From sequence record PZ452582.1: a DNA stretch of 64,000 nt; one strand, 5' to 3'. Position numbers and translations under genes: made by a program. The notes under the pieces are model-generated. The model had not been told where the DNA came from. It saw only the letters and a list, made by a program, of their open reading frames with translations, and searched no databases. Below, one piece after another: positions 1-64,000 of the stretch. This stretch comes from a phage. How positions within the stretch are numbered: the first letter of the stretch is position 1; every line of letters begins with the position of its first letter.

Positions 1-923
1 AGAAATATCGTCCATCTACTATCGATGAATGTATTCTTCCCGCCTTTGATAAAGAAACCTTTAAATCTATTACAAGTAAAGGTAAGATTCCACATATTAT
101 TCTTCATTCTCCTTCTCCAGGAACAGGTAAAACAACTGTAGCAAAAGCATTGTGTCATGATGTAAATGCTGATATGATGTTTGTGAATGGATCAGATTGT
201 AAAATTGATTTCGTTCGTGGTCCTTTGACTAATTTTGCCAGTGCAGCTTCATTTGATGGTCGTCAAAAAGTAATCGTTATTGATGAATTTGACCGCTCAG
301 GGTTAGCAGAGTCTCAGCGACATCTTCGTTCCTTTATGGAAGCTTATAGTTCAAACTGTAGTATTATTATTACTGCTAACAATATTGATGGTATTATTAA
401 ACCGCTTCAGTCACGCTGCCGAGTTATTACGTTCGGTCAACCGACCGATGAAGATAAAATTGAAATGATGAAGCAGATGATTCGTCGATTGACTGAAATC
501 TGCAAGCATGAAGGAATTGCTATAGCTGATATGAAAGTTGTAGCAGCTTTGGTTAAAAAGAATTTTCCTGATTTTCGTAAAACTATTGGCGAGCTCGATA
601 GTTATTCATCTAAAGGTGTTTTGGATGCTGGTATTTTATCACTGGTTACTAACGATCGTGGTGCTATTGATGATGTTCTTGAGTCTCTCAAAAATAAAGA
701 TGTTAAACAACTCAGAGCTTTAGCACCAAAATATGCAGCCGATTATTCGTGGTTCGTGGGTAAACTTGCCGAAGAAATCTATTCACGTGTAACTCCACAG
801 AGTATTATTCGTATGTACGAAATTGTCGGCGAAAATAATCAGTATCATGGTATTGCAGCTAATACTGAATTGCATCTAGCTTATCTTTTCATTCAATTAG
901 CATGCGAAATGCAGTGGAAGTGA
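1..923 (+). CDS. 44: Clamp-loader large subunit gp44 (5' partial, runs off window start)
   Basis: Frame open from nt 3; Walker [11 protein letters not shown] near the start; translation matches remembered T4 gp44; followed by 62 and regA. Confidence 0.9.
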
Positions 924-924
924 T

Positions 925-1488
925 ATGAGCTTATTTGAAGATGATATTCAATTAAACGAGCATCAAGTTGCTTGGTATTCTAAAGATTGGACAGCTGTCC
1001 AATCTGCTGCTGATACTTTTAAAGAAAAAGCTGAAAATGAATTTTTTGAAATAATTGGAGCTATTAATAATAAAACTAAATGCTCTATTGCTCAAAAAGA
1101 TTATTCAAAATTCATGGTTGAAAATGCATTATCACAATTTCCAGAGTGCATGCCAGCTGTATATGCTATGAATTTAATTGGATCAGGCTTAAGTGATGAA
1201 GCTCATTTTAATTATCTAATGGCTGCAGTTCCTCGTGGTAAAAGATATGGTAAATGGGCAAAACTAGTTGAAGATTCCACCGAAGTATTGATTATTAAGT
1301 TACTTGCTAAGCGGTATCAAGTTAATACAAATGATGCAATTAACTATAAATCAATTCTTACTAAAAATGGAAAACTACCTTTAGTATTAAAAGAACTTAA
1401 AGGATTAGTCACGGATGATTTTTTAAAAGAAGTGACTAAGAACGTAAAAGAACAGAAACAACTCAAAAAACTAGCATTGGAATGGTAA
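925..1488 (+). CDS. 62: Clamp-loader small subunit gp62
   Basis: 187 aa, same as T4 gp62; start abuts gene 44 stop; synteny 44-62-regA-43. Confidence 0.85.
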
Positions 1489-1489
1489 A

Positions 1490-1858
1490 ATGATTGAAAT
1501 TACTCTTAAAAAACCTGAAGATTTTCTGAAAGTAAAAGAAACTTTGACTCGTATGGGAATTGCTAATAATAAAGATAAAGTTCTGTATCAGTCCTGTCAT
1601 ATTCTTCAGAAAAAAGGACTATACTATATCGTTCATTTTAAAGAAATGCTTCGTATGGATGGTCGCCAAGTTGAAATGACAGAAGAAGATGAAGTTCGTC
1701 GTGATTCGATTGCATGGCTGTTAGAAGATTGGGGACTGATTGAAATCGTTCCTGGTCAAAGAACTTTTATGAAAGATTTAACTAATAACTTCCGAGTTAT
1801 TTCTTTTAAACAAAAACATGAATGGAAACTCGTTCCTAAATATACGATTGGTAATTAA
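1490..1858 (+). CDS. regA: RegA translational repressor
   Basis: 122 aa, matches remembered T4 RegA; position between 62 and 43. Confidence 0.9.
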   Translation: MIEITLKKPEDFLKVKETLTRMGIANNKDKVLYQSCHILQKKGLYYIVHFKEMLRMDGRQVEMTEEDEVRRDSIAWLLEDWGLIEIVPGQRTFMKDLTNNFRVISFKQKHEWKLVPKYTIGN

Positions 1859-1859
1859 T

Positions 1860-2081
1860 ATGACTGCTATAACTCCACAAGAATACATGGCGTCTCTTAA
1901 AGAAAAATATAATCTTTCTGCGACAGAAACACTTTTTGATTTACCAGAAAACCTCCAACTAAAATTTCAAGTAGAATTTCAAAAACTAGTTCACCCAGAA
2001 CAAAAACATTTTACTGCAGTCATTAAGTCAATTAATGCAGATGGATTGACAATTTTCACCCGGCAAATAGTACTAATTTAA
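1860..2081 (+). CDS. Hypothetical small protein (73 aa)
   Basis: ATG directly after regA stop; ORF ends just before a hairpin terminator; track ORF 1818 start overlaps regA so the 1860 ATG is preferred. Confidence 0.4.
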   Translation: MTAITPQEYMASLKEKYNLSATETLFDLPENLQLKFQVEFQKLVHPEQKHFTAVIKSINADGLTIFTRQIVLI

Positions 2082-2083
2082 GC

Positions 2084-2105
2084 AGGGGCTTCGGCCCCTT
2101 ATTTG
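2084..2105 (+). terminator. Rho-independent terminator hairpin (GGGGC-TTCG-GCCCC) plus T-rich tail
   Basis: Perfect 5-bp GC stem with TTCG tetraloop followed by TTATTT. Confidence 0.6.
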
Positions 2106-2122
2106 GAGTATAATATATCAAG

Positions 2123-2158
2123 AGCCTAATAACTCGGGCTATAAACTAAGGAATATCT
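2123..2158 (+). promoter_or_regulatory. Gene 43 translational operator (5-bp stem, 8-nt loop hairpin next to SD)
   Basis: AGCCT-AATAACTC-GGGCT hairpin directly 5' of AAGGAA SD and the gp43 ATG; matches the known gp43 autoregulatory operator architecture. Confidence 0.6.
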
Positions 2159-4855
2159 ATGAAAGAATTTTATATCTCTATTGAAACAGTCGGAAATAAC
2201 ATTGTTGAACGTTATATTGATGAAAACGGAAAGGAACGTACTCGTGAAGTAGAATATCTTCCGACTATGTTTAGGCATTGTAAGGAAGAGTCAAAATACA
2301 AAGACATCTATGGTAAAAACTGCGCTCCTCAAAAATTTCCATCAATGAAAGATGCTCGAGATTGGATGAAGCGAATGGAAGACATCGGTCTCGAAGCTCT
2401 CGGTATGAACGATTTTAAACTCGCTTATATCAGTGATACATATGGTTCAGAAATTGTTTATGACCGAAAATTTGTTCGTGTAGCTAACTGTGACATTGAG
2501 GTTACTGGTGATAAATTTCCTGACCCAATGAAAGCTGAATATGAAATTGATGCTATCACTCATTACGATTCAATTGATGATCGTTTTTATGTTTTCGACC
2601 TTTTGAATTCAATGTATGGTTCAGTATCAAAATGGGATGCAAAGTTAGCTGCTAAGCTTGACTGTGAAGGTGGTGATGAAGTTCCTCAAGAAATTCTTGA
2701 CCGAGTAATTTATATGCCATTCGATAACGAGCGTGATATGCTCATGGAATATATCAATCTCTGGGAACAGAAACGACCTGCTATTTTTACTGGTTGGAAT
2801 ATTGAGGGATTTGACGTTCCGTATATCATGAATCGCGTTAAAATGGTTCTCGGTGAACGTAGTATGAAACGCTTCTCTCCAATCGGTCGAGTAAAATCTA
2901 AACTAATTCAAAATATGTACGGTAGCAAAGAAATTTATTCTATTGATGGCGTATCTATTCTTGATTATTTAGATTTGTACAAGAAATTCGCTTTTACTAA
3001 TTTGCCGTCATTCTCTTTGGAATCAGTTGCTCAACATGAAACCAAAAAAGGTAAATTACCATATGATGGCCCTATTAATAAACTTCGTGAGACTAATCAT
3101 CAACGATACATTAGTTATAACATCATTGACGTAGAATCAGTTCAAGCAATTGATAAAATTCGCGGGTTTATCGATCTAGTTTTAAGTATGTCTTATTATG
3201 CTAAAATGCCTTTTTCTGGTGTAATGAGTCCTATTAAAACTTGGGATGCTATTATTTTTAACTCATTGAAAGGTGAACATAAGGTTATTCCTCAACAAGG
3301 TTCGCATGTTAAACAGAGTTTTCCGGGTGCATTTGTGTTTGAACCTAAACCAATTGCTCGTCGATATATTATGAGTTTTGACTTGACGTCTCTGTATCCG
3401 AGCATTATTCGTCAGGTTAACATTAGTCCTGAGACTATTCGTGGTCAGTTTAAAGTTCATCCAATTCATGAATATATCGCAGGAACAGCTCCTAAACCAA
3501 GTGATGAATATTCTTGTTCTCCGAATGGATGGATGTATGATAAGCATCAAGAAGGTATCATTCCAAAGGAAATCGCTAAAGTATTTTTCCAGCGTAAAGA
3601 TTGGAAAAAGAAAATGTTCGCTGAAGAAATGAATGCCGAAGCTATTAAAAAGATTATTATGAAAGGCGCAGGGTCTTGTTCAACTAAACCTGAAGTTGAA
3701 CGATATGTTAAGTTCAGTGATGATTTCTTAAATGAATTATCGAATTACACTGAATCTGTTCTTAATAGTCTGATCGAAGAATGTGAAAAAGCAGCTACAC
3801 TTGCTAACACAAATCAGCTGAACCGTAAAATTCTTATTAACAGTCTTTATGGTGCTCTTGGTAATATTCATTTCCGTTACTATGATTTGCGAAATGCTAC
3901 TGCTATCACAATTTTCGGCCAAGTTGGTATTCAGTGGATTGCTCGTAAAATTAATGAATATCTGAATAAAGTATGCGGAACTAATGGCGAAGATTTCATT
4001 GCAGCAGGTGATACTGATTCGGTATATGTTTGTGTAGATAAAGTTATTGAAAAAGTTGGTCTTGACCGATTCAAAGAGCAGAACGATTTAGTTGAATTCA
4101 TGAATCAGTTCGGTAAGAAAAAAATGGAACCGATGATTGATGTTGCATATCGTGAGTTATGTGATTATATGAATAACCGCGAGCATCTGATGCATATGGA
4201 CCGTGAAGCTATTTCTTGCCCTCCGCTTGGTTCAAAGGGTGTCGGTGGATTTTGGAAAGCGAAAAAGCGTTATGCTCTGAACGTTTATGATATGGAAGAT
4301 AAGCGATTTGCTGAACCGCATCTAAAAATCATGGGTATGGAAACTCAGCAAAGTTCAACGCCTAAAGCGGTTCAAGAAGCTCTCGAAGAAAGTATTCGTC
4401 GTATTCTTCAGGAAGGTGAAGAGTCTGTCCAAGAATATTACAAAAACTTCGAGAAAGAATATCGTCAACTTGACTATAAAGTTATTGCTGAAGTAAAAAC
4501 TGCGAACGATATAGCGAAATATGATGATAAAGGTTGGCCAGGATTTAAATGCCCGTTCCATATTCGTGGGGTGCTAACTTATCGTCGAGCTGTTAGCGGT
4601 TTAGGTGTAGCTCCAATTTTGGATGGAAATAAAGTAATGGTTCTTCCATTGCGTGAAGGAAATCCATTTGGTGACAAGTGCATTGCTTGGCCGTCGGGTA
4701 CAGAACTTCCAAAAGAAATTCGTTCTGACGTACTGTCTTGGATTGACTACTCAACTTTGTTCCAAAAATCGTTTGTTAAACCGCTTGCAGGCATGTGTGA
4801 ATCGGCTGGTATGGACTATGAAGAAAAAGCTTCGTTAGACTTCCTGTTTGGCTGA
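2159..4855 (+). CDS. 43: DNA polymerase gp43 (family B)
   Basis: 898 aa, same as T4 gp43; exonuclease and polymerase motifs (DTDS, YGDTDS-like GDTDSVY) visible; synteny. Confidence 0.95.
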   Translation: MKEFYISIETVGNNIVERYIDENGKERTREVEYLPTMFRHCKEESKYKDIYGKNCAPQKFPSMKDARDWMKRMEDIGLEALGMNDFKLAYISDTYGSEIVYDRKFVRVANCDIEVTGDKFPDPMKAEYEIDAITHYDSIDDRFYVFDLLNSMYGSVSKWDAKLAAKLDCEGGDEVPQEILDRVIYMPFDNERDMLMEYINLWEQKRPAIFTGWNIEGFDVPYIMNRVKMVLGERSMKRFSPIGRVKSKLIQNMYGSKEIYSIDGVSILDYLDLYKKFAFTNLPSFSLESVAQHETKKGKLPYDGPINKLRETNHQRYISYNIIDVESVQAIDKIRGFIDLVLSMSYYAKMPFSGVMSPIKTWDAIIFNSLKGEHKVIPQQGSHVKQSFPGAFVFEPKPIARRYIMSFDLTSLYPSIIRQVNISPETIRGQFKVHPIHEYIAGTAPKPSDEYSCSPNGWMYDKHQEGIIPKEIAKVFFQRKDWKKKMFAEEMNAEAIKKIIMKGAGSCSTKPEVERYVKFSDDFLNELSNYTESVLNSLIEECEKAATLANTNQLNRKILINSLYGALGNIHFRYYDLRNATAITIFGQVGIQWIARKINEYLNKVCGTNGEDFIAAGDTDSVYVCVDKVIEKVGLDRFKEQNDLVEFMNQFGKKKMEPMIDVAYRELCDYMNNREHLMHMDREAISCPPLGSKGVGGFWKAKKRYALNVYDMEDKRFAEPHLKIMGMETQQSSTPKAVQEALEESIRRILQEGEESVQEYYKNFEKEYRQLDYKVIAEVKTANDIAKYDDKGWPGFKCPFHIRGVLTYRRAVSGLGVAPILDGNKVMVLPLREGNPFGDKCIAWPSGTELPKEIRSDVLSWIDYSTLFQKSFVKPLAGMCESAGMDYEEKASLDFLFG

Positions 4856-4867
4856 TAGAATAAATCT

Positions 4868-4890
4868 AGGGACCTCCGGGTCCCTTTTTC
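4868..4890 (+). terminator. Rho-independent terminator (AGGGACC-TCCG-GGTCCCT, T5)
   Basis: 7-bp stem followed by TTTTT just after gp43 stop. Confidence 0.7.
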
Positions 4891-4971
4891 ATACAAGTAA
4901 TATAAATCTATACTTATGAAAAACAGATGATTCTGGACCTTTAGAATTCCCTAAAAAATTTTCACAAAACT

Positions 4972-5001
4972 GTTTACAAGACTGTTCTTCCATGGTACTA
5001 T
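4972..5001 (+). promoter_or_regulatory. T4-type early promoter (GTTTAC -35, TGGTACTAT extended -10)
   Basis: GTTTAC at 4972-4977, 18-nt spacer, TACTAT at 4996-5001; same cassette recurs at several other sites. Confidence 0.6.
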
Positions 5002-5038
5002 ACAACTATCAACTACTGATACAGATTTGGAGAATAAA

Positions 5039-5275
5039 ATGAAAATTGTTATGGGATGCTTAGCAGTTTGTTTAGTTGCATTAGCAGCAGTTCCATTTGT
5101 TAGTGTTGAAAATGATACTCAACCTGCGATTGAATCTAGCACCGTTATTCACACTAATGGTAAAATATCAGTTAAAATTGATGATAATCTTCATGTGAAT
5201 ACAAATGGATCTTTAGGTGTGCAAATGGGTAATACCTGCATAAGCACTACTGGAGTAATTACTACTTGCATTTGA
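5039..5275 (+). CDS. Small secreted protein (signal peptide), function unknown
   Basis: GGAGA RBS 5 nt upstream of ATG; N-terminal hydrophobic signal MKIVMGCLAVCLVALAAVPF. Confidence 0.55.
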   Translation: MKIVMGCLAVCLVALAAVPFVSVENDTQPAIESSTVIHTNGKISVKIDDNLHVNTNGSLGVQMGNTCISTTGVITTCI

Positions 5276-5285
5276 GGAAATTATT

Positions 5286-5666
5286 ATGAAAATCGCTATT
5301 TTGGTTATTGCATTAGGTCTTACTGGTTGTGTAGCTCAAGGACCGGTAGTAAATCAGTCTGATGTAGGAAAAATTGTAAACTGTTCAAGCAAATTTTATA
5401 ATCCTAATGTCAAGTGTTATAAAGAAGCTCCAAAGCAAACAGTAGAACAAATGCAGGCGAATTTTGACGAAGCTATTCGTCCAGATGAATCTGCTCAAGC
5501 ATATCGTAATTCGGATGTAATTACACGCGAAGAAAAAATTGAAAATTACTGCGCCGAGCTTTGGGCTAATTGGGCTAATAATTACCAATGGCGTACTGGT
5601 AAAAATGCTCCGATGGAGTATGTAGTGAATTCTTATAATTCATGTGTAAAAAATTTGACTAAGTGA
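5286..5666 (+). CDS. Putative lipoprotein (LTGC lipobox), function unknown
   Basis: N-terminus MKIAILVIALGLTGC is a type II signal peptide with lipobox cysteine. Confidence 0.55.
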   Translation: MKIAILVIALGLTGCVAQGPVVNQSDVGKIVNCSSKFYNPNVKCYKEAPKQTVEQMQANFDEAIRPDESAQAYRNSDVITREEKIENYCAELWANWANNYQWRTGKNAPMEYVVNSYNSCVKNLTK

Positions 5667-5673
5667 GGAAAAT

Positions 5674-5988
5674 ATGGAAACTTTAGTAGCAGGTTCAATT
5701 TTTATGGTTTTAGTTTCAGGTGTGTTGGCTATTATTATATACATGCTTCCATGGTTTATTGCTTTGATGCGTGGGTCAAAATCGACAGTAGGAATCTTTT
5801 TCACATCTTTACTGTTTAACTGGTCAATTATTGGTTGGTTTATTACATTTATTTGGTCAATTGCGGGTGAAACTAAAAAGTCTGCACAACCAAATCAGGT
5901 AATTATCATCAGAGAGAGAAGGAATGAAAAGCAAAATTATAGCAGTGTTGCTTTTAATCTTGATGATTATAATAAGTATATACTATAG
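5674..5988 (+). CDS. imm: Imm-like superinfection immunity membrane protein
   Basis: Two predicted TM helices; sits between 43 and 42 where T4 imm lies; 104 aa, whereas T4 Imm is recalled as 83 aa, so the end is uncertain. Confidence 0.55.
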   Translation: METLVAGSIFMVLVSGVLAIIIYMLPWFIALMRGSKSTVGIFFTSLLFNWSIIGWFITFIWSIAGETKKSAQPNQVIIIRERRNEKQNYSSVAFNLDDYNKYIL

Positions 5989-6073
5989 TGTAACGGTTCC
6001 TCTTATGATTCCGACTATTATTTTAGGTTGGAGCTTATTACTGTTACAAGTTAAATATGAATGTATCAATTGA
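5924..6073 (+). CDS. Small hydrophobic membrane protein (49 aa), out-of-frame overlap with imm-like ORF
   Basis: ATG preceded by GAGAAGGA; strongly hydrophobic MKSKIIAVLLLILMIIIS; below the 60-aa track cutoff. Confidence 0.35.
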   Translation: MKSKIIAVLLLILMIIISIYYSVTVPLMIPTIILGWSLLLLQVKYECIN

Positions 6074-6080
6074 GGTTTAA

Positions 6081-6821
6081 ATGATTAGTGACTCTATGAC
6101 AGTTGAAGAAATCCGTCTTCATTTGGGGCTTGCATTAAAAGAAAAAGATTTCGTAGTTGATAAAACCGGTGTTAAAACTATTGAAATTATTGGCGCATCA
6201 TTTGTAGCAGATGAACCGTTTATTTTTGGTGCTCTTAATGATGAATACATTCAGCGTGAACTTGAATGGTATAAATCTAAGAGCTTGTTCGTTAAAGATA
6301 TTCCAGGTGAAACACCGAAGATTTGGCAACAAGTAGCATCTTCTAAAGGCGAAATTAACTCGAACTATGGTTGGGCTATTTGGTCAGAAGATAACTATGC
6401 CCAGTATGATATGTGTTTAGCTGAACTTGGTCAAAATCCTGATTCTCGACGTGGTATCATGATTTATACTCGTCCATCCATGCAATTTGACTACAATAAA
6501 GATGGTATGTCAGATTTCATGTGTACTAATACAGTACAGTACCTGATTCGTGATAAGAAAGTCAATGCAGTAGTAAGCATGCGCTCAAATGACGTGGTCT
6601 TCGGATTCCGTAATGATTATGCATGGCAAAAATACGTATTAGATAAATTAGTATCTGATTTGAATGCCGGCGATTCATCTCGTCAGTATAAAGCAGGTTC
6701 TATTATATGGAATGTCGGAAGTCTTCATGTATATTCTCGTCATTTTTACTTGGTTGATCATTGGTGGAATACTGGCGAAACTCATATTGTGAAAAAAGAC
6801 TATAAAGGTGAGTGGAAATGA
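6081..6821 (+). CDS. 42: dCMP hydroxymethylase gp42
   Basis: 246 aa, same as T4 gp42; thymidylate-synthase-like fold sequence recognised. Confidence 0.92.
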   Translation: MISDSMTVEEIRLHLGLALKEKDFVVDKTGVKTIEIIGASFVADEPFIFGALNDEYIQRELEWYKSKSLFVKDIPGETPKIWQQVASSKGEINSNYGWAIWSEDNYAQYDMCLAELGQNPDSRRGIMIYTRPSMQFDYNKDGMSDFMCTNTVQYLIRDKKVNAVVSMRSNDVVFGFRNDYAWQKYVLDKLVSDLNAGDSSRQYKAGSIIWNVGSLHVYSRHFYLVDHWWNTGETHIVKKDYKGEWK

Positions 6822-7660
6822 TTCAATTCGTAATTCCAAGTTATCAGCGTGTCAGGGCAGTTTCTGCCCTTGATATGTTTCCGACTGATTATGAACCGCA
6901 TATTGTAGTGCGTGAACATGAAGAAAAAGCTTATCATGACGCTTATGGGTCTAGAGCTAAAATTATAACTATTCCTGATGATGTAAACGGAATTGCCGGT
7001 ACTCGTAAAGCAATTACCGATATATATGCAGGTCAACGAATCTGGATGATTGACGATGATACTACTATTCGTATGAGTTCAATGCGAAAAAGAGATGATC
7101 GTCGTTGCGTAGATAAAGTCAATCAATTGACTCGTGAACAGTTCTATGAATTGATTCAATATGTTGAGGATGCCATGGATTGCGGGTATTATCATGGCCA
7201 TGCTCGTCTACCTATTTTTAAAATTACTTCATCTTGGGGTAATTATCGTGAAAATTCATATGGATTCACGAATACATGGTATGACCTCGGAAAACTTACG
7301 ACAGAACAAATTGGGTATGGAAAAATTGATTTATGCGAAGATATGTATGCATTTCTCAATTTAATTAATCAAGGTTATCCGCATTTGGCCTTGTTCAAAT
7401 ATCTAGTTGTATCTGGAAAAGCACAAGCTCCTGGCGGGTGCAGTTCAATTCGTAGTAATTCTAAACATAATAGAGCGCTTGAGCAGATTAATAGAGAGTT
7501 TCCAGAGCAAGCTCGTTGGAAAACTTCTAATATTGAAAAACGAAAATCGTTGGGTGAAGAAGACGAACCATTAAAGGTTCTTCGCATGTGCGTTTCACGT
7601 AAAGAAAAATCAGAAGCATTTCATAAGTTTAATGCTATTCATCCAATAGCAGTTGATTAA
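6818..7660 (+). CDS. Putative DNA-modifying glycosyltransferase at the beta-gt locus (GT-A-like, DxD)
   Basis: ATGA overlap with gene 42 stop; WMIDDDTT motif; does not resemble remembered T4 beta-gt (351 aa); could be a T2/T6-type beta-alpha glucosyltransferase. Confidence 0.5.
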   Translation: MIQFVIPSYQRVRAVSALDMFPTDYEPHIVVREHEEKAYHDAYGSRAKIITIPDDVNGIAGTRKAITDIYAGQRIWMIDDDTTIRMSSMRKRDDRRCVDKVNQLTREQFYELIQYVEDAMDCGYYHGHARLPIFKITSSWGNYRENSYGFTNTWYDLGKLTTEQIGYGKIDLCEDMYAFLNLINQGYPHLALFKYLVVSGKAQAPGGCSSIRSNSKHNRALEQINREFPEQARWKTSNIEKRKSLGEEDEPLKVLRMCVSRKEKSEAFHKFNAIHPIAVD

Positions 7661-7737
7661 TGCCTAAATTTATTGTGTTATAATTACTCTATCTTTAACC
7701 AGTGAGGAAAATATAATGATGCCTATGGAAAAAATGA

Positions 7738-8919
7738 ATGTCTATTGCAGATTTAAAATCCCGTTTGATTAAAGCTTCCACTTCTAAAATGACTGCTGAA
7801 CTGACTACATCTAAATTCTTTAATGAAAAGGATGTAATTCGTACAAAAATTCCAATGCTTAATATTGCTATTTCTGGTGCGATTGATGGCGGCATGCAGT
7901 CTGGTTTAACTATTTTCGCAGGGCCTTCTAAACACTTTAAATCAAATATGTCTTTGACTATGGTTGCGGCATATTTGAACAAATATCCTGACGCGGTTTG
8001 TCTATTCTATGATAGTGAATTTGGTATTACTCCAGCTTATTTGCGATCCATGGGAGTTGACCCGGAACGAGTAATTCATACGCCGATTCAGTCAGTTGAA
8101 CAGCTGAAAATTGATATGGTGAACCAGCTTGAAGCTATTGAGCGTGGTGAAAAGGTTATTGTATTCATCGACTCAATTGGTAATATGGCTTCTAAGAAAG
8201 AAACGGAAGATGCCTTGAATGAAAAATCTGTGGCAGATATGACTCGTGCTAAATCACTGAAGTCATTATTCCGTATTGTTACTCCTTACTTTAGCATTAA
8301 AAATATTCCATGTGTTGCGGTTAACCATACAATTGAAACAATTGAAATGTTTAGTAAAACCGTGATGACAGGTGGTACAGGCGTAATGTATTCGGCTGAT
8401 ACTGTATTCATTATCGGTAAGCGTCAGATTAAAGATGGTTCTGATCTTCAGGGGTATCAATTTGTTCTAAATGTAGAAAAATCTCGTACCGTTAAAGAAA
8501 AAAGTAAATTCTTTATTGATGTTAAATTTGACGGTGGTATCGATCCTTATTCTGGATTGTTAGATATGGCTCTAGAATTAGGATTTGTAGTAAAACCTAA
8601 AAATGGTTGGTATGCTCGTGAATTTCTTGACGAAGAAACCGGCGAGATGATTCGCGAAGAAAAATCTTGGCGTGCAAAAGATACTAACTGCACTACATTC
8701 TGGGGTCCTTTATTTAAGCATCAACCATTCCGAGATGCTATTAAGCGTGCTTATCAGTTAGGTGCTATTGATAGTAATGAAATTGTTGAAGCGGAAGTTG
8801 ATGAATTAATTAACTCAAAGGTTGAAAAATTTAAATCCTCAGAAAGTAAAAGTAAATCAGCAGCTGATTTAGAAACTGACCTCGAGCAGTTAAGTGATAT
8901 GGAAGAATTTAATGAATAA
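7738..8919 (+). CDS. uvsX: UvsX recombinase (RecA/Rad51 family)
   Basis: 393 aa; Walker A GPSKHFKS; near-identical to remembered T4 UvsX. Confidence 0.93.
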   Translation: MSIADLKSRLIKASTSKMTAELTTSKFFNEKDVIRTKIPMLNIAISGAIDGGMQSGLTIFAGPSKHFKSNMSLTMVAAYLNKYPDAVCLFYDSEFGITPAYLRSMGVDPERVIHTPIQSVEQLKIDMVNQLEAIERGEKVIVFIDSIGNMASKKETEDALNEKSVADMTRAKSLKSLFRIVTPYFSIKNIPCVAVNHTIETIEMFSKTVMTGGTGVMYSADTVFIIGKRQIKDGSDLQGYQFVLNVEKSRTVKEKSKFFIDVKFDGGIDPYSGLLDMALELGFVVKPKNGWYAREFLDEETGEMIREEKSWRAKDTNCTTFWGPLFKHQPFRDAIKRAYQLGAIDSNEIVEAEVDELINSKVEKFKSSESKSKSAADLETDLEQLSDMEEFNE

Positions 8920-9256
8920 AGATGATTTAGATTTAGATCTAGAAATTATCGATGAATCCCCCTCTTCGGAGGGGGAAGAAGAAAGAAAAGAACGTCTTTT
9001 TAATGAATCTCTTAAGATAATTAAATCTGCCATGGAAAATGTTATCCAGGAGATTGTCATTAAACTAGAAGATGGTTCTACACATATAGTGTATGTAACT
9101 AAACTGGATTGGGTTGATGGAAAGGTTGTAATGGACTTTGCTGTTCTTGACCAAGAAAGAAAAGCTGAGTTAGCTCCTCATGTAGAAAAATGTATTACAA
9201 TGCAACTACAAGATGCATTTAATAAAAGGTCAAAGAAAAAGTTTAAATTCTTTTAA
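8912..9256 (+). CDS. 40: gp40 head-vertex assembly chaperone
   Basis: ATG at 8912 preferred over GTG at 8894; position between uvsX and 41. Confidence 0.6.
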   Translation: MNKDDLDLDLEIIDESPSSEGEEERKERLFNESLKIIKSAMENVIQEIVIKLEDGSTHIVYVTKLDWVDGKVVMDFAVLDQERKAELAPHVEKCITMQLQDAFNKRSKKKFKFF

Positions 9257-9265
9257 GGAGTAAGT

Positions 9266-10693
9266 GTGGTAGAAATTATTCTTTCTCATCTTATATTTGA
9301 TCAAGCTTATTTTTCAAAAGTTTGGCCATATATGGATTCAGAATATTTTGAAAGTGGTCCAGCTAAAAATACATTCAAATTAATTAAATCTCATGTCAAC
9401 GAGTACCATAGCGTTCCATCTATTAATGCGTTAAATGTTGCATTAGAAAATAGTTCATTTACTGAAACAGAATATTCTGGTGTAAAAACACTTATTTCAA
9501 AACTGGCTGATTCTCCAGAAGACCACAGCTGGTTAGTAAAAGAAACAGAAAAATATGTTCAGCAAAGGGCGATGTTTAATGCTACGTCTAAAATAATCGA
9601 AATTCAAACTAATGCTGAGCTTCCTCCGGAAAAACGAAATAAGAAAATGCCGGATGTTGGTGCTATTCCTGACATCATGCGGCAAGCATTATCTATTTCA
9701 TTTGATAGTTACGTTGGTCATGATTGGATGGATGACTATGAAGCACGTTGGCTATCTTATATGAATAAAGCTCGTAAAGTTCCATTTAAACTCAGAATTC
9801 TAAACAAAATTACTAAAGGCGGAGCTGAAACAGGAACACTGAACGTTTTAATGGCTGGCGTTAACGTTGGTAAATCATTAGGATTGTGTTCATTAGCGGC
9901 AGATTATTTACAGCTCGGACATAATGTTCTTTACATTTCCATGGAAATGGCAGAAGAAGTCTGTGCTAAGCGTATTGACGCTAACATGCTTGATGTTTCT
10001 CTTGATGACATTGATGATGGGCATATTTCTTACGCTGAATATAAAGGAAAAATGGAAAAATGGCGTGAGAAATCTACCCTTGGTCGTTTAATCGTTAAGC
10101 AATATCCTACTGGTGGAGCAGACGCTAATACATTTCGATCACTTTTAAATGAATTAAAGCTCAAGAAGAATTTTGTTCCAACAATCATTATTGTCGACTA
10201 TCTAGGTATTTGTAAATCTTGCCGCATTAGAGTTTATTCAGAAAATAGTTACACAACTGTTAAAGCTATCGCAGAGGAATTGCGTGCTCTGGCTGTTGAA
10301 ACCGAAACTGTTCTTTGGACTGCAGCACAGGTTGGTAAACAAGCTTGGGACTCTTCCGATGTTAACATGAGCGATATTGCAGAATCTGCTGGTCTTCCAG
10401 CAACAGCTGATTTTATGCTTGCGGTCATTGAAACCGAGGAGCTAGCAGCTGCTGAACAACAACTCATTAAGCAAATCAAATCACGATATGGTGATAAGAA
10501 TAAGTGGAATAAGTTTTTGATGGGTGTTCAAAAAGGAAATCAAAAATGGGTAGAAATTGAACAAGATTCTACTCCAACTGAAGTGAGTGAAGTAGCAGGT
10601 TCACAACAGATTCAGGCTGAGCAGAATCGCTATCAAAGAAATGAATCCACTCGAGCTCAGTTAGATGCTTTGGCAAATGAATTAAAATTTTAG
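9266..10693 (+). CDS. 41: gp41 replicative DNA helicase (DnaB-like)
   Basis: 475 aa, same as T4 gp41; GTG start 5 nt after AAGGAG; Walker A GVNVGKS. Confidence 0.93.
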   Translation: MVEIILSHLIFDQAYFSKVWPYMDSEYFESGPAKNTFKLIKSHVNEYHSVPSINALNVALENSSFTETEYSGVKTLISKLADSPEDHSWLVKETEKYVQQRAMFNATSKIIEIQTNAELPPEKRNKKMPDVGAIPDIMRQALSISFDSYVGHDWMDDYEARWLSYMNKARKVPFKLRILNKITKGGAETGTLNVLMAGVNVGKSLGLCSLAADYLQLGHNVLYISMEMAEEVCAKRIDANMLDVSLDDIDDGHISYAEYKGKMEKWREKSTLGRLIVKQYPTGGADANTFRSLLNELKLKKNFVPTIIIVDYLGICKSCRIRVYSENSYTTVKAIAEELRALAVETETVLWTAAQVGKQAWDSSDVNMSDIAESAGLPATADFMLAVIETEELAAAEQQLIKQIKSRYGDKNKWNKFLMGVQKGNQKWVEIEQDSTPTEVSEVAGSQQIQAEQNRYQRNESTRAQLDALANELKF

Positions 10694-10722
10694 TTTACAA
10701 GCTGACAAGACTATGGTATAGT
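10693..10722 (+). promoter_or_regulatory. T4-type early promoter
   Basis: GTTTAC then 18-nt spacer then TATAGT, upstream of dmd. Confidence 0.55.
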
Positions 10723-10751
10723 AGTCTTGTTGGTTAAATGAGGAGATTGTT

Positions 10752-10934
10752 ATGGAATTGGTAAAGGTAGTTTTTATGGGGTGGTTTAAGAATGAAAGCA
10801 TGTTTACTAAAGAAACCACAATGATGAAAGATGACGTTCAATGGGCTACTACTCAATATGCTGAAGTTAATAAAGCATTAGTTAAAGCTTTCATTGATGA
10901 CAAGAAAGTATGTGAAGTAGATTGCCGAGGATAA
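10752..10934 (+). CDS. dmd: Dmd antitoxin (inhibitor of host RnlA/LsoA toxins)
   Basis: 60 aa; sequence recognised as T4 Dmd; first gene after 41. Confidence 0.85.
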   Translation: MELVKVVFMGWFKNESMFTKETTMMKDDVQWATTQYAEVNKALVKAFIDDKKVCEVDCRG

Positions 10935-10935
10935 T

Positions 10936-11193
10936 ATGCATATTGTTTTATTTAAACCTACTCCGTATAACGTCAGGAAAAATACGCAATTCAAAGCACT
11001 TATTGCAGATACGTGGGAATTGGTGCTAGATATTCCAACAGAAGAAAGTCCTCCATTTGGTCGAGTGGAATTTATTAAGTTTGCTGTACGTCCTACGAAG
11101 AGGCAGATTCGTCAGTGTAAAAGGTATTTTCGTAAAATCGTCAAGTTAGAGAAACAGTTTGTAACATGTGATTATGCAGAAGTTTTAAAATAG
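10936..11193 (+). CDS. Hypothetical protein (T4 61.4 position)
   Basis: 85-aa ORF in the early operon; positional equivalent of T4 61.4. Confidence 0.5.
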   Translation: MHIVLFKPTPYNVRKNTQFKALIADTWELVLDIPTEESPPFGRVEFIKFAVRPTKRQIRQCKRYFRKIVKLEKQFVTCDYAEVLK

Positions 11194-11253
11194 CTGTTTA
11201 CTTTTGTTGGAAATTGAGATACTATATAAACATAAACTACTGAGGAGATTATC

Positions 11254-11547
11254 ATGAAAAAATTTATCTTTGCTGCAATTTTTGCTTTAGCTTCTTGTGC
11301 TGCTCAGCCTGCTATGGCAGGTTATGATAAAGATTTGTGTGAATGGTCTATGACTGCGGATCAGACTGAAGTTGAAACTCAAATTGAAGCGGATATTATG
11401 AATATCGTTGAGCGCGATCGTCCTGAAATGAAAGCTGAAGTGCAAAAACAGCTTAAGTCTGGTGGTGTAATGCAGTATAATTATGTTCTGTATTGCGATA
11501 AAAACTTTAATAACAAAAATATCGTAACCGAAATCACAGGTGAATAA
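11254..11547 (+). CDS. sp: Spackle (Sp) periplasmic protein, inhibitor of gp5 lysozyme
   Basis: 97 aa with cleavable signal peptide; matches T4 Sp length and position. Confidence 0.75.
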   Translation: MKKFIFAAIFALASCAAQPAMAGYDKDLCEWSMTADQTEVETQIEADIMNIVERDRPEMKAEVQKQLKSGGVMQYNYVLYCDKNFNNKNIVTEITGE

Positions 11548-11548
11548 T

Positions 11549-12181
11549 ATGATTTATTATATGCACAAAAATCCACCGTTTAAATACGGTAAATTTCCTG
11601 ATGCACAATGTTATAATATAACGCCTGATGAAAATAACCGTGGATATCTTATTGGCACAATTTTTGTAATTGTTAAAGATAACGAAATCGTTGCCTGGGC
11701 AGATTTTAAAGGTACAACACATGATGTTAATCCGGTGCCTTTCACATATTACAATATAATGGATTTGGCATATGATTATAATTGGTTTAATCATGACACG
11801 TTGGCTCATATTGAAGGTGTAGGATTTGACATCTCTTATTCTAGCTACTCATTGTGTCCTATGAGTCGGGCTCATAAAGAACCTGAATATTTTTCATTTA
11901 GGAAACGTGTAAACTTTAAACGCAACACAGAGTATGTCGGTGGAATATTTGTTAAAGATAATCGAATTATTCGTATTAATTATCCTTTGAGCGTTAGTCA
12001 AAAAGATATTGATGTTGATTTAGATTTCACTGAAAATAATATTAATCATATTGCTTCTGTGTATTTTGGTATCGATCACAAAATTGTAATATGTGGATAT
12101 GAATTACCGTTTGAAGAACAGCCTAAAGTAAATGTTTCTATTGATGACCAAATTTTTAATGCTTTTATGAATAAAGGTTAA
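11549..12181 (+). CDS. Hypothetical protein (T4 61.2 position)
   Basis: 210 aa from ATG 11549; C-terminus SIDDQIFNAFMNKG is shared with the next ORF. Confidence 0.55.
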   Translation: MIYYMHKNPPFKYGKFPDAQCYNITPDENNRGYLIGTIFVIVKDNEIVAWADFKGTTHDVNPVPFTYYNIMDLAYDYNWFNHDTLAHIEGVGFDISYSSYSLCPMSRAHKEPEYFSFRKRVNFKRNTEYVGGIFVKDNRIIRINYPLSVSQKDIDVDLDFTENNINHIASVYFGIDHKIVICGYELPFEEQPKVNVSIDDQIFNAFMNKG

Positions 12182-12185
12182 TATG
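12137..12185 (+). repeat. Direct repeat copy A (49 nt, one mismatch to copy B)
   Basis: TCTATTGATGACCAAATTTTTAATGCTTTTATGAATA[A/G]AGGTTAATATG occurs at 12137-12185 and 12495-12543. Confidence 0.9.
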
Positions 12186-12539
12186 TATAGTTCTGAATTT
12201 TCATATTTAAAAATGGAAAAAATTTCATACGATTTTATAGATGAAAAGGTTTATTACAGTTTCCATGAACCACGTTTTAATAGTGAGGTTGGGTTTATTG
12301 TAGTAAAAGACAATTTTATTTTAAAAATATATTCAGCATTAAAGGATTTTCATTACGAAAATATTAACCTAAAATTTAATAAAGAAAACGTTCGTAATTG
12401 CGCAGTAACAATTACGGGAAATAAAGGTACATGTGTTATGCTATCTGATGAAATTAATGATTTGCTAAATGATGCAGAAAATATTACTGCACCATCTATT
12501 GATGACCAAATTTTTAATGCTTTTATGAATAGAGGTTAA
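12183..12539 (+). CDS. Hypothetical protein sharing C-terminal tail with preceding ORF
   Basis: 118-aa ORF ending PSIDDQIFNAFMNRG; tightly packed TAATATG junctions. Confidence 0.5.
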   Translation: MYSSEFSYLKMEKISYDFIDEKVYYSFHEPRFNSEVGFIVVKDNFILKIYSALKDFHYENINLKFNKENVRNCAVTITGNKGTCVMLSDEINDLLNDAENITAPSIDDQIFNAFMNRG

Positions 12540-12543
12540 TATG
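12495..12543 (+). repeat. Direct repeat copy B
   Basis: Identical to copy A except one A/G difference; covers the 3' end of the ORF, stop and next start codon. Confidence 0.9.
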
Positions 12544-12705
12544 AAAACATATAAAGAATTTATCAAAGAAGATATGGTCGCTGGAGATTCAGGTGGTAGT
12601 CCTGAAAATATCTCTACTGGAACAACGTCAGGCGCTGTAGTAAATAAAGGTCCTGAACAGATTCCTAAAAAGAAAAAAGAGGAATCTAAAGAAAAAGAAG
12701 AGTAA
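12541..12705 (+). CDS. Small hydrophilic protein (54 aa; T4 61.1 position)
   Basis: ATG overlapping previous stop (TAATATG); ends 3 nt before gp61 start; Lys/Glu-rich C-terminus. Confidence 0.45.
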   Translation: MKTYKEFIKEDMVAGDSGGSPENISTGTTSGAVVNKGPEQIPKKKKEESKEKEE

Positions 12706-12708
12706 AGA

Positions 12709-13737
12709 ATGTCATCAATACCTTGGATTGATAATGAGTTTGCATACCGTGCATTAGCTCATTTACCTAAATTCACACAAGTAAATAATAGTTCAACTTT
12801 TAAATTACGGTTTAGATGCCCTGTTTGTGGAGATTCAAAAACCGACCAAAATAAAGCCCGTGGATGGTATTATGGTGATAATAATGAAGGAAATATTCAT
12901 TGTTATAACTGTAACTATCATGCACCAATCGGAATATATTTAAAGGAGTTTGAACCTGATTTATATCGTGAGTATATCTTTGAAATAAGAAAAGAAAAAG
13001 GTAAAAGTCGTCCAGTAGAAAAACCTAAAGAACTTCCTAAACAACTTGAGAAGAAAATAATTAAATCTCTTCCGTCATGTGTTAGATTAGATAAACTGGC
13101 GGAAGACCATCCAATTATAAAATATGTAAAAGCTCGTTGTATTCCAAAGGATAAATGGAAATATCTTTGGTTTACAACCGAATGGCCTAAATTAGTTAAT
13201 AGCATAGCACCGGGAACATATAAAAAGGAAATACCTGAGCCTCGTCTTGTTATTCCAATTTATAATGCTAATGGAAAAGCTGAGTCTTTTCAAGGACGTG
13301 CATTAAAGAAAGATGCTCCCCAAAAATATATCACCATCAAAGCTTATCCTGAAGCAACAAAAATCTATGGAGTCGAACGAGTTAAAGATGGTGATGTATA
13401 TGTTCTAGAAGGACCTATAGATTCACTTTTTATTGAAAATGGTATAGCTATTACGGGTGGTCAATTAGACCTAGAAGTTGTTCCATTTAAAGATAGACGT
13501 GTGTGGGTTTTAGATAATGAACCTCGTCATCCTGACACTATTAAGCGAATGACTAAATTAGTTGATGCAGGAGAAAGGGTTATGTTTTGGGATAAATCTC
13601 CCTGGAAATCAAAAGATGTTAATGATATGATTAGAAAGGAAGGTGCAACCCCTGAACAAATTATGGAATATATGAAAAATAATATTGCACAGGGGTTGAT
13701 GGCTAAAATGCGGCTATCTAAATATGCCAAGATTTAA
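12709..13737 (+). CDS. 61: gp61 DNA primase
   Basis: 342 aa, same as T4 gp61; zinc-ribbon CPVCGDS...CYNCNYH and TOPRIM region. Confidence 0.92.
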   Translation: MSSIPWIDNEFAYRALAHLPKFTQVNNSSTFKLRFRCPVCGDSKTDQNKARGWYYGDNNEGNIHCYNCNYHAPIGIYLKEFEPDLYREYIFEIRKEKGKSRPVEKPKELPKQLEKKIIKSLPSCVRLDKLAEDHPIIKYVKARCIPKDKWKYLWFTTEWPKLVNSIAPGTYKKEIPEPRLVIPIYNANGKAESFQGRALKKDAPQKYITIKAYPEATKIYGVERVKDGDVYVLEGPIDSLFIENGIAITGGQLDLEVVPFKDRRVWVLDNEPRHPDTIKRMTKLVDAGERVMFWDKSPWKSKDVNDMIRKEGATPEQIMEYMKNNIAQGLMAKMRLSKYAKI

Positions 13738-13934
13738 ATTAACCCAACTAAAGCAAATGCTAGATCTACGAATGTATCAAGAGTAACCACTGGAATATTA
13801 ATACCATGTGCAATTGCAATAGGTGATAGAATAAAGTTCCAGAGTAAAATTCCTACCATAGCAGAAATAGTAAAAGCTATACGTTTTTTATTACCTTTTA
13901 TGGCATTAACAAGTGCCATTAATTTTTGTACCAT
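13734..13934 (-). CDS. Small membrane protein on the opposite strand (66 aa)
   Basis: Strong SD AAAGGAGGA 3 nt before ATG on minus strand; hydrophobic; convergent with gene 61 and overlapping its stop. Confidence 0.45.
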   Translation of the reverse strand: MVQKLMALVNAIKGNKKRIAFTISAMVGILLWNFILSPIAIAHGINIPVVTLDTFVDLAFALVGLI

Positions 13935-13978
13935 ATGTCCTCCTTTAAATTAATATTTATCACAAATTTCATAAATTT

Positions 13979-14008
13979 GTTTACTTTCTCAGCTTGTTAT
14001 GGTATTAT
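13979..14008 (+). promoter_or_regulatory. T4-type early promoter
   Basis: GTTTAC at 13979-13984, TATTAT at 14003-14008, upstream of the 14034 ORF. Confidence 0.5.
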
Positions 14009-14033
14009 AAAATAAATTGCTGAGGATGATATA

Positions 14034-15373
<1,340 letters not shown>

Positions 15374-15433
15374 CTGCTTACATATTCAAATGATATAATT
15401 ATTTAACTTATTAATGAATTGAAAGGAAAAATA

Positions 15434-15952
15434 ATGGCTCACTTTAATGAATGTGCTCATTTGATCGAAGGTGTTGATAAAGCAAATCGTGCATATGCTG
15501 AGAATATTATGCACAATATTGACCCACTGCAGGTTATGCTTGACATGCAGCGGCATTTACAGATTCGTTTGGCTAATGATAAACCAGAAACAAATCGTCA
15601 TCCTGATTCACTTGAAACTGCAGGAGAAGTTCTTGCTTGGTTGCGAAACCAAGACGATTATATCGCAGATGAAACCCGCGAGTTATATACTTCTCTTGGT
15701 GGTATGAGTAATGGCGAAAAAGAAGCTTCTGCTGTATGGAAACCTTGGAAGAAACGTTATTCTGAAATGCAATCCAAGAAAATTCAAGATTTATCTCCCG
15801 AAGATCAGCTTGAAATTAAATTTGAACTTATTGACCAATTTCATTTTTTCATGAATAAATTTATTGCTCTTGGAATGTCAGCTGAAGAAATCTTTAAACT
15901 TTATTACCTGAAAAATGCTGAAAACTTCGCTCGTCAAGACCGAGGTTATTAA
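15434..15952 (+). CDS. 56: gp56 dCTPase/dUTPase (MazG-like)
   Basis: MAHFNECAHLIEG N-terminus recognised; ATG 15434 with GAAAGGAAAA RBS preferred over upstream TTG. Confidence 0.85.
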   Translation: MAHFNECAHLIEGVDKANRAYAENIMHNIDPLQVMLDMQRHLQIRLANDKPETNRHPDSLETAGEVLAWLRNQDDYIADETRELYTSLGGMSNGEKEASAVWKPWKKRYSEMQSKKIQDLSPEDQLEIKFELIDQFHFFMNKFIALGMSAEEIFKLYYLKNAENFARQDRGY

Positions 15953-16146
15953 TGGCTCGTTTAAATAAGCGTCAGCTTAAGAAAGCCCATAAGAAACGTA
16001 TTGACCAGCTATTTAAAGATTATAACAAAGAGCTCGTGTGTGAGCTCTTAACTAATCAACTTCGTATGGTTGAAATTATAGAAGGTCCTGACGAAATTTT
16101 TGTCAGTGAAGAAGCTTTAAAATTAATTATAGAGCATTCAAAATGA
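15952..16146 (+). CDS. Hypothetical basic small protein
   Basis: 64-aa ORF overlapping gp56 stop. Confidence 0.45.
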   Translation: MARLNKRQLKKAHKKRIDQLFKDYNKELVCELLTNQLRMVEIIEGPDEIFVSEEALKLIIEHSK

Positions 16147-16352
16147 AATTTGATTTTTATGCATGGCAAAAAGCTGGGAGACCAGCTACTCGAGCATTTG
16201 GTTCTGATGGATATAATATTAGAGCCCATTGGAAATTTAATGCTCCAGAAGATTATTCTCCGGTAATTATTAACGGCGATGTTGTTATATTAACTAAAAT
16301 CGGGTATTTTAACGTTCCGCGAGAATTTATTATAAATAATCATGTAATTTAA
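16143..16352 (+). CDS. Hypothetical protein
   Basis: 69-aa ORF with ATGA overlap to the preceding ORF. Confidence 0.45.
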   Translation: MKFDFYAWQKAGRPATRAFGSDGYNIRAHWKFNAPEDYSPVIINGDVVILTKIGYFNVPREFIINNHVI

Positions 16353-16368
16353 ATAAAAGGAGAATTAC

Positions 16369-16614
16369 ATGGCTAGTACTCGCGGTTATGTTAATATTAA
16401 AACATTTGAGCAGAAATTAGATGGAAATAAGAAAATTGAAGGAAAGGAAATTTCTGTAGCTTTCCCTCTTTATTCTGACGTTCACAAAATTTCTGGTGCT
16501 CATTACCAGACGTTCCCTTCAGAAAAAGCAGCATATTCTACAGTATATGAAGAAAATCAACGTACTGAATGGATTGCTGCAAATGAAGATTTGTGGAAAG
16601 TAACTGGTGAATAA
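16369..16614 (+). CDS. soc: Soc small outer capsid protein
   Basis: 81-aa ORF matching remembered T4 Soc; GGAG RBS. Confidence 0.9.
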   Translation: MASTRGYVNIKTFEQKLDGNKKIEGKEISVAFPLYSDVHKISGAHYQTFPSEKAAYSTVYEENQRTEWIAANEDLWKVTGE

Positions 16615-16618
16615 ATGC

Positions 16619-16645
16619 AAGGACTCCTTCGGGAGTCCTTTTTCA
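16619..16645 (+). terminator. Rho-independent terminator (AAGGACTCC-TTCG-GGAGTCCTT, T4)
   Basis: 9-bp stem, TTCG tetraloop, then TTTTC immediately after soc. Confidence 0.75.
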
Positions 16646-16653
16646 TTTAAACG

Positions 16654-16683
16654 GTTTACATATCAAAATGAGTATGGTATAAT
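16654..16683 (+). promoter_or_regulatory. T4-type early promoter
   Basis: GTTTAC at 16654-16659, TATAAT at 16678-16683. Confidence 0.55.
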
Positions 16684-16709
16684 AGAATTATCTTATAGAG
16701 GAGAGCACT

Positions 16710-16916
16710 ATGTTAAATCGCTGGATTAAACCAAATGAAGATTTAGATATTATCATTTCACGACATGTAATGAAGAAATATGAACTACAGCCATGGTCTA
16801 CAGAAGTTGTTGTGCATTCATTTATGATGTACGCAGATGGTTCTGTTGAATTTAATGCAGAGATTCGATATGATTATGGCGAGAAGCAAGTCGAATTTAA
16901 GAGAGGCTTTTTGTAA
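16710..16916 (+). CDS. Hypothetical protein
   Basis: 68-aa ORF after promoter and GGAG RBS. Confidence 0.45.
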   Translation: MLNRWIKPNEDLDIIISRHVMKKYELQPWSTEVVVHSFMMYADGSVEFNAEIRYDYGEKQVEFKRGFL

Positions 16917-17248
16917 TGTTTATCTTTAATTGGTTTAAAAGTTTCTTTACAGATTTTTTCTCTACGACTCCTGGAGAAGGTGTAGTTCCTATTTCAAATG
17001 ACTACCTTCCTTTAACTGTAGTTGAGTATGTTTATATGGGAGATGGAACAGTAGAAGCAGTCACTATGACTTATGAAGAAGCCCAAGAATATTATAAAAA
17101 TCCTTGGCGCTGGTCAACACCTACTACATCATCTAATACACAGTCTAGTTCTGATTCATATGATACAAATGTCCCTGTTCATGTATGGGCAGGTGATTCA
17201 TGCGGAAGTTCTTGTGATTCTAGCTGTTCATCTACATCTTGTGATTGA
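16916..17248 (+). CDS. Hypothetical protein with Cys/Ser-rich C-terminal tail
   Basis: 110 aa; C-terminus [18 protein letters not shown]. Confidence 0.45.
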
Positions 17249-17742
17249 GGAAAATTATGGAAGCAATTTTGTTTGAAATGTATATTAGCAGTAATAGCAT
17301 GTCGTTTGCTAAAGATGTTCCAATTACTGTAGCCGTAGTGATTGATAAGGGTTATTGTAACCCTATGTATCTCGTAGAAAATTTCGTTTCAATGCCAGTT
17401 CCAGAAGATGTTGAAATAAAACTTAAAAAGATCGGAATTATTGAAACTGTGCCAAATAGTCCGTTTAGAGCAATTGAAGCATTTACTAAATCCGAATACA
17501 TTAATGTTAGCGCAGAACAATATAATGGTAATCCTTTATCTTTTTATTCGTACGATTCAGTATATGACTGGAAAATAAATGAAGGAAATAAATTTATAAT
17601 TGCGAGTGAAGATGCTTTATCATACTTTATTTATTATGTATGGAATAATTTAAATCCAAAATTGCTAAAAATTCATGAATTTGACGATGCTCCTACTATT
17701 GTTTTAGGTAAAACAAATGAAAGTTCTGAAGAAAATGCTTGA
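17245..17742 (+). CDS. Hypothetical protein
   Basis: 165-aa ORF, ATGA coupling to previous ORF. Confidence 0.5.
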
Positions 17743-17920
17743 ATGGTTCAATAGACCAAACTCAATGTATATTGACGATGGTTGGGTTGAACAAGCAAAT
17801 AAAGAAATGCAGAACGAATCGGAAGAATGGATGAAATCAATGATTAGTGCTGAGAAAGAAAAGAAATTAGAACGCTCAGCGCTTAAATTGATGAGAGACA
17901 TCTATGGTGATAAATCATGA
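17717..17920 (+). CDS. Hypothetical protein
   Basis: 67-aa ORF; start overlaps previous ORF by 26 nt, true start uncertain. Confidence 0.35.
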
Positions 17921-18081
17921 GCAAAGATATGACATTGGAAGAGGCTAAAGCAAAAGCAAATGAAGCAATGGATTTGCTTCTTAAAATTGGTAGTAAAATG
18001 ATGGAAGAAAATGAGAAATATATCCAGGAAAATAAAATTCCTGACGGTCCATTAGTAGGCAAAAGGAAATCACATGATTGA
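17917..18081 (+). CDS. Hypothetical small protein (54 aa)
   Basis: ATGA overlap with preceding stop; below track cutoff. Confidence 0.35.
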
Positions 18082-18544
18082 AGTAGCAAAACTATATTCA
18101 ATAGAATTTATGTCTAAAGAAGGTAAATCAGTAAATACACTTGATAAAAAATGCTCATTAATTATTCCTTTGGCAGAAAATCCGGATTTTTTAATTAAAG
18201 ATATAAAAGAAAGAAAATATCCAGAAAATATTATTCTAATTATAAAGCATACTGAAGATATTTTGCAGAATACTGATTCGCCGTTTTCTTCTTCTGAAGC
18301 TTTAACTATTAAAGGCTATAAAAGAGCCCATGAATATGGTCTTTTTGACATGTTTGAAGACGATAAAGTTAAATTAGTGAGTCAACCTTCTAAAAGTAAA
18401 ACATTCATTATTGAAGATATTAAAGATATAAATGCATTTGTTAAGATGGTCTGGGCTCATTTTGATGTTGGACTACGTTGGAGAATGTCCGAAGAAGAAA
18501 GAAAGATTATTGAAGCTAATCGTCAATTTGGTTTTTATCGCTAG
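18074..18544 (+). CDS. Hypothetical protein
   Basis: 156-aa ORF. Confidence 0.5.
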
Positions 18545-18552
18545 GAATTAGT

Positions 18553-18735
18553 ATGGATTTATTTGAGATGTTAGAAGATAATCATTCTACGAATATCCAG
18601 AATGATTCTAGTGATTATAAGAAAGAATACCGTATAGTATTACAGAATTATGGAATTGAAGCCCCAGATGCTCTTCTAGAAGAACTAGCTTCATACCATC
18701 TTGACCCTCCGCCTTGGGCTCCCTGGGCAAAATAA
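18553..18735 (+). CDS. Hypothetical acidic small protein
   Basis: 60-aa ORF. Confidence 0.4.
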   Translation: MDLFEMLEDNHSTNIQNDSSDYKKEYRIVLQNYGIEAPDALLEELASYHLDPPPWAPWAK

Positions 18736-18745
18736 TTCAAAAAGT

Positions 18746-18776
18746 TGTTTACTTTCCTTTCTAACGATGATATGAT
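18746..18776 (+). promoter_or_regulatory. T4-type early promoter
   Basis: GTTTAC at 18746-18751, TATGAT at 18771-18776. Confidence 0.5.
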
Positions 18777-18802
18777 AGCTTCTGAAGTATACGGAGGCTA
18801 TC

Positions 18803-19426
18803 ATGATTATTAATCCTGCAGATGTTGAACAGTTATCTATAAAAGCTGAAAGCGTTGATTTTCAATATGATATGTATAAAAAAGTCTGTGAAAAATTTAC
18901 TGACTTCGAGCAGTCTGTTCTTTGGCAATGTATGGAAGCCAAAAAGAATGAAGCTCTTCACAGACAGTTGAATAAAATCATTAAAAAGCATTTAACTAAA
19001 TCGCCTTATCAATTATATCGTGGTATATCAAAATCGACAAAAGAACTTATTAAAGATTTACAGGTTGGAGAAGTGTTTTCAACGAACAGGGTAGATTCAT
19101 TTACTACTAGTTTACACACAGCGTGTTCTTTTTCTTATGCTGAATATTTCACTGAAACAATACTTCATTTAAAAACTGATAAAGCTTTTAATTATTCTGA
19201 CCATATCAGCGATATTATACTTTCTTCTCCTAATACTGAGTTTAAGTATACATATGAAGATACTGATGGATTAGATTCAGAGCGTACTGATAACTTAATG
19301 ATGATTGTGCATGAACAAGAATGGATGATTCCAATTGGAAAGTATAAAATAACTTCTATTTCAAAAGAAAAATTACACGATTCATTTGGAACATTTAAAG
19401 TTTATGATATTGAGGTAATTGAATGA
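18803..19426 (+). CDS. modB: ADP-ribosyltransferase ModB
   Basis: 207 aa, same as T4 ModB; R-S-ExE triad (YRG, STN, EQEWMIP). Confidence 0.7.
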   Translation: MIINPADVEQLSIKAESVDFQYDMYKKVCEKFTDFEQSVLWQCMEAKKNEALHRQLNKIIKKHLTKSPYQLYRGISKSTKELIKDLQVGEVFSTNRVDSFTTSLHTACSFSYAEYFTETILHLKTDKAFNYSDHISDIILSSPNTEFKYTYEDTDGLDSERTDNLMMIVHEQEWMIPIGKYKITSISKEKLHDSFGTFKVYDIEVIE

Positions 19427-20025
19427 AATACTCAGTAATGCAACTAAAAGATTTTAAAATAAAATCAATGGATGCATCGGTGCGTGCTTCTATTCGTGAA
19501 GAATTACTTTCTGAAGGGTTTAATTTATCTGAAATTGAACTTTTAATTCATTGTATTACCAACAAACCAGATGACCATACTTGGTTAAATGAAATAATCA
19601 AATCTCGTTTGGTTCCAAACGATAAACCTCTTTGGAGAGGTGTTCCAGCTGAGACTAAGCAGGTGTTAAATCAAGGAATTGATATTATTACATTTGATAA
19701 AGTCGTATCAGCTTCATATGATAAAAATATAGCTCTACATTTTGCTTCCGGTTTAGAGTATAACACACAAGTTATTTTTGAATTCAAAGCTCCTATGGTA
19801 TTCAATTTCCAGGAGTATGCTATAAAAGCTCTACGCTGTAAAGAATACAATCCAAACTTTAAGTTTCCGGATAGCCATCGTTATCGTAATATGGAATTAG
19901 TTTCAGATGAACAAGAAGTAATGATACCAGCTGGAAGTGTATTTAGAATTGCAGATAGATATGAGTATAAAAAGTATTCAACATACACTATCTATACTCT
20001 TGATTTTGAAGGATTTAATCTATAA
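19423..20025 (+). CDS. modA: ADP-ribosyltransferase ModA
   Basis: 200 aa, same as T4 ModA; R-S-ExE triad (WRG, SAS, EQEVMIP). Confidence 0.7.
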   Translation: MKYSVMQLKDFKIKSMDASVRASIREELLSEGFNLSEIELLIHCITNKPDDHTWLNEIIKSRLVPNDKPLWRGVPAETKQVLNQGIDIITFDKVVSASYDKNIALHFASGLEYNTQVIFEFKAPMVFNFQEYAIKALRCKEYNPNFKFPDSHRYRNMELVSDEQEVMIPAGSVFRIADRYEYKKYSTYTIYTLDFEGFNL

Positions 20026-20081
20026 TGGAAGGACTTAGATTCATTATACCATGAAATTTTTGAAGCATTTTTCATAAAATT

Positions 20082-20116
20082 GTTTACAAGCCAAGGTAAA
20101 AATGTTATAGTATAGT
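20082..20116 (+). promoter_or_regulatory. T4-type early promoter
   Basis: GTTTAC at 20082-20087 with TATAGT-like -10. Confidence 0.45.
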
Positions 20117-20146
20117 AGTCAATCGTCCGTAAGATGTGAGAAAAAT

Positions 20147-20893
20147 ATGAAACTGTCTAATAATCAAATTCGTAAAATTAAACGTCGTTTAGAGCACACT
20201 CAGGCATCTGCAAAAAGACGTTCTAAAGATTTTAACTTAGACTTCAATTACATTAAGAACATTTTAGACCAAAAAGTTTGCGCTTACTCGGGAGAACCTT
20301 TTGATAATCGTATTGAAGGAGAGAAATTATCATTAGAACGTTTTGATAATAACGTTGGATACATTAAAGGGAATGTTATTGCAGTAAAGAAAAAGTATAA
20401 TACATTTCGTTCTGATTATACTTTAGAGGAGTTGATTGAAAAACGTGATTTGTTTGCTTTGCGAATTGGTCGTTCATCTGCGAAAAAAGTTCATAAACTA
20501 AATTTAGATGAAAAGAAATGGGCTAAAATCAAAAAGACTTATAATCAAATTAAAGCTATACAGAAAAAACGTGAAAACCGAATTGAACACATTTCTCAGC
20601 TTTCTAAATCAAAACAGACCTCTGACATTAAGCTAAGAATTATAGCACTTAAAGCTCGTATTGATGGTTCTCGTATAGCAGAAGGCGCTGAAGTTGTTAA
20701 ATTGAACGTTCTTCTTAAAGGCTCGGATTGGAAAACTGTGAAAAAGTTGTCAGAAGCAGAAATGCAATATGATATGTGTGATAAAATTATTCAAGGTGTA
20801 GAGCGGTATCAAAACTTGTCTTTTATTGATAAACTTAAACTGAAAAGAGGATATCCGCTGAATTGTTCAATTTTTAAACTTATCCGAGGATAA
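20147..20893 (+). CDS. srd: Srd (sigma-like, similarity with rpoD) protein
   Basis: 248 aa; position between modA and dda.1/dda as in T4. Confidence 0.6.
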   Translation: MKLSNNQIRKIKRRLEHTQASAKRRSKDFNLDFNYIKNILDQKVCAYSGEPFDNRIEGEKLSLERFDNNVGYIKGNVIAVKKKYNTFRSDYTLEELIEKRDLFALRIGRSSAKKVHKLNLDEKKWAKIKKTYNQIKAIQKKRENRIEHISQLSKSKQTSDIKLRIIALKARIDGSRIAEGAEVVKLNVLLKGSDWKTVKKLSEAEMQYDMCDKIIQGVERYQNLSFIDKLKLKRGYPLNCSIFKLIRG

Positions 20894-20894
20894 T

Positions 20895-21206
20895 ATGGTT
20901 TATGTATATGCGATAGTTTACCGAGACAAAGACGGATTTACGGCGCCAGTTCCACTTGATGAACATCGTCCTGCTGTGTTTTTTGAAAGAGAGATTGCTG
21001 ATAGAGTTTTTACTACTCTCAAAGACCAATATAAATTAGCTTTAGGTATGGGAATTCCAAGATTAGTTGAGACTCCACGCAAGTTTTGGTTTAATAAAAT
21101 AGAAGTTAAACATGTTAAGCCTGACGTAGACACACAAAGATTATATCAGCGAATTTTAGATACTGGGCGTATTGTTAGTATACCAATTGCAGGGACTTTC
21201 CGATGA
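20895..21206 (+). CDS. Hypothetical protein (dda.1 position)
   Basis: 103 aa; ATGA overlap into dda. Confidence 0.55.
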   Translation: MVYVYAIVYRDKDGFTAPVPLDEHRPAVFFEREIADRVFTTLKDQYKLALGMGIPRLVETPRKFWFNKIEVKHVKPDVDTQRLYQRILDTGRIVSIPIAGTFR

Positions 21207-22522
21207 CATTTGATGATTTGACCGAAGGCCAGAAAAATGCCTTTAACATTGTTATGAAGGCTATTAAAGAAAAGAAACATCATGTAACTATTAATGGACC
21301 TGCTGGTACTGGTAAGACTACTCTTACTAAGTTCATCATTGAAGCTTTAATATCTACGGGTGAAACTGGTATTATTTTAGCAGCTCCTACTCATGCAGCT
21401 AAAAAGATTCTTTCAAAACTATCAGGGAAAGAAGCGAGTACTATTCATAGTATTCTTAAAATTAACCCAGTAACATATGAAGAAAACGTTCTTTTTGAAC
21501 AGAAGGAAGTACCAGATTTAGCTAAATGCAGGGTATTAATCTGCGACGAAGTGTCAATGTATGATAGAAAGCTATTTAAAATTCTGCTTTCAACTATCCC
21601 GCCATGGTGTACTATAATTGGAATAGGTGATAATAAGCAAATTAGACCTGTTGACCCAGGAGAAAATACTGCTTATATCAGTCCATTCTTTACACACAAA
21701 GATTTTTATCAGTGTGAACTTACTGAAGTTAAACGCAGTAATGCTCCTATTATTGATGTAGCTACTGATGTTCGTAATGGTAAGTGGATTTATGATAAAG
21801 TTGTTGACGGGCATGGAGTACGTGGATTTACTGGTGATACCGCTTTACGCGATTTTATGGTAAATTATTTTTCAATCGTCAAATCACTAGATGATTTGTT
21901 TGAAAATCGCGTAATGGCATTTACGAATAAATCTGTTGACAAGTTAAACAATATTATTCGTAAAAAGATTTTTGAAACTGATAAAGATTTTATTGTTGGT
22001 GAAATTATTGTAATGCAGGAACCATTAATTAAAACATATAAAATTGATGGAAAGCCTGTATCAGAAATTATTTTTAATAATGGACAATTAGTTCGTATTA
22101 TAGAAGCAGAGTATACATCAACATTTGTTAAAGCTCGTGGTGTTCCTGGAGAATACTTAATTCGTCATTGGGATTTAACAGTAGAAACTTACGGCGATGA
22201 TGAATATTATCGTGAAAAGATTAAAATAATTTCATCTGATGAAGAGCTGTATAAGTTTAACTTATTTTTAGGTAAAACGGCAGAAACATATAAAAATTGG
22301 AATAAAGGCGGAAAAGCTCCATGGAGTGATTTTTGGGATGCTAAATCACAGTTCAGTAAAGTGAAAGCACTTCCTGCATCAACATTCCATAAAGCTCAGG
22401 GTATGTCTGTAGACCGTGCTTTCATTTATACGCCTTGTATTCATTATGCAGATGCTGAATTGGCCCAACAACTTCTTTATGTTGGTGTAACACGTGGTCG
22501 TTATGATGTGTTTTATGTGTGA
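21203..22522 (+). CDS. dda: Dda DNA helicase (SF1B)
   Basis: 439 aa, same as T4 Dda; Walker A GPAGTGKTT; sequence recognised. Confidence 0.93.
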   Translation: MTFDDLTEGQKNAFNIVMKAIKEKKHHVTINGPAGTGKTTLTKFIIEALISTGETGIILAAPTHAAKKILSKLSGKEASTIHSILKINPVTYEENVLFEQKEVPDLAKCRVLICDEVSMYDRKLFKILLSTIPPWCTIIGIGDNKQIRPVDPGENTAYISPFFTHKDFYQCELTEVKRSNAPIIDVATDVRNGKWIYDKVVDGHGVRGFTGDTALRDFMVNYFSIVKSLDDLFENRVMAFTNKSVDKLNNIIRKKIFETDKDFIVGEIIVMQEPLIKTYKIDGKPVSEIIFNNGQLVRIIEAEYTSTFVKARGVPGEYLIRHWDLTVETYGDDEYYREKIKIISSDEELYKFNLFLGKTAETYKNWNKGGKAPWSDFWDAKSQFSKVKALPASTFHKAQGMSVDRAFIYTPCIHYADAELAQQLLYVGVTRGRYDVFYV

Positions 22523-22528
22523 GGCTAT

Positions 22529-22789
22529 ATGATTAACATCAATTCAAAATATTTAAATCGTCTAATAGATGGTATAAGGAAGCATACTAATAAGCAAGAT
22601 AATCTCGATGTTATGGTAACAGGAGCTGAGCTCCTTCATAAGCTTTATCTTATAAGTGATACTATATTAGCAATTAAACGAATTGAAAAACAATCATATC
22701 ACAGTAATACAGATACGGTAATTACACTAGATGAAAGTGTCTGTAAATTACTAATTAAATTTGAGGAAGCTATTCGTGGAAATAACTAA
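22529..22789 (+). CDS. Hypothetical protein (dexA.x region), first of three tandem small ORFs
   Basis: 86-aa ORF. Confidence 0.45.
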   Translation: MININSKYLNRLIDGIRKHTNKQDNLDVMVTGAELLHKLYLISDTILAIKRIEKQSYHSNTDTVITLDESVCKLLIKFEEAIRGNN

Positions 22790-23021
22790 AGACCAGTTTT
22801 ATCTGCTTCAAGATAAAGTGAGCGAAATTTATGAAATAGCTTATAGTAAAAATCGTAGAAATGTAAAAATTGAATCTGGCAAGTTAATGCTTCAATTAGA
22901 AGAAATTGAACGAGATTTAATTGCGTTAGAATTCTTTTGTGGTGAAGTGAAAACTGTCACAATCAGTGATTATGTTTTAGGTGAAATTAGCCATCTTTAT
23001 AAGGCGGTTATTAATGATTGA
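22776..23021 (+). CDS. Hypothetical protein, paralog of next ORF
   Basis: GTG 22776 after GAGGAAG RBS preferred over TTG 22761; C-terminus ISDYVLGEISHLYK resembles the next ORF. Confidence 0.4.
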   Translation: MEITKDQFYLLQDKVSEIYEIAYSKNRRNVKIESGKLMLQLEEIERDLIALEFFCGEVKTVTISDYVLGEISHLYKAVIND

Positions 23022-23256
23022 ATTAAGTTTGCATCAGTTTAAATCTCTTATGACAAATGTTAAAGCTGTCATTGAGGAAAATTCTAGTCCTGAAAATATT
23101 ACTATTCGCGAAAAAGCTTTAAAGATAGTATACAGTCTTGAAGAGATGCAAAAAGATATTGAATCTATGGCAAAATTTATGGATGAGCCTATTAATAAAG
23201 TTTATATTCAAGATTATACTGTAGGTCAAATTCGTGATTTAGCGAGGAAAATTTAA
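23014..23256 (+). CDS. Hypothetical protein, paralog of previous ORF
   Basis: ATGA overlap; C-terminus YIQDYTVGQIRDLARK. Confidence 0.4.
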   Translation: MIELSLHQFKSLMTNVKAVIEENSSPENITIREKALKIVYSLEEMQKDIESMAKFMDEPINKVYIQDYTVGQIRDLARKI

Positions 23257-23939
23257 TGTTTGATTTTATTATAGATTTTGAAACAATGGGAAGCGGTGAA
23301 AAAGCAGCTGTTATTGATTTGGCTGCAATTGCTTTTGACCCTAACCCAGAAGTAGTTGAAACGTTTGATGAATTAGTTTCACGTGGCATTAAAATCAAAT
23401 TTGATTTAAAAAGCCAAAAAGGACATCGTCTTTTTACTAAAAGCACTATCGAATGGTGGAAGAATCAATCTCCTGAAGCTCGAAAAAATATTGCACCATC
23501 CGATGAAGATGTAAGCACTATCGATGGTATTGCAAAATTTAATGATTACATCAATGCACATAATATCGATCCTTGGAAATCTCAAGGCTGGTGCCGTGGA
23601 ATGTCGTTTGATTTTCCAATTTTAGTCGATCTCATTCGTGATATTCAACGTCTTAATGGTGTTTCTGAGAATGAACTTGACACATTTAAGTTAGAACCAT
23701 GTAAATTCTGGAATCAGCGTGATATTCGTACCAGAATTGAAGCACTTCTCCTTGTTCGTGATATGACCACGTGTCCTCTTCCAAAAGGAACTTTAGATGG
23801 ATTCGTTGCGCATGATTCTATTCATGACTGTGCGAAAGACATCCTGATGATGAAGTATGCTTTGCGCTATGCTATGGGTCTTGAAGATGCTCCGTCAGAG
23901 GAAGAGTGCGATCCTCTATCTCTTCCAACAAAACGATAA
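23256..23939 (+). CDS. dexA: DexA exonuclease A (DnaQ-like 3'-5' exonuclease)
   Basis: 227 aa, same as T4 DexA; DFET exonuclease motif at the N-terminus. Confidence 0.85.
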   Translation: MFDFIIDFETMGSGEKAAVIDLAAIAFDPNPEVVETFDELVSRGIKIKFDLKSQKGHRLFTKSTIEWWKNQSPEARKNIAPSDEDVSTIDGIAKFNDYINAHNIDPWKSQGWCRGMSFDFPILVDLIRDIQRLNGVSENELDTFKLEPCKFWNQRDIRTRIEALLLVRDMTTCPLPKGTLDGFVAHDSIHDCAKDILMMKYALRYAMGLEDAPSEEECDPLSLPTKR

Positions 23940-23945
23940 AAAGTT

Positions 23946-23975
23946 GTTTACTTCCTCGGTTAGTTGTGGTATTAT
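23946..23975 (+). promoter_or_regulatory. T4-type early promoter
   Basis: GTTTAC at 23946-23951, TATTAT at 23970-23975. Confidence 0.5.
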
Positions 23976-24002
23976 AACACCATAGCTACTGAGGATAATA
24001 AA

Positions 24003-24506
24003 ATGAAAATTTATCGTGTTGAATCATCATTTAGTATTCTTAATTATGAAGATGCTATAACAATACGTCGAGATCTTTGTGTTCAAATAACGCCATACAG
24101 GAGTATAATGGATTCATGGAGCGAAGAGTGGTTATTACACGTAGGTTATGACAGACCTAATTTTATGCATCATAGTAATGATAATAAAAGAATTCCTCTT
24201 CCGCACGAAGACAAACTATTAGTTAAAAATGCTAATATAGCAATTAATACTAATTTTGAGAAAGAAGAATATGTAGGCGTAGATCACTATATTCCAGGAT
24301 GGTTTATAGCTCTTTATCATTTTGCTTTTGCTAGTGAATATGATATGATGAGATGGTTCACACGAGAAGAGCGTGAAGAATTAGCTTCTAAAGGATTTTA
24401 TCTCGCTGTATACGAAGTACCTGAAGATAAAGTTATCATTGGTGGGCATCAAGTAATGTTCCGCAAGTCACATGCCGAATTAAAAGGCTTTATTACCTTA
24501 GATTAA
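24003..24506 (+). CDS. Hypothetical protein
   Basis: 167 aa from ATG 24003 after GAGGA RBS; track start 23964 lies inside the promoter. Confidence 0.5.
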   Translation: MKIYRVESSFSILNYEDAITIRRDLCVQITPYRSIMDSWSEEWLLHVGYDRPNFMHHSNDNKRIPLPHEDKLLVKNANIAINTNFEKEEYVGVDHYIPGWFIALYHFAFASEYDMMRWFTREEREELASKGFYLAVYEVPEDKVIIGGHQVMFRKSHAELKGFITLD

Positions 24507-24516
24507 AGAGAAAATT

Positions 24517-24954
24517 ATGATTAAAAATAATGCTGTTTATCAATTGAAAAAATTTGATGAAATTAAGAATTTTTCGGTACTGTCTAATACAGCTCATAAT
24601 AAGTTTTGTGAACTTCTTGGTTTAACTGGCGGATATCCTTTTACTGTTATTAGTGTTAATAGCGGAATTCTTATCGGTATGATGTATATTGAAATTAGAA
24701 ACTATTATGGAATGGTATCACCGCTTATTATTTATGAAAAAGATTTTAGTCTATTGATAGAAATTGAAAAACCTGAAGATCCAACTGATCTACTGTGTAA
24801 GGCAGTTTATATTCGTCGTCCATTCGCGAATCCTGTGGGTGGATGGGTGACTGATCAGTGGATTGAAGATGGTGTTGAACTTCTGAACGTAGTTCATGCT
24901 GGAGAGTACTCTGTAGTTCCTCGCAGCGCAGTGATTAATGTTCGTGTAAGCTAG
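24517..24954 (+). CDS. Hypothetical protein, paralog of next ORF (MotB-like region)
   Basis: 145 aa; C-terminal TDQWIEDGVELLNVV...VVP shared with the 25028 ORF. Confidence 0.5.
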   Translation: MIKNNAVYQLKKFDEIKNFSVLSNTAHNKFCELLGLTGGYPFTVISVNSGILIGMMYIEIRNYYGMVSPLIIYEKDFSLLIEIEKPEDPTDLLCKAVYIRRPFANPVGGWVTDQWIEDGVELLNVVHAGEYSVVPRSAVINVRVS

Positions 24955-25027
24955 TTTACAAACTCTTGGGACCAGAGTATAATGGTCCCGTGGAGTATAA
25001 AATCTTTTTAACAAGTGAGAGATAACT

Positions 25028-25519
25028 ATGATTATTAATATTGGTGAATTAGCTCGTGTATCTGATAAATCCCGCTCTAAAGCAGCAGGAAAATTGGTCG
25101 AAGTTGTAAGCATTCAGCTTAAACACGGTGTTAAAGATGAAGATTCTGAAGTAAAAGTGCGTATCATTCCTAAAGATGGAAAGTCTAAACCTCAGTTTGG
25201 CTATGTTCGTGCGAAATTTCTTGAATCTGCGTTTTTGAAAGCTGTTCCTGCTAAAGGAATTGAAACGATTGATACTTCGCATGTAGGTGTAGACTTTAAG
25301 TGGAAACTCGGTCAGGCTATTAAGTTCGTTGCTCCTTATGAGTTTGAATTTACTGAAGGTGAGGAAGGTGTTGTTAACCGTACTCGCGCTATGTGTGCAT
25401 ACATTACTGATCAATGGGTAGAAGATGGCGTTAAGTTATACAACGCGGTATTTTTAGGAACATACAAAGTCATTCCTGAAAGTTGGATTAAACACTATAG
25501 CAAAGCTCGCTATGCATAA
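25028..25519 (+). CDS. Hypothetical protein, possible MotB
   Basis: 163 aa (T4 MotB recalled as about 162 aa); C-terminal TDQWVEDGVKLYNAV...VIP. Confidence 0.45.
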   Translation: MIINIGELARVSDKSRSKAAGKLVEVVSIQLKHGVKDEDSEVKVRIIPKDGKSKPQFGYVRAKFLESAFLKAVPAKGIETIDTSHVGVDFKWKLGQAIKFVAPYEFEFTEGEEGVVNRTRAMCAYITDQWVEDGVKLYNAVFLGTYKVIPESWIKHYSKARYA

Positions 25520-25616
25520 AGTTTAAAATTTTTTCATAAAACTATATACATCAGTAGTTGATTATGGTACTATATCAATATCAACTACTGATACAGAAAA
25601 TAACTTGGAGAATAAA

Positions 25617-25886
25617 ATGGAAAATTTAATTATCATCGAGCAATCTTTCAATGATTATGGTATGGCTTACGGTTATCGTGTGATAATGGAAGATTCTCGT
25701 GGATGTGTTATCGATATTGCTGAATGTAAAGATTTACTGCAGCTTTTGAAGATTGTTCGCAAAAATTGGGATTGCGAAAATATTAAAGTTCGAGTTGTTA
25801 CAGAAGAAGAAACTGTTTTTCATGATGTAAAATTCGCTAAAGGTGCTGCTACTCTTCTGAAACGTATCGCTCCAATGTTTAATTAA
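25617..25886 (+). CDS. Hypothetical protein
   Basis: ATG 25617 after GGAG RBS preferred over TTG 25605. Confidence 0.45.
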   Translation: MENLIIIEQSFNDYGMAYGYRVIMEDSRGCVIDIAECKDLLQLLKIVRKNWDCENIKVRVVTEEETVFHDVKFAKGAATLLKRIAPMFN

Positions 25887-25899
25887 TGAGGAAATTGTA

Positions 25900-26115
25900 A
25901 TGAAACGTAAAATTGTTCAGAACTGCACTAATGACGAATTTGAAGATGTATTATTCGATCCAGATTTGGTAGTAGTTCAAAAGGAACACACCATCAAGTT
26001 TACTCACTTGACTTCGGTTTATGTGTATGAAAAGGTTGGTGATAAACAACCAATTTACGGTGTATTTCGTGAAATTACTGAAGATGGCACAACTTACTGG
26101 AAGGAAATTTATTAA
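25900..26115 (+). CDS. Hypothetical protein (71 aa; possibly Cef)
   Basis: Length and position compatible with T4 cef; sequence not recognised. Confidence 0.4.
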
Positions 26116-26534
26116 TGGCTATTAAATTTGAAGTTAATAAATGGTATCAATTTAAAAATAAACAAGCTCAAGAAAAATTTATTAAATATCATACTGAAAA
26201 CGGAATTTATGCACGACGTTTAGGTATGGAACCTTTTAGAGTTACAGATATTGACTATCTTGGTCGTCCTACTAAACTTGTGACATCTAGTGGAAAATTG
26301 GCGTTATCTTCTGGTAAAGATATTTTGGATGAAGATTTTATCTGGCTTTCAGCGAGCGAAGCTGAGTTCTTTAATGAAGTGGAAAATCCATACCAGGCAG
26401 CCGAAGAGCAAGAGCAGGAAGAGCAAGAACAAATAGAAGATTTCACAGAATTTCCTGTCATGAAAGTTACTATTGAAAATAATGAACAGGCATGGTCCTT
26501 GTATCAGATGCTGAAAGCTCATTTTAAGGAATAA
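26115..26534 (+). CDS. Hypothetical acidic protein (possibly GoF)
   Basis: 139 aa with [10 protein letters not shown] tract; position compatible with T4 goF. Confidence 0.4.
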
Positions 26535-26536
26535 TT

Positions 26537-26713
26537 ATGCCAATGTATGATTATAAATGCCAATCCGAAGATTGCGGGCATGAATATGAAAAAATTAAAA
26601 AGATTTCTGAACGAGAAAATGATGTTTGCCCTAAATGTCATCGTTTGTCTACTCGTCGGCCTTCTGCTCCTAAGCATGTGAATGGTGGTTTTTACGATTT
26701 ACTTAAAGGGTGA
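26537..26713 (+). CDS. Zinc-ribbon protein (FmdB-like CxxC...CxxC)
   Basis: 58-aa ORF MPMYDYKCQSEDCGHEYE...CPKCH with two Cys pairs. Confidence 0.45.
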   Translation: MPMYDYKCQSEDCGHEYEKIKKISERENDVCPKCHRLSTRRPSAPKHVNGGFYDLLKG

Positions 26714-26715
26714 TT

Positions 26716-27087
26716 ATGTTTAAAATCGGTAAGAAATATCGTATTCGCGAAGGCGAAGAAAAGAAATATCTAATGTCTGCTATTTATAGGAATGGTTCTA
26801 TTAATGCTGTAATATCTACAAGCGAATTTATCGTTGAAGATATGAAAGGTCATAATGTTACGATGATTAGTACAGCGTCTGGAAATAACGGAAAAATTCT
26901 TCACAGTATGCAGAGTAATGTTCTAATTTATGCTGAAGAATTTGACTTCTTCGAAGAAGTCACAGAAGATTTTGATTTTGAATGCACCATCACTATGAAA
27001 TCTGGTGACCCTCTTTCTTTTACAGTTAAAGATGAAAGAAGTCGCTTGAGAATTATTAGTCTTCTTCAAGCCATTAAATTTGAGTGA
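26716..27087 (+). CDS. Hypothetical protein
   Basis: 123 aa from ATG 26716. Confidence 0.45.
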   Translation: MFKIGKKYRIREGEEKKYLMSAIYRNGSINAVISTSEFIVEDMKGHNVTMISTASGNNGKILHSMQSNVLIYAEEFDFFEEVTEDFDFECTITMKSGDPLSFTVKDERSRLRIISLLQAIKFE

Positions 27088-27091
27088 AATT

Positions 27092-27352
27092 ATGAAATAT
27101 ATTAATCGTTCTATCGCAGCATTAGTATTAGCAGTGTCTTTAGCAGGATGTACTGATGCTGATAATGCAACCAAAATTTTGTCATCAAGCGGTTTTACTA
27201 ATATTGAAATCACTGGATACAATTGGTTCGGTTGCTCTGAAAATGATTTCCAACATACTGGATTTCGCGCTATTGGACCTACCGGGCAGAAAGTAGAAGG
27301 AACCGTATGTTCTGGTCTATTCTTCAAGGATTCGACTATCCGTTTTAAATAA
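27092..27352 (+). CDS. Putative lipoprotein (86 aa)
   Basis: MKYINRSIAALVLAVSLAGC signal with lipobox; followed by terminator. Confidence 0.5.
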   Translation: MKYINRSIAALVLAVSLAGCTDADNATKILSSSGFTNIEITGYNWFGCSENDFQHTGFRAIGPTGQKVEGTVCSGLFFKDSTIRFK

Positions 27353-27370
27353 AAGGCCTTCGGGCCTTTA
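27353..27370 (+). terminator. Terminator hairpin (AAGGCC-TTCG-GGCCTT)
   Basis: 6-bp stem with TTCG loop then TTAGCTTT. Confidence 0.55.
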
Positions 27371-27394
27371 GCTTTATGATTACCGGAGTATAAT
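27371..27394 (+). promoter_or_regulatory. Putative MotA-dependent middle promoter (Mot-box-like GCTTTA, 12-nt spacer, TATAAT)
   Basis: AGCTTTA at 27370-27376, TATAAT at 27389-27394 upstream of gene 39. Confidence 0.4.
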
Positions 27395-27421
27395 ATTCCC
27401 GAAACCAAACGAGGATAAGTG

Positions 27422-29239
27422 ATGATTAAGAATGAAATTAAAATTCTGAGCGATATTGAACATATCAAAAAGCGTAGCGGCATGTACATTGGCTCTTCTG
27501 CTAATGAAATGCATGAGCGCTTTCTGTTTGGTAAATGGGAAAGTGTTCAGTATGTACCTGGTCTTGTTAAGCTTATTGATGAAATTATCGATAACTCAGT
27601 AGATGAAGGTATTCGTACTAAGTTTAAATTCGCAAATAAAATTAATGTTACTATCAAAAACAATCAAGTAACAGTTGAAGATAACGGTCGTGGTATTCCA
27701 CAAGCGATGGTTAAAACACCTACTGGTGAAGAAATTCCTGGTCCTGTTGCTGCCTGGACTATTCCAAAAGCAGGTGGTAATTTCGGTGATGATAAAGAAC
27801 GTGTCACTGGCGGTATGAACGGTGTTGGTTCTAGTTTAACTAACATTTTTTCTGTGATGTTTGTCGGTGAAACTGGCGACGGTCAAAATAATATTGTAGT
27901 TCGTTGTTCAAATGGCATGGAAAATAAATCATGGGAAACTATTCCTGGAAAATGGAAAGGAACTCGTGTTACTTTCATTCCTGATTTTATGTCATTTGAA
28001 ACTAATGAGCTATCTCAAGTTTATCTTGACATTACGCTAGATCGTCTCCAGACACTTGCAGTAGTTTATCCTGATATTCAATTTACCTTTAATGGTAAAA
28101 AGGTTCAGGGCAATTTTAAGAAATATGCACGCCAATATGATGAGCATGCTATTGTTCAAGAACAAGAAAATTGTTCTATTGCGGTTGGTCGTTCACCGGA
28201 TGGTTTTCGTCAATTAACTTATGTGAATAACATTCACACTAAGAATGGTGGCCATCACATTGACTGTGTTATGGATGATATTTGTGAAGACCTTATTCCA
28301 CAAATCAAACGTAAGTTCAAAATTGATGTAACTAAAGCACGTGTTAAAGAATGTTTGACTATCGTTATGTTTGTTCGTGATATGAAAAACATGCGATTTG
28401 ATTCTCAAACTAAAGAGCGTTTGACTTCTCCATTTGGCGAAATTCGTAGTCATATTCAACTTGACGCTAAAAAGATTTCACGCGCTATTCTAAATAATGA
28501 AGCAATTCTGATGCCGATTATTGAAGCTGCTTTGGCTCGTAAATTGGCGGCAGAAAAAGCAGCAGAAACTAAAGCAGCTAAAAAGGCTTCTAAAGCTAAG
28601 GTTCATAAACATATTAAAGCGAATCTTTGCGGTAAAGATGCTGACACTACATTGTTTTTGACTGAGGGTGATTCTGCTATCGGATATCTTATTGATGTTC
28701 GTGATAAAGAACTTCATGGTGGTTATCCATTGCGTGGTAAAGTTCTCAACAGTTGGGGTATGTCATATGCTGATATGCTTAAAAACAAAGAACTGTTTGA
28801 TATTTGCGCAATCACTGGATTAGTTCTTGGTGAAAAAGCTGAAAACTTGAATTATCATAATATTGCTATTATGACCGATGCTGACCATGATGGTCTAGGA
28901 AGCATTTATCCTTCTCTGCTCGGGTTTTTTAGTAATTGGCCAGAATTGTTTGAGCAAGGACGAATTCGCTTTGTCAAAACTCCTGTAATCATCGCTCAGG
29001 TCGGTAAAAAACAAGAATGGTTTTATACAGTCGCTGAATATGAGAGTGCCAAAGATGCTCTACCTAAACATAGCATCCGTTATATTAAGGGACTTGGCTC
29101 TTTGGAAAAATCTGAATATCGTGAGATGATTCAAAATCCAGTATATGATGTTGTTAAACTTCCTGAGAACTGGAAAGAGCTTTTTGAAATGCTCATGGGA
29201 GATAATGCTGACCTTCGTAAAGAATGGATGAGCCAGTAG
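27422..29239 (+). CDS. 39: Topoisomerase II large subunit gp39 (GyrB-like ATPase + TOPRIM), contiguous form
   Basis: 605 aa in one ORF covering what T4 splits into genes 39 and 60; GHKL ATPase and TOPRIM regions recognised. Confidence 0.88.
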   Translation: MIKNEIKILSDIEHIKKRSGMYIGSSANEMHERFLFGKWESVQYVPGLVKLIDEIIDNSVDEGIRTKFKFANKINVTIKNNQVTVEDNGRGIPQAMVKTPTGEEIPGPVAAWTIPKAGGNFGDDKERVTGGMNGVGSSLTNIFSVMFVGETGDGQNNIVVRCSNGMENKSWETIPGKWKGTRVTFIPDFMSFETNELSQVYLDITLDRLQTLAVVYPDIQFTFNGKKVQGNFKKYARQYDEHAIVQEQENCSIAVGRSPDGFRQLTYVNNIHTKNGGHHIDCVMDDICEDLIPQIKRKFKIDVTKARVKECLTIVMFVRDMKNMRFDSQTKERLTSPFGEIRSHIQLDAKKISRAILNNEAILMPIIEAALARKLAAEKAAETKAAKKASKAKVHKHIKANLCGKDADTTLFLTEGDSAIGYLIDVRDKELHGGYPLRGKVLNSWGMSYADMLKNKELFDICAITGLVLGEKAENLNYHNIAIMTDADHDGLGSIYPSLLGFFSNWPELFEQGRIRFVKTPVIIAQVGKKQEWFYTVAEYESAKDALPKHSIRYIKGLGSLEKSEYREMIQNPVYDVVKLPENWKELFEMLMGDNADLRKEWMSQ

Positions 29240-29267
29240 TTTACTTTACCACAAGGATGTGGTATAA
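29238..29267 (+). promoter_or_regulatory. T4-type early promoter
   Basis: GTTTAC at 29238-29243, TATAAT at 29262-29267. Confidence 0.5.
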
Positions 29268-29293
29268 TTAATTGGGCAAATGAGGATATTGAA

Positions 29294-29497
29294 ATGAAAT
29301 CATATAGAGTAAATTTAGAACTTTTTGATAAAGCAGTTCATCGAGAATATAGAATCATTCAACGCTTTTTCGATATGGGAGAAGCCGAAGAATTTAAAAA
29401 CCGCTTTAAGGATATTAGAGATAAAATTCAATCCGACACCGCAACTAAAGATGAATTACTAGAAGTTGCTGAAGTTATTAAGCGTAATATGAATTAA
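29294..29497 (+). CDS. Hypothetical protein (rIIA.1 position)
   Basis: 67-aa ORF immediately upstream of rIIA. Confidence 0.5.
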
Positions 29498-29507
29498 TGA
29501 GGAAATT

Positions 29508-31685
29508 ATGATTATCACCACTGAAAAAGAAACAATTCTTGGTAATGGTTCTAAATCAAAAGCATTTAGCATCACAGCATCTCCTAAAGTATTTAAAATT
29601 CTGTCATCTGATTTGTATACAAACAAAATTCGCGCAGTAGTCCGTGAATTGATTACCAACATGATTGATGCCCATGCTCTCAATGGAAATCCTGAAAAAT
29701 TTATCATCCAAGTTCCTGGACGTTTAGATCCACGATTTGTTTGCCGAGATTTTGGTCCCGGTATGAGTGATTTTGATATTCAGGGTGATGATAATTCTCC
29801 TGGTTTGTATAATTCATACTTCAGTTCATCTAAGGCTGAATCTAACGATTTCATTGGCGGATTTGGTTTAGGTTCTAAATCTCCGTTTAGTTATACTGAT
29901 ACGTTTAGTATTACTTCATACCATAAAGGTGAAATTCGTGGTTATGTAGCTTACATGGATGGTGATGGCCCACAGATTAAACCTACATTCGTAAAAGAAA
30001 TGGGTCCAGATGATAAAACTGGTATTGAAATCGTAGTTCCAGTTGAAGAAAAAGACTTTAGAAACTTTGCTTATGAAGTTTCTTATATCATGCGACCATT
30101 CAAAGATTTGGCTATCATTAATGGTCTTGACCGCGAAATTGATTATTTTCCGGATTTTGATGATTATTACGGTGTAAATCCAGAAAGATACTGGCCAGAT
30201 CGTGGTGGATTATATGCTATCTACGGCGGTATCGTTTATCCTATCGATGGTGTTATTAGAGACCGTAACTGGCTAAGCATTCGCAATGAAGTGAATTACA
30301 TTAAGTTTCCAATGGGTTCACTGGATATTGCTCCATCTCGCGAGGCTCTTTCACTTGATGATCGTACTCGTAAAAATATTATTGAACGAGTTAAAGAACT
30401 CAGTGAGAAAGCATTTAATGAAGATGTAAAACGATTTAAAGAATCTACATCTCCTCGTCATACATATCGTGAATTGATGAAGATGGGGTATTCTGCTCGA
30501 GATTATATGATTAGTAATTCAGTCAAATTCACGACTAAAAATCTGTCATATAAGAAAATGCAGAGCATGTTTGAACCTGACAGTAAGCTATGCAATGCAG
30601 GGGTTGTGTATGAAGTAAATCTTGACCCTCGACTGAAGCGTATTAAGCAAAGTCATGAAACTTCAGCCGTTGCATCAAGTTATCGTCTGTTTGGTATTAA
30701 TACAACAAAAATTAATATCGTTATTGATAATATTAAAAATCGTGTTAATATTGTCCGTGGATTAGCACATGCGTTAGATGATAGTGAATTTAATAACACT
30801 TTAAATATTCATCACAATGAGCGTCTTCTGTTTATTAATCCGGAAGTAGAATCGCAGATTGATTTACTCCCTGATATTATGGCGATGTTTGAAAGTGATG
30901 AAGTTAACATTCACTATTTGTCAGAAATTGAAGCTTTAGTAAAAAGTTATATTCCAAAGGTAGTTAAAAGTAAAGCTCCTCGTCCTAAAGCTGCTACAGC
31001 ATTTAAGTTTGAAATTAAAGACGGGCGCTGGGAAAAAGAGGAATTATTTACGCTCACATCAGAAGCAGATGAAATTACTGGTTATGTAGCGTATATGCAT
31101 CGTTCTGATATTTTCTCTATGGATGGTACTACATCGCTTTGTCATCCATCTATGAATATTTTGATTCGTATGGCTAATCTTATTGGCATTAATGAATTTT
31201 ATGTTATTCGTCCGCTTTTGCAGAAAAAGGTAAAAGAACTCGGTCAGTGCCAATGTATTTTTGAAGCTTTGCGTGATTTATATGTAGATGCTTTTGATGA
31301 TGTAGATTATGATAAGTACGTAGGTTATTCAAGTTCAGCTCAACGATATATTGATAAAATTATCAAGCATCCTGAACTAGATTTTATGATGAAGTACTTC
31401 AGTACAGATGAAGTTTCTGAAGAATATACACGACTCGCTAATATAGTTAGTTCATTGCGGGGCGTATATTTCAACGGTGGAAAAGGTACCATCGGTCATG
31501 ACATCTGGACAGTAACTAATCTTTTTGATGTATTATCAAATAATGCTTCAAAAAACAGCGATAAAATGGTTGCTGAGTTTACCAAGAAATTCCGTATTGT
31601 TTCCGACTTCATCGGTTATCGCAACTCTTTAAGTGATGATGAAGTTTCTCAAATCGCTAAAACTATGAAGGCCCTTGCGGCCTAA
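29508..31685 (+). CDS. rIIA: rIIA membrane-associated protein
   Basis: 725 aa, same as T4 rIIA; N-terminal GHKL-like ATPase region. Confidence 0.92.
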
Positions 31686-31696
31686 TAAGGAAAATT

Positions 31697-32635
31697 ATGT
31701 ACAATATTAAATGCCTGACCAAAAACGAACAAGCTGAAATTGTTAAACTGTATTCAAGCGGTAATTACACCCAACAGGAATTGGCTTATTGGAAGGATGT
31801 ATCGGTTGACACAATCCGTCGTGTTTTGAAAAATGCTGAAGAAGCTAAACGCCCTAAAGTTACTATTAGCGGTGATATTACAGTTAAAGTTAATAGCGAT
31901 GCAGTTATTGCTCCAGTTGCTAAATCTGACATTATTTGGAATGCATCTAAAAAATTCATTTCAATTACTGTTGATGGTGTAACTTATAACGCAACTCCTA
32001 ATACTCATTCAAACTTCCAGGAAATTCTTAATCTGCTTGTTGCAGATAAATTGGAAGAAGCGGCGCAAAAAATTAATGTTCGTCGCGCTGTTGAAAAATA
32101 TATTTCCGGTGATGTTCGAATTGAAGGTGGAAGCTTGTTCTATCAAAATATTGAATTGCGGTCTGGTTTAGTTGATCGTATTCTCGATTCGATGGAAAAA
32201 GGTGAAAACTTTGAATTTTATTTTCCGTTCTTGGAAAATCTGCTGGAAAACCCGAGCCAAAAAGCGGTATCTCGACTCTTTGATTTCTTGGTAGCAAACG
32301 ATATTGAAATTACAGAAGATGGCTACTTCTATGCTTGGAAAGTAGTTCGTAGTAATTACTTTGACTGCCATTCAAATACTTTTGATAACAGTCCCGGTAA
32401 AGTAGTTAAAATGCCACGTACTCGTGTGAATGACGATGATACACAAACTTGTTCTCGTGGTCTGCATGTGTGTTCTAAATCTTATATTCGTCACTTTGGT
32501 AGTTCAACCAGCCGAGTTGTAAAAGTTAAAGTACATCCTCGCGATGTAGTATCAATTCCGATTGATTACAACGATGCTAAAATGCGTACCTGCCAATACG
32601 AAGTAGTTGAAGACGTTACTGAACAATTTAAATAA
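31697..32635 (+). CDS. rIIB: rIIB protein
   Basis: 312 aa, same as T4 rIIB; directly follows rIIA. Confidence 0.9.
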   Translation: MYNIKCLTKNEQAEIVKLYSSGNYTQQELAYWKDVSVDTIRRVLKNAEEAKRPKVTISGDITVKVNSDAVIAPVAKSDIIWNASKKFISITVDGVTYNATPNTHSNFQEILNLLVADKLEEAAQKINVRRAVEKYISGDVRIEGGSLFYQNIELRSGLVDRILDSMEKGENFEFYFPFLENLLENPSQKAVSRLFDFLVANDIEITEDGYFYAWKVVRSNYFDCHSNTFDNSPGKVVKMPRTRVNDDDTQTCSRGLHVCSKSYIRHFGSSTSRVVKVKVHPRDVVSIPIDYNDAKMRTCQYEVVEDVTEQFK

Positions 32636-32663
32636 GGGCTTCGACCCTTAACTAAGGAAAATT

Positions 32664-32858
32664 ATGTTAGGTTATCAAGCACGAGTAAAAGAAGAATACG
32701 ATCAATTAATGCTCAAAATTAATGCACTGAGCAAATTTTTAGAAAGTACAAAGTTTCTAACGATTAATGAAGTTGAGCAAGAATTACTGCTTTCACAGTT
32801 CATCTCAATGAAATCTTACGCAGATTGTTTAGAAAAAAGAATTGCACAATTCAAATAA
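32664..32858 (+). CDS. Hypothetical protein
   Basis: 64-aa ORF flanked by hairpins. Confidence 0.45.
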   Translation: MLGYQARVKEEYDQLMLKINALSKFLESTKFLTINEVEQELLLSQFISMKSYADCLEKRIAQFK

Positions 32859-32862
32859 AATA

Positions 32863-32880
32863 AGGGGCTTCGGCCCTTTT
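32863..32880 (+). terminator. Terminator-like hairpin (GGGC-TTCG-GCCC, T4)
   Basis: Short GC stem with TTCG loop followed by TTTT. Confidence 0.45.
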
Positions 32881-32896
32881 GTTTTAAGGAAAAATT

Positions 32897-33226
32897 ATGA
32901 TTTATTGTATGAATATCGGTGATTCCGACATAAAAGAGATTAAACTGCACGGAAACCATCACGCTAATATTGTGTACTGTAATAAATTTGAGTTTGGTCA
33001 CGAAAAACTTGGGTTTCTTTACTGTAATGATGTTATAGTCATGGATAAAAAGGAGCTCGATGAACTTGACCGCGAGTCTTTAGATGAAAATGACCGAATT
33101 TATTACGGCACTCTTAAAGTATATAACGCTTATCTCAGTGGTAAAAAGGAAAGTCTAAATGCAGAAAACGAATCCGGGTTTACAGAGACTATTTCAGATT
33201 CCGACATTTACCCTATCGAACGGTGA
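32897..33226 (+). CDS. Hypothetical protein
   Basis: 109-aa ORF; 3' end overlaps the denB start by 68 nt. Confidence 0.45.
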   Translation: MIYCMNIGDSDIKEIKLHGNHHANIVYCNKFEFGHEKLGFLYCNDVIVMDKKELDELDRESLDENDRIYYGTLKVYNAYLSGKKESLNAENESGFTETISDSDIYPIER

Positions 33227-33716
33227 CTTGACTAGTGAAATGAAGGTCAAAATTGCTGATACAGCAAGATACTCTTTAAAACAAAACCCGAACCAGGATA
33301 AAGCAGAAGTTATTGAAAGATGTCGTATCGCTGTGTACGCAGAATTTTTTGTAGCAGATTGGTTAAGCGGGTATGTTAATAAAGGCCAAGAGGATGTTAA
33401 TGACCCGTATACATACGCATGGGATGTATTGGCGCATCCAAGATACTGCGGGCTTCGTGTAGAAGTTAAGACACACCAAACTGACTCACGTTGGATTTCT
33501 GTAACAACAGGATGCAGCGGAGAGTATCCATACGGTTCTGGAATAAATCTAGGGCCCATTCTAAATCATCAAGTCGCTGACTGTATAATTATATTCAACA
33601 CTAAAGAAATTCATCCAGGTGTCATCCAGTACACTCCGAAGTTCATCGGTGACAGAGAAGACCTTCGTAAGGTTGTAAGAAAAAGCAACTACAACGGATG
33701 GTATCTTTCCATTTAA
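33159..33716 (+). CDS. denB: DenB endonuclease IV
   Basis: 185 aa, same as T4 DenB; position after rIIB; start could instead be ATG 33240. Confidence 0.7.
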   Translation: MQKTNPGLQRLFQIPTFTLSNGDLTSEMKVKIADTARYSLKQNPNQDKAEVIERCRIAVYAEFFVADWLSGYVNKGQEDVNDPYTYAWDVLAHPRYCGLRVEVKTHQTDSRWISVTTGCSGEYPYGSGINLGPILNHQVADCIIIFNTKEIHPGVIQYTPKFIGDREDLRKVVRKSNYNGWYLSI

Positions 33717-33733
33717 AAAATTTTCACAAAACG

Positions 33734-33773
33734 GTTTACATACCACAAGGACTGTGGTACTATACAACTATCG
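33734..33773 (+). promoter_or_regulatory. T4-type early promoter
   Basis: GTTTAC at 33734-33739, TACTAT at 33768-33773; same cassette as at 4972, 37548, 54582. Confidence 0.55.
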
Positions 33774-33790
33774 GCTACGGAGGAGTAAAA

Positions 33791-34054
33791 ATGAAATTTA
33801 AATTTTATTACGCTAAACATAAAATAACTGATGAGTTTGTGTCAGTTGAATATTCTAGCGATGATGAAGGCATGATTTATACTCGCTTGGGACTATCGCA
33901 TTGGGAGTCTGATACGCCTTATTTTTCAACTCCCGAAGAAATTACACGCTTAGTTAATGGTCATATGAATGACCACTGGTGTGTAATTCTTTCAGATAGT
34001 CTTAAAGCGGCTATTAATAGTAATGAAATGAAAATCGCTGAGATTGAACTATGA
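33791..34054 (+). CDS. Hypothetical protein (87 aa)
   Basis: ATG 33791 after GGAGGAG RBS; track ORF start 33698 lies inside the promoter. Confidence 0.45.
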   Translation: MKFKFYYAKHKITDEFVSVEYSSDDEGMIYTRLGLSHWESDTPYFSTPEEITRLVNGHMNDHWCVILSDSLKAAINSNEMKIAEIEL

Positions 34055-34239
34055 GTTCATTGTGGTGGTGTTTTGTTTGGTTAATTAGTATTCCATTAAT
34101 TTGTTTAACATTTACTTTTGTAATGAGGTTATTATGAAAATTTTGAATTCTGTACTTATTGCTTGTGCATGGTGGGTTGCGCAAGTTTCAGCGGTAGTAG
34201 TTGGTATTCACATTTATTACGAATATTTTTAAAAAAGTT

Positions 34240-34269
34240 GTTTACAAGACTGTTCCTCTGTGGTATTAT
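34240..34269 (+). promoter_or_regulatory. T4-type early promoter
   Basis: GTTTAC at 34240-34245, TATTAT at 34264-34269. Confidence 0.5.
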
Positions 34270-34297
34270 TACCCTATCAACTACGGAGGAACAGAAA

Positions 34298-34411
34298 ATG
34301 AAAAAGATTGTTAAAGCTATATGGAATGTAGTTATAATATTAGTAGTTTTGAGTATATTCCCAATCGTTTTAATGATTGATGTATTAAACGCTTACTTTG
34401 GATTTATGTGA
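34298..34411 (+). CDS. Tiny membrane protein (37 aa)
   Basis: GGAGGA RBS; single TM helix VVIILVVLSIFPIVLMI. Confidence 0.4.
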   Translation: MKKIVKAIWNVVIILVVLSIFPIVLMIDVLNAYFGFM

Positions 34412-34418
34412 GGAAAAT

Positions 34419-34616
34419 ATGAAGCGTAAACGCGGTGCTTTTACATTTATTGAATGGTTTTTCGATAATATTTTTCCGGCTTTATTCATTTTCATGCTGA
34501 TTTTCGCCTTAGGTTCAGCTGTAGTTGGAATTTATTTGATGGCGGTTGTCGGAATGGACATTCATCAAAATGGCTTAAAATCTGTGGTTGAAACAATTTG
34601 GAATGGTGTAAAATAA
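34419..34616 (+). CDS. Small membrane protein (65 aa)
   Basis: GAGGAAAA RBS; two hydrophobic segments. Confidence 0.45.
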   Translation: MKRKRGAFTFIEWFFDNIFPALFIFMLIFALGSAVVGIYLMAVVGMDIHQNGLKSVVETIWNGVK

Positions 34617-34723
34617 TGAATTTACTAAGCATTTGGTTTTATATTCTCATGTTTTACGTTGGTGCAAATTTTCCGTATTGGATGGGATGGTCAACAACTG
34701 CATTTGGATTTTATACTCCCTGA
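34616..34723 (+). CDS. Tiny membrane protein (35 aa)
   Basis: TAATG coupling to the preceding ORF; hydrophobic. Confidence 0.35.
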   Translation: MNLLSIWFYILMFYVGANFPYWMGWSTTAFGFYTP

Positions 34724-34731
34724 GGTGAATT

Positions 34732-34947
34732 ATGAAAATTTTTAAAGATGTAAAAGTTGGCGAAATTTTTTGCTTGGATAGTGGTGATCAGTTAATTCGT
34801 ATTTCACCTCTTAAGAGCACTAGCGAGAAAATGACAGTTAACGCTACTTTAGTAAACAACAGTAATGAACGTTTCTGTATTGAAAATGATACTGAAACTT
34901 ATACTGTAGAAGAGTTCTGGGAATTGAGCGTCGACTGCGACGATTAA
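34732..34947 (+). CDS. Hypothetical protein
   Basis: 71-aa ORF with GAGGTG RBS. Confidence 0.45.
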   Translation: MKIFKDVKVGEIFCLDSGDQLIRISPLKSTSEKMTVNATLVNNSNERFCIENDTETYTVEEFWELSVDCDD

Positions 34948-35006
34948 TTTATCGGCCGTGTGTATTCATGCGGCCTTGGAGTAGAAAATAATTAGAGGAA
35001 ATTAAT

Positions 35007-35462
35007 ATGAAATACATGACTGTTACTGATCTGAATAATGCAGGTGCTACTGTTATTGGTACAATCAAGGGCGGTGAATGGTTTTTGGGAACTCCACACA
35101 AAGATATTTTATCTAAACCTGGATTTTACTTTTTAGTGAGTAAACTCGATGGTCCATTTGATAGTCCATGCGTATCTGCACGATTTTATGTAGGTAATCA
35201 GCGTTCTAAGCAAGGGTTCAGTGCAGTTCTAAGTCATATTCGTCAACGTCGGTCTCAGCTTGCGCGTACTATTGCAAATAACAATGTTCCATACACGGTA
35301 TTTTATTTGCCTGCTTCTAAGATGAAACCTTTGACGACAGGATTTGGAAAAGGTCAGTTAGCTTTAGCGTTTACTCGTAATCATCATTCTGAGTATCAAA
35401 CACTTGAAGAAATGAACCGTATGTTGGCTGATAACTTTAAATTTGTTTTGCAGGCATACTAA
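35007..35462 (+). CDS. ndd: Ndd nucleoid disruption protein
   Basis: 151 aa, same as T4 Ndd; sequence recognised. Confidence 0.88.
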
Positions 35463-35635
35463 TGAAAGCTCTATTTGTAATGGGTTACCTATTAGTTTTA
35501 GCCTTATTCACATTGACTGGAATCTTTACAGCTTTAGGTCTACCTCTTAATGATAATGTGGCTGTCGTGATGTGTGTAGGTGGCGGATTTATCTGTTTTG
35601 AACGTTTATGCAAAATGTGTGGTGTGTATGAGTAA
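35462..35635 (+). CDS. Small membrane protein (57 aa; ndd.x-like)
   Basis: TAATG coupling to ndd; hydrophobic; Cys-rich end. Confidence 0.4.
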
Positions 35636-35715
35636 TTTCCATAACGAACATGTGATGCAGTTCTATCGTAACAATCTTAAAACCAAAGGCGTCTTCGGAC
35701 GCCAGTGAGGAAAAT

Positions 35716-35874
35716 ATGAATATCGCAAAATTATTAGGAGTTATTTCATTTATTTGTTGGATAGTAGCATGTGTTTTAACTATCTGTATCGATGCTAGCA
35801 GTGTGTTTTCACAAGCTTTAGCCCAGGGTATGTGTGCATATTTAACATTTGTGTTGTTATCTACTAATGATTAA
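35716..35874 (+). CDS. Small membrane protein (52 aa)
   Basis: GAGGAAAA RBS after a GC hairpin; hydrophobic. Confidence 0.4.
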   Translation: MNIAKLLGVISFICWIVACVLTICIDASSVFSQALAQGMCAYLTFVLLSTND

Positions 35875-36007
35875 GAAAATCTTGGGCTATTCATTAGCCC
35901 TTGCTACTTTATTGGTAGCACTATATTATGGAGTAATGTTCGGATTAATTCAAGTCGTGCTTTTCATTTCTGATGTTATTATGGCACTACATTCACTAGT
36001 ATGGTAA
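35867..36007 (+). CDS. Small membrane protein (46 aa)
   Basis: Overlaps previous ORF by 8 nt; hydrophobic. Confidence 0.35.
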   Translation: MIKKILGYSLALATLLVALYYGVMFGLIQVVLFISDVIMALHSLVW

Positions 36008-36011
36008 ATTT

Positions 36012-37340
36012 ATGCAACTGAATAATCGCGATTTAAAAAGTATCATTGATAATGAAGCATTGGCTTATGCTATGTACACGGTTGAAAATCGTGCTATTCC
36101 AAATATGATTGATGGATTTAAGCCAGTTCAACGATTTGTTATTGCTCGAGCTCTTGATTTGGCACGAGGAAATAAAGATAAGTTTCACAAACTCGCTTCT
36201 ATTGCAGGTGGTGTAGCGGACCTTGGATATCACCATGGTGAAAACTCTGCACAAGATGCGGGGGCTTTGATGGCTAACACTTGGAATAATAACTTTCCTT
36301 TGTTAGATGGTCAAGGAAACTTTGGTTCTCGTACCGTTCAAAAAGCAGCAGCAAGTCGTTATATTTTTGCTCGTGTAAGTAAAAATTTCTATAACGTATA
36401 TAAAGATACTGAATATGCTCCGGTACATCAAGATAAAGAACACATTCCGCCTGCTTTCTATTTGCCTATTATTCCTACTGTTCTTCTTAATGGCGTTTCC
36501 GGTATTGCAACTGGTTATGCAACTTACATTCTTCCTCATAGTGTTTCTTCTGTCAAGAAAGCTGTACTGCAAGCTCTTCAAGGAAAGAAAGTAACTAAAC
36601 CGAAGGTAGAATTCCCAGAATTTCGTGGTGAAGTCGTTGAGATTGACGGTCAATATGAAATTCGTGGAACGTACAAGTTTACTTCACGAACTCAAATGAA
36701 TATCACTGAGATTCCGTATAAGTATGATCGTGAAACTTATGTGAGTAAAATCTTAGACCCACTTGAAGATAAAGGCTTCATTACATGGGATGATGCTTGT
36801 GGTGAGCATGGCTTTGGCTTCAAAGTTAAATTCCGTAAAGAATATTCTTTGAGCGATAACGAAGAAGAACGCCATGCAAAAATTATGAAAGACTTCGGGT
36901 TGATTGAGCGTCGTTCTCAGAATATTACGGTTATTAATGAAAAAGGAAAACTACAAGTTTACGATAACGTAGTCGATTTAATTAAAGACTTTGTTGAAGT
37001 TCGTAAAACTTATGTCCAAAAACGAATTGATAATAAAATTAAAGAAACTGAGTCAGCTTTTCGTTTAGCCTTTGCCAAGGCGCATTTCATTAAGAAAGTA
37101 ATTTCAGGTGAAATTGTTGTTCAAGGTAAAACTCGTAAAGAACTGACCGAAGAACTTTCGAAAATTGAGATGTATTCTTCTTATGTTGATAAACTAGTCG
37201 GAATGAATATTTTTCATATGACTTCCGACGAAGCAAAGAAACTTGCTGAAGAAGCTAAAGCTAAGAAAGAAGAAAACGAATATTGGAAAACTACTGATGT
37301 AGTTACAGAATACACCAAAGATTTAGAGGAAATCAAATGA
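36012..37340 (+). CDS. 52: Topoisomerase II medium subunit gp52 (GyrA-like)
   Basis: 442 aa, same as T4 gp52; sequence recognised. Confidence 0.92.
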   Translation: MQLNNRDLKSIIDNEALAYAMYTVENRAIPNMIDGFKPVQRFVIARALDLARGNKDKFHKLASIAGGVADLGYHHGENSAQDAGALMANTWNNNFPLLDGQGNFGSRTVQKAAASRYIFARVSKNFYNVYKDTEYAPVHQDKEHIPPAFYLPIIPTVLLNGVSGIATGYATYILPHSVSSVKKAVLQALQGKKVTKPKVEFPEFRGEVVEIDGQYEIRGTYKFTSRTQMNITEIPYKYDRETYVSKILDPLEDKGFITWDDACGEHGFGFKVKFRKEYSLSDNEEERHAKIMKDFGLIERRSQNITVINEKGKLQVYDNVVDLIKDFVEVRKTYVQKRIDNKIKETESAFRLAFAKAHFIKKVISGEIVVQGKTRKELTEELSKIEMYSSYVDKLVGMNIFHMTSDEAKKLAEEAKAKKEENEYWKTTDVVTEYTKDLEEIK

Positions 37341-37486
37341 GTCCATTCATAGGTATTACAAGCGCTGCATTAGTATCCGGTAGCATTTTACTGGCGGGTT
37401 TAGGTGTTGTTCCAGCCGTAGCAGGAGGTCTTCTTGCGTTCGGAATTCAACGTGTTATCATGACAGTTATCACAGTCATGCAGTAA
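37337..37486 (+). CDS. Small membrane protein (49 aa; possibly Ac)
   Basis: ATGA overlap with gene 52 stop; Gly/Ala-rich hydrophobic peptide. Confidence 0.4.
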   Translation: MSPFIGITSAALVSGSILLAGLGVVPAVAGGLLAFGIQRVIMTVITVMQ

Positions 37487-37491
37487 TTTTA

Positions 37492-37518
37492 GGGAGAGCC
37501 TCGGCTCTCCCTTTTTTA
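37492..37518 (+). terminator. Rho-independent terminator (GGGAGAGC-CTCG-GCTCTCCC, T6)
   Basis: 8-bp stem followed by TTTTTT, then a 14-nt A run. Confidence 0.75.
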
Positions 37519-37547
37519 TTTCAAAAAAAAAAAAAATTCACAAAACG

Positions 37548-37577
37548 GTTTACAACCAAAGCATACTGTGGTACTAT
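37548..37577 (+). promoter_or_regulatory. T4-type early promoter
   Basis: GTTTAC at 37548-37553, TACTAT at 37572-37577, upstream of motA. Confidence 0.55.
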
Positions 37578-37618
37578 ACAACTATCAACTGCTGATACAG
37601 AATTACGGAGATTAGAAA

Positions 37619-38254
37619 ATGTCTAAAGTAACTTACATCATCAAAGCTTCTAACGATGTTCTGAATGAAAAAACCGCTGCGATTTTAATTACTATTGCTA
37701 AGAAAGATTTCATTACAGCCGCAGAAGTTCGTGAGGTGCATCCAGATTTAGGTAACGCAGTAGTTAATAGTAATATTGGGGTATTGATTAAAAAAGGCCT
37801 GGTGGAGAAATCTGGTGATGGATTAATCATTACTGGTGAAGCTCAGGATATTATTTCAAACGCAGCAACTTTATATGCACAGGAAAATGCTCCGGAACTT
37901 CTGAAAAAACGTGCTACTCGTAAAGCTCGCGAGATTACTTCCGATATGGAAGAAGATAAAGATCTCATGTTAAAACTTTTAGATGAAAATGGATTTGTTC
38001 TTAAAAAGGTTGAAACTTATCGTAGTAATTATCTTGCTATTTTAGAAAAACGCACTCACGGAATTCGCAATTTTGAAATTAACAACAATGGAAACATGCG
38101 AATTTTTGGATACAAAATGATGGAACATCATATTCAGAAATTTACTGACATCGGAATGTCATGTAAAATCGCTAAAAACGGTAATGTGTATCTTGACATT
38201 AAACGCTCGGCAGAAAACATTGAAGCAGTAATCACTGTAGCATCTGAACTGTGA
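37619..38254 (+). CDS. motA: MotA middle-transcription activator
   Basis: 211 aa, same as T4 MotA; sequence recognised. Confidence 0.92.
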   Translation: MSKVTYIIKASNDVLNEKTAAILITIAKKDFITAAEVREVHPDLGNAVVNSNIGVLIKKGLVEKSGDGLIITGEAQDIISNAATLYAQENAPELLKKRATRKAREITSDMEEDKDLMLKLLDENGFVLKKVETYRSNYLAILEKRTHGIRNFEINNNGNMRIFGYKMMEHHIQKFTDIGMSCKIAKNGNVYLDIKRSAENIEAVITVASEL

Positions 38255-38264
38255 GGAATAAATA

Positions 38265-38594
38265 ATGAACAAGTTAGAAATTGTCAATGAACTTCGTCGT
38301 TGCGCAGAACCCACTCAAGAGGGGTGGGACATCTGGTATCATGGAGCTTATCTTGGAACTATTGTAAAGATTAAGACTGGTAAATACATGATTATTCGTG
38401 AAAGTAAAGATGCTCCAGTAGGTATTCGCAATAATTTCATGGCAGCGATAAGTTCCTTTACAGATGCAGCTTACGAAATTTACCTTGCCGATTATAAAGA
38501 ATTCCAGGAATCTCAACCGGTTATTCGTTCAATTGGTGTTAACAAAGCTCAGCAGAAAACTTTGTGGCAACGTATTAAAGGATGGTTTAAATGA
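38265..38594 (+). CDS. Hypothetical protein (arn.x-like)
   Basis: 109-aa ORF. Confidence 0.5.
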
Positions 38595-39052
38595 ACCCAT
38601 TTATTAATCGTTTAAAAATGTTAAATGTTCCTTTATCTCGTGAAACTCCAGAAAGTCTTGTTGAAAAATTTAAAGCGCATGGTTATAAATGCACAGAAGA
38701 AGATATTCTGAAAGAAGTTCCTGAAATCTGTTGGCAGACTGCATATTGGGATAAAAACCAAAAGTATCAACGACGAATTGTCTGTGCAGCCAACCGTTTT
38801 AAATTAAAAGATGGACGAACTCTTATTATTCCAGGTGCTCGTCATTATTCTAAAGATATGGCAGAAGTTTTAGATGTAGTTAAACCTCAATTAGTTACTC
38901 AACAAGTTTGTGATGATGACCAAGGGTTTATTGACCAATATAGTAATTATTGGACACGTGAAGAAGCAATGATTATTGCAACTTACGCTGGACAAGTACG
39001 TATTGAACGTGGTGGTAGTGAAAAAGAACTTTACTCTGAGGACCTTTACTAA
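38591..39052 (+). CDS. Hypothetical protein (arn.x-like)
   Basis: 153-aa ORF, ATGA coupling. Confidence 0.5.
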
Positions 39053-39348
39053 TGAATATTAAAAAGTTTCAAATTGATGGAATTATGAATCAAATCCAGG
39101 CACTAGAATATGCCAATAAAATGATGTCAACTAATTGGGGAATTTATACCAATGAGCCGGGATTTAAGTTCTGTGATATGGAATTCACCAAAAAGCTCGT
39201 AGGAAAAGATTATGTATGTCCATTTAGTTCTATAATAAATGACATGCTAAAACCTGCTTTACGCGATCTTTATATTGCGATGAACGAAGAAATGATAAAA
39301 GAATTAAAACGTCAACTGAAGGTGATTCAATTTGGCCAGGGAAATTAA
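39052..39348 (+). CDS. Hypothetical protein (arn.x-like)
   Basis: 98-aa ORF. Confidence 0.5.
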   Translation: MNIKKFQIDGIMNQIQALEYANKMMSTNWGIYTNEPGFKFCDMEFTKKLVGKDYVCPFSSIINDMLKPALRDLYIAMNEEMIKELKRQLKVIQFGQGN

Positions 39349-39550
39349 TTCAAAATCTGATTATTTTAATTCTCTCAATGATAAAGATAAAAATCTAATA
39401 CGGCATTTTATTGTTGAGATGGGATATACGGATACACACGATTTAAGAGAACATATATTTGAATGTGGTGTAGCTAAAAAGTTTTCATTCACATGCAAAT
39501 GTTTGAGAGAGGTAATTCAGCACTATGAACAATTTAGTCGCAAAACATAA
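39332..39550 (+). CDS. Hypothetical Cys-containing protein (arn.x-like)
   Basis: 72-aa ORF. Confidence 0.45.
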   Translation: MAREINSKSDYFNSLNDKDKNLIRHFIVEMGYTDTHDLREHIFECGVAKKFSFTCKCLREVIQHYEQFSRKT

Positions 39551-39633
39551 TTTTAATAAAGCTTCTGTTCATAAGGATAAGAAGAAAGCGTTTAAAGAAT
39601 CTAATCGCAAACAGAAACATAAGGGGAAGGTCT

Positions 39634-39912
39634 ATGATTATTGATTCTCAATCCGTGGTTCAATACACAATCAAAATTGATATTCTAGAAAAGCTATATA
39701 AGTTTCTACCAAACCTATACCATTCAATTGTTAATGAATTAGTTGAAGAACTACATCTTGAGAATAATGATTTCTTGATTGGAACTTATAAAGACCTCTC
39801 AAAAGCAGGATATTTCTACGTAATTCCAGCTCCAGGAAAAAGTATTGATGATGTATTAAAAACTATAATGATTTACGTCCATGATTATGAAATTGAAGAT
39901 TATTTCGAATGA
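39634..39912 (+). CDS. arn: Possible Arn (anti-restriction, McrBC inhibitor)
   Basis: 92 aa, same as T4 Arn; position between motA and asiA; sequence not independently recognised. Confidence 0.45.
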   Translation: MIIDSQSVVQYTIKIDILEKLYKFLPNLYHSIVNELVEELHLENNDFLIGTYKDLSKAGYFYVIPAPGKSIDDVLKTIMIYVHDYEIEDYFE

Positions 39913-40061
39913 GTCATAATCTTGAAAAAGTAATCGAGCATAATGTAGCTCAGGAACGTAAGTCGTTCAAGGAATTCGTAGAAAAAATTTTTGAAGAAAA
40001 TAACACAGACCAGTTTACAAATCAAGCGTCTGATGATATTATAACAAAGTCAACTAATTGA
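39909..40061 (+). CDS. Hypothetical acidic small protein (50 aa)
   Basis: ATGA overlap with previous stop. Confidence 0.3.
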   Translation: MSHNLEKVIEHNVAQERKSFKEFVEKIFEENNTDQFTNQASDDIITKSTN

Positions 40062-40073
40062 GTGGTATAGTTA

Positions 40074-40346
40074 ATGAATAAAAACATTGATACAGTTCGT
40101 GAAATTATTACTGTTGCGTCTATTTTGATTAAATTTTCCAGAGAAGATATTGTTGAGAATCGTGCTAATTTTATTGCATTTCTGAATGAGATTGGAGTAA
40201 CGCATGAAGGTAGAAAATTAAATCAGAATTCATTCCGTAAAATTGTTTCTGAATTAACTCAAGAAGATAAGAAAACCCTCATCGACGAATTCAACGAGGG
40301 TTTTGAGGGTGTATATCGATATCTAGAGATGTATACGAACAAATAA
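40074..40346 (+). CDS. asiA: AsiA anti-sigma70 factor
   Basis: 90 aa; sequence recognised as T4 AsiA. Confidence 0.93.
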   Translation: MNKNIDTVREIITVASILIKFSREDIVENRANFIAFLNEIGVTHEGRKLNQNSFRKIVSELTQEDKKTLIDEFNEGFEGVYRYLEMYTNK

Positions 40347-41003
40347 TTATTTAGCCCTTCCTAATATTCTGGCCGCCTGAGCACATATTGATTCAAGGCG
40401 GTCATTACTTATATGATCATTTCTATACCAGTACATGGTTATCGTTCCAGCATAGATATTATCCAAATTAAAATATGGACAACTGTACATGTAGTTTATT
40501 TCGGGAGTAGGCTTTTTAGTTGGTAAAAAAGCAAATTTTGAGTCAGAATAATAATGACGTCCATTTAAATGAACTGCATATTCATCCATAGTTTTATCAA
40601 CAGGATATCCTCCAAGTGATTTTTCAGTTATTGTTGAAGGTAATCTTCCTTCGTATGCTATAATATCAACAAAATAGTTTAAGTTTTTAGGGCGGAAAGA
40701 ATACACCGCACTAAAGTCTGCCTCAGATGATATATGAACTATCTGGAGTTGTTCCAGGGCGACAGATTCAAAGCGTGCATTTCTTTCCTTTTCAATAATT
40801 TCACTGTATGTTTCATACTTTGATTGCTTATAGTACTCAAAGAAACTATCTCCCCTATACCAAACAATCGCCATCATAAATAAAAGAATTACGACAGCTA
40901 CCCGGGAAGCAAGAACTTTCCCGGTAGCGTTATCTTTGAACAAGCGATCTAGAACACCAAATAGAATATCAGAGGGCGAAAATGATATTCTAGGTGCTGC
41001 CAT
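40347..41003 (-). CDS. t: Holin gpt
   Basis: 218 aa, same as T4 holin T; single N-terminal TM then large periplasmic domain; downstream of gene 38. Confidence 0.9.
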   Translation of the reverse strand: MAAPRISFSPSDILFGVLDRLFKDNATGKVLASRVAVVILLFMMAIVWYRGDSFFEYYKQSKYETYSEIIEKERNARFESVALEQLQIVHISSEADFSAVYSFRPKNLNYFVDIIAYEGRLPSTITEKSLGGYPVDKTMDEYAVHLNGRHYYSDSKFAFLPTKKPTPEINYMYSCPYFNLDNIYAGTITMYWYRNDHISNDRLESICAQAARILGRAK

Positions 41004-41035
41004 AGACCCTCCTTTTAAGGATATTTATTCAAAAA

Positions 41036-41821
41036 TTATACTCTTGAACCATATATTGTACCAACCTTAGTCCAAGTTGGAGCATTACCAGTAACAGCTT
41101 TACCGGCCGCACCGCCGTTATATTCTGATCCTTGCCCACGAATATTACATTTACCACCTGCGGCACCAGCATCACCGCCATTACCGCCATTATAGATACC
41201 ATTGACAGACCCTTTACCAGGTGCAGAAATAGTACCAGCAGTAGCGCCCTGTTCCATATTAGCAGACCCGCCAGCAGCACCAAATGGACGACCGCCGCCA
41301 CCGCCAAAAGTCAATTTCATTTGTGAAAAAGGAGAATAATATCCGCCTCCACCGCCGCCACCGCCTCCTGCGATAACACCATTGTTGTTAATACGCAATC
41401 TAGTTCCAATTCCATTATTTATTGCAGTTCCTCCTGCTCCACCGGCAGAGTTATTTCCGCCATTCCCGCCACGGCCCCAAACATGCACGCCTGAATTGAT
41501 ATTAAGTGTCACGTATGCATTAGTTAATGAGCTAGGAAAATCTAAGCATGGAACACCAGTAGATTGAGAAACAATATTTCCTGTAATAGTAATAACAACA
41601 GGCGTGGACCCTTGTGCTTTTATCCAGTTTATTAATGTATCTTTATTATAAGAATTACTAGCACCAATGCTATAATATACTTCTTTAGATTGTCCGGCCA
41701 TTGAGCTCATCCAACCGGGAACTGAAACACGGACTGCTCTCATTGCAGCATCCATCCAACGTTGTCCAGTTTCATTCACGGCAGATTCACCAATCCAGCC
41801 AGGAACACCTACAATTGCCAT
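41036..41821 (-). CDS. 38: gp38 tail-fibre adhesin (T2/T6 type, glycine-rich motifs)
   Basis: 261 aa with poly-Gly islands (GGGGGGGGYYSP, GGNGGNNSAGGAGG); position between 37 and t. Confidence 0.8.
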   Translation of the reverse strand: MAIVGVPGWIGESAVNETGQRWMDAAMRAVRVSVPGWMSSMAGQSKEVYYSIGASNSYNKDTLINWIKAQGSTPVVITITGNIVSQSTGVPCLDFPSSLTNAYVTLNINSGVHVWGRGGNGGNNSAGGAGGTAINNGIGTRLRINNNGVIAGGGGGGGGGYYSPFSQMKLTFGGGGGRPFGAAGGSANMEQGATAGTISAPGKGSVNGIYNGGNGGDAGAAGGKCNIRGQGSEYNGGAAGKAVTGNAPTWTKVGTIYGSRV

Positions 41822-41832
41822 TAAAAATCCTT

Positions 41833-41850
41833 AGAGGGCCGAAGCCCTCT
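41833..41850 (-). other. Intercistronic RNA hairpin between genes 37 and 38
   Basis: AGAGGGC-TTCG-GCCCTCT right after gp37 stop and just before AAGGA SD of gene 38. Confidence 0.5.
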
Positions 41851-41851
41851 T

Positions 41852-44800
41852 TTACATAAGTTTAGATTCAAGTTCTTTTACACGAGAAGAAAGCGTTTTC
41901 ACAGCTTCAACCAGAAGAGCAATCTGGGCTTGAGAAGAAACAGTGAGTATTTTATTACCCTTGCTGTCTTCTGTTTCACGGACGGCTTCTGGTAAAACGT
42001 CTTGTAGCGTTTGAGCTACAATACCCGCTTCAGTTTCAATTGCCTCTCCACCGATGTATTCAGCTTTATCATAAATGACACCATTGAGTTTTTCAACTTT
42101 ATCAAGTGCATTTTCGATAGGTTTGAAATTAGATTTTAAGCGAATATCAGAACGAATATAAACGTTTGGGGCATTTATATTTTTATATGAGTACAAATCA
42201 CCATTTTGGAAACGGAAAGTCTGTACACCATTCGCATATATGTCTAATAATCCATCGCCATTTTGCTTAATACCAGTGTCATTATCGCCAAACGCTATAC
42301 TATTTCCACCAAGTGCGTTATTGATGTTAATACCAAATGAATTCATTTGATTAACACCAGCTACAGTAGCATTATTTACTACAAAGCGATTAGCTCCACC
42401 TGGTGTTTTTTCAAAGTAAGCAATATAGTTAGTTTCATCGGCAATTTCAATACGGTTACCGCGAGAAGCATCGCCAGCATGAAATATTCTCATATTTCTC
42501 GGGTTAGCACCTGATTTATCAAAGTTAATAGAACCATTATCTTTGACGTTTATGCTATTATAGAATAAAGCAGCGCTGCGAACAGCTATGCCATTATTCA
42601 TCATCACTTCGCCGGTTGTTAAGTTAATTGCGAAAGGACGTTTACTATTCCAATCGCCATTAACAGTTGCTGCGCCATCGGTGGCATTTTTATCTGTAAA
42701 CAGAATATAAAAACTACCGCCATCATTTCGTAGCATTGTAGCAACAGAACCAGTTTTATCGCTGTTGCTTCTGATACGAATACCGGTTTGGTTATTAATA
42801 GCTATTTCAGAATCGGCTTCATAACGCTTAACTTTACCGCGATCAACTAAGTTATTAAGAACATTAGCAACTTGACCATTAACTGCTGTATCTGGAAGAG
42901 CATCTACAGGTGATTGTGTAGATGAGTTAATACCAATAACACTAACAGTAGCATTTTCGGTACATGACCACTCACAAGCTAATTGATTACAATATGTTCC
43001 AGCAGAAACATAAATGTCATATGTATCTCCAGAGACGTTATTAACTGCAATATCTTTAAATGCAGCTCCAATTGTTCTTGTGTATAATGCAGCATTTAAG
43101 TCAGCAGGTCTTTCATTACTAGTACGTAAAACAATTTCAGCAATATTACATTGTGTGAATAATCCGCTATTAAATCCAGAACCTCCAACTATTTTAAAGA
43201 AGACCGTTGAAGTGGATTGTGGCATTGTTACTGTTGCAAACTTATACCATCCAGCGGTTGCTCCATAAGTAATAAATCCAGAATTAACTTTACGGTTTAA
43301 CGTGGTATTTAAATTGGCAAAGTTTCCTGAACCACTGGTAATATTACCGTCAGTTCCTAGTTGGGCATTTCCGACTTTAAGAGGCTTAGTAATATCGACA
43401 GTATCAGAGTTTAATGCAATACCATGGGAGTGAGTGTAACTATGCATACGAACGACGTTTCCGCCATCGCCAATACCTAAATACCATTTCGGAACATCTG
43501 CTTTACGTCCTTGGATGAAGTTAGAAGACTCTTGCGTTGGAGCATTTATTCTAATAGCATCTGATGCCATATTTAGTGTTATACGTTGATTAGAAGTAGT
43601 TCCAGCCACTTCTACTTTAAATCTACCGCCGCCAATATCTACATCATGATCCATGGAAACTTTACCATTACTTAATGTAATATAGAACGGACGTAAATTA
43701 GAAATGCCGCCTGATTCACCCGCATTCTGTGGGGTTGGAATAATATAAAACTTATCTTCAGAACGACGGAAAATAGCACCGTATTCAGCATTCCAAATTC
43801 TTAATGCATCAGCAGTTCCGCCGATTTTAACTTGTCCATTTACAGACAATCCATTATCAGCATTCAGGGAAGATCTTGTTGTAATAGAACCAGAAGTTAA
43901 TAAACTACCGGCCATCGCAAATTCAACAGAACCGGCAGTAGAACCTGCTGCAGGAGCAACGCGCTGTGAATAAAAATGCCAACCCTGTCCATCGCCTAAT
44001 TCAAATACAGTTTCTCTGTTTTTATTAGTGTTATCCTCAAATGCATTGCCCCATGCTTTCATGGTCACATAGCTTTTGTTCTGACCCGGGCGGGTGCCTG
44101 CGTTCCATTGTATTGTCTTAGTTCCATTTATAGAAGAAGAAGCGCCAAATTTAAGACCGGCGTTAGAAGAACTACTATTAAAGAATAACCCATTATTAAG
44201 CTTAACTTCTTGAGTAGATGCAACAGTACCATCAGCACGCAAATTTAATGAATTTGAACCAGTTTTAATATCTAAAATGCCAGGCTCAACAAGAAGTCCA
44301 TCGCCCATACTAACGGACATACGACCTGTACCACGGAAATAGTGATACATTTTAGAATTACTGCTATAACCGATATGAGTTTGACCATCACCGTTATTAT
44401 TACCATCAACATCGGTACGCGCAGTAAACATTGCTTGGTTGTTATTTGGGAAATCCCAAGTAGTACCAGAATCGCGGCTATAACCGACCATCAATTTTTT
44501 AGTACTATTAATACCATTATTAATAATAGTCGCCGCAGAAATACCGTTAGCCATTAAGTCAATAACGCCAGTACGAACCCATTTAAGTCCAGAAGCATTA
44601 TCGCCAAGAGCTAAATACCTATCTCCCATTACCCCGGTATTTCCATAATCGCTTGACGGGTATCCTTCAGTCACAGTACCAATGGCCAAGCTATTGCGGA
44701 TAATCATTCTACCGTCGTTACGAATACCGTATAGTTTAAATAACGGTATATTACCAGTCCACCAAGAAACTTCATCAGCTAGCCCAGTCTGAGCTGTACA

Positions 44801-45511
44801 AATTTCATGGTAAATAGTTCCACCTGATTTAGCTCGAACTTTACGAAGATAGTTTACACCATTTGTTTCGCCTGTGCCAGGATAAACATACTGAACTAAT
44901 GACTGCGAATCATAGGTCCCAAAAGATTTAGAATCATGATTAATTAAATTAACACTAATAGTTGGTGTACTAATAGAAGTTAAAGCAGTTAATTTGCGTG
45001 CCTGGAAGATACCGCCATCAGTAGAAATGAAATGAAATTCTGAATTTTGAGCTCCCGCAGCGGTTCCTTGACGAACACGCATTGTAATTACGCCTTCATT
45101 TTCAGACTGCGGTTTTGAATATAAAACGCCACGTTCTGAGCCATTTGTATTTTCAAACCAAAGATGGGCATTTGCAGTATCATTTATTGCTCTTGTATAA
45201 AATGAACCGGATGTTGATCTGAATACTGTAGCAGAAACAATATTACTTGCCGTAATAGTACCACTTGTAGAAAAATTTCCAAAGTTGTTTATTGGTCCAT
45301 TGACGCGTAAAGTTCCATCAATAGTTACATTTCCATTAATTTGACCGCCTTTAGCAATACCTAGATCAATGATATTTCCTGAATCATCTTTAGTAAAAAT
45401 TGTTCTATCTTTTAAGTTTATAGCCAATTCACCTTCGGCTAATACTGAAGCAGCAGGACGTGCACCTGCGGTTTTGCTTCTTTTAAATTGTATTTGTTTT
45501 AAAGTAGCCAT
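41852..45511 (-). CDS. 37: gp37 long tail fibre distal subunit
   Basis: 1219-aa ORF between 36 and 38; Gly/Ser/Thr/Asn-rich fibrous composition. Confidence 0.88.
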   Translation of the reverse strand: MATLKQIQFKRSKTAGARPAASVLAEGELAINLKDRTIFTKDDSGNIIDLGIAKGGQINGNVTIDGTLRVNGPINNFGNFSTSGTITASNIVSATVFRSTSGSFYTRAINDTANAHLWFENTNGSERGVLYSKPQSENEGVITMRVRQGTAAGAQNSEFHFISTDGGIFQARKLTALTSISTPTISVNLINHDSKSFGTYDSQSLVQYVYPGTGETNGVNYLRKVRAKSGGTIYHEICTAQTGLADEVSWWTGNIPLFKLYGIRNDGRMIIRNSLAIGTVTEGYPSSDYGNTGVMGDRYLALGDNASGLKWVRTGVIDLMANGISAATIINNGINSTKKLMVGYSRDSGTTWDFPNNNQAMFTARTDVDGNNNGDGQTHIGYSSNSKMYHYFRGTGRMSVSMGDGLLVEPGILDIKTGSNSLNLRADGTVASTQEVKLNNGLFFNSSSSNAGLKFGASSSINGTKTIQWNAGTRPGQNKSYVTMKAWGNAFEDNTNKNRETVFELGDGQGWHFYSQRVAPAAGSTAGSVEFAMAGSLLTSGSITTRSSLNADNGLSVNGQVKIGGTADALRIWNAEYGAIFRRSEDKFYIIPTPQNAGESGGISNLRPFYITLSNGKVSMDHDVDIGGGRFKVEVAGTTSNQRITLNMASDAIRINAPTQESSNFIQGRKADVPKWYLGIGDGGNVVRMHSYTHSHGIALNSDTVDITKPLKVGNAQLGTDGNITSGSGNFANLNTTLNRKVNSGFITYGATAGWYKFATVTMPQSTSTVFFKIVGGSGFNSGLFTQCNIAEIVLRTSNERPADLNAALYTRTIGAAFKDIAVNNVSGDTYDIYVSAGTYCNQLACEWSCTENATVSVIGINSSTQSPVDALPDTAVNGQVANVLNNLVDRGKVKRYEADSEIAINNQTGIRIRSNSDKTGSVATMLRNDGGSFYILFTDKNATDGAATVNGDWNSKRPFAINLTTGEVMMNNGIAVRSAALFYNSINVKDNGSINFDKSGANPRNMRIFHAGDASRGNRIEIADETNYIAYFEKTPGGANRFVVNNATVAGVNQMNSFGININNALGGNSIAFGDNDTGIKQNGDGLLDIYANGVQTFRFQNGDLYSYKNINAPNVYIRSDIRLKSNFKPIENALDKVEKLNGVIYDKAEYIGGEAIETEAGIVAQTLQDVLPEAVRETEDSKGNKILTVSSQAQIALLVEAVKTLSSRVKELESKLM

Positions 45512-45519
45512 AAGTCCTC

Positions 45520-46179
45520 TTAATAATAGCCGAAATCTTGAACAGAATCCTTAATTACGATTTGGTCAAATCGTGGAACGTGTGAAGGTTGAGATGCAGG
45601 ATTCTGCGAGAAAAAGTTTGGTGCGGTTAAGTTTCCAGTCATAGTGTCTCCTTTACGGAAAACTCTAGAATCCGCATTTGCCGTAACAGTATTTATTGCT
45701 CCATCAACATAATCTTTTCGAGTAAGGTCATTCACTGCTATAGGAGCAGCCGCATCACTTCTTACTTGACCTGATGCTGATACAACACCTTTTGTGCTAA
45801 TATCACCATTACGTGTATTAATTACAACAGTTCGGGCTGCTGAACCTTGTGATGATTTAAAACCAATACCGTACCACGAAACAATATCCATATTTGTAGT
45901 ATCATACGTGGCATTATCACCAGGACCAGCAAAAATACCATTGTCACCTGATCCTGCGCCAGGGACAGTCATCCCTTTATTAAAAATTACCTTATTTAAA
46001 TAAGTACCGCCATTAGCTTTAGAAACGAAATCGTTATCAGCCGCTTGCGGTTTATTGTATTCTGAATATATTTTAAATGATTTATAGAGTACATCGTCAC
46101 CGGCTGGATTCAATGGAAAATTTCCTTGATGCCAAATGACAGAGCCTCCAGTTGTTGAACCTACTTTTAAATCAGCCAT
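45520..46179 (-). CDS. 36: gp36 long tail fibre distal connector
   Basis: 219 aa (T4 gp36 about 221); position. Confidence 0.85.
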   Translation of the reverse strand: MADLKVGSTTGGSVIWHQGNFPLNPAGDDVLYKSFKIYSEYNKPQAADNDFVSKANGGTYLNKVIFNKGMTVPGAGSGDNGIFAGPGDNATYDTTNMDIVSWYGIGFKSSQGSAARTVVINTRNGDISTKGVVSASGQVRSDAAAPIAVNDLTRKDYVDGAINTVTANADSRVFRKGDTMTGNLTAPNFFSQNPASQPSHVPRFDQIVIKDSVQDFGYY

Positions 46180-46202
46180 TGTATGCCCCTTTATTTTAAT
46201 AG

Positions 46203-46210
46203 TATTTATA
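46203..46210 (-). promoter_or_regulatory. T4 late promoter TATAAATA (gene 36)
   Basis: Exact TATAAATA on the minus strand 24 nt upstream of the gp36 ATG. Confidence 0.65.
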
Positions 46211-46218
46211 AAGAAAAA

Positions 46219-46236
46219 GGGAACCCGAAGGCTCCC
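46219..46236 (-). terminator. Terminator hairpin after gene 35 (GGGAGCC-UUCG-GGUUCCC, U5)
   Basis: 7-bp stem (one G-U) with UUCG loop and U-run on the minus-strand transcript. Confidence 0.55.
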
Positions 46237-46241
46237 TCAGT

Positions 46242-47357
46242 TTAAACTTCTCTAAATTCTTGCCCAAACACTTTACCAGTTTTAGACGATGCTTGTGTAG
46301 GAAGTACCATTATATCCGGAGGTGAAGCAGATTCACAGATATAATTAACACGAATACCATTGACGCCAAATTCAGCAGGTTTTGAAATGCCGCCGTTTCT
46401 TGATACTTCAGAAAAGCTTAAATTTCGCATACCGCCTTGTCCAGCTTGAGCAGTTCTTTGCGCATATATCGTAAATCCAACTGCATTTTCTGGAACAACT
46501 ACATAGTCTTCCTTTAATTCCCAAGACCCAGCCTGTCCAGTAAACTCAGCTTGTGTCGAGGAAATATATCCATTAGATGCATTATAAAAACGGATAGATA
46601 TATTTGTAGTTCCAAGCGCAAGTAAATCAGCATCGGCATATAACTGGGCTTTAAGATAAAGAACGTCACCAGGAATTAAATTATAATCAGAGAGTTTACT
46701 TATAGCAGCTGAAGTTGGTAATCTTGCAATTTCGTTATTAGTTCCACCAACCGCTGACATAAATTGCTCAACGCTTTCATACGTTCTTCTTGGAAACCCG
46801 GTAGCTCCGACGTCTTCTAAACTGTCAAATACAACATCTAAAATAGTTTGATAATCATCTGTGCTTTTTCTATTACTCAGTTTAACATGCTCTAATGCAA
46901 TAGCTCTTTTAGAAGAAGTATAAAAAGCAGCATATGATACGTCGAATCTTGACAATACAGAGTCAGATGGAAAAGCAGACGTTCCTGCTGTTCTTAACCA
47001 AGATACTACTTCAGGAGGAAAATTAACCTTTCCGTTAGTTAATATAGCAACAATTCGATTATTCGTCAAAGAATTCATGAAACTAACAAAGGCAGCTGAT
47101 GTAGTATCATTTGAAGTCGAAAAAGCATATGATTTACTATCAACTAATGCTCCGGTGGAAGGGTCAAAAACTCTTAAATGAAGACCTGCGCTAAATGTTT
47201 GATTTCCTACAGGATTATCCTGAAATTTAACGTATGGTCCTGCTGTAGAAAGCGGGCAAGAACCCGCTATGCTTATTTTATATCTTACTGAATTGCTTTC
47301 CGATAAAAATGGCGTTTGGACATATCCTTGTCCAAACTCTGCCATAAATTTTTCCAT
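46242..47357 (-). CDS. 35: gp35 long tail fibre hinge connector
   Basis: 371 aa (T4 gp35 372); position. Confidence 0.85.
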   Translation of the reverse strand: MEKFMAEFGQGYVQTPFLSESNSVRYKISIAGSCPLSTAGPYVKFQDNPVGNQTFSAGLHLRVFDPSTGALVDSKSYAFSTSNDTTSAAFVSFMNSLTNNRIVAILTNGKVNFPPEVVSWLRTAGTSAFPSDSVLSRFDVSYAAFYTSSKRAIALEHVKLSNRKSTDDYQTILDVVFDSLEDVGATGFPRRTYESVEQFMSAVGGTNNEIARLPTSAAISKLSDYNLIPGDVLYLKAQLYADADLLALGTTNISIRFYNASNGYISSTQAEFTGQAGSWELKEDYVVVPENAVGFTIYAQRTAQAGQGGMRNLSFSEVSRNGGISKPAEFGVNGIRVNYICESASPPDIMVLPTQASSKTGKVFGQEFREV

Positions 47358-47365
47358 AATACCTC

Positions 47366-50300
47366 TTATTCAACCCATTCAAATTTAACCGTTTTATTCA
47401 CTGGGTCAGGAATAATGCGAACATTACCAATTCGTAAGAAATCACGAATAGTAAGATTCCCCATTGTAGCATTATCAGATGGTAAAGCACCGATATCAGA
47501 CGGCTGAGGAGGGTTACCTCCGTCAAATACCTGAACAAAACTTGACCAAGAGTTTTTGGTTTTCTGCCATGTACGTGTCCAGCGAGTGGTACGCGCTTCT
47601 GGCGTCGTTGGATAAGTAATCCAATCTTGGTAAAGCGAATCAAGTGTGTTACCAAACTGAGTCAGTGTACCAGGAGATTTAACTTCTTCGCCACGTTCTA
47701 AGTATGGAAGCCCAGTCACTTCGTTAGTTTTTTCAACCATTTTAAAATAACCCGGGAATTGGTTATAAGTAGCTGAATCGTTAATATCAATTGACCAGAA
47801 TCCTACCGTATCAGATGTTGGTGCACGGGTATATAAATCAGATGTTTTAGTACCCTGAGAACGAATTCTCGAGTTAACAGTCAAACCACCTGAATTTATA
47901 GTAGCACCTTTAGCAATGATTAAGCTTTCACCGATCGTTACTTGACCAGATGCATTATTAATAGCTAAAGGACGTAATCCATTAAATCCGCCAGTCTGAT
48001 CACCCGATGCAGTAAGCATAAAATATGTGTTAGCAGCATCATTGCGAATAAAGAATCCATAGTCGCCATTTATTGCTCTGAAAGCATTTGCAGACTTGCT
48101 GATGAATTCGCCATTGGCTGTAACTGAACTACCAAATGTTGCTACGCCATTCGCATTCAATGAACCGGAAGCGTTAACATTTATTGGCATCACAGTACCA
48201 TTAATGCTAAACGTAATATTACCAGCTTTATTACGTTGAGAATAAAAGTGATTAGATGTTTCATCACCAACTTCAAATACAGTAGAACGCGTTGTATCTG
48301 ATCCGCCACCAAACTGATTTCCCCAAACTCTGATAGTCATCGTCTGCGCTGGGTTAGTTCCAGTTTGAGGTCCTTTCTCAAAAATCAGACGAGTTGCCGT
48401 TCCAGTATTAGAAATAGTTAATGTACTATTTGCCGAAACTGATCCACCAAACGTAGCAGTACTAGATGATACAAGAGGGGCACTCAGATTCGTTTGTTGG
48501 GTTAAGGTTAGTGAACCATTAACCGTCTGTGCGATATCCCTACGAATGAACTGAGATGAATCTAGACCATCCAATAAATTTGTATCAGCAGCTTTTGCTT
48601 TTAATGGCAAATAATTTGCTAATACACGGTTTAATTCATATGGTGATACCGCATAGCTATTTTTCTCATACAGTTCTAAATCTTGGGTAGAACCGACTGT
48701 ATCATTACCAACGAATGTAATTGAACCAGATGAAGTTTTAACAAAACCTCTTATTGCAGTAGTAGCTGCCCAAGTAGGTTCACTCTGCACAATCCATTTT
48801 AAATTTTTTGGAGATACAGCAGTGTTCGCTGACGTTCCAGTCACAGTTTCAGACTGAGTTGCAACTTTAATAACACCTTCTTGCGATTCGGTAGATTTAG
48901 TACCTAAAAGCTTTTTAGGAGTTATTAAAACATTATCTAATGTTCCTGCAGCAGCTTCAACTTGTGTAGCTACACGAAGTGTACCACGTTGCGTCTCATT
49001 TGCTTCAAGAATATTAAGGGTATAATGGTCCCAGAGAGTTCCTGATTCAACTAATCCAGATAGAGCAACAACAGAAGTACGATCAGTACTATTAAATCTG
49101 GTTTTAATTTTTAATGGTGTAGAGATACGAGTATCGTCGACGCCTGCGTCGAATTCAACTTGTGTAGCAATTTCAGCTATACCACTTAAACTTTCAGTTG
49201 CTCTACGGTCATTTAAAGTTTTAGGAGTGACTGCACGAGTATAATCAGTTCCTGTATTAACTTCACTTTGCGTAGCAATTTCAATTAAACCAATTCTTCC
49301 ATCAGTTGATGTCTTTTTATGTAACGTTTCTGGCGTTACAACAGCATTTGCCCATCCTTCTTGACTTTGACCAGCAATTACTTCACTTTCAACTGCTAAA
49401 ATTACTGCACCTTGCTGTGTTGGAGTAGCTTTATACTGATCCAAAGCTTTTGGCGAAACAACTAAATTATTAGTGTTTTTATTATAAACATTCGTACCAT
49501 TTAATTCACGGCTAGAAGCTGGAGTAGCACCTGCAGTAGATACAAAAGTTACAATACCAGATAATGATTCAGAACCTTGACGAGCTTGAAGCTTTTTAGG
49601 AGTAATGATGGTTGTATCATCTGTTCCTGCGTTTGTTTCTTGCTGAGTAGCAATTTCTGCAACACCTCTGCGAGTTTCTGTAGCAGTTCTTTCATTCAGC
49701 TTTTTAGGAGTGATGATAATATCATCAGCAAAAGAGAATGTGGTGTTCTGATTCACTTGAGCAGTAGTTGCTATTCTTGCAATACCTCTGCGAGTTTCAG
49801 TAGCAGTACGGTTAGCTAATGTTTCTGGAGTAATTGCTAATTCTTTTTGTGGAGAATTTTCTAAATCGACGTTAGCTTGAGCTTGTGTAGCTAAAGCAAT
49901 TACGCCTAATCTTGCTCTAGTAGAATCATTTAAAGAATCTACTCTTTCGACAGTTGGAACGTTTTGCTGTACAACCCAATATTTTCCATCAGAATCTTCA
50001 ATATAAGCAAGTTGTAAAACTGGAACATAATTAGTTTCACCGTTAAAAACTAATTCTTGAACAGTCACCCATTCAGCTTCAGGCGGATATTCTGAACGTT
50101 TTGGGAATTGCAGCAATTGAACTGAAGAAGCAATTTTATCTTCACCTGCAGCTTTGATTTTAACTGTTTGTCCTTTTCTCATGTAATTCATGGAAATTTT
50201 AACAGTATCACCAACAGAAATATTAGTTGGAAGCTGAAGCTCAATCGTTTGAGTTGTTCCGTTATTTGCACCAAATACCATAACTTCTTCGTTTGGACGA

Positions 50301-51235
50301 ATATTTGAATTAGTCGTTATGATACGTAAACGTGCTTTACTGTCCCCGTCAAACAATCTCCATAATTTCTCATTATCATCAAACATCAAGAAACCGTCAA
50401 TCGATGTACGGCCTTCAATGGAATGAGTTCCATCTTCTTGTACTGATGTTGTTTCATCATATGTCGTAACAATTGTATGATAAAGTGGATTTAGTTTATC
50501 CAAATCAACGAAATTAATAATATCGCCATGATTAGCAAATCTTGGAAGTTTAATATTTATCGGTGCAGCAGAAGTAAATCTACGTACGATAAAATCGTTG
50601 GATTGCGCTTGATAAGTATTCGCTGGTGTTACAACTACAGCTTCTCTACTATAATCAGCTACATACATTTGCCACAGACGATTACTAAAAATTAAAACTA
50701 GCTGTGACTTTGGATGAGTCATTAGTACTGAACGTACTTGTTCACCTCTGAAGTTTACAATACTTTGCACCGGAGCTACAATTAAAACTTGGTTAACTCC
50801 AGGTTTTCCTCCAATATCTTGGAGAACGATAGTATCACCATCAATTGGAGAAGATGGTAAAGTAAATGTAATATCATTACCAGCTGCGGTGTTAACCGAA
50901 ATAGCTTCACCGGATTTTAATTGATATGAACCAGATGAAACCGTAATCCAGTTAGCATCGGTACGTAATGCTCTCCAGCGTCCGCTATTAAAAGCTCCTG
51001 CCGGTTTTGGAATATCATTTATAGCAGCCCAAAAGCGGTTATCATAAATGATTACAAAATCTTTTAAATATCCACGAGTTGGATCATATTGTTGAACTGT
51101 GTTTTCTTGAATTAAGTAATCAACGTTAACACCGTCAGTTCCTACGGTACGATCAGCTAAAGCTACGTTGATTATTTTATCACCACCTGCGTCCAGACCA
51201 TCTTCTGCTCTGAACTTTCTTTTAATCTCGGCCAT
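47366..51235 (-). CDS. 34: gp34 long tail fibre proximal subunit
   Basis: 1289 aa, same as T4 gp34; repeated beta-rich motifs. Confidence 0.92.
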   Translation of the reverse strand: MAEIKRKFRAEDGLDAGGDKIINVALADRTVGTDGVNVDYLIQENTVQQYDPTRGYLKDFVIIYDNRFWAAINDIPKPAGAFNSGRWRALRTDANWITVSSGSYQLKSGEAISVNTAAGNDITFTLPSSPIDGDTIVLQDIGGKPGVNQVLIVAPVQSIVNFRGEQVRSVLMTHPKSQLVLIFSNRLWQMYVADYSREAVVVTPANTYQAQSNDFIVRRFTSAAPINIKLPRFANHGDIINFVDLDKLNPLYHTIVTTYDETTSVQEDGTHSIEGRTSIDGFLMFDDNEKLWRLFDGDSKARLRIITTNSNIRPNEEVMVFGANNGTTQTIELQLPTNISVGDTVKISMNYMRKGQTVKIKAAGEDKIASSVQLLQFPKRSEYPPEAEWVTVQELVFNGETNYVPVLQLAYIEDSDGKYWVVQQNVPTVERVDSLNDSTRARLGVIALATQAQANVDLENSPQKELAITPETLANRTATETRRGIARIATTAQVNQNTTFSFADDIIITPKKLNERTATETRRGVAEIATQQETNAGTDDTTIITPKKLQARQGSESLSGIVTFVSTAGATPASSRELNGTNVYNKNTNNLVVSPKALDQYKATPTQQGAVILAVESEVIAGQSQEGWANAVVTPETLHKKTSTDGRIGLIEIATQSEVNTGTDYTRAVTPKTLNDRRATESLSGIAEIATQVEFDAGVDDTRISTPLKIKTRFNSTDRTSVVALSGLVESGTLWDHYTLNILEANETQRGTLRVATQVEAAAGTLDNVLITPKKLLGTKSTESQEGVIKVATQSETVTGTSANTAVSPKNLKWIVQSEPTWAATTAIRGFVKTSSGSITFVGNDTVGSTQDLELYEKNSYAVSPYELNRVLANYLPLKAKAADTNLLDGLDSSQFIRRDIAQTVNGSLTLTQQTNLSAPLVSSSTATFGGSVSANSTLTISNTGTATRLIFEKGPQTGTNPAQTMTIRVWGNQFGGGSDTTRSTVFEVGDETSNHFYSQRNKAGNITFSINGTVMPINVNASGSLNANGVATFGSSVTANGEFISKSANAFRAINGDYGFFIRNDAANTYFMLTASGDQTGGFNGLRPLAINNASGQVTIGESLIIAKGATINSGGLTVNSRIRSQGTKTSDLYTRAPTSDTVGFWSIDINDSATYNQFPGYFKMVEKTNEVTGLPYLERGEEVKSPGTLTQFGNTLDSLYQDWITYPTTPEARTTRWTRTWQKTKNSWSSFVQVFDGGNPPQPSDIGALPSDNATMGNLTIRDFLRIGNVRIIPDPVNKTVKFEWVE

Positions 51236-51269
51236 TCTCCCGGGCTCCTATTGTGTTTTCAATAATAAG

Positions 51270-51277
51270 TATTTATA
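51270..51277 (-). promoter_or_regulatory. T4 late promoter TATAAATA (gene 34)
   Basis: Exact TATAAATA on the minus strand about 35 nt upstream of the gp34 ATG. Confidence 0.7.
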
Positions 51278-51280
51278 CTT

Positions 51281-51310
51281 GTTTACTTTAAGATTTGGAT
51301 GGTATATAAT
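51281..51310 (+). promoter_or_regulatory. T4-type early promoter for rnh (divergent from the gene 34 late promoter)
   Basis: GTTTAC at 51281-51286, TATAAT at 51305-51310. Confidence 0.55.
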
Positions 51311-51339
51311 AGAAATCTCACTAATTGAACGAGGTTCAT

Positions 51340-52257
51340 ATGGATTTAGAAATGATGCTGGATGAAGACTACAAAGAAGGAATTTGCTTTATTGACTTTA
51401 GTCAAATTGCGCTTTCAACTGCTTTAGTAAACTTCCCAGATAAAGAAAAAATTAATTTATCAATGGTTCGTCATTTGATATTGAACTCAATTAAGTTTAA
51501 TGTCAAAAAAGCAAAAACTCTTGGATACACTAAAATTGTATTGTGTATTGATAACGCGAAATCTGGATACTGGCGTCGTGATTTCGCGTATTATTATAAG
51601 AAAAACCGTGGAAAAGCACGAGAAGAATCTACTTGGGACTGGGAAGGTTATTTTGAATCTAGCCATAAAGTTATAGATGAATTGAAAGCTTATATGCCAT
51701 ACATTGTTATGGATATTGATAAGTATGAAGCAGATGACCACATTGCTGTTCTTGTTAAAAAGTTCTCTTTAGAAGGACACAAGATTTTAATCATTTCATC
51801 GGATGGTGACTTTACACAGCTTCATAAATATCCAAATGTTAAGCAATGGTCCCCGATGCATAAGAAATGGGTTAAAATTAAAAGCGGTTCTGCTGAAATT
51901 GACTGTATGACTAAAATCCTTAAAGGCGACAAAAAGGATAACGTTGCTTCAGTTAAAGTACGATCTGACTTTTGGTTTACCAGAGTTGAAGGTGAACGAA
52001 CTCCTTCAATGAAAACTTCAATCGTTGAAGCTATTGCTAATGACCGTGAGCAAGCTAAGGTGCTTCTCACAGAATCTGAATATAATCGTTATAAAGAAAA
52101 TTTAGTTCTAATTGATTTTGATTATATTCCTGATAATATTGCTTCAAACATTGTGAATTACTATAATTCATATAAATTACCACCGCGTGGCAAAATTTAT
52201 TCATATTTTGTAAAAGCGGGTCTTTCTAAATTAACTAATAGCATTAATGAATTTTGA
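51340..52257 (+). CDS. rnh: RNase H (FEN-1-like 5'-3' exonuclease)
   Basis: 305 aa from ATG 51340, same as T4 RNase H; sequence recognised. Confidence 0.9.
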   Translation: MDLEMMLDEDYKEGICFIDFSQIALSTALVNFPDKEKINLSMVRHLILNSIKFNVKKAKTLGYTKIVLCIDNAKSGYWRRDFAYYYKKNRGKAREESTWDWEGYFESSHKVIDELKAYMPYIVMDIDKYEADDHIAVLVKKFSLEGHKILIISSDGDFTQLHKYPNVKQWSPMHKKWVKIKSGSAEIDCMTKILKGDKKDNVASVKVRSDFWFTRVEGERTPSMKTSIVEAIANDREQAKVLLTESEYNRYKENLVLIDFDYIPDNIASNIVNYYNSYKLPPRGKIYSYFVKAGLSKLTNSINEF

Positions 52258-52265
52258 GGTGAATA

Positions 52266-52535
52266 ATGGCTAAAAAAGAAATGGTTGAATTTGATGAAGC
52301 TATCCATGGCGAAGACTTGGCTAAATTTATTAAAGAAGCATCTGATCATAAACTGAAAATTTCCGGTTATAATGAACTGATTAAAGATATTCGAATTCGT
52401 GCCAAAGATGAACTTGGCGTTGATGGTAAGATGTTTAATCGTCTATTAGCTTTGTATCATAAAGATAACCGTGATGTGTTTGAAGCTGAAACTGAAGAGG
52501 TAGTTGAACTTTATGACACAGTTTTCTCTAAATGA
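52266..52535 (+). CDS. dsbA: DsbA dsDNA-binding late transcription enhancer
   Basis: 89 aa, same as T4 DsbA; position. Confidence 0.8.
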   Translation: MAKKEMVEFDEAIHGEDLAKFIKEASDHKLKISGYNELIKDIRIRAKDELGVDGKMFNRLLALYHKDNRDVFEAETEEVVELYDTVFSK

Positions 52536-52851
52536 TATTCGTCCGGTCGATGAGACCGGTCTTTCAGAAAAAGAACTTTCAATCAAGAAAGAAAAGGATG
52601 AAATAGCAAAGCTTCTTGATCGTCAAGAAAATGGATTTATTATTGAAAAAATGGTAGAAGAGTTTGGAATGAGTTATCTTGAAGCTACGACAGCATTCTT
52701 AGAAGAAAACTCTATTCCTGAAACTCAATTTGCTAAATTTATTCCTTCGGGTATAATTGAAAAAATTCAGTCAGAAGCTATTGACGAAAATCTTTTACGT
52801 CCTTCTGTTGTTCGTTGTGAAAAAACTAATACATTAGATTTTCTACTATGA
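52513..52851 (+). CDS. 33: gp33 late-transcription co-activator
   Basis: 112 aa from ATG 52513; sequence recognised. Confidence 0.88.
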   Translation: MTQFSLNDIRPVDETGLSEKELSIKKEKDEIAKLLDRQENGFIIEKMVEEFGMSYLEATTAFLEENSIPETQFAKFIPSGIIEKIQSEAIDENLLRPSVVRCEKTNTLDFLL

Positions 52852-53501
52852 TTAAACTCCGCATGCCTGCTGGTGGTGAAAGATACATTGATGGTAAATC
52901 AGTTTATAAATTATACTTAATGATAAAACAACATATGAATGGAAAGTATGATGTTATTAAGTATAATTGGTGCATGCGGGTGTCTGATGCCGCTTATCAA
53001 AAGCGAAGGGATAAGTATTTTTTCCAGAAGTTATCAGAAAAATATAAATTAAAGGAACTTGCTTTAATCTTTATAAGCAATTTGGTTGCTAACCAAGATG
53101 CTTGGATTGGTGACATCTCTGACGCTGATGCACTTGTGTTTTATCGTGAATATATCGGACGTTTAAAGCAAATTAAATTTAAGTTTGAAGAAGATATTCG
53201 CAACATTTATTATTTTAGTAAAAAAGTTGAAGTTTCTGCTTTTAAAGAAATCTTTGAGTATAATCCAAAAGTTCAATCAAGTTATATTTTTAAACTACTT
53301 CAATCGAATATAATTTCGTTTGAGACGTTTATCTTGCTTGATTCGTTTTTAAATATAATTGATAAACATGATGAACAAACTGATAATTTAGTTTGGAACA
53401 ATTATTCTATAAAGTTAAAAGCTTATAGAAAAATTTTAAATATCGATTCACAGGAAGCTAAAAAAGTTTTTATTGAAACTGTGAAATCTTGTAAGTATTA
53501 A
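52848..53501 (+). CDS. 59: gp59 helicase loader
   Basis: 217 aa, same as T4 gp59; ATGA coupling to gene 33. Confidence 0.9.
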   Translation: MIKLRMPAGGERYIDGKSVYKLYLMIKQHMNGKYDVIKYNWCMRVSDAAYQKRRDKYFFQKLSEKYKLKELALIFISNLVANQDAWIGDISDADALVFYREYIGRLKQIKFKFEEDIRNIYYFSKKVEVSAFKEIFEYNPKVQSSYIFKLLQSNIISFETFILLDSFLNIIDKHDEQTDNLVWNNYSIKLKAYRKILNIDSQEAKKVFIETVKSCKY

Positions 53502-53526
53502 TTGCTTATTATAAATAAATTATAAT
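53501..53526 (+). promoter_or_regulatory. Gene 32 promoter region: Mot-box-like TTGCTTA, late TATAAATA (53510-53517), TATAAT (53521-53526)
   Basis: All three elements read directly; gene 32 is known to use multiple promoter classes. Confidence 0.55.
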
Positions 53527-53534
53527 TATCTCAC

Positions 53535-53566
53535 TGACCAGCTATGAGGTCATACATCGTCATAGC
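53535..53566 (+). promoter_or_regulatory. Gene 32 mRNA leader pseudoknot (autoregulatory translational operator)
   Basis: Stem 1 TGACC/GGTCA interleaved with stem 2 GCTATGA/TCATAGC, followed by an A/T-rich unstructured tract up to the RBS. Confidence 0.75.
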
Positions 53567-53600
53567 ACCAACTGTTAATTAAATTAAAAAGGAAATAAAA

Positions 53601-54509
53601 ATGTTTAAACGTAAATCTACTGCTGAACTCGCTGCACAAATGGCTAAACTGGCTGGAAATAAAGGTGGTTTTTCTTCTGAAGATAAAGGCGAGTGGAAAC
53701 TGAAACTCGACAATGCGGGTAACGGTCAAGCAGTAATTCGTTTTCTTCCGTCTAAAAATGATGAACAAGCACCATTCGCAATTCTTGTAAATCACGGTTT
53801 CAAGAAAAATGGTAAATGGTATATTGAAAACTGTTCATCTACCCACGGTGATTACGATTCTTGCCCAGTATGTCAGTACATCAGTAAAAATGATTTATAC
53901 AACACTGACAATAAAGAGTACGGTCTTGTTAAACGTAAAACTTCTTACTGGGCTAACATTCTTGTTGTAAAAGACCCAGCTGCTCCAGAAAACGAAGGTA
54001 AAGTATTTAAATATCGTTTCGGTAAGAAAATCTGGGATAAAATCAATGCAATGATTGCAGTTGATGTTGAAATGGGTGAAACTCCAGTTGATGTAACTTG
54101 TCCGTGGGAAGGTGCTAACTTTGTACTGAAAGTTAAACAGGTTTCTGGATTTAGTAACTACGACGAATCTAAATTCCTGAATCAATCTGCGATTCCAAAC
54201 ATTGACGATGAATCTTTCCAGAAAGAACTGTTCGAACAAATGGTTGACCTTTCTGAAATGACTTCTAAAGATAAATTCAAATCGTTTGAAGAACTGAGCA
54301 CTAAATTCGGTCAAGTCATGGGAACTGCTGTGATGGGCGGTGCCGCTGCAACTGCTGCTAAGAAAGCTGATAAAGTTGCTGATGATTTGGATGCATTCAA
54401 TGTTGATGACTTCAATACAAAAACTGAAGATGATTTTATGAGCTCAAGCTCTGGCAGTTCATCTAGTGCTGATGACACGGACCTAGATGACCTTTTGAAT
54501 GACCTTTAA
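53601..54509 (+). CDS. 32: gp32 single-stranded DNA-binding protein
   Basis: 302 aa; sequence recognised; acidic Ser/Asp-rich C-terminal tail. Confidence 0.95.
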
Positions 54510-54531
54510 TAGATTATATTACTAATTAATT

Positions 54532-54557
54532 GGGGACCTCTAGGGTCCCCTTTTTTA
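54532..54557 (+). terminator. Rho-independent terminator (GGGGACC...GGTCCCC, T6)
   Basis: 7-bp GC stem followed by TTTTTT after gene 32. Confidence 0.75.
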
Positions 54558-54581
54558 TTTCAAAAATTTTTTCACAAAACG

Positions 54582-54612
54582 GTTTACATCCTTGTTCTTC
54601 CGTGGTACTATA
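54582..54612 (+). promoter_or_regulatory. T4-type early promoter
   Basis: GTTTAC at 54582-54587, TACTAT at 54607-54612. Confidence 0.55.
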
Positions 54613-54654
54613 CAACTATCGGCAATACTGCTGATGATTAAAGAGGAAAATAAT

Positions 54655-54882
54655 ATGGCTAAAGTTGATATTGACATCGTTGATTTTGAATATATTGAAG
54701 AAATTATTCGTAATCGTTATCCTGAACTTAGTATCACAAGCGTGCAAGATTCTAAGTTTTGGAGTATTCAAATCGTTATTGAAGGTCCTCTTGAAGACCT
54801 CACCCGCTTTATGGCTAATGAATATTGCGATGGCATGGATTCTGAAGACGCAGAATTTTACATGGGACTGATTGAACAATAA
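54655..54882 (+). CDS. Hypothetical acidic protein (frd.x region)
   Basis: 75 aa from ATG 54655 after GAGGAAAA RBS; track start 54592 lies within the promoter. Confidence 0.45.
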
Positions 54883-54928
54883 TTATCAAGGGGCTATTTG
54901 ATAGCCCCGTTAAAATGAGGAAATCAAA

Positions 54929-55315
54929 GTGGAAGTTGGAAAAACTTATATCATTAACCCTTTATTTAAAAATGACTTTGCTAACGAGTGCCGTTGCAAT
55001 GTAATGATGCTAAATTTAATAGAGAAGCACGGACCTAGTTTTGTTGTAGATGAAATGGAAAGTGATGATTGTGCTGGTGAATGTGTGGTACGTGTAACTA
55101 TGGAAGATGGTACTGAATACATGGCGGGTGGCCCACTTGAGACGTATTTTGAGATTTACCCTGAAGAATTCAAATACTTTACTGAGGTAACTTTAGAAAA
55201 GCCTCAATCCGCTAATGAAGGTATAGTTTCTGGCGTAACAAAAATTCACTGCATTGTTGACGAAAACAATGTAGATGAAATCATTGAACTTTTGCGAAAA
55301 ACTTTTAAGGCCTAA
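54929..55315 (+). CDS. Hypothetical protein
   Basis: 128-aa ORF, GTG start 7 nt after GAGGA. Confidence 0.45.
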   Translation: MEVGKTYIINPLFKNDFANECRCNVMMLNLIEKHGPSFVVDEMESDDCAGECVVRVTMEDGTEYMAGGPLETYFEIYPEEFKYFTEVTLEKPQSANEGIVSGVTKIHCIVDENNVDEIIELLRKTFKA

Positions 55316-55316
55316 T

Positions 55317-55577
55317 ATGACTAAAGATGATTTCCTGGATGCGGTAGAAAAAGCTAGTGAGAAATTTGAAGTGATGGGTGTACGGGTCCATAAAGACAGA
55401 AATTACGGACTCGATATTCAAACGTATTCGTTATGGCTTGTGGGTGAACACAGTCTTGTAACCAGTTTAGTTATGGGTGTCGATACCTATCCTCTATTGG
55501 TTAAGTTCAGAAGTATGGAAAAGGCTACTAAAGAAATGATTAAGCTTGGTAAGTGGCTCGATAAAATTCAAAAATAA
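55317..55577 (+). CDS. Hypothetical protein
   Basis: 86 aa from ATG 55317. Confidence 0.45.
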   Translation: MTKDDFLDAVEKASEKFEVMGVRVHKDRNYGLDIQTYSLWLVGEHSLVTSLVMGVDTYPLLVKFRSMEKATKEMIKLGKWLDKIQK

Positions 55578-55579
55578 TT

Positions 55580-55609
55580 GTTTACAACAGGGTAGTAGTG
55601 TGATACTAT
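55580..55609 (+). promoter_or_regulatory. T4-type early promoter
   Basis: GTTTAC at 55580-55585, TACTAT at 55604-55609. Confidence 0.5.
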
Positions 55610-55635
55610 TACCCTATCAACTTGAGGAGAATAAA

Positions 55636-55878
55636 ATGAGATTACAACGCCAGAGCATCAAAGATTCAGAAGTTAGAGGTAAATGGTATTTTAATATCAT
55701 CGGTAAAGATTCTGAACTCATTGAAAAAGCTGAACATCTTTTACGTGATATGGGATGGGAAGATGAATGCGATGGATGTCCTCTTTATGAAGACGGAGAA
55801 AGCGCAGGATTCTGGATTTACCATTCTGACGTTGATCAGTTTAAAGCTGATTGGAAAATTGTGAAAAAGTCTATTTGA
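55636..55878 (+). CDS. Hypothetical protein
   Basis: 80 aa from ATG 55636 after GAGGAGAA RBS. Confidence 0.45.
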   Translation: MRLQRQSIKDSEVRGKWYFNIIGKDSELIEKAEHLLRDMGWEDECDGCPLYEDGESAGFWIYHSDVDQFKADWKIVKKSI

Positions 55879-55888
55879 GGAAAATATT

Positions 55889-56244
55889 ATGTCTGACATT
55901 CATGTAGCTGGAATTGCTCGAGTAAGTATTCGTTGCCGTCTTAAAACTGTACCCGGGACGGCTTATATTAATTTATCACACGACATAGATTCTCGTGAAA
56001 GCCAGTTAATGGGTGTAATTACGTTTTACGCTGGAGTTGGCGGAAACGAATTTACTGTAGGCGAATTTGTTGGCTGTAAATTAAAAGTTCAGAAGAACGT
56101 GTTAGAACTTTTTAGCGATCTTTATGGTGATAGTGATGAAGTTTTTGATGAAATCGCGCAAGCAGTTAACAGAGGAATGGTAACTTTAGTTAAAATGATT
56201 AAAGATAGCGGATTTGCTTCTGGCCTCTTTCAGTGGGAGGTAAT

Positions 56245-56248
<4 letters not shown>
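55889..56248 (+). CDS. Hypothetical protein
   Basis: 119-aa ORF. Confidence 0.5.
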
Positions 56249-57071
<823 letters not shown>

Positions 57072-57090
57072 AATAACGCGCGGCGGAAAT

Positions 57091-57438
57091 ATGAATTTTA
57101 ATTATTACCCTATTCTATTAGAAAAAGATGAGAAACAGCCAAAGTGGCAGGGTCCTCAGTTTATTAAAGGTGTCTATCAATTAGTAGTTCCTAAAGACAA
57201 GATTTATAGCAGTTGTTTCACTGAATCCGCTTGTAGTATTTTCGGTAATAGTTCTCCGTATTGGAATTTTGACATAAAGCTGGATAGAAATATCGATATT
57301 TGGTTGAAAGCTATGGATATTGGTAATATTACGTTTGATGAGAATAATTATCATATTATTGGTCGCTTTTCCAAACGCGGTAAAGAATTATATTTCACAC
57401 CTGAAATTGAGAGAAAATTTGATGCTAAACCGTATTGA
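57091..57438 (+). CDS. Hypothetical protein inserted between frd and td
   Basis: 115-aa ORF; in T4, frd and td are recalled as directly adjacent. Confidence 0.5.
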   Translation: MNFNYYPILLEKDEKQPKWQGPQFIKGVYQLVVPKDKIYSSCFTESACSIFGNSSPYWNFDIKLDRNIDIWLKAMDIGNITFDENNYHIIGRFSKRGKELYFTPEIERKFDAKPY

Positions 57439-57483
57439 TTATTTAGCTTCATAAAATGTATTATAATTTATATAAGGTACTAA

Positions 57484-58344
57484 ATGAAACAATACCAAGA
57501 TTTAATTAAAGACATTTTTGAAAATGGCTATGAAACCGATGACCGAACGGGCACAGGAACAATTGCTTTGTTCGGTACTAAATTGCGTTGGGATTTAACC
57601 AAAGGTTTTCCTGCAGTAACAACTAAAAAGCTCGCCTGGAACGCATGCATTGCTGAGCTAATATGGTTTTTATCAGGAAGCACAAATGTCAATGATTTGC
57701 GATTAATTCAACATGATTCATTAATTCAAGGCAAAACAGTCTGGGATGAAAATTACGAAAATCAAGCAAAAGATTTAGGATACCATAGCGGTGAACTTGG
57801 TCCAATTTATGGAAAACAGTGGCGTGATTTTGGCGGTGTAGACCAAATTATAGAAGTTATTGATCGTATTAAAAAACTGCCAAATGATAGGCGTCAAATT
57901 GTTTCTGCATGGAATCCAGCTGAACTTAAATATATGGCATTACCGCCTTGTCATATGTTCTATCAATTTAATGTTCGTAATGGATACCTTGACCTTCAGT
58001 GGTATCAACGATCAGTAGATGTTTTCCTCGGTCTTCCATTTAATATTGCATCATATGCTACGTTAGTTCATATTGTAGCTAAGATGTGTAATCTTATTCC
58101 GGGAGATTTGATATTTTCTGGCGGTAATACTCATATCTATATGAATCACGTAGAACAATGTAAAGAAATTTTGCGTCGTGAACCTATGGATTTATGCGAA
58201 TTACAATTAAAATTTCCAGATGAATTTGATGAATGGGACACAGAATCGCAGGTATTTTGGTTGAGTCAATTCGCAAAGCCGCATAATTTTATTCTTAACA
58301 ACTATGAATCACACCCTCCTATTAAAGGAAAGATGGCGGTGTAA
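57484..58344 (+). CDS. td: Thymidylate synthase (Td), intron-less
   Basis: 286 aa in one continuous ORF; sequence recognised; T4 td carries a group I intron that is absent here. Confidence 0.93.
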
Positions 58345-58352
58345 TTTTATTA

Positions 58353-58628
58353 TTGCGAGGATATATGATTTTACGATTTAAAGATACTTCTGGTGTTGTT
58401 CTTTTTACACTTCCTAACCCAAGCGAGTTAGAAGTTCCAGGACCAGAACAGCCTATTACCATTTATGGTAAAAAATACTATACTCATAAAATGACTCGTG
58501 AGTATTTTGATAATAAAATTTCCACAGTTAAAACTTCTTCCGATTGTTACTATGATATTACTGTATTAACGGAAAAACAATATGACGAATTATTCCAGCG
58601 TGGGCCGTCTATGCCGGGTAGTGAATAA
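58353..58628 (+). CDS. Hypothetical protein (nrdA.x region)
   Basis: 91-aa ORF. Confidence 0.45.
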
Positions 58629-58908
58629 ATACAAATCCGACTTTGATGTTAATATTCACCGTGGTACATTTTGGGGAAATTACGTCGGTAAAGATGCTGG
58701 CAGCCGGGAGGCTGCCATTGAATTATTCAAAAAAGATTTTATACGTCGAATTAAATCCGGAGAAATAACTAAAGCACATTTAGAGCCTTTACGTGGAATG
58801 AGGCTAGGATGCACATGTAAACCAAAGCCGTGTCATGGTGATATAATAGCTCATATAGTTAACCGATTGTTTAAAGACGATTTTCAAGTTGAGGACTTAT
58901 GCAATTAA
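58582..58908 (+). CDS. DUF4326-like protein (conserved CxC...PCHGD motif)
   Basis: 108-aa ORF with GTFWGN and [15 protein letters not shown] motifs; start uncertain because it overlaps the previous ORF. Confidence 0.45.
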
Positions 58909-61163
58909 TTAATGTTATCAAAAGTAGTGGTGTTTCTCAGAGCTTTGACCCACAAAAAATTATTAAAGTTTTATCTTGGGCAGCTGAGGGAACATCAGTA
59001 GATCCTTATGAATTATATGAAAATATTAAATCTTATCTCCGTGATGGAATGACAACTGATGATATTCAGACTATTGTCATTAAGGCTGCTGCGAATTCTA
59101 TTTCGGTTGAAGAGCCTGATTATCAATATGTAGCTGCACGCTGTTTAATGTTTGCTCTTCGTAAGCATGTTTACGGGCAGTATGAACCGCGTTCATTTAT
59201 TGACCATATTTCTTATTGCGTAAATGAAGGGAAATATGACCCTGAATTATTGTCAAAATATTCTGCGGAAGAAATTACATTTTTAGAATCAAAAATTAAG
59301 CACGAGCGGGATATGGAATTTACTTATTCCGGAGCGATGCAATTAAAAGAAAAATATCTAGTCAAAGATAAAACCACCGGTCAAATTTATGAAACTCCAC
59401 AGTTTGCATTTATGACTATTGGAATGGCATTGCATCAAGATGAACCTGTTGATAGATTAAAACACGTTATTCGTTTTTATGAAGCAGTATCTACTCGACA
59501 GATTTCACTACCAACTCCTATTATGGCTGGTTGCCGTACTCCAACTCGGCAGTTTAGTTCATGCGTTGTTATTGAAGCAGGTGATTCATTAAAGTCTATC
59601 AATAAGGCTTCCGCTTCAATTGTTGAATATATCTCTAAACGCGCTGGAATTGGTATTAACGTTGGTATGATTCGTGCTGAAGGTTCTAAGATTGGCATGG
59701 GTGAAGTACGCCATACTGGTGTTATTCCTTTTTGGAAACATTTTCAGACTGCTGTTAAATCATGCTCACAGGGTGGAATTCGTGGCGGCGCTGCTACTGC
59801 TTATTATCCTATTTGGCATTTGGAAGTTGAAAATCTTCTTGTTTTGAAAAATAACAAAGGCGTAGAAGAAAACCGCATTCGTCATATGGATTATGGTGTT
59901 CAACTGAATGATTTGATGATGGAACGTTTTGGAAAGAACGATTACATTACTTTGTTCAGTCCCCATGAAATGGGCGGAGAGCTTTATTATTCTTATTTTA
60001 AAGACCAAGACCGTTTCCGTGAATTATACGAAGCAGCAGAAAAAGACCCTAATATTCGTAAAAAGCGTATTAAAGCCCGTGAACTATTTGAATTGCTCAT
60101 GACTGAACGCTCAGGAACAGCAAGAATTTATGTACAGTTCATTGATAATACGAATAACTATACTCCGTTTATTCGTGAAAAGGCACCTATTCGTCAGAGT
60201 AACTTGTGCTGTGAAATTGCTATTCCAACAAATGATGTGAATAGTCCTGATGCTGAAATTGGATTGTGTACTCTCTCTGCATTCGTACTGGATAATTTTG
60301 ACTGGCAAGACCAAGATAAAATTAATGAATTGGCAGAAGTCCAAGTTCGTGCTCTTGATAATCTTTTGGATTACCAAGGATATCCAGTTCCTGAAGCAGA
60401 AAAAGCTAAAAAGCGTCGTAACCTCGGTGTAGGTGTTACTAACTATGCAGCTTGGCTGGCAAGTAACTTTGCTTCTTATGAAGATGCTAACGATTTAACA
60501 CATGAACTATTTGAGAGATTACAATATGGACTCATTAAAGCATCCATTAAGCTCGCCAAAGAAAAAGGACCTTGCGAATATTATTCAGACACTCGTTGGT
60601 CTCGAGGCGAATTACCTATCGACTGGTACAATAAAAAGATTGACCAAATCGCAGCTCCAAAATACGTTTGTGACTGGTCGTCGCTGCGGGAAGACCTTAA
60701 GCTCTTTGGCATCCGTAATAGCACACTATCAGCACTTATGCCATGTGAGTCATCTTCCCAAGTTTCTAACAGTACAAACGGTATCGAGCCTCCACGTGGA
60801 CCAGTCTCTGTTAAAGAATCAAAAGAGGGTTCCTTTAATCAAGTCGTGCCCAATATTGAACATAACATAGACCTATATGATTATACATGGAAATTAGCTA
60901 AGAAAGGTAATAAACCTTATCTTACGCAGGTAGCTATTATGCTGAAATGGGTATGTCAATCAGCTTCAGCGAATACATATTATGACCCGCAGATTTTTCC
61001 AAAAGGAAAGGTTCCAATGTCAATAATGATTGATGACCTTTTGTATTTTTGGTATTTTGGCGGAAAAAATTTCTATTATCATAATACCCGTGATGGTTCT
61101 GGTACTGATGATTATGAAATAGAAACTCCAAAAGCTGAAGATTGCGCAGCGTGTAAATTGTAA
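58899..61163 (+). CDS. nrdA: Aerobic ribonucleotide reductase large subunit NrdA
   Basis: 754 aa, same as T4 NrdA; sequence recognised. Confidence 0.95.
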   Translation: MQLINVIKSSGVSQSFDPQKIIKVLSWAAEGTSVDPYELYENIKSYLRDGMTTDDIQTIVIKAAANSISVEEPDYQYVAARCLMFALRKHVYGQYEPRSFIDHISYCVNEGKYDPELLSKYSAEEITFLESKIKHERDMEFTYSGAMQLKEKYLVKDKTTGQIYETPQFAFMTIGMALHQDEPVDRLKHVIRFYEAVSTRQISLPTPIMAGCRTPTRQFSSCVVIEAGDSLKSINKASASIVEYISKRAGIGINVGMIRAEGSKIGMGEVRHTGVIPFWKHFQTAVKSCSQGGIRGGAATAYYPIWHLEVENLLVLKNNKGVEENRIRHMDYGVQLNDLMMERFGKNDYITLFSPHEMGGELYYSYFKDQDRFRELYEAAEKDPNIRKKRIKARELFELLMTERSGTARIYVQFIDNTNNYTPFIREKAPIRQSNLCCEIAIPTNDVNSPDAEIGLCTLSAFVLDNFDWQDQDKINELAEVQVRALDNLLDYQGYPVPEAEKAKKRRNLGVGVTNYAAWLASNFASYEDANDLTHELFERLQYGLIKASIKLAKEKGPCEYYSDTRWSRGELPIDWYNKKIDQIAAPKYVCDWSSLREDLKLFGIRNSTLSALMPCESSSQVSNSTNGIEPPRGPVSVKESKEGSFNQVVPNIEHNIDLYDYTWKLAKKGNKPYLTQVAIMLKWVCQSASANTYYDPQIFPKGKVPMSIMIDDLLYFWYFGGKNFYYHNTRDGSGTDDYEIETPKAEDCAACKL

Positions 61164-61804
61164 TGAATTATCAAAACGTATATAATAGTTTAATTTCCCG
61201 GGCTCAAACCCGGGAACCTTTATTAGGATATAAAGAGACTCATCATATAATCCCTAGATGTATGGGAGGTTCTGATGATAAAGAAAATTTAGTTGAATTA
61301 ACAGGTAGAGAGCATTTTATAGCTCATTGGCTTTTATGTAAAATATATGACACCCCAGGATTAAAGAAAGCTTTTGGTTTAATGTGCTTGACTGGTAAAA
61401 ATCGCTCATATAAAATTTCTTCTCAACTGTACGAATTAGGTAGACGACGTTTATCTGAAGCTGCTATAGGACGTGAAGTTTCTATAGAAACCAGAGAAAA
61501 GATAAGTAGAGCCCTTAAAGGAAGGAAATTTACCAAAGAGCATTTAGCTCACATGAGAAAACCTAAAACCGAAGAAGCTAAAAAGAATATAGCTGCTGCT
61601 AAAGTCGGCGTGCTTAATCCGATGTATGGTACAATCTCTCCGACAAGAGATGTTCCTCATACTAAAGAAACCCGTGATTTGATTTCTTTGAGAACTAAGC
61701 AAGGTACAGAGTATCCGCCTTGTCCGCATTGTGGCAAGAAAGTTAATAAAGGCAATGCTTTAAGATGGCATTATGATAAATGTAAATTTAAGGATTCTAA
61801 ATGA
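61163..61804 (+). CDS. Free-standing HNH homing endonuclease (MobE-like) between nrdA and nrdB
   Basis: 213 aa; HNH motif HHIIPRCMGG...N...H; three NUMOD-like repeats; TAATG and ATGA overlaps with both neighbours. Confidence 0.75.
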   Translation: MNYQNVYNSLISRAQTREPLLGYKETHHIIPRCMGGSDDKENLVELTGREHFIAHWLLCKIYDTPGLKKAFGLMCLTGKNRSYKISSQLYELGRRRLSEAAIGREVSIETREKISRALKGRKFTKEHLAHMRKPKTEEAKKNIAAAKVGVLNPMYGTISPTRDVPHTKETRDLISLRTKQGTEYPPCPHCGKKVNKGNALRWHYDKCKFKDSK

Positions 61805-62979
61805 GTACAGTTTTTAATACATCCCCTGTTAATATTTTGACTGAGCCGATGTTTTTTGGTTCTGGATTGGGTTTAGCTCGATATGATATTCAACGACATA
61901 GAGTATTTGAAGAACTTATTGAGAAATCTTTATCATTTTTTTGGCGTCCTGAAGAAGTAAACTTGATGATGGATGCTGCGCAATTTAACAAGCTTCCTCA
62001 GTATCAGCAAAATATTTTTACTAACAACTTGAAGTATCAATCACTTTTAGATAGCATTCAGGGTCGCGCGCCATCTGCTGTACTTATGTCATTAATTTCA
62101 GACCCAAGTCTTGATACATGGGTTGCTACATGGACTTTTAGTGAAACTATTCACAGTCGTTCATATACTCATATCATGCGAAATCTTTATACTGATCCAT
62201 CGAAGGTATTTGATGAAATTGTATTAGATGAAGCTATTATGAAACGTGCTGAATCCATTGGACGTTATTATGATGATGTTCTGATTAAAACTCGTTATTG
62301 GGAAAACGCTAAAGCTGATATCGAATACCAAAAAGAAATTAATGCAGACGAAGACGTTATTGAAGATGCTATTGAGCATGAGACATATTGGAAGCGTGAG
62401 CTAATGAAATCTCTTTACCTCTGTTTGCATGTAATCAACGCATTGGAAGCTATTCGTTTTTATGTATCTTTCGCATGTACCTTTAACTTCCATAAGAACA
62501 TGGAAATCATGGAAGGTAATGCCAAGATTATGAAGTTCATTGCACGCGATGAACAGCTTCACCTTAAAGGCACCCAATATATTATTCGTCAACTTCAATC
62601 TGGTACTGATGGCGATCAATGGGTTAAAATTGCTCAAGAGTGTGAACAAGAAGCAGTTGATATTTTCATGGAAGTTAACCGCCAAGAAAAAGATTGGGCA
62701 GTTCATTTATTTAAAGATGGTGATGTTCCTGGATTAAATACAAATAGCATGTGGAGCTTTATTGATTACTTAACTGTATCTCGTATGAAACAGTGCGGTC
62801 TTCCATGCCCAATTACCGATGCTCCGGTTAAACACCCGTATCCTTGGATTCGTGAATATCTTAATTCTGATAATGTTCAATCCGCGCCACAAGAAGTAGA
62901 ACTGTCATCTTATCTTGTAGCACAGATTGATAATGATGTTGATGATAAAGTTATGATGAGTTTTAAAAAATATTTTTAA
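61801..62979 (+). CDS. nrdB: Ribonucleotide reductase small subunit NrdB, intron-less
   Basis: 392 aa in one continuous ORF; di-iron ligands visible. Confidence 0.92.
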   Translation: MSTVFNTSPVNILTEPMFFGSGLGLARYDIQRHRVFEELIEKSLSFFWRPEEVNLMMDAAQFNKLPQYQQNIFTNNLKYQSLLDSIQGRAPSAVLMSLISDPSLDTWVATWTFSETIHSRSYTHIMRNLYTDPSKVFDEIVLDEAIMKRAESIGRYYDDVLIKTRYWENAKADIEYQKEINADEDVIEDAIEHETYWKRELMKSLYLCLHVINALEAIRFYVSFACTFNFHKNMEIMEGNAKIMKFIARDEQLHLKGTQYIIRQLQSGTDGDQWVKIAQECEQEAVDIFMEVNRQEKDWAVHLFKDGDVPGLNTNSMWSFIDYLTVSRMKQCGLPCPITDAPVKHPYPWIREYLNSDNVQSAPQEVELSSYLVAQIDNDVDDKVMMSFKKYF

Positions 62980-62984
62980 GGAGT

Positions 62985-63004
62985 GGGCCGCAAGGCCCAT
63001 TTTA
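62985..63004 (+). other. Hairpin (GGGCC-GCAA-GGCCC) between SD and denA start codon
   Basis: AAGGAG SD at 62978-62983, 5-bp GC stem, then ATTTTATT and ATG at 63007. Confidence 0.5.
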
Positions 63005-63006
63005 TT

Positions 63007-64000
<994 letters not shown>

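Follow-up and report, generated by a model that had tools for sequence, protein, structure and literature searches.

A T2/T6-type gp38 adhesin with a T6-like specificity cassette and a probable Tsx receptor in a T-even phage

Gene 38 and the long tail fiber region

The window analyzed here is a phage DNA stretch of 64,000 nucleotides (sequence record PZ452582.1). Gene 38 lies on the minus strand, starting 30 nt downstream of gene 37 and ending 32 nt upstream of the holin gene t (Table 1). The order 37-38-t was established from the ORF map and the Pfam matches of the neighboring genes and is common to T2, T6, and nine BASEL phages. Genes 34 to 38 form the long tail fiber operon of a T-even phage. 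Over the 20 kb around gene 38, identity with Tequatrovirus genomes was about 95-96%, the best match being Shigella phage Sf22.

A hairpin directly follows the stop codon of gene 37 and lies just ahead of the Shine-Dalgarno sequence of gene 38 (AAGGA). It could act as an RNA-stability or translational-coupling element. A promoter scan of positions 40300-42000 gave 4 sites against a mean of 4.7 in shuffled sequence, which is no excess. Other ORFs overlapped gene 38, one on the minus strand (92 aa) and three on the plus strand (64, 61, and 52 aa), those of 61-92 aa in its glycine-rich half (41029-41567). As genes these were called spurious, since gene 38, which encloses them, matches its family over the full length and they have no features of their own. 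They are probably present because GGN-rich sequence leaves stop-free stretches.

Table 1. Features of the gene 38 locus (coordinates in the window; residue numbers in the protein concerned)
Feature	Coordinates	Strand	Basis or remark
Holin t, 218 aa	40347..41003	-	Pfam Phage_holin_T, 3e-116; fixes the canonical 37-38-t order
Gene 38, T2/T6-type receptor-recognizing adhesin	41036..41821	-	261-aa ORF, ATG start; stop codon counted in the coordinates
N-terminal attachment domain, residues 1-46	41684..41821	-	Gp38_N covers 1-42; by analogy would dock on the gp37 trimer tip
First part of central beta-helix domain, residues 47-115	41477..41683	-	AlphaFold2 strands; T2-lineage sequence
Glycine-rich specificity domain, residues 116-240 (GRM1-5 and HVS1-4)	41102..41476	-	Predicted polyglycine-II sandwich; Foldseek to 6f45_D and 9v85
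GRM1, residues 116-122 (GRGGNGG)	41456..41476	-	Alignments; entropy 0.36 bits
GRM2, residues 152-160 (G9)	41342..41368	-	Upstream switch point of T6-like cassette
GRM3, residues 172-181 (FGGGGGRPFG)	41279..41308	-	Alignments, entropy
GRM4, residues 212-216 (GGNGG)	41174..41188	-	Alignments, entropy
GRM5, residues 236-240 (GGAAG)	41102..41116	-	Downstream switch point of T6-like cassette
T6-like HVS2-HVS4 cassette, residues 149-237	41111..41377	-	Sliding nucleotide identity, HVS identity
Hairpin, 7 bp, GC-rich, UUCG loop (AGAGGGC-TTCG-GCCCTCT)	41833..41850	-	Terminator-like consensus scan
Gene 37, T2-type distal long tail fiber subunit	41852..45511	-	1219 aa; Pfam Peptidase_S74, Gp34_trimer, gp37_trimer
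gp37 C-terminal intramolecular chaperone (S74), residues 1121-1219	41852..42151	-	PF13884 over 1121-1178
Gene 36	45520-46179	-	219 aa; size as annotated gp36 of T6, T2, and Sf22
Gene 35	46242-47357	-	371 aa; size as annotated gp35 of T6, T2, and Sf22
Gene 34	47366-51235	-	1289 aa; size as annotated gp34 of T6, T2, and Sf22

Family, architecture, and predicted fold of gp38

The gp38 protein matched the Pfam families PF05268 (GP38; 3.5e-72, 243.2 bits) and PF21721 (Gp38_N; 8.2e-18, 64.6 bits), in both cases above the curated cut-off of 25 bits. The same pair was found for T2 gp38 and T6 gp38. Among the PHROGs it was placed in phrog_2056, annotated as "tail fiber protein; host specificity" (2.3e-105). 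PF05268 was present in all matches listed from a search of 5.8 billion proteins with gp38. Sequence matches in the PDB were to S16 gp38 (6f45_D, 2.7e-49, residues 8-259) and PP01 gp38 (9v85, 1e-33). The protein aligned over its full length to T6 gp38 (65% identity) and over residues 1-148 to T2 gp38 (76%). Together with the T2-type gp37 described below, the Pfam and structure-database matches agree with the earlier note, which had assigned gp38 to the T2/T6 type.

The gp38 proteins of T2 and T6 sit on the virion fiber tip and are required for adsorption but not for fiber assembly (PMC3157838). T6 g38 amber mutants form normal-looking virions that do not adsorb (PMC3157838), which argues for such a gp38 being an adhesin rather than an assembly factor. 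S16 gp38 is likewise located at the virion fiber tip (PMC6851490). By analogy, the gp38 described here would also be a virion protein.

Glycine made up 60 of the 261 residues of gp38. Only 11 of these were in residues 1-115 (9.6% of 115) while 49 were in residues 116-261 (34% of 146). Runs of nine (152-160) and five (173-177) glycines were present along with nine GG doublets. A run of at least nine glycines was obtained in 2 of 20,000 shuffles preserving the composition of gp38. Boundaries of glycine-rich motifs (GRMs) and hypervariable segments (HVSs) are our own reading of the alignment, after the scheme of Trojet et al., 2011 (PMC3157838). Conservation was measured as column entropy in an alignment of 58 gp38 homologues, all of them search hits. 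The mean column entropy was 0.36-0.68 bits in GRM1-5, compared to 2.78 bits in HVS2, 1.99 bits in HVS3, and 1.92 bits in HVS4 (GRM1-5 against HVS2-4, Mann-Whitney p = 1e-11). Segment lengths among the homologues varied from 6 to 14 residues in HVS2, 27 to 40 in HVS3, and 17 to 21 in HVS4. HVS1 was only moderately variable (0.97 bits). In all, five conserved glycine-rich motifs were found to separate four hypervariable segments, HVS1 being the moderate one. GRM2 paired with S16 gp38 151-GGGGGGGG-158. The glycine counts, the shuffles, and the entropy contrast all confirmed the description of gp38 in the earlier note as poly-glycine islands split by variable segments, an arrangement that is real and greatly exceeds what chance would give.

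An AlphaFold2 model of gp38 was built on the 58-sequence alignment, with a pLDDT of 92.9 and a pTM of 0.85. A Foldseek search of the PDB with this model returned 6f45_D (E 3.8e-22, TM 0.79/0.83) and 9v85_C (E 3.5e-19, TMt 0.85) and no further significant neighbor, the next having an E value of 1.9. The predicted fold consists of an attachment domain, a beta-helix, and a polyglycine-II sandwich as in S16 gp38. The polyglycine-II assignment is based on superposition on 6F45 and 9V85, as DSSP leaves the glycine stretches of the model unassigned. S16 gp38 (6F45 chain D) and the receptor-binding domain of PP01 gp38 (9V85) share this three-domain fold (TM 0.79-0.85) at approximately 42-43% identity. 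Both are solved structures of OmpC-binding proteins, and their distal loops and receptor are unlike those of the gp38 described here, whose structure is predicted.

Helices were modeled in the attachment domain at residues 10-18, 23-29, and 38-41. Three tryptophans, W9, W22, and W37, were invariant in a 12-sequence reference alignment, and W9 and W22 were at least 90% conserved among the 58 homologues. They correspond to the three Trp that anchor S16 gp38 on the gp37 trimer, which has pockets for them (PMC6851490). The attachment domain was 98% identical to that of T2 and 65% identical to that of T6. Residues 47-115 were 93-97% identical to Bas45 and Bas43, 62% to T2, and 35% to T6.

The partner protein gp37 is of the T2 type as judged by its sequence, having an S74 chaperone C-terminus and no T4-type tip. 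It aligned with T4 gp37 over residues 1-791 only (T4 residues 1-849), and nothing in it corresponded to the receptor-binding tip of T4 gp37 (T4 residues 850-1026). T4 gp37 matched PF07484 (Collar) and PF03335 (Phage_fiber repeats, His-rich) while gp37 here matched neither. Its last 165 aa were 93% identical to T2 gp37. For the C-terminal region, matches were obtained to chain 6f45_A, the S16 gp37 of the gp37-gp38 complex (9e-13), and to 7dc3, the auto-processing domain of MYRF. The S74 family uses a Ser-Lys dyad with the two residues five positions apart. By analogy gp37 would cleave itself at R1120|S1121 (SDIRLK), with S1121 and K1126 as the putative dyad and K1126 as the base. The VYIR|SD junction was kept in all 12 T2-type gp37 proteins compared.

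Mosaic structure of gene 38 and the receptor

The 261 aa gp38 was 100% identical in 15 phage records by tblastn. This was verified for FriedrichMiescher (Bas39, MZ501066; 777 of 786 nt) and Shigella phage JK38 (MK962755; 782 of 786 nt). The identical protein was also present in slur02/04/11/13, teqsoen, teqhal, JK1, and JLBYU22. The BASEL supplement equates FriedrichMiescher with Bas39 and WilhelmHis with Bas35, and according to its supplementary table Bas39 uses Tsx as its primary receptor (PMC8594841). For JK38, Tsx/Kdo was reported by RB-TnSeq (bioRxiv 10.64898/2026.04.02.716166), the JK38 of the preprint being equated here with MK962755 by name and Irish origin. In both phages the identical gp38 is encoded at the same site between gene 37 and t, although the adjoining gp37 of Bas39 is only 67.5% identical to gp37 here. 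Gene 37 of JK38 (locus positions 478-4969) is annotated in two parts, a CDS at 478-3198 and an overlapping one at 3185-4969, which suggests a frameshift or a sequencing error in the deposit.

Twelve adhesins of known receptor were compared segment by segment. HVS2, HVS3, and HVS4 were 82-91, 77-80, and 74-79% identical, respectively, to those of T6, Bas35, Bas36, and Bas37, all of which use Tsx. The corresponding values were 0, 22, and 32% for T2 (FadL), 9, 23, and 36% for the OmpF binders, and 18, 59, and 63% for Bas45 (OmpA). With all HVSs pooled, identity was 73-76% to T6 and Bas35-37 compared to 35-37% to FadL and OmpF binders. The HVS2-HVS4 cassette tracked the receptor, in line with the proposal of the earlier note that the variable segments are the likely specificity determinants. 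The receptors that it listed for comparison, OmpA, OmpC, OmpF, and FadL, did not include Tsx, the one indicated by the identical proteins of Bas39 and JK38.

Overall identity failed as a predictor of the receptor. The OmpA binder Bas45 (87%) was closer to gp38 than the Tsx binder T6 (65%). Per-segment and sliding-window analyses showed that this misleading result was due to mosaicism. Sliding nucleotide identity was computed on the codon alignment. Residues 1-148 had 85-100% nucleotide identity to Bas45, Bas43, Sf22, and T2. Residues 149-237 had 75-92% to T6 and Bas36, against 31-69% to T2 and Sf22, and residues 238-261 returned to 92-93% with Bas45, Bas43, and Sf22. From these comparisons gene 38 reads as a T2-lineage scaffold carrying a T6-like cassette, a natural exchange with junctions at GRM2 and GRM5. 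The T6-like HVS2-HVS4 cassette is the probable determinant of Tsx specificity. The type of scaffold goes with the gp37 tip, as seen in the T2 likeness of both the attachment domain and the gp37 C-terminus.

The two closest classical relatives differ from gp38 here in opposite parts. T6 gp38 (MH550421), the classical Tsx adhesin, has the same length of 261 aa and the same Pfam families and aligned without gaps, with GRMs 100% identical and HVS2, HVS3, and HVS4 at 82, 77, and 74%. Its first 115 residues were 47% identical and its cognate gp37 C-terminus was approximately 41% identical to those described here. T2 gp38 (MH751506), a FadL/OmpF adhesin, belongs to the same family, has the same architecture, and shares the attachment domain and gp37 C-terminus, but its HVS2-HVS4 differ, the BLASTP alignment ends at residue 148, and the receptor is another one. 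The gp38 of Sf22 has the same first 60 residues and an unrelated specificity half. The modular design of gp38 was described earlier by Trojet et al. (PMC3157838) and is confirmed by a gp38 swap, exchanged from HVS2 onward, which changed the receptor from Tsx to OmpA (bioRxiv 10.64898/2026.04.02.716166).

The nucleoside channel Tsx is the most probable receptor of gp38 here, since the identical gp38 occurs in the Tsx-dependent phages Bas39 and JK38 and HVS2-4 are of the T6 class. Direct contact between gp38 and Tsx is what these comparisons suggest; the Tsx assignments themselves come from genetics at the level of whole phages, and the gp37 shafts of those phages are unlike the one here. Few changes are needed to alter specificity in this family. 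Between one and three residue changes in HVS2 or HVS3 can add a receptor or replace it, examples being PST, which uses Tsx plus OmpA (PMC3157838), and RB68, where Q206L changed the receptor from OmpF to OmpW (bioRxiv 10.64898/2026.04.02.716166). Secondary receptors may therefore be used beside Tsx. A different primary receptor is unlikely, as the gp38 sequence is identical to that of Tsx-dependent phages.

The gp38 of Bas43 (TadeuszReichstein; locus positions 7753-8544) represents a second Tsx-associated allele class. Its residues 1-115 were 97% identical to gp38 here, with HVS2, HVS3, and HVS4 at 45, 53, and 38%. The divergent HVSs of Bas43 mean that HVS similarity is an incomplete predictor and that at least two sets of loops achieve Tsx recognition.

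Proposed attachment, gp37, and annotation

It is highly probable that this T2/T6-type gp38 caps the tip of the gp37 distal half-fiber and establishes the initial, reversible contact with a host outer membrane protein, with Tsx the most probable receptor. In the proposed sequence of events the S74 chaperone domain of gp37 would cut itself off at R1120|S1121, which would expose the gp37 tip. One gp38 monomer would then plug onto the cleaved gp37 trimer through its three-helix domain (W9, W22, and W37). The central beta-helix would bear two long excursions, with the glycine-rich motifs packed there into polyglycine-II helices. From the distal face the hypervariable loops would protrude and bind the extracellular loops of Tsx, and this contact would lead to deployment of the short fibers.

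The earlier note had also held that the host range is probably set by gp38 rather than by the gp37 tip. This was supported for the primary (porin) receptor but not for the host range as a whole, which further depends on the short tail fiber gp12, the LPS core, surface glycans, and host immunity (PMC8594841; bioRxiv 10.64898/2026.04.02.716166). The best tblastn match of gp37 among 50,697 phage records was 80% identical (Sf22), and most were 65-74%. It is unlikely, though conceivable given this divergence, that with gp38 binding Tsx the gp37 shaft or tip also shapes receptor choice or host range, so that gp38 would not be the sole determinant. The low identity to Bas39 gp37 and the influence of gp12, LPS, and host immunity would fit such a role, and an effect of regions other than the HVSs, for example the gp38 N-terminus, on OmpA recognition by PST has been suggested by Trojet et al. 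(PMC3157838). However, the divergence of gp37 sits in the shaft. The first residues are conserved, as are the last 165, which are T2-like and provide both the platform for gp38 docking and the chaperone that would be cleaved off. In the S16 structure gp38 caps the gp37 tip (PMC6851490), leaving no end of gp37 exposed, and in related phages a change of gp38 by itself was enough for a full switch of the porin receptor (bioRxiv 10.64898/2026.04.02.716166). The pairing of a known Tsx adhesin with a gp37 shaft no more than 80% identical to any in those 50,697 records could change strain reach, for example through O-antigen or capsule layers, or add a second receptor, but we consider this improbable.

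A gp38 adhesin with OmpA, OmpC, OmpF, or FadL as primary receptor instead of Tsx is very unlikely. Bas45 (PaulHMueller), an OmpA phage, is by overall identity the closest non-identical relative of known receptor, and for Sf22, the closest genome over the surrounding 20 kb, resistance was mapped to ompC (PMC12892980). The ease with which a few HVS residues switch the receptor also leans this way. The likeness to Bas45 and Sf22 is confined to the N-terminal scaffold (96 and approximately 100%, respectively, over the first residues), falling in HVS2 to 18% for Bas45, while Sf22 is unalignable beyond residue 149. Against it also stand the two Tsx-dependent phages with identical gp38 and the fit of HVS2-4 to the T6 class, both of which favor Tsx.

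T4 gp38 (NP_049864) resembles gp38 here in gene name and map position only. It is an unrelated sequence of 183 aa and is not a virion component (PMC12892980). BLASTP found no similarity between the two proteins (E = 19 over 23 residues). T4 gp38 was placed in phrog_105, "tail fiber assembly", and shares no PHROG family with gp38 here. It matched no Pfam family at E <= 0.01, so Pfam could not place the T4-type family whereas PHROGs did place T4 gp38. The T4 record itself states that the "gp38" of the T2 subfamily is unrelated to T4 gp38. Grouping with the T4 chaperone, which the earlier note had named as the outcome that would count against it, was not seen in either the alignment or the PHROG assignment. 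That gp38 here is a T4-type chaperone for gp37 trimerization, absent from the virion and leaving the receptor to the gp37 tip, has next to no probability and is refuted at the level of sequence, for the shared name, the shared place between gene 37 and t, and several GenBank records calling the identical protein "distal long tail fiber assembly catalyst" or "tail assembly protein" are set against the lack of similarity to T4 gp38, the GP38 and Gp38_N families that T4 gp38 lacks, and a gp37 with the S74 domain in place of the T4 tip (Collar, Phage_fiber repeats), and these "assembly" annotations look like names transferred from T4.

The modular adhesin, its structure, the GRM-flanked cassette exchange, and the Tsx class are all published and the exact protein has been deposited repeatedly, so none of this is new. 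For annotation, gene 38 here encodes a receptor-binding adhesin and not an assembly factor. A receptor call of Tsx made from sequence alone is useful for the choice of phages for cocktails and the prediction of resistance routes. The receptor is tracked by the HVS2-HVS4 cassette only and not by overall gp38 identity. Some records of the identical protein already say adhesin or receptor-recognizing protein. Records MN895436 (teqsoen), MN895435 (teqhal), OZ034682, OY720014, and MH550421 (T6) carry the names "distal long tail fiber assembly catalyst", "tail assembly protein", or "hypothetical protein". Such assembly names on identical or homologous adhesins appear to have been carried over from the unrelated T4 gp38.

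Follow-up and report, generated by a model that had tools for sequence, protein, structure and literature searches.

The C-terminus of the long tail fibre protein gp37 of a T4-like phage: a Peptidase S74-type chaperone domain, very probably removed before gp38 docks

The last 99 residues of gp37, the distal subunit of the long tail fibre of the phage analysed here (sequence record PZ452582.1; "the window" is the entire stretch of 64,000 nucleotides, to which all nucleotide coordinates refer), form a C-terminal chaperone domain of the intramolecular type (IMC), which belongs to the Peptidase S74 family and is very probably removed before gp38 docks. The identity of the domain, its fold, its catalytic residues, its C-terminal position and the type of its gp38 partner come from the present analysis; how this family works, and what it does in long tail fibres of the T2 type, is already published. 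A sequence-only reading of the same DNA had proposed that the end of gp37 resembles the auto-cleaved chaperone domains of endosialidase-type fibres and tailspikes, and that the fibre matures by C-terminal processing and then carries gp38. That proposal is supported, save for the boundary of the domain (which is S1121, window position 42151) and for its description (the domain is alpha/beta, with a coiled-coil helix).

The phage and its tail fibre genes

Over a 25-kb stretch around the end of gene 37 the source phage shares ~96% identity with Shigella phage Sf22 and with many Escherichia phages; it belongs to the T4-like phages, genus Tequatrovirus. The tail fibre genes are the mosaic part of this region: between 41000 and 45600, which spans genes 37 and 38, the best relative (Sf22) covers only 85%, at 94% identity. 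The genes concerned are:

45520-46179, minus strand: gene 36
41852-45511, minus strand: gene 37, long tail fibre distal subunit (open reading frame of 1219 aa plus stop; precursor of 130.6 kDa)
41036-41821, minus strand: gene 38, T2/T6-type tail fibre adhesin (261 aa; Pfam GP38 and Gp38_N)
40347-41003, minus strand: t holin gene

Gp37 matches the Pfam families gp37_trimer, Gp34_trimer and Peptidase_S74, and its counterpart in the closest phages is annotated as the long tail fibre distal subunit. By Pfam, the shaft contains a Gp34_trimer-type domain in two stretches (aa 495-611) and the gp37_trimer domain (aa 652-725), the segment of aa 495-725 corresponding to window 43337-44027; modules of the proximal (gp34) and the distal fibre therefore share one protein.

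The C-terminal domain of gp37

Two features define the end of the protein:

41855-42151, minus strand: C-terminal IMC domain (Peptidase S74), aa 1121-1219 (Pfam, PDB alignments, AlphaFold, Foldseek)
41858-41935, minus strand: C-terminal helix, aa 1193-1218, 26 residues with a heptad repeat (AlphaFold, pLDDT 97-98, model residues 94-119)

The domain, with a computed mass of 10.8 kDa and a computed pI of 4.9, was compared with Peptidase S74 and IMC domains in four ways (Pfam, single-sequence and profile searches of the PDB, Foldseek) and each comparison was positive: the proposed resemblance to auto-cleaved chaperones holds by all of them. Pfam PF13884 (Peptidase_S74, "chaperone of endosialidase") matches aa 1121-1178 (window 41978-42151) with E 3e-15, scoring 56.6 bits against a gathering cutoff of 22 and aligning over model positions 1-58 of 58. 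Searched as a single sequence against PDB sequences, the last 200 residues of gp37 retrieve the gp37 of phage S16 (6F45, E 7e-13) and also MyRF (7DC3). A profile built on 29 aligned sequences of the last 120 residues retrieves 6F45 (1e-20), the ICA domain of MyRF (7DC3, 4e-12), the tail fibre 8JOV (9e-12) and the IMC of GA-1 (3GUD, 2e-4). In the alignments with 6F45, 7DC3 and 8JOV the homology runs to the last residue of gp37, which is where the domain ends; among 158 homologues examined, the domain likewise lies at most 5 residues from the C-terminus in 130.

The fold was modelled with AlphaFold as a monomer (a trimer is expected), from the last 120 residues and a 29-sequence alignment; the resulting model has a pLDDT of 92.7, with lower values (71-76) in the region preceding the predicted cleavage site. 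Over aa 1158-1219 it shows a strand at 1157-1164, a short helix at 1166-1172, a beta-hairpin whose arms are 1177-1181 and 1187-1191, and the long terminal helix (1193-1218). In the best heptad register of that helix, 7 of the 8 a/d positions are occupied by I, L, M or V, and it is predicted to be the core of the chaperone's trimeric coiled coil. When this model was searched against the PDB with Foldseek, the best 11 matches were IMC domains only (7DC3; 3GW6, the IMC of the K1F endosialidase; and 3GUD, the isolated IMC of the GA-1 neck appendage), with probabilities of 0.97-1.00 and a TM score of 0.65 for 7DC3; matches ranked below these were noise, and the structures of T5 pb1 and 8JOV were absent from the Foldseek matches to the PDB. 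(A technical note: a first AlphaFold model, of the last 150 residues with a shallow 9-sequence alignment, reached a pLDDT of 62 and gave no Foldseek match at E <= 0.001; it was set aside as uninformative for these two reasons.)

What had drawn attention to this end of the protein was its composition. The sequence-only reading described the last ~60 residues as helical and Gly-poor, citing a peptide (IETEAG...ESKLM) that corresponds to aa 1158-1219, window 41855-42040, and placing the feature at 41852-42060, which takes in the final 68 codons of gene 37 together with its stop codon. The scarcity of glycine is confirmed: with 2 Gly in 62 residues, this segment is the minimum among all 62-residue windows of gp37 (median 7); only 0.26% of them are as Gly-poor, which is beyond chance within gp37. 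The content of A, E, L, K, M, Q and R also peaks here (34, against a median of 19). "Helical" is half of the matter, since in the AlphaFold model some 33 of the 62 residues fall in helices but a strand and the beta-hairpin are also present; a mixed alpha/beta fold that ends in a 26-residue heptad helix is therefore not simply helical. The extent was correctly taken to the C-terminus but not far enough upstream: the compositional and structural unit starts at S1121, 37 residues before the cited peptide, and at aa 1121-1219 the domain is consequently ~37 residues longer than that peptide and ~31 longer than the 68 codons.

The predicted cleavage site and its Ser-Lys dyad

The sequence at the start of the domain is NVYIR^SDIRLKS (the caret marks the predicted cut). 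Alignment with homologues places the following features around it:

42152-45511, minus strand: predicted mature gp37, aa 1-1120 (computed mass 119.8 kDa)
42152-42166, minus strand: NVYIR, last strand of the predicted mature gp37, aa 1116-1120
42149-42151, minus strand: Ser1121, predicted nucleophile, with which the released domain would begin
42134-42136, minus strand: Lys1126, predicted general base, at Ser+5 (the same spacing as in T5 pb1)

Among 159 aligned homologous domain sequences, the position of Ser1121 is Ser in 155, the Asp that follows it is Asp in 157, and the position of Lys1126 is Lys in 157 (and invariant in two further alignments); the homologous clusters share conserved positions occupied by S, D, K, G, A, Q and P. 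Ser1121 aligns with the residue at which the GA-1 IMC chain starts in 3GUD, with the Ser that follows the cut in S16 (S^SDRRIKK) and with Ser1264 of T5 pb1. By analogy, the scissile bond would be that between R1120 and S1121, and autocleavage of gp37 in this phage, as predicted by homology, would give the 119.8-kDa mature protein and an acidic fragment of 10.8 kDa. The deposited gp37 chain of 6F45 is 204 aa long, just 68-72 residues of it being modelled, which agrees with the IMC having been lost.

In T5 pb1 the dyad is Ser1264/Lys1269, the cut falls between Thr1263 and Ser1264, and the substitution S1264A blocks autoproteolysis; upstream of the dyad, Arg1250, Asp1239 and Thr1263 provide a folding sensor and oxyanion hole (PMC4690869). 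On inspection of the alignment, no counterparts of the upstream Arg and Asp, which lie in the preceding beta-helix and act as the folding sensor in the T5/K1F mechanism, could be reliably aligned in gp37, whose pre-cleavage region varies across homologues. Directly before the Ser at the site, this gp37 has Arg, S16 has Ser and T5 has Thr. The counterparts of NVYIR, the last strand before the site, have the consensus D/N-V-Y-I-R in the 159 homologues, and NVYIR aligns with DVYIR of the Yersinia fPS phages and DLNVS of S16, each lying directly before the cleavage site. This strand should form the face on which gp38 docks.

Gp38 and the proposed order of events

Gene 38, immediately downstream of gene 37, encodes a Gly-rich adhesin of the T2/T6 type: the protein matches Pfam GP38 (E 3.5e-72) and the Gp38_N attachment domain (E 8e-18), is 23% Gly, and has Trp at positions 9, 22 and 37. 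For T2 and T6, proteolytic loss of the gp37 C-terminus followed by capping with gp38 is credited to Drexler, Riede and Henning 1986 (via PMC3157838). The accounts given of S16 have its IMC autocleaved and the docking surface for gp38 thereby exposed (PMC7917993; PMC7289586), the conserved N-terminal tryptophans of gp38 inserting, as PMC7917993 describes it, into pockets of the gp37 tip that removal of the IMC exposes. Processing of the gp37 C-terminus and subsequent attachment of gp38 is the published model for T2/T6 (PMC3157838) and for S16 and its relatives (PMC7917993), and subtypes of the gp37 C-terminus pair with subtypes of the gp38 N-terminus (PMC3157838; Trojet et al. 2011).

The solved homologues suggest the following steps, in this order. 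The terminal helices of three gp37 chains would come together as a coiled coil; the IMC's alpha/beta part would nucleate the trimeric beta-structured fibre and set its register from the C-terminal end; correct folding of the trimer would position Ser1121 by Lys1126, and the activated Ser1121 would cut the R1120-S1121 bond in each chain. The 10.8-kDa domain would then dissociate, exposing a flat tip made up of three NVYIR strands, onto which the Trp-bearing N-terminal domain of gp38 would dock; gp38 would thereafter recognise the receptor.

If cleavage of gp37 in this phage rests on homology, might the S74-like domain not simply stay in place, as a permanent trimerisation cap, with gp38 binding elsewhere or serving as a mere assembly factor? 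The failure to find upstream sensor residues of the T5 pb1 type in the gp37 sequence could be read in that sense. An uncleaved cap is nonetheless very improbable: Ser1121 and Lys1126 are intact, at positions that hardly vary within the family; NVYIR corresponds to DVYIR, the docking strand in relatives; gp38 has the Gp38_N domain and the tryptophans, the equivalents of which in S16, by the published account, dock on the surface that removal of the IMC bares; and the gp37 of T2 and T6 is, according to the work cited above for them, processed.

A second alternative would follow T4 itself, in making the gp37 C-terminus the receptor-binding tip and gp38 a non-structural chaperone. A Tequatrovirus genome with the T4-like gene order 36-37-38-t would suit it, but the gp37 of T4 has a different structure, in which a C-terminal extension supplies the adhesin function (PMC3157838), whereas the C-terminus here matches Peptidase_S74 and gene 38 falls, as already noted, into the GP38 and Gp38_N families of Gly-rich adhesins. 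This arrangement is refuted by Pfam (S74 in gp37, GP38 and Gp38_N in gp38) and by Foldseek, and retains next to no probability. Nor is there any real likelihood that the tail is a generic coiled-coil or low-complexity segment, resembling chaperones by chance and having neither chaperone nor protease function: its terminal 26 residues, taken alone, are a plain and unspecific heptad helix, but the full-length Pfam match lies upstream of that helix, homologous clusters with conserved positions number 28,468, and the fold is matched specifically by IMC structures, so that Pfam, the profile search and Foldseek together refute it.

With removal of the IMC before gp38 docking as the preferred reading, one can also ask whether the domain has a further role once it is released: the freed acidic 10.8-kDa IMC trimer might time or gate the loading of gp38 by subtype, or serve a second purpose in the infected cell. 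Nothing in the present results points to such a second role, and it must be considered very improbable.

What is gained is mainly annotation: the true C-terminus of mature gp37 is placed, by prediction, at R1120, and the NVYIR strand is picked out as the predicted gp38 docking face. S1121 and K1126 are the residues to keep or to mutate when chimeric tail fibres or recombinant gp37-gp38 tips are engineered for host-range work. The IMC domain of gp37 opens no new biological question; its value lies in annotation and in engineering.

Comparison with known systems

The closest parallel with a structure is S16 (PDB 6F45; Dunne et al. 2018, via PMC7917993), in which, by that account, the same protein carries a C-terminal S74 domain with the S-D-x-R-x-K motif and is cut at DLNVS^SDRRIKK (PMC7917993); as here, the gene for the gp38 adhesin adjoins gene 37. 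The two gp37 proteins are about 28% identical over the IMC domain (113 residues in S16, 99 here), and their fibre sequences before the site are unrelated except for the last strand. T2 and T6 share with this phage the genus, the gene order and an adhesin-type gp38. The aligned motif of T6 gp37 is DVYIR-SDSRLK (NVYIR^SDIRLK here), and T6 gp37 has ~13 additional residues past the terminal helix; the IMC here is just 41% identical to that of T6 and therefore represents a different C-terminal subtype. Nearly the same junction, DVYIR^SDGRLKI, is found in Yersinia phages fPS-2, -65 and -90 (PMC7917993), whose fibre bodies differ in sequence from this gp37; cleavage of gp37 and docking of gp38 are in those phages likewise predicted, not demonstrated (PMC7917993).

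IMCs of the T5 pb1 type belong to the same family and have the same fold, the same Ser/Lys(+5) dyad, a terminal trimeric coiled coil (residues 1371-1394 of pb1, equivalent to the terminal helix of gp37; PMC4690869) and release after the trimer has folded. They differ in being longer (134 aa in T5), in bearing long beta-hairpin "tentacles", and in that the mature proteins themselves bind or degrade polysaccharide, no separate adhesin being recruited. The best structural match to the gp37 model is farther afield: the ICA domain of MyRF (7DC3; TM 0.65, probability 1.00) belongs to a eukaryotic (animal) membrane-bound protein in which cleavage frees a transcription factor and does not serve fibre maturation. 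The similarity is one of a shared domain, not of a shared role, and the sharing of this domain between phages and eukaryotes is already known.

Prevalence and exchange of the domain

An exhaustive search of representative sequences with a 120-residue query permits a glance at the prevalence of the domain: the 28,468 homologous clusters (50% identity) were found at E <= 0.001, in proteins of very varied length. In a phage collection searched by tblastn, 1715 records match the gp37 C-terminus, and 68 of these are at least 99% identical to it (Shigella phage ESh26, for example, at 100%); other matches include T6, RB49, T5-like fibres and a streptococcal prophage hyaluronidase. In some phage records the region is already labelled "chaperone of endosialidase".

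ESh26 gp37 (L001, 985-4863) is 1292 aa long as against 1219 here, yet its C-terminal 120 residues are 100% identical. An identical tip on a fibre of different length, together with the 85% coverage by Sf22, indicates that the IMC/tip module has been exchanged independently of the shaft, which is the usual mosaicism of tail fibres.

Two entries met in these searches deserve a comment on their provenance. One (P0001), a 114-aa "tail fiber domain-containing protein [Escherichia coli]" that starts MYSYKNIN... and lies on a 168,860-bp contig, looks like a T-even phage genome entered as E. coli, its gene 37 being split or truncated. Another (P0006) matches 39% of the query at 96% identity yet carries PF01594, which suggests that its short contig is chimeric or misassembled.

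Intercistronic hairpins

Two GC-rich hairpins with UUCG tetraloops occupy intercistronic gaps of the tail fibre operon:

41833-41850, minus strand: AGAGGGC-UUCG-GCCCUCU, a GC-rich stem of 7 bp and a UUCG loop
46217-46238, minus strand: GAGGGAGCC-UUCG-GGUUCCCUU, GC-rich, directly upstream of gene 36

The first of these sits between the stop codon of gene 37 and the ribosome-binding site of gene 38 (AAGGA, with the ATG at 41821). It was considered as a terminator and rejected as such: the sequence that follows it is AAGGAUUUUUAAUG, which holds the ribosome-binding site and start of gene 38, and its folding z-score is just -1.5. A scan for terminator-like sites returned 11, against 3.7 in shuffled sequences. 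Stable C(UUCG)G hairpins have long been known from the intercistronic regions of T4, and both hairpins of this tail fibre operon resemble them.

Follow-up and report, generated by a model that had tools for sequence, protein, structure and literature searches.

The question raised by this locus is why a small open reading frame stands between frd and td, two genes which in T4 are directly adjacent and even overlap by 4 nt (ATGA). The original prediction, which described this T4 arrangement correctly, took the reading frame for accessory cargo inserted at the junction. The frame itself is present as predicted in the window, that is, in the whole 64,000-nt stretch of phage DNA analysed here: an ATG-initiated ORF of 115 aa on the + strand (57091-57438), flanked upstream by frd (dihydrofolate reductase, 193 aa; 56490-57071, +), whose product name is the same in all close relatives, and downstream by td (thymidylate synthase, 286 aa, uninterrupted and free of introns; 57484-58344, +). 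Since only 19 nt separate its start from the frd stop, it would be co-transcribed with frd, while 45 nt separate its end from the td start.

This reading frame is an already catalogued conserved hypothetical gene, and its presence is the majority state among T-even phages. It is called td.1 in the GenBank records of T2H (AY262132) and T6 (AY262134), and RB32ORF229c in that of RB32, where it is annotated as 'flanked by 9 bp repeat'. The Td.1 proteins of T2H and T6 are 99% identical to the window protein and occupy the same frd-td position, the window carrying another allele. The gene order is also the usual one for T-even phages (gene 32, frd.2, frd.1, ..., frd, td.1, td, nrdA.2, nrdA.1, nrdA, nrdB), and many Tequatrovirus genomes, e.g. 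JY01, ESH35, wV7, RB51 and RB68, share 96-98% identity with the window from frd through td.1 to td. The window holds a single td.1 copy, and the search of all its 64,000 nt for a second copy or a paralogue elsewhere gave none. Within the library searched, no publication on the Td.1 protein was found. The product names given in GenBank to td.1 orthologues are inconsistent, as in MZ501046, OK272473, MN580668 and OR271596; 'putative homing endonuclease', 'putative dihydrofolate reductase' and 'putative glucose-1-phosphate adenylyltransferase' are all unsupported for this gene.

When 50,697 phage records were searched by tblastn, td.1 homologues were found in 582 of them. The identity was at least 90% in 363 records, including T2, T6, RB32, RB51, RB68 and wV7, and below 60% in 219, which come from phages of Klebsiella, Enterobacter, Salmonella, Citrobacter, Serratia, Erwinia, Edwardsiella and Proteus. 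Orthologues with 25-47% identity hold the same place between frd and td in at least ten other genera of the Straboviridae. In every locus inspected (Kanagawavirus, Jiaodavirus, Roskildevirus, Gelderlandvirus, Marfavirus, Moonvirus, Winklervirus, Muldoonvirus, a Karam-like Enterobacter phage, Mosigvirus and a metagenomic contig) the homologue lies directly 3' of frd and 5' of td; an overlap with the frd stop is common, and the Jiaodavirus copy overlaps the td start as well. Even the most divergent members of the family, from Providencia/Morganella and Serratia/Cronobacter phages, adjoin frd. The sole family match was to PHROG 1928 ('unknown function'; E 3.1e-36), residues 4-111 aligning with positions 2-125 of the 126 in the profile. 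Furthermore, only 44 clusters came out of an HMM search run exhaustively on 1.84 billion cluster representatives, nearly all of them unfused single-domain proteins 95-148 aa long, against the 9 clusters recovered by a word-index homologue search. One 2694-aa protein (E 1.2e-4) in the representative search matched over a stretch of 40 residues only and was set aside as probably spurious.

Comparison with six relatives gave dN/dS ratios of 0.00-0.11 for td.1, of 0.03-0.27 for frd and of about 0.08 for td, with dS values of 0.10-0.71, 0.14-0.42 and 0.20-0.77, respectively. The ratio for td.1 is thus below that of frd and similar to that of td, and td.1 is clearly a genuine, vertically inherited gene under strong purifying selection, read as encoding a constrained, expressed protein. 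Among Tequatroviruses frd diverges more than td.1 (86-99% against 97-100% amino acid identity; dN/dS reaching 0.23 for frd and at most 0.11 for td.1), and at least two frd allele classes appear to exist, one in RB32 and SNUABM_01, the other in Lutter and the window. A mosaic was also seen in the Mosigvirus Shigella phage Shf125875 (locus 894-2722), where frd (86% aa identity) and td.1 (93%) are Tequatrovirus-like; its td has only 80% aa and 73% nt identity to the window, which places a recombination breakpoint between td.1 and td.

With this distribution at hand, the T4 junction could be reconsidered. It corresponds exactly to the window sequence minus 416 bp (57074-57489), lost between two copies of the 9-bp direct repeat TAAATGAAA, of which the left one (57065-57073, +) spans the frd stop codon and the right one (57481-57489, +) the td start codon. 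In a census made with a 40-nt probe centred on the junction, such that genomes bearing td.1 could not be matched by a 28-nt word, the T4-type junction was found in only 32 records, which is a minimum, the probe being blind to divergent junctions. About half of these are T4 strains or fragments; the others include RB55, RB59, vB_EcoM_112, HY03, SG1, G28, F1, FN, JEP6, FL12, FL18 and G2133. Three states of the junction coexist among T-even phages, which carry td.1, an unrelated 68-aa ORF, or nothing. Judged from these alignments, td.1 is ancestral at frd-td, and T4 and a few relatives lost it by the 416-bp deletion. This direction is favoured because the outgroup genera carry td.1 at the same place, because the synonymous change of td.1 equals that of its neighbours, and because the loss of DNA between short direct repeats is well documented in T4. 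The identity of the gene and this evolutionary history are very probable.

The view of td.1 as inserted accessory cargo has consequently to be reversed. Its orthologues fill the same interval in Tequatrovirus and at least ten other genera, and the state of T4 is the rare one (32 against 363 records). The comparison of the junction across genomes did bear out that the ORF is missing from T4 and that the junction is variable; what it did not support was an insertion in the phage under study. Orthologues sit at the junction in most T-even phages, none of them with a known function. As regards the 9-bp repeats, which contain the frd stop and the td start, they are better read as deletion microhomology than as a target-site duplication: repeats of 8-9 nt are common in the AT-rich frd-td stretch, no terminal inverted repeats were found inside the direct repeats, and td.1 has no similarity to transposases.

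The composition of the region gave no sign of a foreign origin either. The td.1 ORF has a G+C content of 0.30-0.32, not far from the 0.34-0.40 of its flanks, and neither the GC content nor the GC skew showed a discontinuity over 55-60 kb. The GC-rich stretch reported ahead of the ORF does exist, as the run CGCGCGGCGG in the frd/td.1 spacer (57077-57086, +), and it is not unusual: the window has two G/C runs of at least 10 nt, where dinucleotide shuffles lead one to expect 2.48, and close relatives have other sequences at this place (CGCGTGGCGG, CGCTGGCGG), the 5' part of the run being the variable one. This chance-level frequency, together with the smooth GC content and skew, ruled out the reading of td.1 as a foreign island. 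The conserved part of the spacer is the 3' portion of the run, GGCGGAAA(A)TATG, which contains GGCGG (57082-57086, +) 4 nt 5' of the td.1 ATG and would act as a Shine-Dalgarno-like, ribosome-binding element. A terminator or a stable RNA structure at the run was likewise discarded, the folding energy (MFE -6.3 kcal/mol, z = +1.05) revealing no stable fold and no terminator-like site being present.

On the other side of the gene, the nearly invariant td.1/td spacer of the close relatives includes a promoter-like element for td (57435-57467, +), putative in function and detected by a consensus scan. It can be read as TTGATT-18-TATTAT or as a MotA-box-like TTAGCTTCA (57443-57451) followed by TATAAT (57462-57467), and the corresponding site of phage Lutter bears a 'promoter' annotation. 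The element is removed by the T4-type deletion, so that td in T4 would have to rely on promoters lying upstream and on its coupling to frd.

The surroundings of td.1 are also variable in other respects. The td gene is intronless in the window, as in T2 and T6, and is split by an intron with an I-TevI-like endonuclease in several close relatives which also bear td.1 (Lutter, N2, pSe_SNUABM_01, NBG2 and ECML-134), which indicates that the intron and td.1 are inherited independently. Between frd.1 and frd, the window has two small ORFs, one of 119 aa with Pfam DUF7247 (55889-56248, +) and one of 85 aa with no Pfam match (56233-56490, +). Both are missing from T4, where the frd.1-frd gap is 71 nt, RB32 has the second only and JY01 has both, so that the region 5' of frd is variable relative to T4 as well. 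A 213-aa ORF with HNH and NUMOD3 motifs (61163-61804, +), between nrdA (58899-61163) and nrdB (61801-62979), is a genuine free-standing gene of homing-endonuclease type in a mobE/Hef-like position; it is absent from JY01, the closest relative, whose nrdA-nrdB gap is only about 50 nt.

Moreover, td.1 is not the only small gene of the frd-td interval. In many genera (Karam-like, Kanagawa-, Gelderland-, Marfa-, Moon-, Winkler- and Roskildevirus phages) it is joined there by another ORF, some 115-145 aa long, which is a paralogue of td.1 (hhalign 99.2%, E 1e-19). The HGxY and GRFxKxG motifs are common to both proteins; the paralogue, missing from the window, differs by an N-terminal extension (QKNWAL...PTI). 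In the third type of junction, td.1 is replaced by the 68-aa ORF, as in IME537 (locus 3026-3232), pSs-1, the fPS Yersinia phages (fPS-65), JS98 and others, adding up to about 135 records at an identity of at least 95%. This ORF was considered as a truncated td.1 and rejected, the two sequences being unrelated. Since Enterobacter phage MY742 carries td.1, the paralogue and the 68-aa ORF (locus 3173-3379) together, the interval seems ancestrally to have held up to three small genes, followed by lineage-specific losses. The 68-aa ORF also turns up at 43% identity outside this phage group, in Phapecoctavirus phages, and would thus appear to be a more mobile small gene.

The Td.1 protein itself has no recognisable motif, as had been stated from the start: Pfam gave nothing at E<=10 for Td.1 and nothing at E<=1 for 12 homologues, NCBIfam gave no match, and sequence searches of the PDB yielded no credible one. 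A PDB profile hit to TagH/TarH (E 0.011) falls on the helical ABC Walker B/D-loop region, which is unrelated, and was dismissed as spurious, as were the dynein hits. The family alignment, nevertheless, defines a signature, W19 ... G-N (78-79) ... G91-R-F93-x-K95-x-G97 ... P104, which is present in the window protein. W19, G52, G91, F93, K95, G97 and P104 are invariant across nine or more genera, and Q16, K18, G27, Y29, G78, N79 and F102 nearly so. The family alignments contain no invariant Asp, Glu, His, Cys or Ser, and this lack of an invariant catalytic-type residue argues against catalysis by Td.1. The pI ranges from 6.6 to 9.6 across the family, with a net charge near neutral.

The check by homology and structure prediction, for its part, led to the PHROG 1928 match and to a beta-rich model, and gave neither a significant structural match nor a function. 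The AlphaFold2 model, built on an alignment of 10 sequences (pLDDT 81.7, pTM 0.78), predicts a single beta-rich domain with seven strands (8-12, 27-34, 42-52, 57-64, 80-82, 86-96 and 99-104) and two short helices (35-40 and 68-77). The structural search with this model returned no significant match. Its sub-threshold hits were mostly OB folds (SSB, RPA, PriB, Stn1/Ten1, CspA, S1 and Teb1), all with insignificant scores. Any likeness to OB-fold proteins such as SSB, RPA, PriB, the cold-shock proteins and S1 would lie in the predicted small, barrel-like beta structure, where a helix separates long strands three and four.

As to what Td.1 does, it is proposed to be no enzyme but a small binding protein, rich in beta structure and possibly OB-like; that it is a non-enzymatic binder is rather likely. 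It would be made together with dihydrofolate reductase (DHFR) and thymidylate synthase (TS), whose reading frames its own overlaps, one or both, in many genera, and would probably act stoichiometrically, binding a macromolecular partner through a conserved aromatic and basic surface (W19, Y29, F93 and K95). The preferred partner would be the nucleotide-precursor machinery of the phage, that is, DHFR, TS, gp32 or single-stranded nucleic acid, and Td.1 may then be a dispensable accessory of thymidylate synthesis. A partner within this module is favoured because no lineage departs from the association with frd and td, which is kept even by the paralogue and by the remotest members of the family. 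Membership of the partner in the dNTP-synthesis module is, even so, rather doubtful, since gene order is shared among T4-like genomes in any case and T4 can do without td.1.

About equally likely, and hence as doubtful, is a role in host takeover or anti-defence, Td.1 being then a small early or middle protein which neutralises a host factor or immune system and whose position at frd/td is accidental. Many recently characterised small ORFs of T-even phages are counter-defence factors, and Td.1 resembles what would be expected of one in being small, devoid of enzymatic motifs, restricted to phages, dispensable in T4 and polymorphic within Tequatrovirus, where 363 records have td.1, 32 have nothing and about 135 have the unrelated 68-aa ORF. 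However, the low dN/dS and the near-identity in hundreds of isolates do not correspond to arms-race diversification, the position is strictly kept in more than ten genera infecting different hosts, and in the general sequence and structure searches Td.1 resembled no characterised protein. A small OB-fold protein which binds single-stranded nucleic acid, and which either regulates the frd-td-nrd mRNAs or acts in DNA metabolism, would be a less likely possibility still. The predicted order of three strands, a helix and two long strands is compatible with an OB barrel, nearly all the sub-threshold PDB hits belong to that fold, and aromatic and Lys residues (W19, Y29, F93, K95 and F102) are conserved; yet none of the structural scores reached significance, hhalign comparison with gp32, the window's own OB protein, gave a probability below 1%, and the protein lacks any marked net charge.

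Mobile cargo, whether a free-standing homing endonuclease or its remnant, or a transposed cassette with a 9-bp target-site duplication, is a very improbable reading, even if several features recall it. Like the free-standing homing endonucleases of T-even phages (seg/mob, I-TevI), td.1 lies between conserved genes, shows presence/absence polymorphism and encodes a GIY-like tripeptide in a beta-strand, its conserved HG(I/V)Y strand being superficially similar to the GIY motif of I-TevI. It is flanked by direct repeats, is labelled 'putative homing endonuclease' in some GenBank records, and has in a Mosigvirus a copy 93% identical beside a td only 73% identical in nucleotides. Unlike those genes, it lacks motifs for nuclease activity or DNA binding, is half as large as is usual for them, and has an ancestral, syntenic distribution. 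In fact, 12 family members were all free of GIY-YIG, HNH, LAGLIDADG or NUMOD matches at E<=10, hhalign gave 0.65% against I-TevI and 0.14% against the HNH/NUMOD3 ORF of the window, and the second (YIG) motif and the catalytic Arg and Glu are not conserved; a homing endonuclease identity was rejected on these Pfam and hhalign tests. Besides, 115 aa are too few, the fold is mostly beta and not the alpha/beta of GIY-YIG, and there is neither a transposase nor terminal inverted repeats within the direct repeats. The syntenic, far from sporadic, occurrence in more than ten genera and the dS equal to that of the flanks mean a long residence, and homologous recombination that took in frd as well accounts for the Mosigvirus case. 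Finally, the idea that td.1 is an unexpressed frame, open by chance in the AT-rich DNA between genes, for which the lack of a known domain and the absence from T4 could be invoked, has a practically negligible probability against a dN/dS of 0-0.11 with dS up to 0.7, a protein conserved with invariant residues down to 25% identity, a confident AlphaFold2 model and the PHROG match.

Taken as a whole, the best explanation, tentatively put and quite possibly right, is that of an ancestral td.1, encoding a non-enzymatic binding protein of the frd-td transcription unit of the enterobacterial T4-like phages, which was lost in T4. There, the deletion fused the frd stop and the td start into the ATGA overlap, besides removing the promoter-like element proximal to td. 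A more far-reaching and unlikely proposal is that Td.1 and its tandem paralogue form an unrecognised fold and are dedicated to the DHFR-thymidylate synthase pair, as its accessory subunit or as a tether which might link the two enzymes to gp32 or the replisome, or tune their translation; alternatively, they would be a new counter-defence factor.

The consequence for the T-even phages is that T4 is an unrepresentative reference for the frd-td junction, its famous ATGA overlap being the derived product of a microhomology deletion. If Td.1 were a partner of DHFR or TS, or a counter to host defence, it would add a component that is missing from the picture of phage nucleotide metabolism drawn from T4. 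Moreover, should it prove to be an accessory subunit of the pair, the textbook dNTP-synthetase complex of T4 would be a stripped-down version of the one present in most T-even phages.

Follow-up and report, generated by a model that had tools for sequence, protein, structure and literature searches.

Intact mobE of the T6/LZ7 allelic form, with probable homing activity as in T4, between uninterrupted nrdA and nrdB genes in a phage genome

The stretch of phage DNA analyzed here (sequence record PZ452582.1; 64,000 nucleotides, hereafter the window) carries the genes for the two subunits of ribonucleotide reductase on the + strand, with a third open reading frame between them. The layout of the locus is as follows.

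58899..61163, + strand: nrdA (754 aa), encoding the large subunit of aerobic ribonucleotide reductase, a single uninterrupted ORF and the upstream neighbor
61161..61166, + strand: TAATGA, the one-base overlap of the nrdA stop and the mobE start, read from the sequence
61163..61804, + strand: mobE, T6/LZ7-type allele, free-standing HNH homing endonuclease gene (213 aa)
61801..62979, + strand: nrdB, small subunit (392 aa), uninterrupted; the MobE target gene in phages without mobE

The mobE ORF, with its ATG at 61163 and its stop ending at 61804 on the + strand, fills the gap between nrdA and nrdB; the nrdA stop (TAA, 61161-61163) and the mobE start (ATG, 61163-61165) have one base in common, and the mobE stop overlaps the nrdB start by four bases (ATGA, 61801-61804). 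The same nrdA gene is annotated at the aligned position in T6, T4 and AdolfPortmann, and the nrdB of the window has the length (1179 nt) of the intronless nrdB of Sf22 and AdolfPortmann. No group I intron or other Rfam family was found at gathering score across the whole 64 kb. The sequence-only reading had described both nrd genes as lacking introns, and this is borne out by one uninterrupted ORF for each and the absence of an Rfam intron. An intron- or intein-borne endonuclease was rejected, since the ORF sits between two complete genes and there is no Rfam intron match. A tblastn search of the whole window with MobE found no second mob gene; a GIY-YIG ORF located after nrdB (62983-63417) was considered as a second homing endonuclease and rejected, as it is denA, which encodes endonuclease II and is an ordinary T4 gene.

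The identity of the ORF is close to certain: it is mobE itself, a known homing endonuclease gene of T-even phages, intact and in the T6/LZ7 allelic form. All 642 of its 642 nucleotides are identical to the GenBank mobE of phage LZ7 (DQ178119.1), and the encoded protein shows 96% amino acid identity to T6 MobE and 75% to T4 MobE, and falls in PHROGs family phrog_655, "homing endonuclease" (4.9e-65). The full-length frame of 213 aa is common to the window, T6, LZ7, AdolfPortmann and HY03, and at least 80% of the mobE sequence is covered in 54 records. A chance ORF was rejected on the basis of the 100% match to the annotated LZ7 gene and the Pfam matches. What had been put forward from the letters alone as a candidate free-standing HNH homing endonuclease was thus correctly identified, and the word "candidate" understates the case, as this is a known mobE allele with 100% nucleotide identity to that of LZ7; the element is already known and is ordinary rather than new. 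The first comparison of mobE across T-even phages was reportedly that of Sandegren et al. 2005. The LZ7 sequence bears the name mobE in its deposited record and was among the mobE genes analyzed by Wilson & Edgell 2009 (PMC2790892).

The presence of mobE together with the absence of an nrdB intron is not unusual and is already on record. AdolfPortmann, a complete record, carries the same mobE allele beside an uninterrupted nrdB of 1179 nt; T6 and LZ7 also carry this mobE type, with an intronless nrdB in the portion that their partial records cover. Moreover, crosses between T4 and T2 also yield progeny that are mobE+ and intron-minus (PMC2790892).

Three regions of the encoded protein could be delimited.

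61232..61327, + strand: region of the HNH catalytic motif, residues 24-55, KETHHIIPRCMGGSDDKENLVELTGREHFIAH (Pfam HNH at residues 24-44)
61469..61705, + strand: NUMOD3 repeat region, approximately residues 103-181, presumed DNA-binding module (Pfam NUMOD3)
61721..61783, + strand: possible zinc finger at the C-terminus, with a CxxC...H...C motif in residues 187-207, CPHCGKKVNKGNALRWHYDKC

Pfam HNH (PF01844) matched residues 24-44 with 23.4 bits (cut-off 21.4) and NUMOD3 (PF07460) matched with 36.6 bits (cut-off 20.4; 4.3e-09), the latter in three stretches at a relaxed E-value. With both domains above their cut-offs and the coordinates as given above, the earlier description of a 213-aa HNH/NUMOD ORF that fills the nrdA-nrdB gap and overlaps both genes is accurate. 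The residues H27, H28, N42, H51 and H55 do not vary among the proteins of the window, T6, T4, AdolfPortmann and RB3, so that the alignment to T4 MobE that had been proposed as a check shows the HNH catalytic residues to be present and invariant. A T4 MobE without residues 33-62 no longer nicks (PMC2790892). The NUMOD3 region is presumed to bind DNA, as judged from its family and from the bipartite model of PMC2790892. The C-terminal Cys/His motif is possibly a zinc finger; it gave sub-threshold matches only, to zf-C2HC_2, zf-C2H2 and DUF7575, and weak matches to zinc fingers in the PDB (E = 2-7). Identity between the window and T4 MobE is unevenly distributed along the protein, with 48/55 identical residues in the HNH N-terminus, 30/75 (40%) in the center (aa 56-130), where the window protein has 19 residues fewer, and 82/83 in residues 131-213.

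A single-sequence AlphaFold2 prediction of the 213-aa protein had a mean pLDDT of 41.7, a model unusable for fold search, and searches of the PDB with phmmer and with a four-sequence profile returned only marginal HNH matches (group II intron maturase, E = 0.05-0.24; Cas8-HNH fusions; McrA). As regards the I-HmuI family, to which an alignment had been suggested, neither search against all PDB chains retrieved an I-HmuI chain at E <= 10. Membership of the HNH (beta-beta-alpha-metal) superfamily is proposed from the sequence profile.

Two putative regulatory features lie within mobE, in addition to its overlap with nrdA.

61195..61226, + strand: terminator-like hairpin in the mobE 5' coding region, TTCCCGGG-CTCAAA-CCCGGGAA, followed by CCTTTATTAG (hairpin 61195-61216 and U-rich tail)
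61611..61635, + strand: MotA-box-like middle-promoter candidate, TGCTTAA-N12-TACAAT, found by pattern match upstream of nrdB, within the 3' part of mobE

The arrangement UAAUGA at the mobE start is the same in T4 (PMC2988022), and translational coupling of mobE to nrdA through this overlap is possible. The hairpin, with an 8-bp stem, a 6-nt loop and a short U tract, is the sole terminator-like site in 60800-62200, and the 61-nt stretch around it (61180-61240) has a minimum free energy of -18.1 kcal/mol (z = -3.1). Its alignment with the T4 hairpin, which has a 9-bp stem and a 4-nt loop, needs no gaps and shows a single double change from A:T to G:C. In T4 this hairpin stops approximately 30-50% of transcripts, and the variant of LZ7 and RB15 has been described as having a shorter stem and a longer loop (PMC2790892); the hairpin of the window has this LZ7/RB15 form of the published weak mobE terminator hairpin. 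The MotA-box-like stretch does not vary among the window, T6 and T4; a middle promoter that serves nrdB is located in the mobE 3' region of T4, and mobE and nrdA are transcribed together from a source upstream of nrdA, which has been shown in T4 only (PMC2790892). A scan for sigma-70 promoters gave 13 matches versus 5.8 expected in this AT-rich stretch, one of them at 61158-61186, and is uninformative for a T4-type phage. Overall, the putative regulatory anatomy of mobE in the window (overlap, hairpin and MotA-box-like site) appears to agree with the published description.

Two further features lie in the 5' part of nrdB, in or near the region where MobE cuts.

61914..61931, + strand: stretch that corresponds by homology to the nick site of MobE mapped in T2 (nrdB nt 114-131), a variant allele that is presumably uncut
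61989..62001, + strand: recombination junction (nrdB nt 189-201), the likely 3' end of the tract co-converted with mobE, from mismatch counts versus LZ7 and Sf22

T4 MobE nicks the nrdB of T2 at nt 122-126 (PMC2790892), which by homology is 61922-61926 of the window. Over nt 114-131, 10 of the 18 positions differ between the window and T2 (114, 115, 117, 119, 120, 123, 126, 127, 128 and 129), with a further difference just beyond this stretch, at nt 132; codon 42 of the window nrdB is AAA, and the allele shared by the window, T6 and LZ7 at nt 114-135 is unlike those of both T2 and T4. Under the polymorphic-immunity model, in which the nrdB of the host phage carries substitutions at the nick site (PMC2790892), these substitutions presumably protect the window nrdB against its own MobE. 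FN and PTE-Eco15 have a nick-site allele nearly identical to that of the window without carrying mobE, so the substitutions are not strictly linked to mobE. Furthermore, since codon 42 of the mobE-less FN is AAA and not AAG, the statement that a single nick-site allele (codon 42 AAG) is common to all mobE-less phages can no longer be upheld for the larger set of genomes now available.

Comparison with LZ7 on one side and with Sf22, whose site is empty, on the other revealed a mosaic nrdB. Between the window and LZ7 there are 0 mismatches in nt 1-200 and 95 in nt 201-732 (Fisher p = 8e-15), and between the window and Sf22 there are 37 in nt 1-189 and 7 in nt 190-1179 (Fisher p = 2e-24). The junction lies 63-79 nt past the published nick site, and the LZ7-identical tract begins at least 180 nt upstream of the nrdA end and reaches approximately nt 200 of nrdB. 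Over 36000-60900 of the window, Sf22 and RB18 gave the closest backbones found, and in both the nrdA-nrdB site is empty; such an empty site, scored as a gap of 52 nt between the two halves of the query, was present in approximately three of every four related records of a spread sample. The window phage thus appears to have acquired its mobE cassette by co-conversion, an LZ7-identical tract having entered an Sf22/RB18-like backbone. A tract of this kind is compatible with homing and does not amount to proof of it; the junction could also stem from ordinary homologous recombination between T-even phages, without a break induced by MobE.

Among known systems, the closest are the mobE genes of LZ7 and T6 (DQ178119.1, AY262134.2), the same gene, which likewise encodes 213 aa, overlaps nrdA and nrdB in the same way and has the LZ7-type variant of the hairpin. 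The mobE of LZ7 does not differ from that of the window at all, whereas the flanking nrdB diverges after nt 200; the window phage is therefore a different mosaic. T4 MobE, which has been characterized experimentally (PMC2790892), shares the position, the UAAUGA overlap, the place of the terminator and the MotA-box-like site, but has 232 aa rather than 213. The T4 record also confirmed what the sequence-only reading had stated of this phage, namely a mobE at this same position and an nrdB split by an intron; this group I intron holds the defunct I-TevIII, while the nrdB of the window has none. An RB3-type "MobE" (KM606994, 243 aa) occupies the same nrdA-nrdB position, with a near-identical HNH module over approximately aa 1-62; the remainder is unrelated, NUMOD1 replacing NUMOD3 and the Cys/His motif, and identity is 45% overall. 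This is a module-swapped allele, whose target is presumably different. I-HmuI and I-HmuII of Bacillus phages are, like MobE, HNH nickases with an extended two-domain layout and homing with flanking co-conversion (PMC2790892), but are encoded inside group I introns whereas the mobE of the window is free-standing. I-TevIII (in the nrdB intron of RB3, and defunct in T4) is an HNH homing endonuclease that also targets nrdB; unlike mobE it is encoded within an intron, at an insertion point further into nrdB, and it is absent from the window.

Taking these observations together, it is quite likely that the ORF is an intact mobE of the T6/LZ7 form with homing activity as in T4. The mechanism derives from experiments with T4 MobE and is inferred here for the T6/LZ7-type allele. 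The gene would have no promoter of its own and would be transcribed from promoters upstream of nrdA, its expression being damped by the weak intrinsic terminator in the 5' coding region and probably also by translational coupling to nrdA via UAAUGA. Upon co-infection with a mobE-less relative, MobE would nick the relative's nrdB on its non-coding strand, near nt 122-126, with the N-terminal HNH module cutting and the part comprising NUMOD3 and the Cys/His C-terminus binding the conserved FFWRPEE-coding sequence. Repair on the mobE-carrying template would then copy mobE with flanking nrdA and nrdB sequence into the recipient. Substitutions around the nick site would protect the nrdB of the host phage, and the middle promoter within mobE's 3' end would keep nrdB expressed, so that loss of the element would be disfavored. 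In crosses of T4 with T2, inheritance of mobE is non-Mendelian and flanking sequence is co-converted, and the nick made by T4 MobE in T2 nrdB requires the HNH motif (PMC2790892). Cutting in vitro has never been shown for purified T4 MobE, and regulation of another nuclease by MobE was a possibility that the authors could not exclude (PMC2790892). No mobility or cleavage experiments on a T6/LZ7-type MobE were found in the literature searched.

With its diverged center, 19 residues shorter than in T4, the T6/LZ7 MobE could have another target or another activity than T4 MobE. An active enzyme with a recognition or cleavage site unlike the one mapped for T4 MobE is unlikely: the divergence is concentrated in aa 56-130, the part that separates the HNH module from the conserved C-terminus, and the nrdB allele of the window, T6 and LZ7 at nt 114-135 is itself distinct, but the presumed DNA-binding part, the C-terminal 83 residues, is identical to T4 at all but one position, and the natural junction is located just 3' of the nick site mapped for T4 MobE, as expected for the same place of cutting. 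The same diverged and shortened center would also fit a decaying, inactive remnant that persists by linkage only, like T4 I-TevIII. Homing endonuclease genes are expected to degenerate after fixation, of which this neighbor in T4 is an example. However, a frame that remains full length in T6, LZ7, AdolfPortmann and HY03, the spread over 54 records, an intact catalytic motif and the empty sites that most relatives still offer make decay very improbable.

It is also conceivable that mobE is kept mainly as a regulatory cassette, with the terminator and the middle promoter setting the NrdA:NrdB transcript ratio and the protein being inactive or a helper of another phage nuclease. That the window, T6 and T4 have kept both the terminator and the MotA-box-like site is in line with this, as is the selection that the embedded nrdB promoter exerts against deletion of mobE; MobE might moreover work via another endonuclease, no in vitro activity having been obtained (PMC2790892). 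Yet the mobE ORF is intact with all HNH residues kept, deletion of the HNH motif in T4 abolished the nick and lowered inheritance (PMC2790892), the co-conversion-like scar beside the nick site argues for recent mobility, and mobE-less phages express nrdB from a spacer of 51 nt, so that the cassette is unnecessary for regulation. This explanation is therefore improbable, a little less so than decay and slightly more so than a shifted site.

The preferred reading, an intact mobE with homing as in T4, brings little that is new, as the T4 literature already covers the gene together with its position, regulation and homing behavior, and the exact sequence is in GenBank as mobE; the putative natural co-conversion scar is the sole addition to existing knowledge of mobE. 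In this respect, the window offers a clean tract of apparently natural co-conversion that ends just past the mapped nick site, like those of laboratory crosses, and the exception represented by FN can be used for testing the proposed self-immunity model. If the specificity of the T6/LZ7-type MobE were unlike that of T4, and if FN and PTE-Eco15 were resistant empty sites, which together seem rather unlikely, the nrdA-nrdB junction would be a natural system of competing alleles (T4, T6/LZ7 and RB3 types) with matching immune targets.

Judged by its sequence, the ORF between nrdA and nrdB is mobE itself, carried by a Tequatrovirus, i.e., a T4-like coliphage. The genes are arranged as follows:

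58899-61163: nrdA, 754-aa ORF, single and uninterrupted (annotation in close relatives)
61163-61804, + strand: mobE, 213-aa ORF, from ATG at 61163 to a stop ending at 61804 (ORF listing)
61801-62979: nrdB, 392-aa ORF, single and uninterrupted (annotation in close relatives)

The flanking genes carry the nrdA and nrdB annotations in every close relative. Positions 61158-61169 read TTG TAA TGA ATT, with one base common to the nrdA stop (TAA, 61161-61163) and the mobE ATG, and the nrdB start is joined to the mobE stop in ATGA (61801-61804). The sequence-only reading had described an ORF that fills the nrdA-nrdB gap and overlaps both neighbors, and had considered both nrd genes to lack introns; these coordinates agree with the former, while the latter is borne out by the two uninterrupted ORFs and by an Rfam search, in which no RNA family, group I introns included, reached the gathering score across the 64 kb.

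Among the neighboring genes, td (thymidylate synthase, 286 aa; 57484-58344) is uninterrupted, whereas T4 td contains the I-TevI intron. A 115-aa ORF between frd and td (57091-57438) was assigned to phrog_1928, of unknown function, and had no Pfam match; the T6 record annotates "td.1" there. A GIY-YIG ORF directly after nrdB (62983-63417), considered as a homing endonuclease, is denA (endonuclease II). The ORF listing starts denA at GTG 62983, but the 136-aa product annotated in relatives suggests that ATG 63007 is the real start.

The HNH motif and NUMOD-like repeats proposed for the 213-aa protein were both recovered with Pfam: HNH (PF01844) scored 23.4 bits (cut-off 21.4) over residues 24-44, with the motif intact, and NUMOD3 (PF07460) scored 36.6 bits (cut-off 20.4), with three stretches at a relaxed E-value. 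NUMOD3 and a CxxC...H...C motif are probably the DNA-binding parts. PHROGs assigned the protein to phrog_655, "homing endonuclease" (4.9e-65). Among 823 phage records matching 60600-62400, the best was Escherichia phage AdolfPortmann (98.1%). The ORF is identical to LZ7 mobE (DQ178119.1) at 642/642 bases, and the protein shares 99%, 96% and 75% aa identity with the AdolfPortmann protein, T6 MobE and T4 MobE, respectively, which upholds the proposed free-standing HNH homing endonuclease gene at the T4 mobE position. Membership in the MobE family holds in every respect that sequence can test. By analogy, MobE would work in the manner of I-HmuI and I-HmuII, homing endonucleases of the HNH type that nick DNA; no sequence similarity to any I-HmuI chain in PDB was detectable, and a single-sequence structure model (pLDDT 41.7) was unusable for fold comparison.

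The likeness to T4 MobE is modular:

Identity of the window MobE to T4 MobE
Residues 1-55 (HNH part): 48/55
Residues 56-130: 30/75, with 19 extra residues in T4
Residues 131-213: 82/83

The RB3 gene annotated as mobE (KM606994, 901-1632 of the fetched stretch) has only the HNH module (approximately aa 1-62) in common, and RB3 MobE carries a NUMOD1 C-terminus in place of NUMOD3 and the Cys/His motif. Three or more alleles with swapped modules are therefore found at the nrdA-nrdB site. When the end of nrdA and the start of nrdB were matched to a spread sample of records, 45 rows were full-length; approximately 35 of these had 52 nt between the query halves (empty site, without mobE), while 3 had 638 nt (T6/LZ7 type), 1 had 695 nt (T4 type) and 5 had approximately 730 nt (RB3 type). 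Empty-site phages have a 51-nt spacer in place of mobE, and 54 records cover the T6/LZ7-type sequence at ≥80%. In the window (61145-61160), as in T6 and T4, the last nrdA codons encode ...CAACKL, against ...CSSCKL in empty-site phages; AdolfPortmann has both CSSCKL and mobE, which shows that the polymorphism does not strictly follow the mobE insertion.

The combination of mobE with an intronless nrdB is already on record. In AdolfPortmann, a mobE allele of this type adjoins an uninterrupted 1179-nt nrdB; in T6, LZ7 and HY03, which carry the T6/LZ7 allele, nrdB is uninterrupted as far as the records or fetched stretches reach. Progeny with mobE but no intron also arise in laboratory crosses (PMC2790892). 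The initial interpretation is thus supported, for an element that was already known.

T4 mobE has been shown to be promoterless and co-transcribed with nrdA, with a hairpin shortly past the AUG that terminates 30-50% of transcripts and a middle promoter for nrdB in its 3' part (Wilson & Edgell 2009, PMC2790892); that data set included LZ7 (DQ178119.1), and the LZ7 and RB15 hairpin has a shorter stem and longer loop. The sole terminator-like site in 60800-62200 is TTCCCGGG-CTCAAA-CCCGGGAA followed by CCTTTATTAG (61195-61226), and the surrounding 61 nt fold at -18.1 kcal/mol (z = -3.1). Its alignment with the T4 hairpin TTCCCGAGC-TCAG-GCTCGGGAA is gapless, with G:C for one A:T pair through changes on both sides. 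A pattern match also identified a MotA-box-like candidate, TGCTTAA-N12-TACAAT (61611-61635), which the window shares unchanged with T6 and T4. The regulatory elements are thus conserved at the sequence level, and by T4 analogy expression of T6/LZ7-type mobE would depend on nrdA transcription, with partial termination.

T4 MobE nicks nrdB of mobE-less phages strand-specifically, with biased inheritance and co-conversion of flanks; in T4 x T2 crosses, T4 mobE was over-inherited at a ratio of 2.1 vs 1.5 for an HNH deletion (PMC2790892). Cutting by purified MobE was never demonstrated, and the authors allow for action through another nuclease (PMC2790892). The T6/LZ7 allele probably shares this activity and target; the central third of its protein is strongly diverged from T4 MobE. 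By analogy with the 75%-identical T4 protein, it would place a strand-specific nick in nrdB of a mobE-less phage, and the nick would lead to biased mobE inheritance and co-conversion.

A junction within nrdB may record such an event:

Mismatches of the window to LZ7 and Sf22
LZ7, last 182 nt of nrdA, whole mobE and nrdB nt 1-200: 0
LZ7, nrdB nt 201-732: 95
Sf22, nrdB nt 1-189: 37
Sf22, nrdB nt 190-1179: 7

Fisher tests on the mismatch split gave p = 8e-15 (LZ7) and p = 2e-24 (Sf22). denA is likewise nearly identical to Sf22, and the 25 kb upstream of mobE best match Sf22 (95.7%), whose nrdA-nrdB site is empty; these flanks and the LZ7-identical tract point to an Sf22/RB18-like backbone with an LZ7-type tract. 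Across 36000-60900 (tail fiber genes and topoisomerase through nrdA), identity to any phage-collection record is at most 95.7% (Sf22), and the phage is a mosaic without a near-identical record in that collection. The 3' end of the tract lies at nrdB nt 189-201 (61989-62001), 63-79 nt past the site homologous to the MobE nicks mapped in T2; placing of its 5' end is limited by the LZ7 record, which starts 253 nt before the nrdA end. Although ordinary recombination between T-even phages could also have produced this junction, its position is as predicted by gene conversion initiated by MobE, and in T4 x T2 crosses 3 of 4 mobE+ intron-minus progeny had a crossover in the first 189 nt of T2 nrdB (PMC2790892). 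The junction is therefore taken as support for, rather than proof of, a natural homing scar.

The window nrdB has AAA at codon 42 and differs from T2 at 10 of 18 positions across nt 114-131, directly upstream of a conserved FFWRPEE-coding block. This polymorphic target allele matches the self-immunity model of PMC2790892, and the nick-site substitutions probably protect the host phage genome. According to the same study, every mobE-less phage has AAG at codon 42 (PMC2790892). Comparison of 61891-61960 with positions 743-812 of the fetched vB_EcoM_FN (MZ170041) and PTE-Eco15 (PQ352352) stretches showed that the nick-site allele of these mobE-less phages is nearly the same as that of the window; since codon 42 of vB_EcoM_FN is AAA despite its empty site, the 2009 statement fails with more genomes. 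The "immune" nrdB allele is thus not strictly linked to mobE, and its presence in vB_EcoM_FN and PTE-Eco15 may be a sign that these empty sites are resistant or that mobE was once lost.
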